Source: a virus
Direction: 5' to 3' (one strand)
UHGV virus genome: UHGV-0384112
DNA: 40,340 nt
This document shows positions 1 to 40,340 of this stretch, in pieces. Within the stretch, counting starts at the first letter, position 1. Each line of letters begins with the position of its first letter. The position numbers were made by a program, and so were the translations under genes. The notes below the pieces were generated by a model. That model did not search any database and was not told the DNA's origin. It saw only the letters and a program-made list of their open reading frames with translations.

Positions 1-50
1 TTAATTATTACATTGACTTCGCTGAAGCTTTCATTCCGATGGTGAGATAA

Positions 51-102
51 CCCCCCCTTAAAATAAATCGCAAATTTTTTGGGGGTGATGAAACGGAGGG
101 GG
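51..102. other. G/C homopolymer runs (C7 at 51-57, G5 at 81-85, G5 at 98-102) in otherwise AT-rich DNA just upstream of terS; candidate cos/packaging-site element
   Basis: Seen directly. It lies between the HNH endonuclease (if the genome is circular) and terS, where cos sites sit in HNH-terminase phages. There is no experimental anchor. Confidence 0.3.
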
Positions 103-152
103 CTGTCAGGAAAAGAGATTTTTTCGAACTTTATCATGAAAGGAGGGCTAAA

Positions 153-467
153 ATGTTTAAAAACGAATTGTCTCAAAATCGCTACAGAGAAAAATTACGC
201 CGCTCTTTAATAAGCCAATTGGAAAGTCAGAAAACAAATATTGAGCCATTCTTAGATAATGTTGATCGTTATATCAGTTTATGGGAAACGGCGATATCAC
301 TGGAAGAAGATATATCCGAGAACGGCATTAGACTGGAGAATGGTAAAAAGAATGAATCAGTAGCGTTGCTTGTTTCTGTCAACAAACAAATGGGATTGAT
401 GTTGGATAAACTTGCCATTACTCCTGAATTGGTAGGTGAAGCAAATGAATCAATTCCTGAGTTATAA
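153..467 (+). CDS. terS: terminase small subunit (P27-family-like)
   Basis: 104-aa ORF immediately upstream of, and overlapping, the large terminase. Size and position are typical. The call rests on synteny. Confidence 0.6.
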   Translation: MFKNELSQNRYREKLRRSLISQLESQKTNIEPFLDNVDRYISLWETAISLEEDISENGIRLENGKKNESVALLVSVNKQMGLMLDKLAITPELVGEANESIPEL

Positions 468-2139
468 GCATATTGAAAATTGGTTCAAAGCTATAGAAGA
501 AGGCACTATCAAGGTATGCAAAGAGCAATTATTGCTAAAAAATTATCTAGAAGAAAGAGTCTTTACTAGAGAAGATATTTACTTCGATAAGCAGATGGTA
601 GAGGATTCAATCAATATACCAGCACAATACTTTCCATTCGAATTAATTCCGTGGGAAAAATTTCTACAATGTTTTATTTATGGTGTTCGATGGAAAAAAG
701 ATAAAACACTAGTGTTCAATAGATATCTTTCATTAATGGGACGTGGTAATGGTAAAACTGGTTTTGCTTCTTGGAACAACTTCTTTCTACTAACCGCTAA
801 ACACGGTATTAAAAATTATGATATTGATATCTATGCCAATAATGAAAGCCAAGCAAAGACTAGTTTTGATGATGTATTTAAAGTAATTAAAGATCATCCT
901 GATTTAGATAAAAAAGTATTTAAAGCTACGAAGGAAGTTATTCAAAATATCGCTACAAACAGCAAACTTCGTTATAACACGGCAAATGCTAGAACAAAAG
1001 ATGGGAAGCGACCAGGTGCAAACCGCTTTGATGAAATTCACGAAAATGAAGATTATTCAATGATAAATGTGGCTACTTCTGGTGGTGGTAAAATTCGAGA
1101 TTATAGAGAATTTTATGATACAACTAATGGTCATGTTCGTGGTGGTCCGCTTGATGACATTATAGAAGAATCAAAAATGATTCTTTCTGGAGAACTTGGA
1201 ATTGACAAGGATGGAGCAGAATTTTCTAGTTTGTTTCCATTTATTTGTCGCTTGGATAACGATAATGAAGTTGATGATCCCGACATGTGGGAAAAAGCTT
1301 GTCCAACTATTAATTACAATGCAGATTTAAAACGGAAAATGTTTCAAGAATACTCTCAAATGCAACGTAATGCTGGTTTAAGACTTACGTTCATGACCAA
1401 ACGAATGAACAGACCTATGGAAGATACACGATTTGCTGTTGCTTCATATGATGATGTTCTGCATACGAAAGAAAAAGAATTTCCTGAAAAAATGGATGAA
1501 GTGATAGGAACAGTCGATTTTGCTGATAGACGAGATTTTGCCAGCGTTGGGTTGCTAGGAAAATACGATAAAGATGTTTATTTTACACAACATACTTTTA
1601 TCCACGAATCAGCCCTTCGATTACAAAACATCAAACGAGAGGTTATAGATATTTCTATAGATCAAGGAAAATCACAGATCGTTCATGGAAAAAATATAGA
1701 AGCTGATTATATTGTAGGTTGGTTTCTTGAAATGAGTAATAAATATTATATTAAAAAAATCGCTATGGATATGTACCGTGCAAAAATATTGAAGCCCGCT
1801 TTAGAAGAAGCAGGTTTTACTGTGGAAATTGTTCGAAGCGGATCTGTTACACATGGTATGTTAAAAGATCTGGTTGATGACCTTTTTATTAATCAACGTT
1901 TATTTTTTGGTGACGATGCGATTATGCGTTGGTATTGCATGAATGTATATGAAGAGCATATTTCTAATGGAAATATACGCTATGAAAAAATAGAACCTGA
2001 AACTAGAAAAACGGATGGCTTTTTTTCATTCCTTCATGGTTTGAATTTTTTAGATGATATTTATGATTCTGCTCCTGTAACAGTCACAAATAGCTCAGTA
2101 GAAAATACAGGAACTGGATTTACTCCTCTAGTATTCTAA
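436..2139 (+). CDS. terL: terminase large subunit (Terminase_1-like ATPase/nuclease)
   Basis: 567 aa with Walker A-like GRGNGKTG. Position between terS and portal. Typical length. Confidence 0.85.
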   Translation: MKQMNQFLSYKHIENWFKAIEEGTIKVCKEQLLLKNYLEERVFTREDIYFDKQMVEDSINIPAQYFPFELIPWEKFLQCFIYGVRWKKDKTLVFNRYLSLMGRGNGKTGFASWNNFFLLTAKHGIKNYDIDIYANNESQAKTSFDDVFKVIKDHPDLDKKVFKATKEVIQNIATNSKLRYNTANARTKDGKRPGANRFDEIHENEDYSMINVATSGGGKIRDYREFYDTTNGHVRGGPLDDIIEESKMILSGELGIDKDGAEFSSLFPFICRLDNDNEVDDPDMWEKACPTINYNADLKRKMFQEYSQMQRNAGLRLTFMTKRMNRPMEDTRFAVASYDDVLHTKEKEFPEKMDEVIGTVDFADRRDFASVGLLGKYDKDVYFTQHTFIHESALRLQNIKREVIDISIDQGKSQIVHGKNIEADYIVGWFLEMSNKYYIKKIAMDMYRAKILKPALEEAGFTVEIVRSGSVTHGMLKDLVDDLFINQRLFFGDDAIMRWYCMNVYEEHISNGNIRYEKIEPETRKTDGFFSFLHGLNFLDDIYDSAPVTVTNSSVENTGTGFTPLVF

Positions 2140-2140
2140 C

Positions 2141-3337
2141 TTGAAAGGAGGTGAGAAAGTGGGGATTTTTCAAAAGGCGGTAGGATACTTCACAAAAAAA
2201 GCAACGGTTCCTTTAGAAGAATACTTTTGTAAATTGCAAGTTGATTTTGTGTATCGAAAATTTGCGATTGAAACTTGTATTGATTTGATTGCAAATGCGA
2301 TGAGTAAAGCGGAATTCAAGTCATATGAAGATGGAAAAAATAAAAAGAATGATCTTTACTATAGGCTGAATGTAGCTCCTAATAAGAAAAATAATGCAAC
2401 AGAATTTAGAAAAAAACTGATCAGGAGATTAATATTCTACAATGAAGTATTGATCGTTTCTCCGTCTAATAATTCTAGCGAAATATTTATTGCGGATAGT
2501 TGGGATGTCACAGAATATGCATTGAAAGATGATGTGTTTTCTCAAGTGCAAATTAACAACATAGTCCTTGATAGAGAATTTCTAGAAAGTGATGTTATCT
2601 ATATAAAATACGCAGATCAACAAATTAGGCAACTAGTCGATGCGTATTATCAAGCGTATGGGAAACTCATTTCTAGTGCCATGAATGTTTACAAGCGCTC
2701 TAACGCTCGTAGATACGTACTGAAAGGGAATTTATTCCGACCGCAAGACAATACAACACAAGATCAAATCAATAAAATGATGACATCACAATTTAAGGCT
2801 TTTATGGAAGCTGATAATGCAGGTGCGGTATTTCAATTACAAAATGAGTACACATTAGAAGATTTCAGCGGAAACTTCCAAAGCAATTCAAGAGATATAA
2901 AAAACTTAATAGACGACATCTTTGAGATGACAGCAGCAGCGTTTCACGTTCCGAAAAACCTACTAAAGGGAGACATGAGTGGGTTATCGGATCAAGTGGA
3001 CGCTTTTTTAATGTTCGAAATCATACCGATTGCTGAACTTATTCAGGATGCGTTTAACGCTAGTCTCTATGAAGTAGAAGAATACTTGTCAGGGAATTTT
3101 GTACGTGTGGATACAACTATGATCAAGATTACTAGCTTCAAAGATTTGGTTGACGCTATTGATGTAGGCATTAGAAATGGAGTATTTACAATCAACGAAG
3201 GAAGAGAACGCGTTGGAAATGATCGCTCTGATAAGGCGATGGCAGATGAAATATTTATAACTAAAAACAATCAACAAGTATCGAAAGGAGGTGAGGCGAA
3301 TGACGACAATGAAAACATTTCTAGCAGTAAAGAATGA
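2141..3337 (+). CDS. portal protein (HK97-family-like)
   Basis: 398 aa, directly after terL and before the prohead protease. Canonical order. Confidence 0.8.
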   Translation: MKGGEKVGIFQKAVGYFTKKATVPLEEYFCKLQVDFVYRKFAIETCIDLIANAMSKAEFKSYEDGKNKKNDLYYRLNVAPNKKNNATEFRKKLIRRLIFYNEVLIVSPSNNSSEIFIADSWDVTEYALKDDVFSQVQINNIVLDREFLESDVIYIKYADQQIRQLVDAYYQAYGKLISSAMNVYKRSNARRYVLKGNLFRPQDNTTQDQINKMMTSQFKAFMEADNAGAVFQLQNEYTLEDFSGNFQSNSRDIKNLIDDIFEMTAAAFHVPKNLLKGDMSGLSDQVDAFLMFEIIPIAELIQDAFNASLYEVEEYLSGNFVRVDTTMIKITSFKDLVDAIDVGIRNGVFTINEGRERVGNDRSDKAMADEIFITKNNQQVSKGGEANDDNENISSSKE

Positions 3338-3986
3338 AGGCGCAGTACCGCAAATTTTTATTCAGGGATTTATTGGTTCTAGTTGGTTCTTTGAAGGGAA
3401 TACTGACAAGGGAATCAAAAATATTTTGGATAGTCTAGGTGATCAAGAAGAAATTGAAGTAGTAATTAATTCAAACGGTGGAGACGTATTTCAAGGGATT
3501 GCTATTGGGAACTTACTTAAGTCAAATAAAGCAAAAGTTAACGTTGTGATTAACGGCTTAGCCGCTAGTGCTGCTTCAATTATCGCAATGGCTGGCGATA
3601 CTATAAAAATCTACAACAATGCACAATTGATGATTCACCGCGCTTCCACATACGGAGAAGGAAATGTCGATGACTTCCGTACGATTGCTGACCAACTGGA
3701 ATCAATTGATAAATCGGTAAAGGCTTCATATAAAACACGATTCAATGGCACAGATGAAGCATTGCAAGAACTTCTTGAAAAAGAATCGTTTATGGATGCA
3801 GAAACAGCTTTGAGTTATGGATTGGTCGATGAAATTATCGATGCAGAAAATAGCTCAGGTACTGAAGCTAAAAAAGAACAAAGCGTTGAAGAAATTTTGA
3901 ATGACGTTAAAGAAAAAAGAGCAGAAAAAATTGCTGCATTTACAGCAGCATTAAATAAAACATTTGGACAAGGAGATGTAAAATAA
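3300..3986 (+). CDS. prohead serine protease, ClpP-like
   Basis: ClpP-like motifs VINSNGGDVFQGIAIGN, GLAASAASIIAMAGD (Ser) and MIHRA (His). Strong RBS GAAAGGAGGTGA upstream of ATG 3300. The ORF track start at 3291 is probably too early. Confidence 0.8.
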   Translation: MTTMKTFLAVKNEGAVPQIFIQGFIGSSWFFEGNTDKGIKNILDSLGDQEEIEVVINSNGGDVFQGIAIGNLLKSNKAKVNVVINGLAASAASIIAMAGDTIKIYNNAQLMIHRASTYGEGNVDDFRTIADQLESIDKSVKASYKTRFNGTDEALQELLEKESFMDAETALSYGLVDEIIDAENSSGTEAKKEQSVEEILNDVKEKRAEKIAAFTAALNKTFGQGDVK

Positions 3987-5146
3987 TGACAGTTAAAAAT
4001 TTAAAAGGTGTAACAGCTGCAAGCGACCAATTGATGAAAGCTTTTAAAGATGGTAACGAAGAATCTTTTAGCGCAGCTATGGTAAGCTTATCTAAGGAAA
4101 TTCAGGATAAAATTTTAGAAGAAGCAACAGCAAAAAATCAAGATCAATTAGTATTAATGAACCGTGGTCAGCGTGTATTAACTACACAAGAAACAAAATT
4201 CTATAACGAAGTAGTGAAAAACGAAGGTTTTGCAGGGGTCGAAGAATTAGTGCCAGCTACTGTATTTGAACGTGTATTTGAAGATTTAGAACAATCTCAT
4301 CCACTATTGCAAAAAATTACTTTTGTTAACACAACTGGTGTAACAGAATGGATTGTGTCACGTGGAGTCAATCCAGCATGGTGGGGTAAACTTTGCGAAG
4401 CTGTTAAAAAAGTTTTAGATAATGGCTTTGATGTAATTAACATGAAGCAGTTCAAGCTATCAGGTTATATTCCTGTATGTAAGGCAATGCTTGATTTAGG
4501 TCCAGTATGGTTAGATCGTTATGTCCGTACTGTTTTAGTAGAATCATTGAGAATTGCATTAGAACAAGCAATTGTTGATGGTACTGGTAAAGATATGCCA
4601 GTCGGAATGATGCGTGACATGAGCAAACAAACTAGCGGAGAATATGCTGAAAAAAAAGCAGAACCTATTACAGCTTTAGATGCTGTAACTATGGGCGGTT
4701 TGATGGCGCGACTATCAAAATTCAATATCGAAGGTGTGAATGATCCGATTTATCGTAATGTGAATCCTTCTGATGTGGTCCTAATTGTGAATCCAACTGA
4801 TTACTGGTCTAAAGTATTCCCAGCTAAGACTGTACTAACTGCTAATGGAGAATACGTACAAGTATTGCCAGTACCAGTTTCAGATTTGCAGTCAACGGCT
4901 GTGCCAGAAGGAAAAGCAGTTATTGGGGTAGCCTCAGATTACTTCATGGGTGTAGGATCTACACTAAAAATTGAAGCTTCAGATGAATACCATTTTGTTG
5001 AAGACGAACGCATTTATCTAGCTAAACAATATGCAAACGGTCAACCTAAACGTAACGATAGTTTCATTGTATTAGATATTAGCGCTTTGGGAACTACTAC
5101 TACAACTACAAAACCAACAACCACAACAACTACAACACAAGCGTAG
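3986..5146 (+). CDS. major capsid protein, HK97 fold, with N-terminal delta/scaffold-like coiled coil and a C-terminal poly-Thr tail (TTTTTTKPTTTTTTTQA)
   Basis: 386 aa following the protease, with translational coupling (ATAATG). Typical size. The C-terminal run of (ACW)n codons at 5093-5146 is seen directly. Confidence 0.8.
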   Translation: MTVKNLKGVTAASDQLMKAFKDGNEESFSAAMVSLSKEIQDKILEEATAKNQDQLVLMNRGQRVLTTQETKFYNEVVKNEGFAGVEELVPATVFERVFEDLEQSHPLLQKITFVNTTGVTEWIVSRGVNPAWWGKLCEAVKKVLDNGFDVINMKQFKLSGYIPVCKAMLDLGPVWLDRYVRTVLVESLRIALEQAIVDGTGKDMPVGMMRDMSKQTSGEYAEKKAEPITALDAVTMGGLMARLSKFNIEGVNDPIYRNVNPSDVVLIVNPTDYWSKVFPAKTVLTANGEYVQVLPVPVSDLQSTAVPEGKAVIGVASDYFMGVGSTLKIEASDEYHFVEDERIYLAKQYANGQPKRNDSFIVLDISALGTTTTTTKPTTTTTTTQA

Positions 5147-5155
5147 GTGATCAGA

Positions 5156-6031
5156 ATGAAGTATATTCTTTGTCAGCCGGCAATCAATCGGTTTAAATGG
5201 GAGCTTGAAGTTTGTTTAACTAATCTGAAGAAACTAGGAATCAAAGATATCGTATTGCTTTTCAGCAGACACGATGATCAGATTCCTATTTTTTTTGAGA
5301 AGGAATATGGTGTTGAAGTTCATGTGTACGATGATCTGCGGGACGACAAAGAGTATATTCCTTCGATTAAACCATATTTATGGTGGAAATATTTAGAAGA
5401 AGATCATTCGCGTGAGGACGACCGATATTTCTATATCGATTCGGATGTCATTTTCAATAAAAGAATTAATTTGCGCAAATTGCCTTCTAAAGATGATGTT
5501 TGGTATTGTAGCGACTGCTGTAGTTATCTAAGTCTTGATTATATTAGAAGCTGTGAAAACGGAGAAAATATTCTAAAAGATATGGCAAACATTGTAAATG
5601 TTACAGTAGAATCTTTGGAAACTATAAACACTAATTCAGGAGGCGCACAGTGGGTTATTAACCGTCCTAAAGCGAATTATTGGAAAAAGGTTTATCTGGA
5701 TTCTAATCGGCTATATCGCTACCTTAGAGGGCAAAAAACAAATATACAAATCTGGACAGCCGAGATGTGGGCACAGCTTTGGAACATGATGTATTTCAAT
5801 ATTGGTCCTAAAGTTCACGAGGAATTAGACTTTTGTTTTGCTACTGATCCAATAGAAAAAGTTAAAGAAGTAAAAATCTTACACAATGCTGGAGTAACAA
5901 CAAACGATGAAGATTTATTTTTCAAAGGGAGATACGTGACTTCTACGCCTTTTGATGAAGATTTATCATTTGTAAACAAGAAAAAATGCTCTTACGCATA
6001 TGTTAAAGCAATTAAGGCGGTGGTTAGATGA
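5156..6031 (+). CDS. putative GT-A fold glycosyltransferase (GT8-like motifs) embedded in the head operon
   Basis: A hydrophobic strand followed by DxD (YFYIDSDVIF). About 60 aa later comes NSGGAQWVINR, which resembles the GT8 NsGv motif, then KILHNAG. RBS AGGTGA precedes ATG 5156. The stop overlaps the next gene start (ATGA), so it is co-translated with the structural genes. Confidence 0.45.
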   Translation: MKYILCQPAINRFKWELEVCLTNLKKLGIKDIVLLFSRHDDQIPIFFEKEYGVEVHVYDDLRDDKEYIPSIKPYLWWKYLEEDHSREDDRYFYIDSDVIFNKRINLRKLPSKDDVWYCSDCCSYLSLDYIRSCENGENILKDMANIVNVTVESLETINTNSGGAQWVINRPKANYWKKVYLDSNRLYRYLRGQKTNIQIWTAEMWAQLWNMMYFNIGPKVHEELDFCFATDPIEKVKEVKILHNAGVTTNDEDLFFKGRYVTSTPFDEDLSFVNKKKCSYAYVKAIKAVVR

Positions 6032-6339
6032 CGCCTGAACAAGTGACTGAAGAATTGCTAATAGCTGTGAAGGATAATATTTACGTTACCTGGAACGAAG
6101 AAGATGAGTCAATTAAAAAGATGATAGCTAAAAATGCTGTTTATCTTCAAAGTAAAGTGAGTACAACACTTTCTTTTTCTCCTGAAAGCTTAGAATACGG
6201 ATTGCTAATCGAAAGATGTAGATACGACTGGAATCGTGCTTTAGATGAGTTTGAACAAAATTTCGCTAGTGAGTTATTAGGTTTCATTCAACATTATGCG
6301 CTACAAGAATATATTGCAGGTGATGTGAATGGCGAATAA
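6028..6339 (+). CDS. head-tail connector protein (gp6-like)
   Basis: 103 aa, first gene after capsid/GT. Synteny with HK97-like head-tail joining modules. Confidence 0.5.
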   Translation: MTPEQVTEELLIAVKDNIYVTWNEEDESIKKMIAKNAVYLQSKVSTTLSFSPESLEYGLLIERCRYDWNRALDEFEQNFASELLGFIQHYALQEYIAGDVNGE

Positions 6340-6682
6340 TCGTAGACTCGAAGAAACATTCAACGATGGTTGGTTAAAGATTTTGACGCAAACTACCAAA
6401 AGAAATGAACTAGGAAAAAAGATTGGTGTAGAAGATACAGAAATCACTTCTTTAAAATTTAGAAATCTTTCCATGAGAGATAGTGATATAACAGCTATGG
6501 ATGCGATGGGATCGAAATTAACTAAGAAAGTAAAGACTCCATTTCATCCAATCGCCAAGAAATTTAATAAAGATCAATATTTTATCGTAATCGATAGTAT
6601 GCGTTACAACGTTATCTATGCCGATTACGATAATTTTTATATCTATTTTTATCTTGAAAGTGTGGGTGAATATGGTGATTGA
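6329..6682 (+). CDS. head-tail adaptor / head closure protein
   Basis: 117 aa, overlapping start and stop with neighbours. Call by synteny only. Confidence 0.45.
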   Translation: MANNRRLEETFNDGWLKILTQTTKRNELGKKIGVEDTEITSLKFRNLSMRDSDITAMDAMGSKLTKKVKTPFHPIAKKFNKDQYFIVIDSMRYNVIYADYDNFYIYFYLESVGEYGD

Positions 6683-7073
6683 TAATTCTAAAGAAAAAGA
6701 ACGTTTAAATAAGCAAATTTCTGCTATCAAAACTTCCTTAGAAGAGCATTTTGGCCTCAAACTCTTTCAAGACTCCGTAGGCGAGGATGAGCTACCTGAT
6801 GATTTTAATTACTTCATTCTCGAAACAGGAGAAATAGAAATGATCACTGAGCCAAAATATAGCGTGGGTCAAAATCTATATCTAACTTTCTATTCAGAAA
6901 ATAGAGAAGATTTAACAGGAGACTCACTAGATATTATTTCATTGATTCAAAATCGTTCGATTCGTTTTCAGAGAATGGATCCCAATCATTTAAAACTAGA
7001 GAACCAAGATCGCTATATCGATCAATTGGTATTTACGTTTAGACGATTATTGAAGAGTGATTGTCATGGCTAA
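6672..7073 (+). CDS. tail-component protein (HK97 gp10-like)
   Basis: In-frame ATG at 6672 overlaps the stop of the previous gene. Call by synteny. Confidence 0.4.
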   Translation: MVIDNSKEKERLNKQISAIKTSLEEHFGLKLFQDSVGEDELPDDFNYFILETGEIEMITEPKYSVGQNLYLTFYSENREDLTGDSLDIISLIQNRSIRFQRMDPNHLKLENQDRYIDQLVFTFRRLLKSDCHG

Positions 7074-7470
7074 AAATAGTTGGGAGCTAAAAATAAATGG
7101 ACATGATGAACTTCTTGTGCGGATGGAACGCTATTCAAGCGAGAGCGAACGACTGATTAACGAAGCATTGAAATCAAAAGGTTCGGCTATTGCAGTGGAT
7201 AGGATTACAGAAAAAATTCCTGTTTCTGAAGCAGATTTAAGAAGAGGGCACCAACACGCAAAAAATAGTCGTCCACTTAAGACTCAATACATTAATTTGG
7301 GTTTCATCATTAGACCTACAAGAAAATTTGAGTATTTAAAATATCCTGATTTGGGGATAGGTACTTCTAAAAGAAATCAGCCGGACGAATTTATGAGAAG
7401 AGGATTAGGTCTTGCACTTGATCCAATTACAGAACTTCTGATTCGTCAATTCGATAAATTAAATAAATAG
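7066..7470 (+). CDS. tail completion/terminator protein
   Basis: ATG 7066 overlaps the previous stop (ATGGCTAA). Positioned immediately before the major tail protein. Confidence 0.4.
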   Translation: MAKNSWELKINGHDELLVRMERYSSESERLINEALKSKGSAIAVDRITEKIPVSEADLRRGHQHAKNSRPLKTQYINLGFIIRPTRKFEYLKYPDLGIGTSKRNQPDEFMRRGLGLALDPITELLIRQFDKLNK

Positions 7471-7481
7471 GGGGAACAACA

Positions 7482-8090
7482 ATGGCTAAAACAAAAACTG
7501 TAGTAACAACGTTCGATAACGTAAGTATCAAACGAATTGCTTTTAATTTTAAGAACGCAGGAAATGCAATCGCAACGAATTGTAATGGACAATTAGATGG
7601 CGAAACAGAAATGCAAACGGTGGTTAAAAAATGTGGAGCGACAGAAGTAAAATCAAAATCTAAACCAATCAATATGACGGTAACAATTACTGCACATGTA
7701 CCGATGGAAGTTTATCGACGTTTCAATGGGTTGAAACAAGATGGACGTATTAAACCAGGCATTTACTCTTACGGTCCTGATTCCGTAGGCGAAGATTTCT
7801 CACTTGCTGCAGAGATCGTGGATGACTTCGAAGAAAATAGAAAGTTAGTTGGTATGTTAGCATGCACTTCGAATACAGGATTAACATTCTCTATTGAAAA
7901 TGGTGCGGATGAAGTAGCTGCGTTAGAACTAGAAACAAAAGTTATGCAAGATGAATTTGGTAAATTTTATCATGAAGCAATTGTTGCAGAACTTGAAGAA
8001 GACTTAACAGATCAATGGATGACGAATCTATCTGCTGATGTGATTAAAAAAACTTCAGTTGTGACAACTACGGCCACTCAATCACAGTAA
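7482..8090 (+). CDS. major tail (tube) protein with a Thr-rich C-terminus (SVVTTTATQSQ)
   Basis: 202 aa with RBS GGGGGAAC. It directly precedes the chaperone-frameshift-TMP block. The Thr-rich tail is seen directly. Confidence 0.65.
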   Translation: MAKTKTVVTTFDNVSIKRIAFNFKNAGNAIATNCNGQLDGETEMQTVVKKCGATEVKSKSKPINMTVTITAHVPMEVYRRFNGLKQDGRIKPGIYSYGPDSVGEDFSLAAEIVDDFEENRKLVGMLACTSNTGLTFSIENGADEVAALELETKVMQDEFGKFYHEAIVAELEEDLTDQWMTNLSADVIKKTSVVTTTATQSQ

Positions 8091-8109
8091 AAAAAACGGA
8101 GGTAGCGAA

Positions 8110-8472
8110 ATGAACGAAGATTACTCAAAAATTGAACTAAACGATGGAACAATTTTGAATTTAGAACCTAAACTGAATATCAAGAAATTATTGATGATCA
8201 ATAGAGATTTTAACACAGACGAGTTTGCAAAAATGACTGTGGGAAAAGGATCCATGGATATTTCTGTTATTCAAGGTGCAAAGGCTGTGTATATTGCTTA
8301 CCGCCAAGCGAACATGACTGATTATATTTCATTCGATGAATTTATCGATAAATGGGATTTTGATATGGCTACTGCCAGCTATATTTATCAATTGATGATG
8401 TTCAAACAAGCACGCGATGCTTATCAAAAAGAATTTGAAAAAGCAAATAAGGAAAAAAAGCTTCAAAAGTAA
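8110..8472 (+). CDS. tail assembly chaperone (gpG-like, short form)
   Basis: 120 aa immediately upstream of the tape measure. It ends shortly after a canonical slippery heptamer. Confidence 0.6.
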   Translation: MNEDYSKIELNDGTILNLEPKLNIKKLLMINRDFNTDEFAKMTVGKGSMDISVIQGAKAVYIAYRQANMTDYISFDEFIDKWDFDMATASYIYQLMMFKQARDAYQKEFEKANKEKKLQK

Positions 8473-8657
8473 AAATTCCAAAGCTCTTAGTTGAAACGTG
8501 GGTCGATGTCTATTCGATGTTGACCGACGTTTTTTCTATGCCTTCAGATTTGGTTTTAAGCGATATCTGTTTAGATGACATTTTGCAAATGGCTTACAAC
8601 AAGAGTGCTTATGAAGGATGGAAAAACTATGCAATAAACCAATCCCAGAAAAACTAA
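8110..8657 (+). CDS. tail assembly chaperone frameshift fusion (gpGT-like), join(8110..8460, 8460..8657)
   Basis: The conserved G/GT arrangement of siphoviruses. The -1 frame ORF was translated by hand (…KKASKVKIPKLLVETWVDVYSMLTDVFSMPSDLVLSDICLDDILQMAYNKSAYEGWKNYAINQSQKN*). Confidence 0.5.
8454..8460 (+). promoter_or_regulatory. programmed -1 ribosomal frameshift slippery site A_AAA_AAG
   Basis: The heptamer sits in the 0 frame (GAA AAA AAG) nine codons before the chaperone stop. The -1 frame stays open from 8460 to a TAA at 8655-8657, adding about 66 aa and ending 16 nt before the TMP start codon. Confidence 0.55.
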
Positions 8658-8673
8658 AGAAAGGAGGTAAAAA

Positions 8674-11600
8674 ATGGCTAAAAAGAGAACAGAAGCAGAA
8701 GTAACTTTCATAGCTAACGATGACGGATTGAAATCTACGTTAAAAGAAATCAGTGCTGAATTAACTAAAAATAGAGCAGAATTAAAACTAGAACAAGCTC
8801 AATTACAACAGACTGGTTCTGAATCAGACAAGTTAGGAAGTAAATTATCTTCTTTAGAAAAGCAGTATGAATTACAAAGTCAAAAAGTTGAAGTAACTAG
8901 CCAACGTTTAGCCAATGCGAAAAAATATTATGGAGAAAATTCCACCGAAGTTCAGAAACTTGAAAGAGAACTGATTAATCAACAAACAGCGCAACAACGT
9001 TTGTCAAACGAAATTGATAAAACGAGTAATGCACTAGCTCAAGCAAAAGGCGAAATACAGACGTACGAGTCTACAATGCAACAGTTGGATAGCGAACAAA
9101 AAAATGTTCAAGCTAGTGCTTCTCTGATTGAATCCGAATACAAAAAATGGCAAGCAACTGCTGGTCAATCAGCTTCTGAAGCCGAGAAATTAGCGAAAGC
9201 CCAAGAATATGTTTCTCAACAATCTGAAAATGCGGAGAAAACGATAGATATCCTAAGACGACAGTTAGAAGCTACACAGTCTGAATTTGGCGCTACATCC
9301 ACAGAAGCAATGCAGATGGAAGCGAAGCTTAATGATGCTGAACGTGAATTTGAAGAGTTAGGACAAGCTGCTAAAAATGTAGATACAACTAACTTGGACG
9401 ATATCGGAAGCAAAATAGATATGAATAATTTAATGGAAGCTTCTGACGTTTTAAGCGACATTGGCGATAAGCTTACAGAATTAGGGAAACAAGCAGTGGA
9501 CTCTGCTAACAGTGTAGGTAGTTCCCAGAGTAAGATACAAGCTAATTTTGGTTTGTCTAAACAAGAGGCTGAAGAATTAACGAATGTAGCCAGAGACATT
9601 TATTATAAAGGTTTTGGAGAATCGTTAGATCAGTCCACAGATGCATTGATTTTGGTAAAGCGTAATTTAGGAGATTTAAATAATCAAGATTTACAAAATA
9701 TCACGGAACAAGCTATGGTCCTAGAAAACACCATGGGCGCTGATATGGATGAAACGTTACGTGGTGTAAATGGCTTAATGGTCAATTTCGGCTTGAGTGC
9801 TCAAGATGCAATGGATTTAATGGTTTCGGGTACTCAAAACGGTTTAGATAAAACGCACGAATTAGGCGACAATATGGCAGAATATAGCCAATTATGGAGT
9901 CAAATGGGATATTCAGCTGATGAAACGTTCGGAATGCTTCAAAATGGTTTAGATGCGGGTGCTTATAACCTTGATAAAGTCAATGACTTAGTTAAGGAAA
10001 TGGGAATATCGTTAACAGATGGTCGATTTGAGCAAAACATGGATATGTTTAGTGAAAGTACTAGAAAAGCTTTTGAAGAGTGGAAAAATGGCGGAGGAAC
10101 ACAAAAAGACGTTATTAATTCCATGATTCAAGATTTTAGCAATATGGATGGTCAATACGACCAATTAAATAAAGCTTCGACAATTTGGTCTGCGCTTGGC
10201 GAAGATAATGCGATGAAAGTTGTCCAATCTTTAACTGATGTTAACCATACATTTGATGATGTTAGTGGATCTGCACAAAAAATGAATGAAGATTCTACTA
10301 CTCCGTTGCAAGAGTTGAACGGGAAAATAGCTGAATTAAAGGATTCATTAGCTCCTATAGGCAACACAATCATAGATGCACTCGAACCAGTAATTGATTT
10401 TCTAGGAAAGATGGCTGATGCGTTTAATAATCTTCCACAACCAGTACAGGATTTCATTGTTGCTATAGGTGGTCTTACAGCAGCATTTGGCATACTGTTA
10501 CCGGCAATACTAGCCGTGTCATATTTATTTGGTCCGATGATGCTTATAATTGGAGGAATTATAGCTGTTATAGCAGGCGTTATTGTGGCAATTAAGAACT
10601 GGGGTGCAATTACTGACTGGTTTAGTGGTTTATGGAAAAAATTTACTGATTGGTTGGGTGATACTTGGGAAAGTATAAAAGACGGAGCCTCATCAGTTTG
10701 GGATGGGGTTAAAGAAACCTGGTCTGGATTTGTAGATTGGGTTCAAGATATTTGGCAAGGAGTTTCTGATTGGTTTGGAGAGCTATGGAGCGGATTAGTT
10801 GAAGGAGCTTCCAACATCTGGCAAGGAGTCCAAGAAACTTGGCAAACATTCGTTGATTGGGTTTCAAATATTTGGAACGGAGTCAAAGAAGTATGGTCGA
10901 TTATTTGGGCAGACATTGTAGGAATTGTTCAAATACCATGGACATTAATAACGTCATTGATTCAAGCTGGTATTAATATTATCGTGGGTATTTTTGATGT
11001 AGCTGGACAGTTATTGGGCGCAGCTTGGCAAGCTGTTTGGACACCTATTTCTGATTTCCTTAAAAATACTTGGGATACTATGACACAATGGATAAGTATC
11101 GCTTGGAATGGGATTGTAACTACATTCCATACTATATTTGATCCAGTAGTGGCATGGTGGAATGGTATATGGACAGCTATTAGTACTACGGCTTCAAATA
11201 TTTGGAATTCAATTAGTGCAACAGCTTCTAGTATTTGGAACAGTATCAAGAATACAATCACTAGCTTGGTACAAGCAGCTGCTACAGTAATTCAAAATAT
11301 TTGGTCAACTGTATCTAGTTGGTTAGGTGGAATTTGGAATTCAATCAGCTCTACAGCATCAAATATCTGGAATAGTGTGACTAGTAGTATAAGCAATGCT
11401 ATAAACGCAGCTAAAAGTGCCATTCAAAGTGTTTGGAATAGTATATCTTCGTGGATTAGCGGAATTTGGAACGGTATCAAAAATACTGCTTTGAATCTTT
11501 GGAATGGAATTACAAGCACTATTAGCTCTAAAGTAAACGATGGAAAAAATGCAATTTCAAGCGGTTGGTCCAATCTAACAGGTATTGTTTCCGACATATT

Positions 11601-12105
11601 CAATAATGTTAAAAGTACAATTGCTAACATATGGGAAGGCATCAAAAAGACTGTTAGCGCTCCAATTGATTGGATTAGAGACAAAATCAGTGGCATTTTT
11701 GATAATTTGAATATTTCTATACCACATATTCCGTTACCGGAATTTATCATGGAAGGCAGCTTTAACCCGCTAAAAGGTCAAATCCCCCATTTGCGTGTAA
11801 AATGGCATGCTAAAGGAGGTATCTTTACTAAACCAACTTTACTAGGTGGAATGAACGGTGTCGGTGAAGCAGGACCTGAAGCAGTTTTACCTTTGAAAAG
11901 ATCTGTTTTGCAAGAAATTGGTGATCGTATCTTGAGTAGCACATCAGTTTCATCTAGGGCACAAACGATTCAACCTGTGAATAACTACGAATTCAATTTC
12001 ACAATTGATGGTAACGCAGATGAGGTTACTATGAAGCAAACAACTCAACAAATCATTGATAGCATTACAAAAATTCAAAATGATAATGCTTCGGCATGGC
12101 GTTAA
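8674..12105 (+). CDS. tail tape measure protein
   Basis: 1143 aa with an N-terminal coiled coil, a central hydrophobic/TM segment and a long Trp-periodic repeat region. It follows the G/GT chaperone. Confidence 0.9.
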   Translation: MAKKRTEAEVTFIANDDGLKSTLKEISAELTKNRAELKLEQAQLQQTGSESDKLGSKLSSLEKQYELQSQKVEVTSQRLANAKKYYGENSTEVQKLERELINQQTAQQRLSNEIDKTSNALAQAKGEIQTYESTMQQLDSEQKNVQASASLIESEYKKWQATAGQSASEAEKLAKAQEYVSQQSENAEKTIDILRRQLEATQSEFGATSTEAMQMEAKLNDAEREFEELGQAAKNVDTTNLDDIGSKIDMNNLMEASDVLSDIGDKLTELGKQAVDSANSVGSSQSKIQANFGLSKQEAEELTNVARDIYYKGFGESLDQSTDALILVKRNLGDLNNQDLQNITEQAMVLENTMGADMDETLRGVNGLMVNFGLSAQDAMDLMVSGTQNGLDKTHELGDNMAEYSQLWSQMGYSADETFGMLQNGLDAGAYNLDKVNDLVKEMGISLTDGRFEQNMDMFSESTRKAFEEWKNGGGTQKDVINSMIQDFSNMDGQYDQLNKASTIWSALGEDNAMKVVQSLTDVNHTFDDVSGSAQKMNEDSTTPLQELNGKIAELKDSLAPIGNTIIDALEPVIDFLGKMADAFNNLPQPVQDFIVAIGGLTAAFGILLPAILAVSYLFGPMMLIIGGIIAVIAGVIVAIKNWGAITDWFSGLWKKFTDWLGDTWESIKDGASSVWDGVKETWSGFVDWVQDIWQGVSDWFGELWSGLVEGASNIWQGVQETWQTFVDWVSNIWNGVKEVWSIIWADIVGIVQIPWTLITSLIQAGINIIVGIFDVAGQLLGAAWQAVWTPISDFLKNTWDTMTQWISIAWNGIVTTFHTIFDPVVAWWNGIWTAISTTASNIWNSISATASSIWNSIKNTITSLVQAAATVIQNIWSTVSSWLGGIWNSISSTASNIWNSVTSSISNAINAAKSAIQSVWNSISSWISGIWNGIKNTALNLWNGITSTISSKVNDGKNAISSGWSNLTGIVSDIFNNVKSTIANIWEGIKKTVSAPIDWIRDKISGIFDNLNISIPHIPLPEFIMEGSFNPLKGQIPHLRVKWHAKGGIFTKPTLLGGMNGVGEAGPEAVLPLKRSVLQEIGDRILSSTSVSSRAQTIQPVNNYEFNFTIDGNADEVTMKQTTQQIIDSITKIQNDNASAWR
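10610..11700 (+). repeat. about 33-bp (11-aa) periodic repeats inside the tape measure (…W..I..G.S..W.GVK.TW…)
   Basis: Dozens of 11-residue units with conserved W/F/I positions (DWFSGLW, DWLGDTW, SVWDGVKETW, DWVQDIW, IWNSISS…). A typical TMP length-ruler repeat. Confidence 0.7.
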
Positions 12106-12132
12106 ACAGGAGAGTATTTCTCCTGTTTTTTT
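12105..12132 (+). terminator. rho-independent terminator/attenuator after TMP
   Basis: Hairpin AACAGGAGA-gtat-TCTCCTGTT followed by a T7 run. Confidence 0.6.
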
Positions 12133-12155
12133 AGTATTAAAAAGGATGTGAAAAA

Positions 12156-12893
12156 ATGACTGATTGTATACATTCTATAATCGATGGATTTCCTGATTAT
12201 TTGCATAAATTGGCTTTAGCTGAAAGACCAACCATACCTTCTCCAAAAAGACAGAGAGTTGAAACTTCTGTTTTAGGTAGGTTAGGTGGCTTAGTACAAG
12301 ATTACTCGTTTGAAGATATGTCGTTTACATTGCACTATAACTATTTAGAGGATGTGGAAGACCATCAAGCGTTCAAGCAATCGTTTTATATCATGCGTCA
12401 TTGGTTAAACTATGCAAAGAAATTAGAATTCTCTGACGATCCCAACGTCTATTACGTTATCCAGACTATCGATATTGGGGATGCAGAAAACGATATTGTT
12501 GAATGGGGAGAGTTCGATGTAAATATTACTGCGAAACCATTCGCAAGAGTTCAAGAAGATGTACCTATAACCGTAGATAAACCACAGTCATTTAACTTGC
12601 TGAATAATAGTTTAGAAGAAAGTTTTCCAAAGATTATCATCACTCCTTCAGCTACTTCATGCCAGTTCATCTTAAATGATTATGTGTTTAGTTTCGAAGG
12701 CTTAGTAGCAGGAACTGATGTAGTCATTGATAGTGATTTGATGCTTTGCTACGAAGAGCAATCGGACGGAGATATTTTAGATCGGTCCAACAAAATGAAG
12801 ACCATGCAATATCCGACATTGCAAGTGGATATCAATCATTTTAATTGCACTGGTTTGAGCAAAATACAAATTTATCGTAACGGGTTAAGGTAG
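12156..12893 (+). CDS. distal tail protein (Dit)
   Basis: 245 aa directly after the TMP. Canonical siphovirus order TMP-Dit-Tal. Confidence 0.6.
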   Translation: MTDCIHSIIDGFPDYLHKLALAERPTIPSPKRQRVETSVLGRLGGLVQDYSFEDMSFTLHYNYLEDVEDHQAFKQSFYIMRHWLNYAKKLEFSDDPNVYYVIQTIDIGDAENDIVEWGEFDVNITAKPFARVQEDVPITVDKPQSFNLLNNSLEESFPKIIITPSATSCQFILNDYVFSFEGLVAGTDVVIDSDLMLCYEEQSDGDILDRSNKMKTMQYPTLQVDINHFNCTGLSKIQIYRNGLR

Positions 12894-12902
12894 GTGAAAT
12901 AG

Positions 12903-15194
12903 ATGATCGATAATTTAATAACTATTTACGATAAAAATGACGCGAATAATTTAGCTGAACATTTATATGATACGCAAGGTTTAGGCGCTTTGTCAGACTG
13001 GTTAACAGCTACTGTTAGCAATAAACTAAACGGAGCCGAGATATTTCAGGGTACTTATTCAATAAACGGAACTAATGCAGATTTGATTGTAGACGGACGT
13101 ATTATTCAGTGTTATGTAGATGAAAATCGAGCAAAACAGCGTCTACGGATTTATTATGCAAAAACTTCTGTAATAGGCAATACGATAGAAGTAAAAGCTG
13201 AACCTATTTTCAATGATATAAGAAAATCGGTGTTGAATAAATATGACAGCGGAACAGAAAAGATCACTGCTACTCAGGCATGGCAAAACGCAAAAGTTTT
13301 AGCGAAACCAGCTATCCCTTCGCAGTTTTCTTTCTCGTCATTAGTAGATACGCTTGCTAATGTGAAGATAGAAAAGGCGAATTTTTTAGAATTCTTTGGT
13401 GGAAAAGAGGGATCTATTCTAGATCGATTTCATGGTGAGTTTCTAAAAGATAATAACACATTACGTCATGAAAAAAGTCTAGGTACGGATCATAAAATCA
13501 AAGCGATTTATACTAAAAACTTAACTGGTCTTGACTTAGAGATTGATGCTCAAAGTGTTTTAGTTGGAGTTTATCCATTCATTAGCAGCTCTTCAGAAGG
13601 AGAAGACGAGATCACTCTACCAGAAGAAGTTATTTTCACGGATTACGTGGATGATTATCCTGCTGGATATGTTTCTTTTGTTGATTTTAAAGACAAAGCG
13701 ACTGATGTAGCCACATTAAGGGAAGCTGCTAAAGACTGGTTGAAAACAAACATAGATAAACAAAAACCACAAGTGAGTGGTTCGATTGAATTAGTACCAT
13801 TGAGGCATCAAAGAGGCTATGAAAAATTTGTTGATCTAGAAAAAGTTTCGATGGGTGACGGAGTAGATGTGTATCATCCACAGTTAAAAGTGAATATGTC
13901 AGCGAGAATTGTGGAATATACGTTTAATGTTCTAACCAATTCATACGATAAATTAGTTGTAGGAAACGTCAAAACAAACTTCTTAGAAAACACAGAGAAT
14001 AATGTCAGCAATTTGATTAATGATGCCATTGATCAATTGAAAAACGGTGGCGAAATCAGTGATTTACTCAATGATATTGTAGATCATCAAACTGATATGA
14101 TTACTGGTCAAAATGGTGGTTATGTTTTATTAGATCCTAAAGAAGCGCCTAGTCGTATTTTGATTATGGACACACCAGATAAGAATACCGCAAGGAATGT
14201 TTTACAAATCAACAATGCTGGTATTGGTTTTTCTAAAACTGGCATTAATGGAACATATGAAACGGCATGGACGTTAGATGGCGGATTCAATGCCTCGTTT
14301 ATTACGGCTGGTGAAATAGTAGGAATTACTATTAGAGGTACTACATTAATTAGTGATGGTGCTGATTATAGAACAAGTATTGCTAATGGCAAAATGACTT
14401 GGTACTCAAAAAAAGTTAACAAAGATATTATGGAGCTAGAAGCACGTGATTATGTAAGTGCTGATGCCGGTATTGTATCATACACCATGAAAACTGGTGG
14501 TGGTTTCATGATTAGAAATCCACAGGGTAACTTGGTTTTTAGTACGTGGGATAATGGTAATAACAGACCGTTTCTATCTTTTGGTGCGCCCAATTTCAGG
14601 TATAGCAATGCTAGTTATGTAACTTCTGGCGACGGTAGTTCTTTAAGCATTAATGGTAGTGCGGGTAACTCATGGGAATTTAAGGTAGCTGGTAGGACTA
14701 TGAAATTTACTAGTGATGGTATGCTAACGTTACCAGGTTGTTTTTTTGGTTCATGGGAAGATGGGAAACTTGCTAGGTTTGAACAATCAACGGTACAAGT
14801 ATATAAAGATTTTACTGTTAGAGGTACTAAAAACTCAACTGTACCAACAGAACATTATGGACAACGACTATTGAACGCTTATGAAACTCCAGAATATTAT
14901 TTCGCTGATTATGGGGAAGCCGTTACAGGTGACAATGGTAAAGTTCGTGTTGATATTGACCCCATGTTTGCTGAAACAGTAAATCTAAGTCGGTATATGA
15001 CACATGTGACACCTACAGAACTAGTTTTGTGTGCTGTTACTCATGAAGATATTGACCATTTCATCATTGAAACTAGTAAGCCAAACGTATTAGTTAGATG
15101 GAATTTAGTGGCACACCGTCTAGGGTATGAAGATATTAGATTAAAAGAGGATACAGCATATGATAGCACAGTGCTTGACCAAAAACGTTTTTAA
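12903..15194 (+). CDS. tail-associated protein / tail endopeptidase-like (Tal)
   Basis: 763 aa following Dit. Canonical position and size. Confidence 0.6.
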   Translation: MIDNLITIYDKNDANNLAEHLYDTQGLGALSDWLTATVSNKLNGAEIFQGTYSINGTNADLIVDGRIIQCYVDENRAKQRLRIYYAKTSVIGNTIEVKAEPIFNDIRKSVLNKYDSGTEKITATQAWQNAKVLAKPAIPSQFSFSSLVDTLANVKIEKANFLEFFGGKEGSILDRFHGEFLKDNNTLRHEKSLGTDHKIKAIYTKNLTGLDLEIDAQSVLVGVYPFISSSSEGEDEITLPEEVIFTDYVDDYPAGYVSFVDFKDKATDVATLREAAKDWLKTNIDKQKPQVSGSIELVPLRHQRGYEKFVDLEKVSMGDGVDVYHPQLKVNMSARIVEYTFNVLTNSYDKLVVGNVKTNFLENTENNVSNLINDAIDQLKNGGEISDLLNDIVDHQTDMITGQNGGYVLLDPKEAPSRILIMDTPDKNTARNVLQINNAGIGFSKTGINGTYETAWTLDGGFNASFITAGEIVGITIRGTTLISDGADYRTSIANGKMTWYSKKVNKDIMELEARDYVSADAGIVSYTMKTGGGFMIRNPQGNLVFSTWDNGNNRPFLSFGAPNFRYSNASYVTSGDGSSLSINGSAGNSWEFKVAGRTMKFTSDGMLTLPGCFFGSWEDGKLARFEQSTVQVYKDFTVRGTKNSTVPTEHYGQRLLNAYETPEYYFADYGEAVTGDNGKVRVDIDPMFAETVNLSRYMTHVTPTELVLCAVTHEDIDHFIIETSKPNVLVRWNLVAHRLGYEDIRLKEDTAYDSTVLDQKRF

Positions 15195-15217
15195 AACGAA
15201 GACAAGGAGGTATATAA

Positions 15218-17344
15218 ATGGCTAGCAGTTTATATAATTTGGCTTTAGATTTCAGCAAAGAATTAAACTACACCAAAGCTATTATGGCTCGTCAAGGTGA
15301 TAAAGGGATTACGGTGACGGTTAAACCGTTTCTAAATGGCTTGCAGATGGATACGAGTGGCGGAACATTTACTTTAAAAGGAACAACACCATCTAACCGT
15401 TACGTAGATAATGTTGCAACTAGTGTAACTAGTGAAGAAGTCACGTTTTCTCTTGATGGCACATTTATGAGTGAAGCAGGATATTATAAACACTGCTACG
15501 TAGAATATAGAAAAGACAATCAAATTTTAACAACGCAAGATATCATTTTTTTCTCACTAGGAGTGTCTGACATTTCGCAAGGCCAAGCCGATGAATATGT
15601 TTCGCAATTAGAAGAGTTGATTCGAAAGTACAACGAAACTTTTGATGCTTTTATGGCTGAAATCAAAGGTAGAGTGGATAGCTTAAATCAACAGATTACT
15701 GATTTAACTGGTCAAGCTAAAACGCTACAAGACAAGTTAGATGCTCTGAAAGAAGAAATTTCTAAGTTAGGTAACTTACAAGTGATGTACAGTAACAGCA
15801 TCGACTTCGGGGACTATGATTATTCGGAGAACCCGAATTTAATGCCATATATTACAGAACCTTGGGTTGGACCTTTGTTAGGTAATGGACATACAGTTAA
15901 AGATAGTGTTAAAAGGGTTATAACTCATACTAAAACTAGAACAGCTAATTCCGGCGACATATTATCGCTTGGCTTAGGTATTCCGTGTACAGCGGAAGCT
16001 AATAATAGGTATCTTATAACCACTTTACGACCATCTACGACATACACATTAAGCGTTACTATGAGTGTCGGTTCAGATTGGACTGGAGAGACCAATACTA
16101 TAGGGGTTAGGCTTAGATATTTAAATGAACAAGGTGGTATAGAACTGCCCATTAATGCATTAATACCAGCAAATGTAGAACGCGATAAAATGGTCACTCA
16201 TACATTTACTGGTATAACAAAAGATAATGTAACTAGCATAACAAACTGTTATGTTGAAATATTCTCACTTAATAGTGAATATAAAGGAACGGTTAGTGTC
16301 AGCTATGACGTTAAGTTAAAAGCACACTACCCTAACTTACTAGATGGCCCTTACTGGTTAGGTAAAGTTCCTTTAGGCGAGAATATTGCTGACCCTACAG
16401 TTGTCTTTCCACACAAAACTAGTGAATATATGGTTTATGGTAGACGCAATACAGAAAACTATATCGCTGACCAAACATATACCATATCAATGAAAGCAAC
16501 TAAACTAACAGTTCAATCGTTTGCCGTGTATATTGCTGCTGGCCGCGTTAAAGTAGGAGACATGAAGCCTACTGAGGGGTTAGCTAATACATGGGAGTTA
16601 ACTTTTACTGTAACTAAGCAACATATAGATAGTGGGGTAACTAATTATCTGGAAATATACCAATACCCGTCAGCTACAAAAGGAGCTGTTCAAATTGAGT
16701 GGCTCAAACTAGAAAAAGGCAATACTCGAACCCCGAATATTAGTGAGTATAAATATCGTGGTACTGGTATGCGTGATTCAAACAATCCAAAAGATTATGT
16801 TTGGGATCTAGCACCAGAATATGTCGAAGATAATTTGGCCACAGATATTAAAATTTCTGAAATTACTGGTAAAGCAAACAATTATACCGATGGGAAAGTA
16901 TCGGAGATTAATTCGCAGTTGACTGCTTCAATTAATGAAGTAGACACCACAGCTAAGGATGCTCAAACAAAAGCGAATGCTAATGCGACTGCTATAGATG
17001 AATTAGACAATAAGATCGATGAACGCATTAATGATACAGCTACTACCACATTAACAGTTACAAACGGGAATACCGGATCAGCAAAGCTTTATCGTGAAGG
17101 AAAAACAGTTTCTATATATTTTGTGGCTTTAAACGGAAAAAGCAGTGGTGGAAATGATTCAACGATACTAACAATTCCAGAAGGCTATCGGCCACCAATT
17201 AGTTTTGAGCAACTGGTTGGCTCGATAGACCGTTCTACTTTGAACAGTGCTCAGTTATCTATTGGTGCAGATGGAGCCATTAAATGGCGAAGAAACTCAA
17301 GTTATGGATCGGATTATACCTTTGCAATTACTTACACGATTTAG
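15218..17344 (+). CDS. baseplate upper / receptor-binding protein (BppU-like N-terminus, central coiled coil, C-terminal beta-rich domain)
   Basis: N-terminus MASSLYNLALDFSKELNYTKAIMARQGDKG resembles the BppU N-domain. There is a coiled-coil stretch around residues 120-190. 708 aa. Confidence 0.6.
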   Translation: MASSLYNLALDFSKELNYTKAIMARQGDKGITVTVKPFLNGLQMDTSGGTFTLKGTTPSNRYVDNVATSVTSEEVTFSLDGTFMSEAGYYKHCYVEYRKDNQILTTQDIIFFSLGVSDISQGQADEYVSQLEELIRKYNETFDAFMAEIKGRVDSLNQQITDLTGQAKTLQDKLDALKEEISKLGNLQVMYSNSIDFGDYDYSENPNLMPYITEPWVGPLLGNGHTVKDSVKRVITHTKTRTANSGDILSLGLGIPCTAEANNRYLITTLRPSTTYTLSVTMSVGSDWTGETNTIGVRLRYLNEQGGIELPINALIPANVERDKMVTHTFTGITKDNVTSITNCYVEIFSLNSEYKGTVSVSYDVKLKAHYPNLLDGPYWLGKVPLGENIADPTVVFPHKTSEYMVYGRRNTENYIADQTYTISMKATKLTVQSFAVYIAAGRVKVGDMKPTEGLANTWELTFTVTKQHIDSGVTNYLEIYQYPSATKGAVQIEWLKLEKGNTRTPNISEYKYRGTGMRDSNNPKDYVWDLAPEYVEDNLATDIKISEITGKANNYTDGKVSEINSQLTASINEVDTTAKDAQTKANANATAIDELDNKIDERINDTATTTLTVTNGNTGSAKLYREGKTVSIYFVALNGKSSGGNDSTILTIPEGYRPPISFEQLVGSIDRSTLNSAQLSIGADGAIKWRRNSSYGSDYTFAITYTI

Positions 17345-17360
17345 AAAAGCGTGAATCGAT

Positions 17361-17510
17361 ATGAAGGCAGCATATAGACCAATTGAACCTTACGGATTCG
17401 AGCAAATCATTGTGAATGATGAAGAACATTTACCGGAAGAATGCACAGAAGTCGAACCACCGATTCCAAATTGGAAACCGAAATTCAATTACTGGGAGGG
17501 AAATAAATGA
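17361..17510 (+). CDS. small hypothetical protein (49 aa)
   Basis: ORF found by hand, MKAAYRPIEPYGF…NYWEGNK. Its stop overlaps the next start (ATGA coupling). Below the ORF-track size cutoff. Confidence 0.35.
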   Translation: MKAAYRPIEPYGFEQIIVNDEEHLPEECTEVEPPIPNWKPKFNYWEGNK

Positions 17511-17953
17511 AAAACATTTGGAAATATGGACGTACTGGCGGAGAGTACGCAGGAAAAGTATTGGACGACATGCTTGTATCCGTTCCTTACACAGATCAGC
17601 CACCGCTTGAAGGAATTCGTGCTGATGGCGAACCGTTAACAATCGCTGATCAAATGTTTGATCCTAAATTGAATCAATGGATTATTTTAGCGAACGCACT
17701 AGATCACAACGATTTAAACAATCTCAAAGCAATGTATGAGTCGTTAGAAAATGAGAACGGCGATTTAAAACAGATCAATGCCAAACTCATGCTAAGCGAT
17801 GTAGCAATTAAACAGGAAAATACTGCATTGAAAGAAAAAGCGGATAGTTTAGCACAAATCAATTCAAAAATGATGCTTGCTTCGTTACAAAATAGCAAAG
17901 ACATTTCAGAAATTAAAGAGCAACTAAATCCAGCTTCAAAGGGAGGTGAGTAG
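17507..17953 (+). CDS. hypothetical tail-fibre-associated coiled-coil protein
   Basis: 148 aa with a coiled-coil C-terminal half. It lies between the receptor-binding protein and the XkdX-like gene. Confidence 0.5.
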   Translation: MKNIWKYGRTGGEYAGKVLDDMLVSVPYTDQPPLEGIRADGEPLTIADQMFDPKLNQWIILANALDHNDLNNLKAMYESLENENGDLKQINAKLMLSDVAIKQENTALKEKADSLAQINSKMMLASLQNSKDISEIKEQLNPASKGGE

Positions 17954-17954
17954 T

Positions 17955-18092
17955 ATGTTTAGTTTTAGCGATGTGAAAATGATGTATGATTGGGGCTGTT
18001 TCACTAACGAACAAGTAATGGTTTTCGTTCCGTTGTGCATTACTGAAGAAAAAGCAGATAAAATCATTAGCAAAGAAGAGAGCGCATCTTAA
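17955..18092 (+). CDS. XkdX-family small phage protein (45 aa)
   Basis: Found by hand: MFSFSDVKMMYDWGCFTNEQVMVFVPLCITEEKADKIISKEESAS. The pattern (W..C.T.E.V..FV……IT.E…I) and the position after the tail fibre match XkdX. RBS GGGAGGTGAG. Confidence 0.5.
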   Translation: MFSFSDVKMMYDWGCFTNEQVMVFVPLCITEEKADKIISKEESAS

Positions 18093-18129
18093 TTGATGTG
18101 CTTTTTATTTTGATTCAAGGAGTTGTCAC

Positions 18130-18423
18130 ATGATTAATTTAGGGGAATGGGGAGCGATAGCAGGATCAATAACCGCTATCGTTTCTTTGATTTTATTAGT
18201 AATAAAACCAATTACTGCATCTTTCTCGAAGATTACTGAGACTCTTTCAAAAGTAAGTCACAATTTAGATTTGCTGACTAAAGATTTAGAATCGAGCAAA
18301 TCAGATCGATTGATGATTCATGAAGAACTAAAGAAACACGATGAAAGATTAGATACACATGCAGAAAAATTGGTAGAACACACGCAACAAATTAAAACTT
18401 TATTTAGGGAGAGAAGAAAATGA
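18130..18423 (+). CDS. lysis-cassette membrane protein (N-terminal TM plus coiled coil; holin-like)
   Basis: One N-terminal TM helix (GAIAGSITAIVSLILLVI). Immediately upstream of, and overlapping, the holin. Confidence 0.45.
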   Translation: MINLGEWGAIAGSITAIVSLILLVIKPITASFSKITETLSKVSHNLDLLTKDLESSKSDRLMIHEELKKHDERLDTHAEKLVEHTQQIKTLFRERRK

Positions 18424-18644
18424 ATAATAAAACGTTCGAAGTACTAAAATGGTTCGCACTGGTAATTATTCCCGCACTAGCTACTTTCGTGGGGTTAGTT
18501 GGTAAAGCGCTCAATTGGCAGTACACAGATATCTGTGTTGTCATCATTACTGGTTTTGGCGCGTTTTTAGGGAGTGTGTTGGGTGTATCAAATCGAACCT
18601 ACAAAATGTTCTCGGCTGAAAGCGAAGAAGGAGGAAACAAATGA
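18420..18644 (+). CDS. holin (two TM segments)
   Basis: 74 aa with two hydrophobic helices and a charged C-terminus. Directly upstream of, and overlapping, the endolysin. Confidence 0.6.
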   Translation: MNNKTFEVLKWFALVIIPALATFVGLVGKALNWQYTDICVVIITGFGAFLGSVLGVSNRTYKMFSAESEEGGNK

Positions 18645-19666
18645 AAAAGAAAATTACTATTACTGCGATGAGCCTGTTAACGGCTCTTTTTTTATTACCC
18701 ATTAATACGTTTGCTTATACTATTAATGACGAGTATAATTTAGCGCCGAATCAAGGAGACTCCAGATTAGCAATTCCTAACAAAATTATTTTGCACGAAA
18801 CTGGAATAGATGCACCAGCAAGAAACGTAGCCGCCAACATGAAAAATAATTATAACGGAAGCAATTCTTATACTACAGATGTTATTGGTGACGGTGGGAT
18901 TGTTTACCGTGTGGGTGAGCAAGGATATGTTTCGTGGGGAGCTGGTAACGCTAATCCTTATGCGCCTGTACAGATTGAATTACAGCGCACATATGATAAA
19001 GCATTGTTTGAAAAAAACTATCGAGCTTATATTGAATATACAAGAGATAGTGCAAAAAAATATGGAATTCCATTGACTCTTGATCAAGGAACTTCTTTAT
19101 TTACAAAAGGAATCATTTCTCATTTGTGGGTGACAAATTATGTTTGGGGGAACCACACAGATCCATATGGTTACTTATCGCAAATGGGAGTTAGCAAAGA
19201 AAAGCTTGCTTATGATTTAGCTCATGGATTTACCGATGAAAATCCAACAACTTCTGAAAACAAGCCTGTCATTGATCCAACACGAGCTGGTGCAGCTAAT
19301 CCTACGCTGACAGATGGAACAAATCACGCCCACATTGATCAGTTTGGGGAAATCGAAAACGCAAACTTGCATGTGGCTGGATGGCACATTGCTAACTATA
19401 AATACGAGTATATTTTCATTATGGACTACAATACTGGGAAAGAATTAGCTCGAGTAAGAGCTGATGGAATTTATAGACCAGATGTAAACCAAGCTTATAA
19501 TACTTCTGGAAATGTTGGTTATCATGTATCTTTCAATATGCGTAATTTTCCTAGTAAGAAAGTCTATGTAATGATGCGGGCAACGAATGATCCAGAGGGA
19601 AACACTAAAGGCGGTGCGCAAGATTTCCATGACAAACGTTGGTATTTAAATATTCCTAAACGATAA
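18641..19666 (+). CDS. endolysin, Amidase_2-like N-acetylmuramoyl-L-alanine amidase with an N-terminal Sec-type signal peptide and a C-terminal wall-binding domain
   Basis: MKKKITITAMSLLTALFLLPINTFA|YT is a signal peptide. IILHETG…SYTTDVIGDGGIVYRVGEQGY…GNANPYAPVQIEL resembles amidase_2/PGRP. Last gene of the late operon. Confidence 0.65.
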   Translation: MKKKITITAMSLLTALFLLPINTFAYTINDEYNLAPNQGDSRLAIPNKIILHETGIDAPARNVAANMKNNYNGSNSYTTDVIGDGGIVYRVGEQGYVSWGAGNANPYAPVQIELQRTYDKALFEKNYRAYIEYTRDSAKKYGIPLTLDQGTSLFTKGIISHLWVTNYVWGNHTDPYGYLSQMGVSKEKLAYDLAHGFTDENPTTSENKPVIDPTRAGAANPTLTDGTNHAHIDQFGEIENANLHVAGWHIANYKYEYIFIMDYNTGKELARVRADGIYRPDVNQAYNTSGNVGYHVSFNMRNFPSKKVYVMMRATNDPEGNTKGGAQDFHDKRWYLNIPKR

Positions 19667-19670
19667 AAAT

Positions 19671-19688
19671 AGCTCCTCGTTGAGGAGC
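19671..19688. terminator. hairpin GCTCCTC-gttg-GAGGAGC after the endolysin
   Basis: Perfect 7-bp stem. The U-tract lies on the minus-strand side only, so its function as a + strand terminator is uncertain. Confidence 0.35.
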
Positions 19689-19702
19689 AGTACATAACTA
19701 TA

Positions 19703-19732
19703 TTGACAACTATAAAAATTATTCGATAAAAT
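19703..19732 (+). promoter_or_regulatory. putative sigma-A promoter (TTGACA-N18-TAAAAT) upstream of the tRNA
   Basis: -35 at 19703-19708 and -10 at 19727-19732, seen directly. Confidence 0.35.
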
Positions 19733-19855
19733 AGTGATGTTATCGCATATCTTCACTATCACCCATAAATAGTCACACTCCAAGCTATGCGATAACAGGT
19801 TTGTTGCCACACATTCTACTGGTTGATTGTTTATGGCTTTATGTGGCAACAACCA

Positions 19856-19929
19856 GTACCCTTAGCTCAGTTGGTCAGAGCAGACGGCTCATAACCGTCC
19901 GGTCGTAGGTTCGAGTCCTACAGGGTACA
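19856..19929 (+). tRNA. tRNA-Met (or Ile2) with anticodon CAT
   Basis: Cloverleaf folded by hand. Acceptor GTACCCT/AGGGTAC, D-arm GCTC-AGTTGGTCA-GAGC, anticodon arm GACGG-CTCATAA-CCGTC, T-arm GTAGG-TTCGAGT-CCTAC, discriminator A. No CCA is encoded. The G1-C72 pair means elongator type. Confidence 0.8.
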
Positions 19930-20015
19930 TTAACGTAGCCATTTGAATCGTTCTGTGTTAGAATTTTTTTGAAGAGTATTATACAAGCTAAAGCTTTTCT
20001 TCATTGCCACTCAAA

Positions 20016-20040
20016 TGAGTGGCTTTTTTATGTATCCTTT
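20016..20040 (+). terminator. rho-independent terminator after the tRNA
   Basis: GCCACTC-aaat-GAGTGGC followed by TTTTTTA. Confidence 0.7.
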
Positions 20041-20152
20041 TATGGATTAATGAAAGGATGTTTCACATAGTTATACTTCTGTATATTTGAAAAGTTTTAC
20101 TTTGATTTTTAAATAGAAAGACATTTGGGTTAAATTGTGAGATAATAATAAA

Positions 20153-20212
20153 GAAGAGTTTAAAGCGCACCCCAAACCACTTCCCCATAAGTGTGTTACG
20201 CTTTAAACTCTT
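20153..20212. repeat. perfect 14-bp inverted repeat AAGAGTTTAAAGCG…CGCTTTAAACTCTT with a 31-nt GC-rich loop
   Basis: Seen directly in the AT-rich non-coding stretch. Function unknown. Confidence 0.5.
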
Positions 20213-20442
20213 TTATATTTGAAGCCATTAAAAAGCATACCATATTTTTGAAAAAAAGTGAGAAAAAAGGCTTACAATTGGAGTGGTAGTTAATTAGTGA
20301 CTTATTTTTGATTTTATAGCACTGATACTATAAAATATAGATATCATCATATTACACAATCTTAATACTAACTTAAAAAATATCTCCTTTCACAAGTATG
20401 GTGATAAAATTCGTTCCGGGCTACCTTTTTAGGTAGCCTACT

Positions 20443-20531
20443 TTAATCTTTATACCTTTCTGGATCAACGAAAGTATACTTTATATAGTCATAACGCCGA
20501 TGATCGCTACGTGCGTCCGGCACGTCAGTCA
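20443..20531. repeat. 89-bp direct repeat, copy 1 (about 97% identical to 23923..24011); 3'-end fragment of the minus-strand gene at 23923..24225
   Basis: Manual alignment with two mismatches. Read on the minus strand it encodes …TDVPDARSDHRRYDYIKYTFVDPERYK plus the stop. It ends exactly at the left end of the IS. Confidence 0.85.
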
Positions 20532-20605
20532 TGAATCGGCTACACTAGACTAGACAGAAAAAATAAGGTGTGTAGAATAATAAAAAACACACTGGAGGAT
20601 TTTTC

Positions 20606-20896
20606 ATGTCAAGACGTCAACGAAGAACCTATTCAAAAGAATTCAAACAACAAATCGTCGATCTCTATCTCGCTGGTAAGCCTCGCGCAGAAATTATTCG
20701 AGAGTATGAGCTTACGCCTTCTTCTTTCGATAAATGGATGAAGCAAGCACAATCAACGGGCTCATTCAAAGAAAGAGACAACTTAACACCAGAACAAGCA
20801 GAATTGATCGCACTAAGAAAGAAAAATAAGCAACTCGAAATGGAGAATGATATTTTAAAGCAAGCGGCGCTGATATTCGGACGAAAAGACAAGTAA
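20606..20896 (+). CDS. IS3-family transposase OrfA (HTH)
   Basis: 96 aa containing the IS3 OrfA leucine-zipper/HTH pattern (KEFKQQIVDLY…LEMENDILKQA). Confidence 0.8.
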   Translation: MSRRQRRTYSKEFKQQIVDLYLAGKPRAEIIREYELTPSSFDKWMKQAQSTGSFKERDNLTPEQAELIALRKKNKQLEMENDILKQAALIFGRKDK

Positions 20897-21768
20897 TTGA
20901 TGCCAACAAGCATAAATATTCCATATCAGCGATGTGCAAAATTCTAAATATTTCTCGTCAAACCTACTATTATCAAGCGAAACCGATCGAAAATGAGTCC
21001 GACTTAGAAGAGATCGTTCAGGAAGAGTTTATTCGAAACCGAAAGGCTTACGGTACCCGAAAATTGAAGAAGTGTTTAGCAAAGCGTGGGCTTCAACTCA
21101 GTCGGCGCCGAATCGGTCGAATCATGAAACGCCGCGGATTGACATCTACCTATACGATCGCTCATTTTAAAGGGCAACGAACAGCTTGTAATGAAGCGAA
21201 AACAGCGAATGTATTAGATCGGACCTTTACACAAGAACAGCCATTGGAAGCCATCGTTACGGATCTTACTTATGTTCGCGTGGGGAAAAAGTGGCATTAT
21301 ATCTGCTTAATACTTGATTTGTTTAATCGAGAAATTATTGGTTATTCCTGTGGTGAGAAGAAAGATGCCTCATTGGTAAAAGAAGCCTTTGGACGGATAC
21401 CGTATTCTTTAACAGACGTCAAGCTTTTTCATACAGACCGGGGAAAGGAATTTGATAACCAAACCATTCATGAGATTCTGAATGGTTTTGGAATTACTCG
21501 TTCATTGAGTAGGAAGGGTTGTCCGTATGATAATGCCGTTGTGGAATCAACCTATAAATCTGTCAAAGTAGAATTCGTGCATCAATACCAATTTGAGACA
21601 CTGGCACAGCTACGTCTAGAATTGTTTGATTATGTGCATTGGTGGAACTATCTACGCTTACATGGCACGTTGGCGTATGAAACACCGATCCAAATTCGAC
21701 AACAGAGATTGGCGAAGCGAATCCTTGATAATGAGCGCGGATCTGATACCTCTGGAGAGGCAGCGTAA
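20851..21768 (+). CDS. IS3-family transposase OrfB (DDE integrase domain); probably expressed as an OrfAB fusion via -1 frameshift near 20884-20888 (A_AAA_AG)
   Basis: The -1 frame is open from 20851, and the first ATG is at 20932. DDE-domain hallmarks such as HTDRGKEF, and the C-terminal pattern LHGTLAYETP typical of IS3 transposases. Confidence 0.75.
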   Translation, partial: YFKASGADIRTKRQVIDANKHKYSISAMCKILNISRQTYYYQAKPIENESDLEEIVQEEFIRNRKAYGTRKLKKCLAKRGLQLSRRRIGRIMKRRGLTSTYTIAHFKGQRTACNEAKTANVLDRTFTQEQPLEAIVTDLTYVRVGKKWHYICLILDLFNREIIGYSCGEKKDASLVKEAFGRIPYSLTDVKLFHTDRGKEFDNQTIHEILNGFGITRSLSRKGCPYDNAVVESTYKSVKVEFVHQYQFETLAQLRLELFDYVHWWNYLRLHGTLAYETPIQIRQQRLAKRILDNERGSDTSGEAA

Positions 21769-21855
21769 TTGAATGATTGTGCTTCTGCCGGAGAAAATCA
21801 GATCCGAGGATGCTCATTGTCAAGGGCAATCGTAGCCATAACACCGCAGCATTCA

Positions 21856-22400
21856 CAACACCTTATAATTTTTGTCAAAAAAAGTGTTGCCATTCCACTT
21901 TTTTTAAATATGCGTTCTCTGCTCTTAAACGAATAACTTCTTCTTCAAGAGACTCATCTTTAAGTTTTTTAGGAATGTTTAGCTTGGAATTCATACTAAT
22001 TTTTCTGCCCCTTTTTTGGCTCTCAAGTGAAGAAGCACCGCCTTCTTCATATTGCTCTATCCATTTACTTAGAGTTCTATTTGAACCGATATTAAATTTT
22101 TTAGCAGTTTCTTGGATAGAAAGACCATTTGTTTCCATATATTCTATAACATCAAGTTTAAATTTTGTAGTGTAGCTTTTGCCACCTCCAACCAAGCCTT
22201 CCCAACCATGATAGTTATAAATCCTTACCCAATGTCTAACCAGTGTACGATTTATTTGATATTTATGTGCAAGATATTTGTAGCCGCCTTCGTTATTTAA
22301 ATAGTCTGAAACTACTTTTTTCTTAAAAACAAATGTATATTTCCGCAAAAAAAGCACCCCTTTTAATTAGATTTCTAGTCTAACTTTTGGGGTGCACATC
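21856..22400 (-). mobile_element. truncated IS3-family (IS150-group-like) element; its orfB was lost or displaced by the neighbouring IS
   Basis: An intact IS150-like orfA with no orfB downstream. The downstream side is occupied by the other IS. There is an inverted repeat GCACCCC…GGGGTGC near 22346-22395. Confidence 0.5.
21875..22357 (-). CDS. IS150-like transposase OrfA (remnant element)
   Basis: 160 aa containing HTH_Tnp patterns (FKLDVIEYMETNGLSIQETAKKFNI). Confidence 0.7.
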   Translation of the reverse strand: MLFLRKYTFVFKKKVVSDYLNNEGGYKYLAHKYQINRTLVRHWVRIYNYHGWEGLVGGGKSYTTKFKLDVIEYMETNGLSIQETAKKFNIGSNRTLSKWIEQYEEGGASSLESQKRGRKISMNSKLNIPKKLKDESLEEEVIRLRAENAYLKKVEWQHFF

Positions 22401-22691
22401 ATTTTTGAGGGGAAGTACATATAGTTGTTGATATAGTTGCTAATATTGTTAGCTAATTTGTTAGTAAAACTGTATACGAATTTAGATAGTAAAAAAACAG
22501 TTTGTTCCTTATATAGAGGCACTTTTACTACTGATTAAATGTCAGATATGCTTACAAATATACTTATAAATATGCTTACAAAATTAGCTAATATTTCCGT
22601 TGACAAAGCTTTGTTACTATTGTTAAACTAAATTGACTAGCAAAAGTGAAACATAAATTTATTAAATAAATGTAAAAATTAGGAGAAATCA

Positions 22692-23099
22692 ATGTCTTAT
22701 AGAGTACAATTAATAATTTCAGAAGATGTAGAAAGTCAGCAATTTGGCACTAATGTTATTAATAAAGTAATTAATCCAGCTCTTTCTATTAATGCGCCTT
22801 TAATTCCTACTGCTTTATCATTTTCTGTAACAGCTGTGGTGTCTGAGATAGAGGATACAGAAAAGATAAAAATAGTAGAAATTGAAGTTTTAAACAAGAA
22901 TGAAAAACAAATTTTTTCTACGGGTGAAGTATCGGTAAGCTTGCCTCCTCAAGTTAACGATATAAACTTTAATATAAACGCCAGAAATGTCTTGGTTGAA
23001 GAAGCAGGAGAGCATTATGCTGTTGTTAAATTTAATGGAACTGAGATTGGAAGGCAAATCTTTGATATCAAGGTCAACAAACCAGTGGAAAAAAATTAA
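22692..23099 (+). CDS. hypothetical beta-rich protein (cassette gene 1)
   Basis: 135 aa with RBS AGGAG 7 nt before the ATG. First gene of the three-gene moron cassette. Confidence 0.5.
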   Translation: MSYRVQLIISEDVESQQFGTNVINKVINPALSINAPLIPTALSFSVTAVVSEIEDTEKIKIVEIEVLNKNEKQIFSTGEVSVSLPPQVNDINFNINARNVLVEEAGEHYAVVKFNGTEIGRQIFDIKVNKPVEKN

Positions 23100-23112
23100 G
23101 GAGACGATACGG

Positions 23113-23514
23113 ATGCTTGATATAGTACCATCAAATACACATCGGAGTGGTAGCTTAATAAATTTTGCTGCGATTTTTGCTTGCGCATCGGTAATTCTAG
23201 CATCTCCAGTTGTTGTGGATGCAAGTTCTACTCCGAAAACTAAAAATGATAATCAACTTGTAATTACTACAAAAAATGAGATTAACACAATTTCAAGTAA
23301 TGATGGCAAAATTTTTGATGTGATAAATACGGTTTTAAAAAGAAAAGCTGAAATCAATATAAAATATGATGAAGATTTAAACTTGTATTTCTTTGTTATC
23401 AAAACAACATCTGAATTGTTTTCCTCAGATTACGATGTTTTGGATACTCTCGATAATGTATTATCTGACTATAAATATATGGGGAAATCTGTAGTAGCAA
23501 CTTTGGGGGAATAA
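23113..23514 (+). CDS. hypothetical membrane-anchored protein (cassette gene 2)
   Basis: RBS AAGGAG before ATG 23113. One hydrophobic helix (LINFAAIFACASVILASPVVV) near the N-terminus. Confidence 0.5.
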   Translation: MLDIVPSNTHRSGSLINFAAIFACASVILASPVVVDASSTPKTKNDNQLVITTKNEINTISSNDGKIFDVINTVLKRKAEINIKYDEDLNLYFFVIKTTSELFSSDYDVLDTLDNVLSDYKYMGKSVVATLGE

Positions 23515-23515
23515 A

Positions 23516-23887
23516 ATGTTTGACTTTAATGAATATTTATCTATTTCCAAACAAATTGAATCAGATGATAAATATAATTCTAAAGAATCTTATAGAAGAA
23601 CTGCTGTTTCAAGAGCATACTACAGTGCTTTTAAAAAATCTGATGAGTATTTGAAAGAAAATTATGATATTATTTATAATGGAAGTAGCGGAAAAGGAAG
23701 CCACCAAACCGTTTGGAATTTGTTTTCAACAGTTAAGGAATTGAATACCTTAGGAATACATAATAGTGGGTATAGAATGTTAGAGAAAAGAAAATGTGCT
23801 GACTATATTCCTAATGAAACCATTACGAAAACAGATATGGCGCTGATGAATCGAGAAGCAGAAAAAATAATAAACAAACTCACCTAA
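23516..23887 (+). CDS. HEPN-like domain protein (cassette gene 3)
   Basis: The start is 2 nt after the upstream stop. Helix-1 motif RRTAVSRAYYSAFKK, a mid His (GSHQTVWNLF) and a C-terminal R-x4-Y (RKCADYIPNE) followed by an acidic helix resemble PF05168-type HEPN. Motif-level only. Confidence 0.4.
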   Translation: MFDFNEYLSISKQIESDDKYNSKESYRRTAVSRAYYSAFKKSDEYLKENYDIIYNGSSGKGSHQTVWNLFSTVKELNTLGIHNSGYRMLEKRKCADYIPNETITKTDMALMNREAEKIINKLT

Positions 23888-23922
23888 TGAATTTCAAGCG
23901 AGTTTGTTTGTTATTTTTTTAT

Positions 23923-24011
23923 TTAATCTTTGTATCTTTCTGGATCAACGAAAGTATACTTTATATAGTCATAACGCCGATGATCGCTACGTGCGTCCGG
24001 CACGTCAGTCA
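23923..24011. repeat. 89-bp direct repeat, copy 2
   Basis: See copy 1. Confidence 0.85.
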
Positions 24012-24225
24012 CGATATCAAACAAAAAGTATACACCCTTCTTCATTCTAGTTTTCGCAGCAGGAATTTTGAAATAGTTCTTATTAGAATAGTAGAGATTG
24101 ATTAATAAGCTATCTTCGATTGCTAAAAAGAAAACTTCTGAATTCCATACTTTATAAAAATCTTTGATAAATCTATTCGAAGGGTCAAATTTAAACCATA
24201 ATTGTGTTTTTCCTTCCATCAGCAT
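23923..24225 (-). CDS. hypothetical protein whose 3' end is duplicated at 20443..20531
   Basis: 100 aa with no recognisable motifs. It contains repeat copy 2. Confidence 0.5.
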   Translation of the reverse strand: MLMEGKTQLWFKFDPSNRFIKDFYKVWNSEVFFLAIEDSLLINLYYSNKNYFKIPAAKTRMKKGVYFLFDIVTDVPDARSDHRRYDYIKYTFVDPERYKD

Positions 24226-24311
24226 AAAAGTTCACCTCAAAAAGAGTATACGAACGAATGTTCTTTTTGTGAAGGCGGAATTTAATATACTGAATAATAG
24301 AAAACAAGTAC

Positions 24312-24508
24312 TTGTGCCAAATTATGTGCCAAAAAAATTCGAATTCAACAAAATGTAAACAAATAGAAAACCTTCTATATTAAGATTTCCTGCAATAACA
24401 AACACAACAGAAGACGTGTAATAGTTAGTCAGGAACGTATAAATAACCCCTGTATCCTTTGCGGTACAGGGGTTTGTTTTGTATTTGTGCCAAAAATGTG
24501 CCAAACTA
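24312..24508. repeat. four copies of TGTGCCAAA in two tandem pairs (24313-24334 and 24487-24508) flanking a hairpin; candidate arm-type integrase-binding sites / attP region
   Basis: Seen directly. Immediately 3' of the integrase gene, where attP usually lies. Confidence 0.4.
24449..24482 (+). terminator. rho-independent terminator (CCCCTGTA-tcctttgcgg-TACAGGGG + TTTGTTTT)
   Basis: Seen directly. It lies between the two TGTGCCAAA repeat pairs. Confidence 0.55.
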
Positions 24509-25675
24509 GTTATCATTTTTATATAAACTATCGAACACAGTATTGATTTTTTCTTTATCCTGATCTTCAAGCTCTCGAACAATATGAAGATAAGTAGACA
24601 TTGTAGTTTCTAAACTGCTATGTCCTAAACGTTTCGATACGCTAAGTATATTTACTCCTTGATAAAGTAAAATAGATGCATGTGTATGCCTTAGTCCATG
24701 CAAAGTAAATTGCTTTTCAATCCCTAATTCTTTTAATTTTTTGCGCAAATATTTGCTGACGGCGTTTGATGAAACTAATCCATTTTTTAAGTTGAAAAAA
24801 ACAAAATTATGAGGGTTTTTGATTTCAAAATTCTCGAATAATTCTTTTTGATTGATTTTAAACTTTTTTAAGAGATCAATCGTATGTTTATCAATGGAAA
24901 TTTTCCTATTTGAAGTTTCGTTTTTTGTTTTTCCCCATTCATTTAATTTATAATTCCATGTTTTATTAATAGTGATGATTTGATCTTCGAAATCGATATC
25001 TTCCCATGTTAATCCTAGAAGTTCAGCAAATCGCATTCCAGTGGCACCAGCAACTAACACGAGCATAGGAGAAGAGTACTGCGCAGAAAGGTTTTCTTCT
25101 ACGAGTTTCATTAAAGATTTAAATTGATCATAATCTAAATATTTATCTTCTTTTGGCTTCAATGAATCTTTTCCTTTGATTACTGCTTTTCTAGTTGGAT
25201 CAAACGGAATTAATCCTTCTTCTACGGCATCTTTCAACGACGCTCTAATATGGTTATTAAACTTAATAACGGTAGATTTTACATGGTCTTTAGCATACTT
25301 ATTTAAAAAGCGTTGATATCCCACTCTATCTAAATCAGAAATCAATACCGCTGGCATATATTTCTTTATGTTCATTAACGTATCTTCGTATTTTCTATAA
25401 GTGATAGGAGATACTGTTCCTTCTTTATAAAGTTGCATCCAATCCTCAAAGTAATCTGATAATAATAGATTTTTGCGATCCCCTTTAAGGCCTTTGTTCA
25501 AGTTATATTCTAATTCGTTGGCGGCATCTTTTGCTTCTCCTTTTGTCTTAAATCCTGATTTTCTTATCTTCGTGTATTTTCCGTCATCTTTTTTGTATGA
25601 AATTTCGTATTGCCAACTATTTCCACGTTTGACTAATCTTGCCATAATTGAATCAGCTCTCTTTCTCTGATACAA
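24506..25675 (-). CDS. int: tyrosine site-specific integrase
   Basis: 389 aa. The C-terminal catalytic region contains R…HGLRHTHASILL…LGHSSLETTMSTYLH (R-H-R-Y). Confidence 0.9.
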   Translation of the reverse strand: MYQRKRADSIMARLVKRGNSWQYEISYKKDDGKYTKIRKSGFKTKGEAKDAANELEYNLNKGLKGDRKNLLLSDYFEDWMQLYKEGTVSPITYRKYEDTLMNIKKYMPAVLISDLDRVGYQRFLNKYAKDHVKSTVIKFNNHIRASLKDAVEEGLIPFDPTRKAVIKGKDSLKPKEDKYLDYDQFKSLMKLVEENLSAQYSSPMLVLVAGATGMRFAELLGLTWEDIDFEDQIITINKTWNYKLNEWGKTKNETSNRKISIDKHTIDLLKKFKINQKELFENFEIKNPHNFVFFNLKNGLVSSNAVSKYLRKKLKELGIEKQFTLHGLRHTHASILLYQGVNILSVSKRLGHSSLETTMSTYLHIVRELEDQDKEKINTVFDSLYKNDN

Positions 25676-25719
25676 TAGGAACTATAAAGAAGCCCATTGT
25701 TTGGGTTTTATTATTTTTT

Positions 25720-25755
25720 GCACATCCTTTTTGCTTGCCGGCGCAAGGATGTGCT
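25720..25755. other. 10-bp perfect inverted repeat GCACATCCTT…AAGGATGTGC upstream of int
   Basis: Seen directly. Candidate terminator or operator. Confidence 0.35.
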
Positions 25756-25943
25756 ATTTGTCGTTTTAATGGTATAATTGGATGTGTATTAGATCATCCA
25801 ATCAGAGGTGTTTATTATGATTAAAGTGATTTTTAAAAGAATAACTGAACTTCCAGAGTTTAGATTATTTGTTGATTATTGGTATGTCTGGTTTTTTATT
25901 GTTGCATTGCTGATAGGTCTAGATGTCATATTAGAAAGAAAAC

Positions 25944-26579
25944 TTAAGTAAGAGTTGAGTTAATAAATTGAATTCCTAAATGAGATATTTTGTAGCCCAT
26001 ATTTTGTTTGCCGACATCACCTAATACTATGGAGCTAATCGTTTTTTCTAACAGACCAAAATCAGATAATCTATTTAAGCTACCATCTATTAGCTCTTGT
26101 GAATAGCCAGACATGCTGATATTTCCAGTGAAATTTTCGTTTCCACGACTCATTAAGCATGCTAACAATTGAATCTCAATCGATGTTAATTGATTCAGTA
26201 CAAGAAGATAATACTCCTCGTTATCCCATGAAGCGTTGTTAATTCGAAGTAAACAATTCTTATAAAGATTTTTATACATATCTATTTTATTTTGTGCCTT
26301 TGATTTTTCTACCTCGTCATTTATCCCTTCGAATATTCCAATGAGTTGGTCCTTGTTCTCTAAGTTGAAAACATCTTCTGGAATTTGATCGCGAATGTTT
26401 TCTAATGATTCGTTTAAATTTTTGTAGAATTTCTCGATGCGTTTGAAACGCTTCTCGTTTTTAGACCCAAAATAAAGTGACTGCACAACGCCACCAATAT
26501 AAGGAATTGCTCCAATACCGCCTTCAACTATTAATTCAAGATATTCTTTTTTGGTTAGTTTTTCATTGCTATTATCCAT
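25944..26579 (-). CDS. hypothetical protein (moron between int and repressor; candidate Abi or superinfection-exclusion protein)
   Basis: 211 aa, cytoplasmic-looking, with no recognisable motifs. Classic lysogenic-conversion locus. Confidence 0.5.
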   Translation of the reverse strand: MDNSNEKLTKKEYLELIVEGGIGAIPYIGGVVQSLYFGSKNEKRFKRIEKFYKNLNESLENIRDQIPEDVFNLENKDQLIGIFEGINDEVEKSKAQNKIDMYKNLYKNCLLRINNASWDNEEYYLLVLNQLTSIEIQLLACLMSRGNENFTGNISMSGYSQELIDGSLNRLSDFGLLEKTISSIVLGDVGKQNMGYKISHLGIQFINSTLT

Positions 26580-26691
26580 AGTTACCTCCTATTTTGTCAT
26601 TTCCTTTACAAGCATTGTGACTCCTGATGGCACTCTTTTGTATAGGTTTTATTATTGTGCACAATCTAACTCTTAGTGGGGCGTGGTTCAT

Positions 26692-27327
26692 TTATTTTTT
26701 ACTTACTTTACTATTAATCATATCCCATTGAGCATAGGATTTTTCTATGTTCGATCCTCTTGAACTAATTTCTCCTGTAAAAGTTACTTTATCGCCCTTT
26801 GTAAAGGTATCAGCATTGTTTAAGTCCTTCGCAAAAATTACATATGAAACTTTAGGTGTTGCAGAAATATCATTCCAACTTTTATCATCGTACTCTTTGT
26901 CTGCTATAATGGCTATTCTAGTAGTCATTGATTCGATAACAGTTCCTTCAAAAGTATATGTTTTACCACTAATATATTTAGTAAAAGCTGTATTTTGCTC
27001 AGTAGCTGGAGTAATAGAATAATAACTATCTAAGAAAGCACCCCAGTCATGATTATTTGTCTCTAAAAATTCTTCAAATTGAGTTAGGCTTTTATTGCTG
27101 CTGTTAGATGTAGTAGTTTGAGTATCAGATGATGAGCTTTCCTGTTTGTTATTGTCATTTGCCTCGTTTGATGAGGAAAGCGAGAAACCTACGGTAGTAA
27201 AAATAATCCCGATAATAAGGAGAATCATAGGTGTTTTCTTATTTGTTTTTTTGATAAATCTTACAATTAACATGATTAAACCTATAATAAATAAAACAAT
27301 ACCAGTAAAACCAAATATACCGTCCAT
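26692..27327 (-). CDS. membrane-anchored surface protein with a Ser/Thr-rich linker and an extracytoplasmic beta-domain (DUF4352-like?)
   Basis: N-terminal TM helices, a low-complexity S/T/N/Q linker and a C-terminal globular domain. Located between int and cI. Confidence 0.5.
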   Translation of the reverse strand: MDGIFGFTGIVLFIIGLIMLIVRFIKKTNKKTPMILLIIGIIFTTVGFSLSSSNEANDNNKQESSSSDTQTTTSNSSNKSLTQFEEFLETNNHDWGAFLDSYYSITPATEQNTAFTKYISGKTYTFEGTVIESMTTRIAIIADKEYDDKSWNDISATPKVSYVIFAKDLNNADTFTKGDKVTFTGEISSRGSNIEKSYAQWDMINSKVSKK

Positions 27328-27360
27328 TAATAGATCCTCTTTCTCTTTTGATATTGAATA

Positions 27361-27822
27361 TTATAAACCAAGCAATTCTTTTTTCTTAAAATCGAATTCT
27401 TCTTGATTAATAATCCCTTCATCTAACAACTCTTTATACTTTTTAATTTCATCTGCACTTGAAATTTGTGTTTCTTTGGAATTATTATCTAATATAGATT
27501 GTTGCTTCTCTATATATTTTTTTAAATTTTCCATTTCATTCCAATATTTTTTTGTAAACATAACGGTGTTTTCATCTTTCGTGGCCGCTAATATACCTCC
27601 GCGACTTTCGTTTCCGCCTAGCAAGGTAAATTGTATATAACCATTACTCATACCTGGTTTTTTTAATTGTACGGCTGATATATTTTTAAAGGGGATAGTT
27701 TTTTCTCCTTTAATACCTTGATTAACTAAATTTATAAATCCTTTTCTAATAATTGAAATAGAATCATCAGTTACTTTAATCAAGGTTTTTCCTGGAGATT
27801 TTATTAAAATCTCTTTTTCCAT
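27361..27822 (-). CDS. bacterial PH-like domain protein with a C-terminal SHOCT motif
   Basis: C-terminus SADEIKKYKELLDEGIINQEEFDFKKKELLGL matches the SHOCT pattern. The N-terminal half is beta-rich and PH-like. Confidence 0.5.
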   Translation of the reverse strand: MEKEILIKSPGKTLIKVTDDSISIIRKGFINLVNQGIKGEKTIPFKNISAVQLKKPGMSNGYIQFTLLGGNESRGGILAATKDENTVMFTKKYWNEMENLKKYIEKQQSILDNNSKETQISSADEIKKYKELLDEGIINQEEFDFKKKELLGL

Positions 27823-27884
27823 TTTTTCTTCCTCATTTCTGTGATATGATTTTTTTTGTAGAAGCTCATATATGAGGAAAGAGC

Positions 27885-27912
27885 CCGTGTTGCAGCACGG
27901 GCTTTTTTAATG
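27885..27912 (+). terminator. terminator hairpin GCCCGTG-ttgcag-CACGGGC + TTTTTTAA
   Basis: Seen directly. It separates the cI/ImmA unit from the moron cluster. Confidence 0.55.
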
Positions 27913-27951
27913 TTTTGCTGAAATCGGTTTTTTTAATAATTCTTGATGTAT

Positions 27952-28395
27952 TCATACATATTGCCTTGCGTAAGAATATTTTTTCTTAAAATAGCATTGG
28001 CAGACAGCATAACAAGTGTATCTGAGCTTATTCTGAATAGAATAATACTCCATAAATTTTTCGAGATTAAACTGAGATTCATCAGTCAGTTCGTTCTCAA
28101 TATAGATATTTAATAAAATTAGAATAGCTATTTTATCTGCTTCTGTTTCAAATTTTGAGTGAAAAGTTGTAGAAGTATCGTACAAAACTGAAAATTCAAA
28201 ATGAGAGGCGCTGAAATGTGCAAGTTCATGAGATAAATGAAAGGCTTCTGCAGTTTCACCGTATAGATTTTCATTCAAAAAAATGATTCTGGGTTTTGGA
28301 TAGTAGAAACCAGGCTCTTTCATCTCCATATAAACTACTTTCAAATTGTATTCGCTCAACATTTCTTTCAATTTCAAATACATACAAACCATCAC
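27952..28395 (-). CDS. ImmA/IrrE-family zinc metallopeptidase (anti-repressor protease)
   Basis: HEXXH motif (FHLSHELAHF) in a 147-aa protein directly downstream of, and co-oriented with, the XRE repressor. Confidence 0.7.
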   Translation of the reverse strand: MMVCMYLKLKEMLSEYNLKVVYMEMKEPGFYYPKPRIIFLNENLYGETAEAFHLSHELAHFSASHFEFSVLYDTSTTFHSKFETEADKIAILILLNIYIENELTDESQFNLEKFMEYYSIQNKLRYTCYAVCQCYFKKKYSYARQYV

Positions 28396-28400
28396 TCCAA

Positions 28401-28721
28401 CTATTCATTTTCCTCTAAAGCTTTAGCAATTGCAATCGCTTTACGCATTGTCTCCTTAGATATTTCTTTTCCATCAAAAGAAAAAACAGTATCGTCTTCT
28501 GATAAATCCACATGTTTAGGGGTTTCTCTTTCTTCTCTACCTAGAAGGTAGTCTACAGAGACATCGAAATAGTCAGCAATCCGACTTAATTCATCTGAAT
28601 TAGGAGTATTATTTTTCCACTTTGCTAGATAACCGTTAGAATATCCAAAATTAATTTCTAACTGCCGTATAGATATCTTTTTCCTCTTCGCCAAGTCTTT
28701 TATTATTTCATAGGTATTCAT
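28401..28721 (-). CDS. XRE-family HTH repressor (cI-like)
   Basis: N-terminal HTH (KRKKISIRQLEINFGYSNGYLAKWKNN). Divergent from the early lytic operon. Confidence 0.75.
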   Translation of the reverse strand: MNTYEIIKDLAKRKKISIRQLEINFGYSNGYLAKWKNNTPNSDELSRIADYFDVSVDYLLGREERETPKHVDLSEDDTVFSFDGKEISKETMRKAIAIAKALEENE

Positions 28722-28781
28722 CGATAAAACAACCTTTCTAAATGTTTACAAAAAAAGTTTAGAAAAATACGCAGAAATAAT

Positions 28782-28810
28782 TTGACTAATTCTGAGTAAT
28801 GAGCTATACT
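28782..28810 (+). promoter_or_regulatory. rightward early promoter TTGACT-N17-TATACT with operator half-site CTGAGTAAT in the spacer
   Basis: Seen directly. The same 19-mer, with 16 of 19 positions matching, recurs in inverted orientation at 28931-28959. Confidence 0.5.
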
Positions 28811-28930
28811 ATATCTTGTAAACAGATTTAACAACTAAAAAGACAACAAAAAACACTATTGATATGTAAATGCAGACCGCCAAGAAAGCTTTAAAATCAA
28901 TGTTTTTATGTCTTATTTAATTATGCTCTT

Positions 28931-28959
28931 AGTATAGAGTATTACTCAGATACTGTCAA
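28931..28959 (-). promoter_or_regulatory. leftward promoter TTGACA-N17-TATACT (minus strand) with the same operator sequence
   Basis: Reverse complement of 28931-28959 gives TTGACAgtatCTGAGTAATactcTATACT. Confidence 0.5.
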
Positions 28960-29019
28960 TTGAATTTAGAAAAAAGTTGTTAAATTTGTTTACGAATATA
29001 AAAGAAAGGAATGAGAAAT

Positions 29020-29796
29020 ATGAACACACCGCAAATTTTTAATTTCGAACAAAACGAAGTTCGGACAATTTTAGTAAATGATGAACCATATTTTGTAGGC
29101 AAAGACGTTGCGAGTGTTTTGGGTTATTCAAACACTAAAGATGCTTTGTCGCGGCATGTAGATTTGGAAGATAAGATGGGGTCGCGAATCACGACCTCAG
29201 GTCAATCAAGAGAGATGACAATCATCAACGAATCTGGTTTGTACAGTTTAATCTTAAAATCAAAACTTCCCTCTGCCAAAAAATTTAAACGTTGGGTAAC
29301 AAGTGAAGTGTTGCCAGCAATTAGAAAACATGGAGGTTATCTAACTCCAGAAAAAGTAGAAGAAGCTTTGCTTAATCCAGATACAATCATTCAATTAGCA
29401 ACTCAACTAAAAGAAGAAAGAACTGGAAGATTAATCGCAGAACAAAAGATTGCAGAGTACGAACCTAAAATCTCCTATTTAGATAGCATATTATCTTCTA
29501 CAGATTCAGTAACAATTAGTCAGATTGCAGCAGATTATGGGATGTCTCCACAACAGATGAATAAATTACTTCATAAACTAGGTATTCAGAAAAAAGTCGG
29601 TAACCAATGGTTATTGTGCAAAAAACACATGAACCAAGGATACACAAAATCTCATACAACTGAGATCCCGAAAGCCGATGGTGGCACTAAAATTGTAATG
29701 AATACCAAATGGACACAGAAAGGGCGTCTATTTATCTACGAATTACTAAAAAAAGAAGGATATTACCCTCAAATGGATTTAGAGGAAATTGGTTAG
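29020..29796 (+). CDS. ant: antirepressor (Bro-N domain plus KilA-C/ORF6C-like C-terminus)
   Basis: N-terminal Bro-N pattern (…VRTILVNDEPYFVGKDVASVLGY…SGLYSLILKSKLPSAKKFKRWVTSEVLP). ATG 29020 has the best-spaced RBS. The ORF track starts at 29011. Confidence 0.7.
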   Translation: MNTPQIFNFEQNEVRTILVNDEPYFVGKDVASVLGYSNTKDALSRHVDLEDKMGSRITTSGQSREMTIINESGLYSLILKSKLPSAKKFKRWVTSEVLPAIRKHGGYLTPEKVEEALLNPDTIIQLATQLKEERTGRLIAEQKIAEYEPKISYLDSILSSTDSVTISQIAADYGMSPQQMNKLLHKLGIQKKVGNQWLLCKKHMNQGYTKSHTTEIPKADGGTKIVMNTKWTQKGRLFIYELLKKEGYYPQMDLEEIG

Positions 29797-29810
29797 AAAG
29801 GAGTTTTAGT

Positions 29811-30014
29811 ATGACTGACATTGCAGAAATCACTCAACGAGATAGAGAAAAAATCAAAGAATATGTCGAAAGTTCAAAGTTCTTAACTTACACCATGCTT
29901 GCTGAAAGATTTGGAATTAGCAAAAGCTACTTATCTTTAATTTTAAACGGTAAAAAGACTTCTGCAGAAGCAAACAGAATTATAGATTCGATTATCACTA
30001 TGTACGAATTGTAA
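29811..30014 (+). CDS. small HTH DNA-binding protein (Cro-like?)
   Basis: RBS AAAGGAG before ATG 29811. HTH-like YTMLAERFGISKSYLSLILNGKK. Confidence 0.45.
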   Translation: MTDIAEITQRDREKIKEYVESSKFLTYTMLAERFGISKSYLSLILNGKKTSAEANRIIDSIITMYEL

Positions 30015-30029
30015 AGGGAGGAACAGCTA

Positions 30030-30368
30030 ATGCAATATCTAGAAGCAAAAATCCCAATTCCAGAAGGCTATGTAATTATCTCCCAAGTGGATTATGAGGA
30101 GTTAAAAAAAGCTGATGATACTGGTAGATGGATGACGTTGCCAGAAGTGCTAGAACGGATTAACAGAAAATATGATTGGTTTACTTCTAGAGTTTTAAAG
30201 AACCCAAGATATAGAAATATTATCGATATCGAGAAAAACAAAAATGGATTTGTCTATTATCCAGTTGAAGGAAGAGACACATATCTATTTTTAAGAAGTA
30301 AAACACTTGAATTTTTAGAAACAAATTTTTCGGAAATCTTAAGGAGGCAAGCGGATGGGAAAATTTAA
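30030..30368 (+). CDS. hypothetical phage protein (DUF771-like?)
   Basis: 112 aa with RBS AGGGAGG. No confident motif. Confidence 0.4.
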   Translation: MQYLEAKIPIPEGYVIISQVDYEELKKADDTGRWMTLPEVLERINRKYDWFTSRVLKNPRYRNIIDIEKNKNGFVYYPVEGRDTYLFLRSKTLEFLETNFSEILRRQADGKI

Positions 30369-30534
30369 TAGAGCGCTAGTGTTCAGCGCACCGCTAATCA
30401 TCTACGCTTTAGGACTTTGGGGAAGCAGGCAAGCGTTGATAGGAACGATTGTTTACATGGTTTGGATTTTTATGGGGCTTGATGAAGCTGAAGCTGAGTA
30501 CAGAGCGAAAAAGCCAACCGAGGGGGCTGACTAA
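30355..30534 (+). CDS. small membrane protein (59 aa)
   Basis: Found by hand with RBS AAGGAGG. Two hydrophobic stretches. Confidence 0.35.
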   Translation: MGKFNRALVFSAPLIIYALGLWGSRQALIGTIVYMVWIFMGLDEAEAEYRAKKPTEGAD

Positions 30535-30576
30535 AAATGAATAGAAAAGAGAAACTAGAATGTATATTACTATTAC

Positions 30577-31092
30577 TCAGTTTAATTCTTTCACTAATTT
30601 CTCTATTGGGAAGTTTGTATTTTTGATATCAACAATTTTGTGGATTTGGGTTCTATTTAGAGTAAATATCATTTTTGTTTGGTGATTAAGGAGTTTATTA
30701 AAATTAATTTTCCCTACTTCAAATGCAAGGTAACAAGATATAGCACTTTTAGGAGGAATATTTAGCGGTACAGCTTCAGAGTATATTCTATTATCATCGA
30801 CTGATCCTCCTTTAGCAATTAATTTCTTAAATGGAGTAGCTGACCATCTGCGGTTTAAGTTAGCGGATGAAAGTTCTAAATTAACTAACATAGCTGGTTC
30901 TGTTGAATAGTTAGAAATGATTACTTTTGTATAAATCATATCTGCAGCGAAGTAAGAAGCATTAAGTTCAACTTCTAGTTGAGGGCGCATTCCTTTTATT
31001 TTTATCCCTGTTAAAAACGTACTCAATATAAAACTTATTATTGACATCCATTGAAAAATTGTTAAGTGAAAAAAATTCAAAATAAACACCAC
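30577..31092 (-). CDS. membrane-anchored protein encoded antisense to the early operon (moron). The start codon is uncertain: GTG at 31092 or internal Met.
   Basis: N-terminal hydrophobic helix followed by a beta-rich domain. On the minus strand there is a TATAAT box about 15 nt upstream, within 31107-31112. Confidence 0.45.
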   Translation of the reverse strand: MVFILNFFHLTIFQWMSIISFILSTFLTGIKIKGMRPQLEVELNASYFAADMIYTKVIISNYSTEPAMLVNLELSSANLNRRWSATPFKKLIAKGGSVDDNRIYSEAVPLNIPPKSAISCYLAFEVGKINFNKLLNHQTKMIFTLNRTQIHKIVDIKNTNFPIEKLVKELN

Positions 31093-31133
31093 CAGTTTTT
31101 AACTAAATTATACCAAAAAGGAGAGAAGAAATA

Positions 31134-31832
31134 ATGCAAGAATTAGTAATTTTGAAAAATAAAGAAGCTGTGACTACGAGCTTACAAGTGGCAGAAAGCT
31201 TCGAGAAAAAACATCAACATGTTTTAAGAGATATTGATGCACTAAAAAAAGATGTGTCCAATTTTGGACAGATGTTTGTAGAAGGTAATGAACCAGATTC
31301 ATATGGCAGAAATCGACGAGTTTTCTTCATTAGTAGAGATGGATTTTTCTTGCTGGCTATGGGGTTTACAGGAAAGAAAGCTATCTACTTCAAACAAAAA
31401 TACATTGAAGCATTCAACGAAATGGAAGATGTTATTCGCAAGAATACTGTTCCTCAAACAATTGAAGATATGATGATCTATCAATTAGAAGAAATGAAAG
31501 ATGTTAAAAAAGATGTTTCCATGCTTAAAGATACTATGCGAATTAGCGGACAACAAGAGTTTGAAATTAAGCAAAAAGGAAATATGAAAGTTATGGGAGT
31601 TCTAGGGGGAAAAGAAAGCCGAGCTTATGAAGAAATCAGCAAAAAAGTATTCTCAAAATTTTGGTCTGAATTTAAACGTACCTTTTCAATCCCAAGATAT
31701 GGCGAGTTACCTCGTAAGAGATTCGATGATGCTGTTTCATTTATTGAAATGTGGTTGCCAGAAACTGCGATCCGTATGGAAATTGATCAACTGAACAGAC
31801 AACAGAGACTTTTTGGTGATGACAATGAATAG
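31134..31832 (+). CDS. Rha-family phage regulatory protein (with ORF6C-like C-terminus)
   Basis: N-terminal pattern LVILKNKEAVTTSLQVAESFEKKHQHVLRDI…GRNRRVFFISRDGFFLLAMGFTGKKA is typical of Phage_pRha. Confidence 0.6.
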   Translation: MQELVILKNKEAVTTSLQVAESFEKKHQHVLRDIDALKKDVSNFGQMFVEGNEPDSYGRNRRVFFISRDGFFLLAMGFTGKKAIYFKQKYIEAFNEMEDVIRKNTVPQTIEDMMIYQLEEMKDVKKDVSMLKDTMRISGQQEFEIKQKGNMKVMGVLGGKESRAYEEISKKVFSKFWSEFKRTFSIPRYGELPRKRFDDAVSFIEMWLPETAIRMEIDQLNRQQRLFGDDNE

Positions 31833-32009
31833 AGCTGAAGCGCTAAGAATAGGGACGGCAATTGCTAATTGCTGGTGGAAATACTATAAACCAATCATCC
31901 TAAGCCAACAACATATTGACAAGCAAAAAGCATGGCAACAAATAAAAAAGTGACTCCGCCGGCAAGCAAAGAGTCACAAAGAAAACACATCATAAGGAGA
32001 TTTTAGCAT

Positions 32010-32351
32010 ATGGAAAAAGAACTTTCCACTCTAGATCAATATTTGATTGATCCTGATTGGGGCAAGCCGAAAATTGAGGAAACAAGTGGTCGAAAAATCA
32101 GACGAAATCTTTTGACGAATGAAGAACTAGCTTGGGATCAAGATGATTTAGGCAACCATGTAACTATTTGGGATCATGTTTATCTTATCCATCTATCGAA
32201 GCATTCGAATAAACCTGAATATATTTACGTCATCGAAGATGGCTTGATTGATGCGCTAGAAGAGTACGACAGAGATAACTTGATTGATATCTCTTATTAC
32301 GGACCAGGTAAGAAATACATTGCTGAAATGGAGGCAGAATTTGATGAGTGA
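32010..32351 (+). CDS. hypothetical protein
   Basis: 113 aa with RBS AAGGAG. Confidence 0.5.
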   Translation: MEKELSTLDQYLIDPDWGKPKIEETSGRKIRRNLLTNEELAWDQDDLGNHVTIWDHVYLIHLSKHSNKPEYIYVIEDGLIDALEEYDRDNLIDISYYGPGKKYIAEMEAEFDE

Positions 32352-33015
32352 AATCAAAGGGACAACGAACTTTGAAAAACTTTTTAGTCGTAAGTTAAAT
32401 AAAATTCTCAAGAAAAAAGGAAATTTTGATTATTTATCTTGGGCTCACGCGTGGGAGATTATGAAAAAGAATGATCCACAGGCAACGGTAACTATTAATG
32501 AGTACAAACACTACAGGGTTGTTTCTGGAACTCATCAAGACTTTCTTGTTGAGGAATATAAACCTTTTCTTATGGATGAAACTGGGACTTATGTATCTGT
32601 CTCAGTAACGGTTAAAGGACACACGGAAACCGAATTATTTCCTGTTTTAGATTATCGAAACCAACCAGTTGTTAAACCAAATGCAATGCAAATCAATAAC
32701 TCATTGAAGCGATGCTTTGTGAAAGCATTGGCTCTACACGGACTGGGATTATATGTATTTCAAGGGGAAGATATTCCAACACCACCTAGAATCGATACAA
32801 AGAAATTAAACATGCTAGAGACGATTCTAGAAGCTTTCAATGAGCAGATGGGTAAAGATATGACCAAAACCTTAATCGAATATGTTAATGAGCAGACAGA
32901 TAAATTAGGGCTCTTAGCTGATAACGTTGAAACTATTGAACAGTTAAGCTATGAGCAATGTGCCTTGATGGAGCGAGCAATAGCAGCTAAGAGAAAAGAA
33001 TTAGATAAGAAGTGA
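32344..33015 (+). CDS. putative single-strand annealing protein (Rad52/Sak-like; tentative)
   Basis: Position in the recombination/replication module. The motif …NAMQINNSLKRCFVKALALHGLGLYVFQGED recalls Sak/DUF1071-type SSAPs from memory only. ATG 32344 follows GGAGG. Confidence 0.35.
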   Translation: MSEIKGTTNFEKLFSRKLNKILKKKGNFDYLSWAHAWEIMKKNDPQATVTINEYKHYRVVSGTHQDFLVEEYKPFLMDETGTYVSVSVTVKGHTETELFPVLDYRNQPVVKPNAMQINNSLKRCFVKALALHGLGLYVFQGEDIPTPPRIDTKKLNMLETILEAFNEQMGKDMTKTLIEYVNEQTDKLGLLADNVETIEQLSYEQCALMERAIAAKRKELDKK

Positions 33016-33020
33016 TATGA

Positions 33021-33707
33021 GTGTTTAAACCATTAATCGATTCATATTCAGCGGTTCTGAAAAAGTTCAAAGGAAAAGACATAAGCGCAACCATCAATGA
33101 GGAAGTGAACATTGATCGACTAAAGACGATGTATGACGGCTACGATGGTGATCGAGTCATTGAAATTCGTTTTATTGATCCTAGACGTTTCACCGTACAG
33201 CAACGAAACTTCATCTATGCGCTGATAGGCGATATTTTTATCGATACAGGCATGCCAACGGACTTCTGGAAGGAATTCTTCTACTTTCGTTTTGAAGGTG
33301 TCACAGGGCGCAAAATAAGCCTGAAAGACGAATCGAATACAACTGTGAGTGATGCCAATGTCTTAGCAAATATCATCTTAGATTTCATCTTTGAACATCA
33401 TATTCCTTTCAAAGAAGGCTATGAGATTTTACCTGCGAATCAAGAATATTACTTCTACAAATGCATCACAAAAAGAGTCTGCTGCATCTGTGGCAAAACA
33501 GGAGCTGACATCGATCACTTTGACAAAGCGCTAGGAAGACGAAAGCGCAAAGAAGTTGATCATGCAGAGTACACATTTGCAGCACTCTGCAGAATCCATC
33601 ACACAGAGAAGCACAAAATAGGTGTGATTAATTTCAAAAATAAATATCAAATCAAAGGGATCAAATTAAACCAGAAAACAATCAAAAAGTTAAATATTGG
33701 AGGGTAA
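33021..33707 (+). CDS. HNH-motif nuclease-like protein
   Basis: C-x2-C…DIDHF…LCRIHHTEKH matches the HNH zinc-finger nuclease pattern. Confidence 0.45.
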   Translation: MFKPLIDSYSAVLKKFKGKDISATINEEVNIDRLKTMYDGYDGDRVIEIRFIDPRRFTVQQRNFIYALIGDIFIDTGMPTDFWKEFFYFRFEGVTGRKISLKDESNTTVSDANVLANIILDFIFEHHIPFKEGYEILPANQEYYFYKCITKRVCCICGKTGADIDHFDKALGRRKRKEVDHAEYTFAALCRIHHTEKHKIGVINFKNKYQIKGIKLNQKTIKKLNIGG

Positions 33708-33709
33708 AA

Positions 33710-34459
33710 ATGACAGAACATCGAAGTTATTATGCGATTATACCAGCCAACGTAAGGTACGACAAAAGACTTAAACCAAATACTAAGTTGTTATACGGAG
33801 AGATAACGGCCTTGTGTAATGAAAGAGGCTTTTGTTGGGCAGGCAATGAGTACTTTGCAGATTTATATGGTGTGAATAAAGAGACCATATCGCGATGGGT
33901 AAGTGATTTGATTAAGTTTGGATACTTGAATCGGGAAATCATTTACAAAGAGGGTACCAATCAAATAATCAATAGGTACCTACGAATTAATCAATACCCT
34001 ATTGACGAAAAACGCAATACCCCTATTGACGAAAAAGTCAAAGATAATAATACATCTATTAATAATACATTTAATAATACAAAAGAATATATAAGAGAGT
34101 TACCGCCTTCGAAAAAATCGAAGGCTAAGCCCGTCCGTCATAAATACGGAGAGTATAAAAATGTTCTTTTGTCAGATGAGCAGATGGAGAAACTCAAAAC
34201 AGAATTCCCTAATGATTACCAAGAGCGAATCGAACGACTGTCAGAGTATTGTGAATCATCTGGTAAGACTTATAAAAACTATTTGGCAACTATTCGAAGT
34301 TGGGCAAGGAAAGAAAAAAGTGAACCTAAGAACGCAAGCAGTGGATACAAGCGCACAGGAAGACGAGAGAAGCTTCCTGAATGGGCAATCGACCAAGAAG
34401 CCTATCTCAAGAAAAAAGCGCTAGAACGAGCTAATAGACAATCAAAAGCACCATTCTAA
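33710..34459 (+). CDS. DnaD-like replisome organizer / replication initiation protein
   Basis: N-terminal Phage_rep_org_N-like pattern (YYAIIPANVRYDKRL…KLLYGEITALCNERGFCWAGNEYFADLYGVNKETISRWVSDL). There is an internal duplication YPIDEKRNTPIDEK. Confidence 0.6.
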   Translation: MTEHRSYYAIIPANVRYDKRLKPNTKLLYGEITALCNERGFCWAGNEYFADLYGVNKETISRWVSDLIKFGYLNREIIYKEGTNQIINRYLRINQYPIDEKRNTPIDEKVKDNNTSINNTFNNTKEYIRELPPSKKSKAKPVRHKYGEYKNVLLSDEQMEKLKTEFPNDYQERIERLSEYCESSGKTYKNYLATIRSWARKEKSEPKNASSGYKRTGRREKLPEWAIDQEAYLKKKALERANRQSKAPF

Positions 34460-34470
34460 GAGGTGGAAAA

Positions 34471-34740
34471 ATGAAGATCGATTATCTAGAACTAATTAAT
34501 GAAATAGCGAATTATAAAAAGGGCGAGGAATTAGACGTCCTGAGAGACGTATATGATCAACTCGAAGAAGCTGGAATTGAAGGAATTAAGAATGATCGTT
34601 CGAGTTGGAGTAAGCTCAGATACTATTTCGCACTTTATATCGATACAACACAATTAAGAAATTTAGCATATACCAAATTACTATTTGTTGATTGTGTTAA
34701 AGGCTTGCAAAAACATCTTAATGAACTTGAGCAGGTGTAA
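34471..34740 (+). CDS. hypothetical protein
   Basis: 89 aa with RBS GAGGTGG. Confidence 0.5.
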   Translation: MKIDYLELINEIANYKKGEELDVLRDVYDQLEEAGIEGIKNDRSSWSKLRYYFALYIDTTQLRNLAYTKLLFVDCVKGLQKHLNELEQV

Positions 34741-34744
34741 TCAG

Positions 34745-34909
34745 ATGGACCTAAAGACATTTACAGCACAGATTGAACTAATGCATCAAGAAGCTTTAAG
34801 ACAAAGTGTATCGTACGAAGACAAGTGGCTCAACACGTTCCATGGCGGACGTGAGAGCGCACTTGATCAAGTACTCAAATTACTGAAAGGAGAATGTCGG
34901 GATGGATAA
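34745..34909 (+). CDS. hypothetical protein (54 aa)
   Basis: ATG 34745. Overlaps the next start. Confidence 0.4.
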   Translation: MDLKTFTAQIELMHQEALRQSVSYEDKWLNTFHGGRESALDQVLKLLKGECRDG

Positions 34910-35204
34910 GAAAGCGGCAATGCAGCGAATTATCGAATTGACTTATTCAGAAGATTGGCAAAATGACAAAGAAGCTGCTTCAGAAGTGATGAGGCTTGGA
35001 AGAGCGATGTGGGCAGACAAGAGCAACAAGCCAAGACCACGAAAAATCGCAATTTGGCACGGTGACAAACTTCTAGTGATAGGGACAGCTGAACAGTTAG
35101 CAAGTCTCACAGGCTTGCACGAGAAAATCGTGAGGAAAAGAGCAAGGTGTGGCTACACAGACGCTAAGAAGAGAACGTTTAGATACGTGGAGGAATCATC
35201 ATGA
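34902..35204 (+). CDS. hypothetical protein, paralog A of the 35359..35664 gene (HTH-like TAEQLASLTGL)
   Basis: About 55-60% identical to the downstream paralog by manual alignment. Confidence 0.55.
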   Translation: MDKKAAMQRIIELTYSEDWQNDKEAASEVMRLGRAMWADKSNKPRPRKIAIWHGDKLLVIGTAEQLASLTGLHEKIVRKRARCGYTDAKKRTFRYVEESS

Positions 35205-35362
35205 CAACAGAAGAAGTGATTCAAATGCGTATTCGAAGCCTTCAGCGTGAGATTGACGATCTGGAACGAACAAAGGCAGTGATGGTCAATGAAACGGCGA
35301 GAAAGGCAATCGATTTGCACATAGAGAATTTAAGAAGGGAAATCCATCGATTGGAGGAATGA
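35201..35362 (+). CDS. small coiled-coil protein (53 aa) between the paralogs
   Basis: Found by hand. ATGA overlaps at both ends, implying translational coupling. Confidence 0.35.
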   Translation: MTTEEVIQMRIRSLQREIDDLERTKAVMVNETARKAIDLHIENLRREIHRLEE

Positions 35363-35664
35363 GCGTGGATAAGAAAGCAGCAATGAAAAGAATTGCTGAA
35401 TTAACCAAGTCAGAATCTTGGCAAGAAGACAAAGAAATAGTTGCAGAAGTCCAAAAGCTCGGTAAATCAATGTGGACTGAAAAGCCCAAACGGAGAACGC
35501 CGAGAAAAATTGCAATCTGGCATGATGACCGAATTTTAGTAACAGGTACTGCTGAACAGTTATCTGAAATTACTGGATTAAGCAAAAACATTATCTGGGA
35601 TAGAGCTAGGAGCTTATGGATTGATTCAAAAGGACGACAGTTTAGGTATGTGGAGGAGAGATAA
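35359..35664 (+). CDS. hypothetical protein, paralog B
   Basis: See paralog A. Confidence 0.55.
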   Translation: MSVDKKAAMKRIAELTKSESWQEDKEIVAEVQKLGKSMWTEKPKRRTPRKIAIWHDDRILVTGTAEQLSEITGLSKNIIWDRARSLWIDSKGRQFRYVEER

Positions 35665-36020
35665 TGGATCTCATTACACAATACAGTGACATCATCCTCA
35701 AGAAAATCATGATGAAGATTCAGAAAGATAAAAAATCAAAAGAACGAGCTGAATTAGTTAAGTTAGAAATGGCTGAAACAGGAGCAGGAGTGCGAAGTAG
35801 CAGGCATTGGAAAGCAGCAGCAAACATTGAATTTTATTACAACGAAATTCAAAAAGGGTTCGATCAGATGCGTGAGCTGGATCGGCAAACAAATTGGAGC
35901 AAGAAACTTCATCAAGATCGTTTCAAATTTGTAGAGAAGTATAAAGAAATATTAGAAGAGTATTTGAGGAGGACAGCAAATGATAAAAAAACTCGTTCAA
36001 TTCAGCATGGATTTATATGA
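35664..36020 (+). CDS. hypothetical protein
   Basis: 118 aa, translationally coupled. Confidence 0.5.
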   Translation: MDLITQYSDIILKKIMMKIQKDKKSKERAELVKLEMAETGAGVRSSRHWKAAANIEFYYNEIQKGFDQMRELDRQTNWSKKLHQDRFKFVEKYKEILEEYLRRTANDKKTRSIQHGFI

Positions 36021-36225
36021 TATCGAATCAGGAGCAACACTATCTGTGGAATCGGACCATCTAATCATAAATTTTGGTGGAAAGCGCCAGATTATTTTGT
36101 GGGTAGTTGATGATGTACTGTTTCCAGAAATTGTTCATGATTTCGAAGAATCAAAAGCGGTTGAGTTTGAAATAGTGAAAAAAGTAATGGAATTGATTGA
36201 AAAATACGAGGAGGACAGCGAATGA
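35980..36225 (+). CDS. hypothetical protein
   Basis: 81 aa. Confidence 0.45.
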   Translation: MIKKLVQFSMDLYDIESGATLSVESDHLIINFGGKRQIILWVVDDVLFPEIVHDFEESKAVEFEIVKKVMELIEKYEEDSE

Positions 36226-36641
36226 TACCGAAGTTTAGAGCGTGGGATAAACGAAAGAACGTAATGAGAGATGTAGCCGTCTTGCATTTTACTAAAAACG
36301 GCAAAACAAACTTTATTGAATATTGGATAAATCCTACCGAATTGAAATCATATCACGTGCGAAACATCGACCTCATGCAATCCACAGGAATGAAAGATAA
36401 GAATGGTGTGGATATATTTGAAGGGGATATAGTATTAGTCAGCGTGCGAAATGGCTTCGATTACTTAGATAATAAAGTCTGTATTGTCAAAAATTCAATA
36501 GATTATTCCGGATTAGTTTGTGCCACTGTTGATGAAGACTTAGAGTATCAAATTTTTAACACAGAGCTGTTTGAAGAATACACGTACGAAGTCACCGGAA
36601 ATATATACGAGAATAGCGAGTTATTGGAGGAACAGCGATGA
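36222..36641 (+). CDS. YopX-family phage protein
   Basis: N-terminus MIPKFRAWDKRKNVM… is the YopX signature. Confidence 0.55.
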   Translation: MIPKFRAWDKRKNVMRDVAVLHFTKNGKTNFIEYWINPTELKSYHVRNIDLMQSTGMKDKNGVDIFEGDIVLVSVRNGFDYLDNKVCIVKNSIDYSGLVCATVDEDLEYQIFNTELFEEYTYEVTGNIYENSELLEEQR

Positions 36642-37195
36642 ATAAACAGGAAGCAATCAAAAAGTTAGAAAGTATTAAAGCGATAGGAAATGATGCAATA
36701 GCTGCTTGCTATAACGAGAGTATAAATTCAGGTATTACGTTAATGAAAAAAATAGACGAACCGCAGAAACCAGTTATTCCACAACTCGTGGCCGGTTGGC
36801 TTGAGAAATCTACGGACCCTTTTACAAAAGCTGAAAAAATAGCGTATTTAATCAAATCTAAAGATGGTGATTCATATTATTTCTGTGATTGGTTTGTACG
36901 AGATGGCATAGTGACGCAAGAGCAAGGAGAAGAATTACTCGCTTGGGCAACAAGACAATCATATGAAACACTATTGAGCCTATACAACGGCTACGAGGTT
37001 GAGAAAGAGCCGTTATGGGCAATAAAGAATGCCGATGGAAACTATCTTACTAAATGTGCTTTATGGGGAAAAGATGGAGTAAATTATAGTTTTGAATGCA
37101 ATCCATCTCATCGATTGCTTTTCACTGATAAAGCAACAGCGGATGCTGCAGCATTGTTGGTGAATGGAACAGTGGAAGAGGTGGTAGAAAGATGA
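36638..37195 (+). CDS. hypothetical protein
   Basis: 185 aa. Confidence 0.5.
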   Translation: MNKQEAIKKLESIKAIGNDAIAACYNESINSGITLMKKIDEPQKPVIPQLVAGWLEKSTDPFTKAEKIAYLIKSKDGDSYYFCDWFVRDGIVTQEQGEELLAWATRQSYETLLSLYNGYEVEKEPLWAIKNADGNYLTKCALWGKDGVNYSFECNPSHRLLFTDKATADAAALLVNGTVEEVVER

Positions 37196-37488
37196 AACTA
37201 AAAGACGGATTTTACGCTAGCAGTCACGGTATCGGCGGTTTAATGCTAGATATGCCGACAAAGAACCCTAAAACACGCAAGAAATCAAAATTCAAAGTCG
37301 GTGACATGGTCCGCTGTGAAGCAGAAGAGTTCGTTTATCCGTTCAGAGGATACGTTAAAAAGATACTGTCAAACTCAGCAATCATTCGTATTGAAAATAC
37401 AATGAAGTGTGATCGTTCGACTGCAAAACACAAGCATTATTTAGCTGTAGCGAGATTAGTTGACATGGAAGTAATCAAGAGCAAATAA
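37192..37488 (+). CDS. hypothetical protein
   Basis: 98 aa. Confidence 0.5.
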   Translation: MKLKDGFYASSHGIGGLMLDMPTKNPKTRKKSKFKVGDMVRCEAEEFVYPFRGYVKKILSNSAIIRIENTMKCDRSTAKHKHYLAVARLVDMEVIKSK

Positions 37489-37561
37489 AAAAAGCCGGAT
37501 CGCTCCGACTGATTCAATAAATCCAACACATTTATTATATCACATAAAGGAGCGGTTTGAC

Positions 37562-37978
37562 TTGATGCAATTGTTACGAGAGGTAGATTTCAAACAGACA
37601 AGATGTAATGCGAGAGATGTGCTGAAGAACTTTCGGCGTTTGGAGCGGATGGCAGGTCGCTCTTTGATAGATATTAAGTCGCCGATTATAACGGATATGC
37701 CGAAGGCACCGAAGCATGGCAATAAGGCAGAAGACGCGATTATTCAGATGATGGATATAGAAACGGAGAGAGATGCGATTCTAGCGGCTTTGATGGCTCT
37801 TAGTCTGATTAGTCGTCAGATACTCTACTACAGCTTCTGTGTGCCAGATAGCTTCTCAAACTACAGAATTAGCCGTGAAGTGGGTTATTCAGAAAGAAGT
37901 ATACAACGGATGAAGTCGGAAGCTCTAATAGAGTTTGCAGAAGCATATAAACACGGAAAAATAATTGCTTATAAATAA
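37562..37978 (+). CDS. arpU: ArpU-family late transcriptional regulator (sigma-like)
   Basis: 138 aa in the last position of the early region before the packaging genes. It carries a sigma-70 region-4-like C-terminus (SREVGYSERSIQRMKSEALIEFAEAY). Confidence 0.7.
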   Translation: MMQLLREVDFKQTRCNARDVLKNFRRLERMAGRSLIDIKSPIITDMPKAPKHGNKAEDAIIQMMDIETERDAILAALMALSLISRQILYYSFCVPDSFSNYRISREVGYSERSIQRMKSEALIEFAEAYKHGKIIAYK

Positions 37979-38030
37979 TTTGGCGGTTTTTTGGCGGAAT
38001 GATGGCGGTTTTTAGACATTTACCAGTGTT
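37979..38030 (+). repeat. three direct GGCGG(T)n repeats (TGGCGGTTTTTTGGCGGAATGATGGCGGTTTTT)
   Basis: Seen directly, immediately after arpU. Confidence 0.3.
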
Positions 38031-38117
38031 ATTATGGTAGTGTCGAAAGATTAGGAAACAGGATCGACAAAATAAACGAAGGGAGGCAATCTCCCTCATC
38101 GTTTTAAACTTCTTCTT

Positions 38118-38262
38118 AGATAGACAGCAACTAATTATGAAGAAAAGGATGTGAATTCAACTCCTCCTAAATTCTTCATCGGTTGCTGTTTATTTTGATT
38201 AGACAGCAGCACTCACAAAACTAAACATGTTCTTGTCGTCTTTCAACTGCTGCTGTCTATTA
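38118..38262. repeat. four copies of the 12-mer ATA[GA]ACAGCA[GA]C (38120-38131 +, 38182-38193 -, 38199-38210 +, 38249-38260 -); a fifth copy at 38965-38976 (-)
   Basis: Counted by hand on both strands. They flank a convergent pair of small genes. Confidence 0.5.
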
Positions 38263-38286
38263 ATTTATGTATTGGAGGGAAGAAAA

Positions 38287-38439
38287 ATGAAATTATCAGT
38301 AGAAGGCACTCCAGAAGAAATACAAGAATTGCTCCAAGCTATTGGTAGTAGCAAGGAGCAAAAGGTAAGTGTTTCTAATTCAGATATTGACGGTATTTGC
38401 AATTGTTTAAACAGAGAAAAAATATCTAATCCTTACTAA
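38287..38439 (+). CDS. small hypothetical protein (50 aa)
   Basis: RBS GGAGGG before ATG 38287. Confidence 0.35.
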   Translation: MKLSVEGTPEEIQELLQAIGSSKEQKVSVSNSDIDGICNCLNREKISNPY

Positions 38440-38723
38440 GAGAAAATATGTTCGTTAATGAATTTCCAATTTTCCTCTGTAGCTCTACCTTGATAATTTT
38501 TTTGCAGTTCACAGATGAATAAGGAATCGTTATTATCAAGTACTGTATTTAATTTTTCACACATTTGATTTGGATTCAAATTAGTTTTAACTAACCAAAA
38601 AGATTTTTGTAGCTTTATATATGCCCCAAATTCTTTTATTATTTCAAATACTTTATCATACTTTTGCCCTGGGTTATTAAGATCATAACTAATCATGTAG
38701 GGTTTATACATGTTGTCTTGCAC
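38436..38723 (-). CDS. hypothetical 95-aa protein with a possible ferredoxin-like Cas2/VapD-type fold (speculative)
   Basis: The beta1 (YMISYDL) - loop - alpha (VFEIIKEFG) - beta2 (AYIKLQKSFWLV) - …DSLFICEL pattern resembles Cas2/VapD at motif level only. There is a TATAAT box about 50 nt upstream on the minus strand. Confidence 0.4.
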   Translation of the reverse strand: MQDNMYKPYMISYDLNNPGQKYDKVFEIIKEFGAYIKLQKSFWLVKTNLNPNQMCEKLNTVLDNNDSLFICELQKNYQGRATEENWKFINEHIFS

Positions 38724-39129
38724 ATCCTTGTTTTATATTTCAGCGGACCACTCGCTGATAAATAAAATTATACGCTTAGTATTTATTTTCACAATATTAA
38801 TTTATCGTAATAACTTTTGAGTAAATAGAACAAAAAACCTGCACTAGTTTCCGCTAGTACAGGCAGTGACTATATCGGTTGATAATCTAGCATATATTGA
38901 AAATAATTGCAAGAAAAGAAATTTATAGTGGTTTATACCAAATTATCAAAGCAATGTTATTTTGTTGCTGTCTATTGTTTTTTAATTATTCACACGATAA
39001 CTAAAGGTGGGTGAAGAGAAATGATTCCATTAATAATTTCAATTTTTGCGCTCTGTCTTAATGTCTATATGATTGGATTTAAAAATGGGCAAAATAAAAA
39101 ATAGTAGCAGCCAAGAATAATTTTATAGT

Positions 39130-39217
39130 GTCACTGTGGCGGAAAGGGTAGACGCTAAGCATGTGTGCTAGGTCAATGCTTCGGCAACCATGCAAGGTTC
39201 GATTCCTTGCCAGCGAC
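39130..39217 (+). ncRNA. tRNA-like element 1 (non-canonical)
   Basis: 5' GTCACTG…3' CAGCGAC acceptor-like pairing with one mismatch. D-arm-like TGGCGG-AAAGGGTAGA-CGC, an AAGCAT/ATGCTT stem with a 13-nt loop, and a canonical T-arm CAAGG-TTCGATT-CCTTG. Confidence 0.3.
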
Positions 39218-39327
39218 ATTAAATGCCTATGACGGTTACGACTACCGAAAAAAGATCGTTAAGAAGCTATACGGTGCTACGTACGGCAATGTAGTAAGTG
39301 TGCTATCTGTACACCACCAAGCTTCGG

Positions 39328-39424
39328 TCACTGTGGCGGAAGTAGAAGACGCAGCGGTAAATGGCGAGTAGCCTCGTGAGAGCCTGGTAAGTTCTCGTGA
39401 GTGGTGCAATCCCACTCCAGCGAC
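39328..39424 (+). ncRNA. tRNA-like element 2 (diverged tandem copy of element 1)
   Basis: It shares GTCACTGTGGCGGAA…GACGC at the 5' side and …CCAGCGAC at the 3' side. T-arm-like GAGTGG-TGCAATC-CCACTC. Confidence 0.3.
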
Positions 39425-39566
39425 TTTAAGCAACCGAGGCATCGGCGGTTTAAAAATATAGGGGTGCGCAATTTCGTACGCGTTTTGTGCATCGTGCAAG
39501 TTACTATTACATATTAGATCACTCTTTGAGTGGTCTTTTTATTTTTGCACAAAGGAGGAAACAACA

Positions 39567-39734
39567 ATGTATAGACCACAATACTTAGAACAGAAGTATG
39601 AAGTAATCACTGTTCATAAAGGTAATGGCGAAAAAGTATATGAGTATAGAAGACCAATAAAGAGCGATACATATAAACGAAAGGAAAACAATGAAGTTAT
39701 TCCATTGTATGGCAAAAGAATAGCTAAGCATTAA
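39567..39734 (+). CDS. small hypothetical protein (55 aa)
   Basis: RBS AGGAGG 8 nt before ATG 39567. Confidence 0.4.
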   Translation: MYRPQYLEQKYEVITVHKGNGEKVYEYRRPIKSDTYKRKENNEVIPLYGKRIAKH

Positions 39735-39759
39735 ATAAGATTGCGAAAGGAGACGGAAC

Positions 39760-40104
39760 ATGACCGAGGAATTCTATAGATGGCTATTACAGTTGACAAG
39801 AGAAGATCGTTTGGTTAAGTTCTATCAGTCTCCTAAATGGCGCAGGCTTAGAGAGAAAGCGATGAAACGAGATCACTATGAATGCCAAGAGTGTAGAAGA
39901 CTAGGTAAGTATCATAGAGTAGAGAACGTTCATCATATAAAGGAAGTCAAGGATAGACCTGACTTAGCTTTAGATTTAGATAATCTTATTTGTTTATGTG
40001 TTGAACATCATAATGAAGTTCATGGCAGATATCTTACAGCATTAGATAAACAAGAGAAGAAGATAGAAAGCTTTGCTAACTTCGATGCAAGTGAAAGGTG
40101 GTAA
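39760..40104 (+). CDS. HNH endonuclease (terminase-associated)
   Basis: CxxC…HHIKEV…NLICLCVEHHNEVHG. Adjacent (in circular order) to terS/terL, as in cos-type HNH-terminase phages. Confidence 0.8.
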   Translation: MTEEFYRWLLQLTREDRLVKFYQSPKWRRLREKAMKRDHYECQECRRLGKYHRVENVHHIKEVKDRPDLALDLDNLICLCVEHHNEVHGRYLTALDKQEKKIESFANFDASERW

Positions 40105-40108
40105 GTGC

Positions 40109-40340
40109 ATGATCATCAATGATAATGGCAGAGAGTATGATACAGAAAAGATTGAAGAGTATTCATCTTATACTCAGGGATTAATTAAACGTTTGATATA
40201 CGTTCGCTATGTAGGTATTAGGGATCTGTTATCAGATAACTGTTGTAGTAAATACAAAGTGAATCAAGTAAGAGAAGCGTTGAATAAAGATAATAACGTC
40301 GAAAGAATAAAAAATGTTTTTGGATATAGTATTGAAGAGA
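40109..40340 (+). CDS. hypothetical protein, 3'-partial (runs off the window end)
   Basis: ATG 40109, open to the last base. If the molecule is circular the frame continues into 1..53 and ends at the TAA at 51-53. Confidence 0.4.
   Translation, partial: MIINDNGREYDTEKIEEYSSYTQGLIKRLIYVRYVGIRDLLSDNCCSKYKVNQVREALNKDNNVERIKNVFGYSIEE

What the first reader, a model, noticed from the sequence alone, without database searches (positions are those of the whole stretch)
39128..39500. Two tandem non-canonical tRNA-like elements with shared 25-nt and 8-nt boxes in a GC-enriched non-coding block upstream of the HNH-terminase genes
Seen: TCACTGTGGCGGAA[AG]… occurs at 39130 and 39329, and CCAGCGAC at 39209 and 39417. 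Each unit can pair GTCACTG with CAGCGAC like an acceptor stem, has a D-arm-like TGGCGG…GG…CGC, and ends in a T-arm: CAAGG-TTCGATT-CCTTG (canonical) or GAGTGG-TGCAATC-CCACTC. The anticodon region is aberrant (a 13-nt loop, or a long insert). The six-frame ORFs over this block (39165..39371 +, 39242..39499 -) lack RBSs and look spurious. Hypotheses: (1) degenerate tRNA pseudogenes, or a functional tRNA-like ncRNA such as a decoy or nuclease-resistant structure; (2) repeated TerS-binding (cosB-like) boxes of a cos region that lies upstream of the HNH gene, as reported for some staphylococcal HNH-cos phages. In either case it is structured, conserved-looking DNA not explained by coding.
Basis: seen in the sequence. 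Interest (0 to 1): 0.65.

Follow-up and report, generated by a model that had tools for sequence, protein, structure and literature searches.

The report
Anticodon-less tRNA-like RNAs with swappable inserts
The two repeats are genes for tRNA-shaped RNAs that keep the acceptor, D and T parts of a leucine tRNA but carry an unrelated structured insert where the anticodon should be, and they belong to a large class, apparently undescribed, found in hundreds of phages.

Summary
Window 39130-39217 (88 nt) and 39327-39424 (98 nt), + strand, share a tRNA-Leu-like chassis: a 7-bp acceptor stem, U8, a D-arm, U48 and a 6-bp T-stem with a T-loop. Where the anticodon and variable arms should be, each unit carries a different structured insert. 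ARAGORN and Rfam 15 call nothing there.

Exact-match scans found the same chassis in more than 200 phage and prophage loci from Firmicutes to Fusobacterium, Bacteroidales and CPR bacteria. It occurs with about 55 fully covarying acceptor stems and about 90 unrelated insert families of 0 to more than 250 nt. Inserts are exchanged as cassettes exactly at the chassis borders.

The elements lie between the late-activator gene (ArpU, RinA or Alt type) and HNH/terminase, or inside tRNA islands of lytic myophages. Twice they lie 10-14 nt after a ROOL RNA. They encode no CCA, usually have U after the discriminator, and are followed by a terminator.

Best reading: these are phage ncRNAs matured by host RNase P, RNase Z and CCA-adding enzyme, with the tRNA chassis acting as a processing and stability scaffold for variable cargo RNAs. 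The cargo function is unknown.

The pseudogene, decoding-tRNA and cos/TerS-box readings are rejected. I found no description in Rfam or in the literature I could search.

The parts
37981..38008 (+). Three TGGCGG boxes in 11-nt phase directly after the ArpU stop codon. This is the probable ArpU-dependent late promoter, which would start the long leader that contains the elements (context, inferred).
   Evidence: Analogous triple boxes follow the activator gene in VEsP-1, EG-TP1 and A118.
39130..39217 (+). Unit 1, an 88-nt anticodon-less tRNA-like RNA gene. Acceptor 39130-39136 pairs with 39211-39217 (A4.C69 mismatch). D-stem 39139-39141 pairs with 39153-39155. Cargo insert 39156-39191 (family F1: a 4-bp hairpin with UGUG loop plus a hairpin with UUCG loop). 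T-stem 39192-39197 pairs with 39205-39210. T-loop UUCGAUU 39198-39204. Discriminator A at 39218, followed by UUAAA.
   Evidence: CM R1, trained without this insert family, scores it 65.1 bits, E 2e-14. RNAalifold gives a cloverleaf with compensatory changes. Repeats.
39218..39326 (+). 109-nt spacer between the two units. It is nearly identical in 17 tandem loci even where both neighbouring inserts differ. It is predicted to be released by RNase Z on its 5' side and RNase P on its 3' side (inferred).
39327..39424 (+). Unit 2, a 98-nt anticodon-less tRNA-like RNA gene with the type-B chassis. Acceptor 39327-39333 pairs with 39418-39424. D-stem 39336-39338 pairs with 39350-39352 (D-loop AAGUAGAAGA, no GG). 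Cargo insert 39353-39398 (family F5: hairpins GCGAG-UAGC-CUCGU and GAGAGC-CUGGUAA-GUUCUC). T-stem 39399-39404 pairs with 39412-39417. T-loop UGCAAUC 39405-39411. Discriminator U at 39425.
   Evidence: CM R1 scores it 59.9 bits, E 4e-13. Fold. Repeats.
39429..39505 (+). 3' module of a second modular motif: AGCAACCGAGG, then a variable G-rich interior, then GTGTAGGTTGCT. The window copy has a degenerate 3' strand (GTGCAAGTTACT). Function unknown.
   Evidence: 58 copies in 31 variants, always downstream of the tRNA-like elements. Alignment.
39516..39546 (+). Intrinsic-terminator-like hairpin AGATCACTCTTTGAGTGGTCT plus a T-run. It closes the ncRNA cluster 20 nt before the first late ORF (39567).
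   Evidence: The same hairpin sequence occurs in at least 30 related loci, and a terminator lies within 400 nt downstream of 121 of 187 elements.

Best explanation
Both units are genes for small phage RNAs that mimic the upper half and the elbow of a class II (leucine) tRNA but have no anticodon arm.

Shown:
- A conserved chassis surrounds a cargo domain that differs completely between the two units and between phages. The chassis is a 7-bp acceptor stem, U8, a 3-bp D-stem with A14/A15 and usually GG in the loop, U48, and a 6-bp T-stem with a 7-nt T-loop.
- The chassis helices covary.
- The cargo is itself structured and under selection.
- Cargo is swapped as cassettes at the chassis borders.
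- The locus is strand-polar and sits in the leader between the late activator and the packaging genes, or among phage tRNA genes.

Inferred:
- The leader transcript is cut by host RNase P at the 5' end of each unit and by RNase Z after the discriminator (CCA-less, U at +1), and CCA is then added.
- In this window that would yield two stable tRNA-sized RNAs, a 109-nt spacer RNA and a terminator-capped 3' RNA.
- The same cuts would define the ends of neighbouring ncRNAs such as ROOL.
- The 13-bp acceptor/T helix and the missing anticodon keep the RNAs out of decoding.
- The chassis therefore works as a natural 'tRNA scaffold' that matures and stabilises a variable effector RNA acting in trans on an unknown host or phage target.
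For: Membership:
- CM R1 finds exactly two hits in the window (65.1 and 59.9 bits). The next hit scores 8.6 bits, and the true tRNA-Met is not hit.

Class size and range:
- The 15-mer and two T-arm patterns hit more than 110, 98 and more than 120 IMG/VR loci.
- The type-C T-arm pattern hit 72 genome contigs, and about 60 of these carry an R1 hit at E<=0.001. They span Paenibacillus, Bacillus, Enterococcus, Listeria, Clostridia, Fusobacterium, Bacteroidales, Saccharibacteria and Gracilibacteria.

Covariation:
- In a test unbiased for the acceptor, 103 of 111 elements have 7/7 acceptor pairs, spread over 48 distinct stem sequences. The shifted control never exceeds 5/7.
- On the 77-sequence chassis alignment, 99.3% of cells are paired, 13 of 16 pairs show double changes, and 0 of 500 shuffles reach this.

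Cargo:
- There are about 93 insert families in 157 unique elements, with no shared motif.
- U precedes the T-stem in 86 of 88 families.
- Only 3 of 198 hairpins are anticodon-like.
- Cargo families covary internally and recur on different chassis.
- Cassette exchange occurs at the chassis borders.

Processing signals:
- CCA is encoded in 1 of 159 elements. T follows the discriminator in 123 of 159. N-1 is U in 86 and A in 45 of 159.
- The phage's real tRNA-Met has the same CCA-less A-UUA trailer.
- Elements occur in head-to-tail arrays and next to tRNAs; 33 of the 34 nearby same-strand tRNAs are downstream.
- ROOL ends 10-14 nt before an element in two different contexts.

Polarity and context:
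- Terminators lie downstream in 121 of 187 cases against 8 of 187 upstream.
- Upstream genes are late activators; downstream genes are HNH, TerS and TerL.
- The RliG sRNA of Listeria phages, which occupies the same slot, is a detected transcript (locus).
Against: - I have no expression or end-mapping data for this phage or for any member. Processing by RNase P and RNase Z, CCA addition and stability are all inferred from sequence features.
- The outermost T-stem pair (G-C) never varies, so the 6-bp T-stem is not proven by covariation.
- Both window units carry an A.C mismatch in the acceptor stem.
- Insert-less members exist (L201 with 8 nt, L253 with 0). The chassis alone can therefore be the functional unit, which favours the pure-processing rival.
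- No partner or target of any cargo is known, and cargo shows no complementarity to the phage genome above chance.
- Loci were retrieved by exact matches to chassis sequences, so the sample over-represents conserved chassis.
Confidence: 0.6

Rival explanations
1. Pure punctuation. The elements matter only as RNase P/RNase Z cleavage sites that cut the long late leader, define the ends of neighbouring RNAs (ROOL, the spacer, the 3' module) and separate them from the late mRNA. The released tRNA-like RNA and its insert have no function of their own.
For: - Insert-less members exist.
- ROOL ends 10-14 nt upstream of an element, much as MALAT1 ends at mascRNA (established knowledge).
- The position in the late leader is fixed across unrelated regulators.
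Against: - Inserts are not drifting junk. Families are conserved, with compensatory changes, across different chassis lineages and even across phyla.
- About 90 families are maintained at 30-250 nt instead of being lost.
- Cassette exchange preserves whole inserts.
Confidence: 0.2
2. A translation- or defence-directed tRNA mimic. After CCA addition the RNA is charged (probably by LeuRS, which ignores the anticodon), or is bound by tRNA-recognising host factors. It then acts as a decoy or inhibitor for tRNA-targeting defence nucleases or tRNA-modifying toxins, or acts on the ribosome like the tRNA-like domain of tmRNA.
For: - The chassis is tRNA-Leu-like: a genuine phage tRNA-Leu(UAA) shares the 5' 15-mer (L078).
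- A14, A15 and U48 are kept.
- The discriminator is A in 76 of 159 elements and in most acceptor lineages.
- The architecture (ends in the acceptor stem, insert replacing the anticodon arm) is that of tmRNA.
Against: - The discriminator is U in 64 of 159 elements, including unit 2.
- A 13-bp acceptor/T helix is an anti-determinant for EF-Tu in tRNASec (established knowledge).
- A decoy role does not explain about 90 elaborate cargo families.
- There is no G3.U70, no tag ORF and no ARAGORN tmRNA call.
Confidence: 0.12
3. Decaying tRNA pseudogenes with no function.
For: No tRNA detector calls them. The anticodon arm is absent.
Against: - All three chassis helices covary.
- The tertiary-interaction nucleotides are invariant.
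- The consistent 6-bp T-stem and the presence in hundreds of phages of several phyla are incompatible with neutral decay.
Confidence: 0.02
4. DNA-level protein-binding boxes, either cosB/TerS sites or extra ArpU sites (the hexamer TGGCGG also forms the late-promoter boxes).
For: - The position is just upstream of HNH-TerS-TerL.
- TGGCGG occurs in both D-arms and three times in the promoter at 37981-38008.
Against: - The two 'boxes' change together as complementary strands in other lineages.
- The element occurs in tRNA islands of lytic myophages and in phages with other regulators, whose promoter boxes differ (ATGTGG/ATGCGG in EG-TP1) while the D-arm stays TGGCGG.
- G.U pairs outnumber A.C-type mismatches on the + strand.
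- Terminators are polar.
Confidence: 0.02
5. Decoding tRNAs interrupted by introns or carrying giant variable arms.
For: - Unit 2 has one hairpin with an anticodon-like loop, CU-GGU-AA.
- Some inserts reach 200-250 nt.
Against: - Only 3 of 198 cargo hairpins have a YU-NNN-R loop, about the number expected by chance.
- Members with inserts of 0-8 nt have no room for an anticodon arm.
- Neither the Rfam group I intron model nor the tRNA model hits them.
Confidence: 0.02

Closest known systems
tmRNA (SsrA) tRNA-like domain
   Same: The 5' and 3' ends pair into an acceptor stem stacked on a T-arm, and the rest of the RNA replaces the anticodon arm. tmRNA is matured by tRNA enzymes.
   Different: tmRNA has alanine identity (G3.U70), no D-stem and one conserved insert (pseudoknots plus a tag ORF), and it works with SmpB. 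Here the chassis is Leu-like with a full D-arm and a 6-bp T-stem, the inserts fall into about 90 unrelated families with no tag ORF, and ARAGORN makes no tmRNA call.
Bacterial/phage Y RNA YrlA
   Same: It mimics the tRNA acceptor, D and T arms and keeps the Levitt pair. Some members are cut by RNase P and receive CCA (PMC4201824).
   Different: YrlA is circularly permuted relative to this class (order T, closed acceptor, D, with the ends in the Ro-binding stem) and is encoded next to Ro60/Rsr. Here the order is acceptor, D, insert, T, acceptor, and the neighbours are ArpU, phrog_1090 and HNH. Rfam gives no hit.
Phage T4 RNA C / RNA D (species 1 and 2 stable RNAs)
   Same: They are small stable late RNAs of unknown function encoded in a phage tRNA cluster. 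RNA C ends in a canonical T-arm plus a short terminal helix, with long hairpins in between.
   Different: They have no D-arm and no 7-bp acceptor stem, and CM R1 does not hit them. They look like analogues, not homologues.
mascRNA/MALAT1 and MHV68 TMERs (eukaryotic and viral tRNA-like processing elements)
   Same: A tRNA-like element recruits RNase P/RNase Z to define the end of an adjacent ncRNA and is itself released and CCA-tailed (established knowledge). ROOL followed by an element looks similar.
   Different: Those elements are eukaryotic, are not inserted-cargo designs, and have no hypervariable domain.
Engineered 'tRNA scaffold' for recombinant RNA expression (Ponchon and Dardel design; from my own knowledge)
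   Same: The design principle is identical: the anticodon arm is replaced by an RNA of interest, so that the chimera is processed and stabilised like a tRNA.
   Different: That scaffold is man-made. This would be a natural, evolving counterpart.
Class II tRNA-Leu of phages
   Same: The acceptor and D-arm sequences are shared: L078 is a true tRNA-Leu(UAA) with the same first 15 nt. Both keep A15-U48 and lack an encoded CCA.
   Different: A true tRNA has a 5-bp T-stem, an anticodon arm and a variable arm, and ARAGORN and Rfam detect it.

Membership tests
tRNA (Rfam RF00005 / ARAGORN) | Anticodon arm with a 5-bp stem and a 7-nt loop (Y-U-NNN-R-N) | tested here: not met
   No ARAGORN or Rfam tRNA call at 39130-39424, even at E<=10. 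Unit 1 has a 4-bp stem with a 4-nt loop at that position. Class-wide, 3 of 198 cargo hairpins are anticodon-like.
tRNA (Rfam RF00005 / ARAGORN) | 7-bp acceptor stem, D-arm, T-arm and the conserved tertiary nucleotides (U8, A14, R15-Y48, G18G19, U54-A58, C56) | tested here: met
   Alignment A1 has invariant T8, G9, A14, A15 and C35 (the position equivalent to C56). T precedes the T-stem in 86 of 88 families. Departures: the T-stem is 6 bp rather than 5; chassis types B and C have G instead of U at position 55; type B lacks GG in the D-loop.
tmRNA | G3.U70 alanine identity pair, a tag-peptide reading frame, detection by ARAGORN | tested here: not met
   Position 3-70 is C-G in both units. ARAGORN reports no tmRNA. 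The only Rfam tmRNA match is an 11-nt T-loop fragment, 7.1 bits.
YrlA / bacterial Y RNA | Permuted order (T-arm, closed acceptor-like stem-loop, D-arm) with the termini in a Ro-binding stem | tested here: not met
   The order here is acceptor 5', D, insert, T, acceptor 3'. Definition taken from PMC4201824.
YrlA / bacterial Y RNA | Encoded next to an Ro60/Rsr (TROVE) gene | tested here: not met
   The neighbours within about 1.5 kb are ArpU (phrog_248), phrog_1090, phrog_9904 and HNH. The rest of the window was not scanned for TROVE.
cos site / TerS-binding boxes | Physical genome ends or terminase binding at the boxes | not testable with these tools
   Indirect tests argue against it: the boxes covary as RNA strands, the element occurs outside packaging regions, and the locus is strand-polar.
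Chassis-plus-cargo tRNA-like class defined here (model R1) | Acceptor, UG, D-arm, a variable insert ending in U, a 6-bp T-stem with a 7-nt loop, and the acceptor 3' strand; CCA-less | tested here: met
   Unit 1 scores 65.1 bits and unit 2 scores 59.9 bits with a model trained without their insert families; background is at most 8.6 bits. The trailers are A-UUAAA and U-UUAAG.
Chassis-plus-cargo tRNA-like class defined here (model R1) | Expression as a discrete RNA processed by RNase P and RNase Z | not testable with these tools
   Only sequence signals are available.
T4 RNA C/D | Sequence and structure homology to rnaC/rnaD | tested here: not met
   R1 finds nothing in T4 69500-74500 at E<=0.001. 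The folds differ.

The most novel reading that the evidence does not exclude
Phages of many bacterial phyla run a natural 'tRNA-scaffold display' system. A leucine-tRNA-derived chassis hijacks host RNase P, RNase Z and CCA-adding enzyme to mature and stabilise a hypervariable set of structured cargo RNAs. The cargo is exchanged between phages as cassettes by recombination in the conserved chassis halves. The cargo RNAs act as trans-acting effectors (anti-defence or host-manipulating aptamers), and the same elements provide the processing sites that release ROOL-type giant RNAs. This would be a previously unrecognised, RNA-only accessory locus at the head of the late operon.
Probability: 0.35. 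Interest if true: 0.9.

Novelty: new variant of a known kind. Interest (0 to 1): 0.78.

Why it matters
- Phage genomes would contain a common RNA gene type that tRNAscan-type tools, Rfam 15 and GenBank annotation all miss. Every INPHARED record I inspected had no feature under the match, or in B054 a probably spurious ORF.
- It offers a concrete reason why ROOL and GOLLD-type RNAs sit next to tRNAs: shared RNase P/Z processing.
- It would be a natural precedent for the tRNA-scaffold trick used in RNA biotechnology.
- A hypervariable, cassette-swapping RNA locus at a fixed genomic position has the signature of a host-virus conflict interface, and its about 90 cargo folds are a ready catalogue of candidate functional RNAs.
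- The covariance model built here makes the class searchable.

Tried and rejected
- Rfam at gathering and at permissive E-values on the window and on 34 related loci gave no family for the elements. It found only neighbours: ROOL, rliG, rli62, mcrA, abiF and tRNAs.
- ARAGORN gave no call.
- Single-sequence folding was uninformative, with z-scores of -0.5 to -1.3 on the + strand.
- I tested the guide-RNA idea. Cargo has no complementarity to the phage genome above chance: 41 shared 10-mers against 37 expected.
- I looked for a motif shared by all cargos and found none above shuffles.
- I tested the anticodon-loop idea with a hairpin census and rejected it.
- T4 rnaC/rnaD and Listeria RliG are not homologues.
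- YrlA is a permuted architecture.
- The TGGCGG promoter boxes against the D-arm TGGCGG are probably a coincidence.
- The ends of the VEsP-1 and EG-TP1 records are arbitrary, so the cos position could not be read from them.
- The minus-strand ORF 38436-38723 looked Cas2-like by eye, but it has no Pfam or PDB relative.
- Nine literature searches found no description of the class. One preprint could not be opened, and the supplements of Weinberg 2017 are not held.
Full report
**What is in the window**

The window is a temperate siphophage genome of the Enterococcus type.
- Its genes include TerS (153-467), TerL (436-2139), an integrase (24506-25675, minus strand), an ArpU-family late activator (37562-37978, phrog_248) and an HNH endonuclease (39760-40104).
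- Between ArpU and HNH lies a GC-rich block, 0.44-0.58 GC against 0.23-0.35 in the flanks.
- Inside it, GTCACTGTGGCGGAA occurs at 39130 and 39327 (expected 0.02) and CCAGCGAC at 39210 and 39417.
- These boxes are the outer parts of two direct repeats, 26 nt at 85% identity and 27 nt at 74%.

**Anatomy**

Unit 1 (39130-39217, 88 nt) and unit 2 (39327-39424, 98 nt) each have:
- a 7-bp acceptor stem, GTCACTG with CAGCGAC, with one A.C mismatch;
- U8-G9;
- a 3-bp D-stem with a tRNA-Leu-like loop;
- a 6-bp T-stem with a 7-nt loop, UUCGAUU in unit 1 and UGCAAUC in unit 2.

Between the D-arm and the T-arm the two units differ.
- Unit 1 has a 4-bp hairpin with a UGUG loop and a second hairpin with a UUCG loop.
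- Unit 2 has two unrelated hairpins.

ARAGORN finds only tRNA-Met at 19856-19929, and Rfam 15 finds nothing here even at E<=10. An intrinsic-terminator-like hairpin follows at 39516-39546, 20 nt before the first late ORF.

**The units belong to a large class**

- The 15-mer alone hits more than 110 IMG/VR loci. Two T-arm patterns hit 98 and more than 120 more.
- Most hits have the same chassis around a completely different middle.
- After strict filtering there are 159 unique elements in 206 loci, with 55 acceptor-stem pairings and lengths of 51-339 nt, median 122.
- A scan of one genome per species with the type-C T-arm found 72 contigs. About 60 of them contain the full element. They come from Paenibacillus, Bacillus, Parageobacillus, Enterococcus, Listeria, Leuconostoc, Lachnospiraceae and other Clostridia, Fusobacterium, Bacteroidales, Ignavibacteriales, Saccharibacteria, Gracilibacteria and Minisyncoccia.
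- In INPHARED the element occurs in temperate Enterococcus phages (EH-TP1, EG-TP1, VEsP-1), Geobacillus and D6E phages, Listeria phages (vB_LmoS_188, LP-101, B054) and about 150-kb lytic Enterococcus myophages.
- Almost every one of these matches has no annotated feature under it.

**It evolves as an RNA**

- I anchored on the T-arm and on a D-arm motif only, and then asked whether the 7 nt before the D-arm pair with the 7 nt after the T-arm.
- 103 of 111 elements had 7/7 pairs and 6 had 6/7, over 48 different stem sequences. A shifted control never exceeded 5/7.
- On a 77-sequence alignment of the chassis alone, with the inserts removed by me, 99.3% of cells form standard pairs.
- All 7 acceptor pairs, 2 of 3 D-stem pairs and 4 of 6 T-stem pairs show changes on both sides.
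- None of 500 shuffles, and no slid register, comes close.
- The outer G-C pair of the T-stem never varies, so that pair is not proven.
- T8, A14, A15 and the C equivalent to C56 are invariant.
- T precedes the T-stem in 86 of 88 insert families. This matches the U8-A14, A15-U48 and G19-C56 tertiary contacts of tRNA, which is established knowledge.
- D-loop and T-loop types co-vary: AAAGGGUAGA with UUCGAUU, AAUAGGUAGA with UGCAAAU, and AAGUAGAAGA with UGCAAUC or GGCAGUG.
- A covariance model built from 42 members, none carrying the window's insert families, scores unit 1 at 65.1 bits and unit 2 at 59.9 bits.
- The next window hit scores 8.6 bits. The real tRNA-Met, T4 rnaC/rnaD and A118 RliG are not hit.

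**The middle is cargo, not an anticodon arm**

- The 157 unique elements carry about 93 unrelated insert families, from 0-8 nt (L253, L201) to more than 250 nt.
- No k-mer is shared beyond what shuffles give.
- Only 3 of 198 predicted cargo hairpins have a YU-NNN-R loop. The CU-GGU-AA loop of unit 2 is one of them and is probably chance.
- The cargo is nevertheless selected. Family F1 (unit 1) keeps its hairpins through A-U, U-G and G-C exchanges and occurs on two T-arm types.
- Several families occur on 3-5 different acceptor stems.
- A 'UAAUCAG...UAAAACGAGGCGU...ACGCCUAUC' superfamily, found from Enterococcus to Paenibacillus and Fusobacterium, has a 9-bp closing stem with compensatory changes at 4 pairs.

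**Cassette exchange**

- Seventeen loci share the window's tandem layout and its 109-nt spacer almost base for base.
- They nevertheless carry five different inserts in unit 1 and three in unit 2, and their upstream flanks are unrelated.
- Similarity breaks exactly at GACGC|insert and at insert|GCAAGG.
- In Listeria phages the similarity to A118, A500 and A006 also ends at the first base of the element.
- Truncated copies end at the same borders.

**Context and polarity**

- Upstream ORFs are late activators of three families: phrog_248 (ArpU), phrog_36 and Alt-like. Downstream ORFs are HNH, TerS, TerL or a phrog_704 exonuclease.
- A terminator-like hairpin lies within 400 nt downstream of 121 of 187 elements, but upstream of only 8.
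- Directly after the activator gene there are three phased boxes followed by a -10-like element: window 37981-38008, and also VEsP-1, EG-TP1 and A118.
- The elements therefore sit in a long late-operon leader that ends in a terminator.
- In Listeria phages this slot is occupied by RliG, a detected sRNA of unknown function. Alternatively it holds an RliG/rli62-like 5' part, then the element, then the mcrA motif.
- In lytic Schiekvirus EFP01 the element lies in a tRNA island, 14 nt after a ROOL RNA (264.8 bits). In L257 another element starts 10 nt after ROOL.
- Elements also form arrays (three in L321) and are followed by tRNAs. Of 34 same-strand tRNAs within 300 nt, 33 are downstream.

**Mechanism (inferred)**

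- The chassis retains the parts that RNase P, RNase Z and the CCA-adding enzyme read: the acceptor/T helix and the D/T elbow. It omits what decoding needs. This rests on established knowledge of these enzymes.
- CCA is encoded in 1 of 159 elements. T follows the discriminator in 123 of 159, which is the feature favoured by Bacillus RNase Z. N-1 is U in 86 and A in 45 of 159.
- The phage's own tRNA-Met has the same CCA-less trailer.
- I therefore propose that the leader is cut into unit 1, the spacer RNA, unit 2 and a terminator-capped 3' RNA. The tRNA-like products would be CCA-tailed and stable. The chassis would serve as a scaffold for a variable effector domain and as an end-defining signal for neighbours such as ROOL.
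- The 13-bp (7/6) helix may keep the RNA away from EF-Tu, as in tRNASec. This is speculation.
- Leucylation is conceivable: the discriminator is A73 in 76 of 159 elements, and LeuRS ignores the anticodon. It is not general, because the discriminator is U73 in 64 of 159, including unit 2.
- What the cargo does is unknown. Its turnover and cassette exchange resemble loci involved in host-virus conflict.

**Comparison with known RNAs, and novelty**

- The architecture is that of the tmRNA tRNA-like domain, but the identity, the D-arm and the cargo differ.
- YrlA is a permuted mimic encoded next to Ro60.
- T4 RNA C is the nearest phage analogue: a stable late RNA in a tRNA cluster with a T-arm and no known function. 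It is not homologous.
- mascRNA and the TMERs are functional analogues for processing.
- The design equals the engineered tRNA scaffold.
- Neither Rfam 15 nor nine full-text searches turned up this class. Subscription journals are mostly outside the library, so prior description cannot be excluded.

**Caveats**

- There are no transcript data.
- Sampling used exact chassis matches.
- The E-values of the home-made model are rough.
- The insert families were defined by a simple BLAST clustering.

Noticed in passing
window 39429-39505; e.g. L052 1995-2078, L015 447-512: A second modular motif sits downstream of the tRNA-like elements: AGCAACC(G/A)AGG, then a variable G-rich interior with GUGG/GAGG repeats, then GUGUAGGUUGCU. 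There are 58 copies in 31 variants. It has a closing stem and a variable interior, and it is not in Rfam. The window copy has a degenerate 3' strand.
   Followed up: partly
window 39218-39326: The 109-nt spacer between the two units is almost invariant in 17 loci although both flanking inserts are swapped. It may be an RNA in its own right, released by RNase Z and RNase P.
   Followed up: partly
window 37981-38008: Three TGGCGG boxes lie in 11-nt phase right after the ArpU stop, followed by a TATTAT -10 element. This is a probable ArpU-dependent late promoter. The same hexamer lies in both D-arms, probably by coincidence.
   Followed up: partly
window 39516-39546 and at least 30 related loci: The terminator hairpin AGATCACUCUUUGAGUGGUCU is conserved at the sequence level and lies only 20 nt before the first late ORF. 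Late genes must therefore be read through it, or the hairpin has another role.
   Followed up: partly
L065 4685-4762(-), L070 2174-2250(-), L376 1826-1898 and about 15 other loci: Odd tRNAs lie just downstream of the elements. ARAGORN calls them tRNA-Stop(UUA) or tRNA-SeC(UCA). They have an 8-bp acceptor stem and a 6-bp D-stem with a 4-nt loop, which is tRNASec- or allo-tRNA-like. None is present in the window.
   Followed up: no
L113 2401-2987 (EFP01), L257 709-1287: ROOL RNA (Rfam RF03087, about 264 bits) ends 10-14 nt before a tRNA-like element in two different phage contexts. This suggests that RNase P defines the ROOL 3' end.
   Followed up: partly
L308 1941-1977(-): An abiF RNA motif (41.2 bits, above gathering) lies 12 nt upstream of an element (1816-1928) in a Faecalibacterium MAG, and a tRNA follows downstream.
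   Followed up: no
window 39021-39104 (+): A 27-aa hydrophobic ORF (MIPLIISIFALCLNVYMIGFKNGQNKK) with a strong RBS lies just upstream of unit 1. It is conserved in L050, L062, L085, L178 and L182. It looks like a type I toxin, but this is untested.
   Followed up: no
window 38436-38723 (-): A minus-strand ORF of 95 aa (phrog_1090, unknown function) has its own sigma-70-like promoter (38794-38767) and is embedded antisense in the late leader. It has no Pfam or PDB relative.
   Followed up: partly
L013, L090, L228, L275, L307, L350: A cargo superfamily, UAAUCAG...UAAAACGAGGCGU...ACGCCUAUC, is conserved from Enterococcus to Paenibacillus and Fusobacterium phages. It has a covarying 9-bp closing stem and its own variable interior.
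   Followed up: partly
L060, L195, L207, L221, L236, L276, L316 (cargo regions): Several cargos contain additional T-loop hairpins of the GGUUCGAAUCC type, that is, T-arm modules nested inside the insert.
   Followed up: no
L113 1890-1935, 3516-3545, 4075-4095, 4240-4270, 4655-4720: The EFP01 tRNA island holds many further T-arm-containing fragments that no tool calls as tRNA.
   Followed up: no
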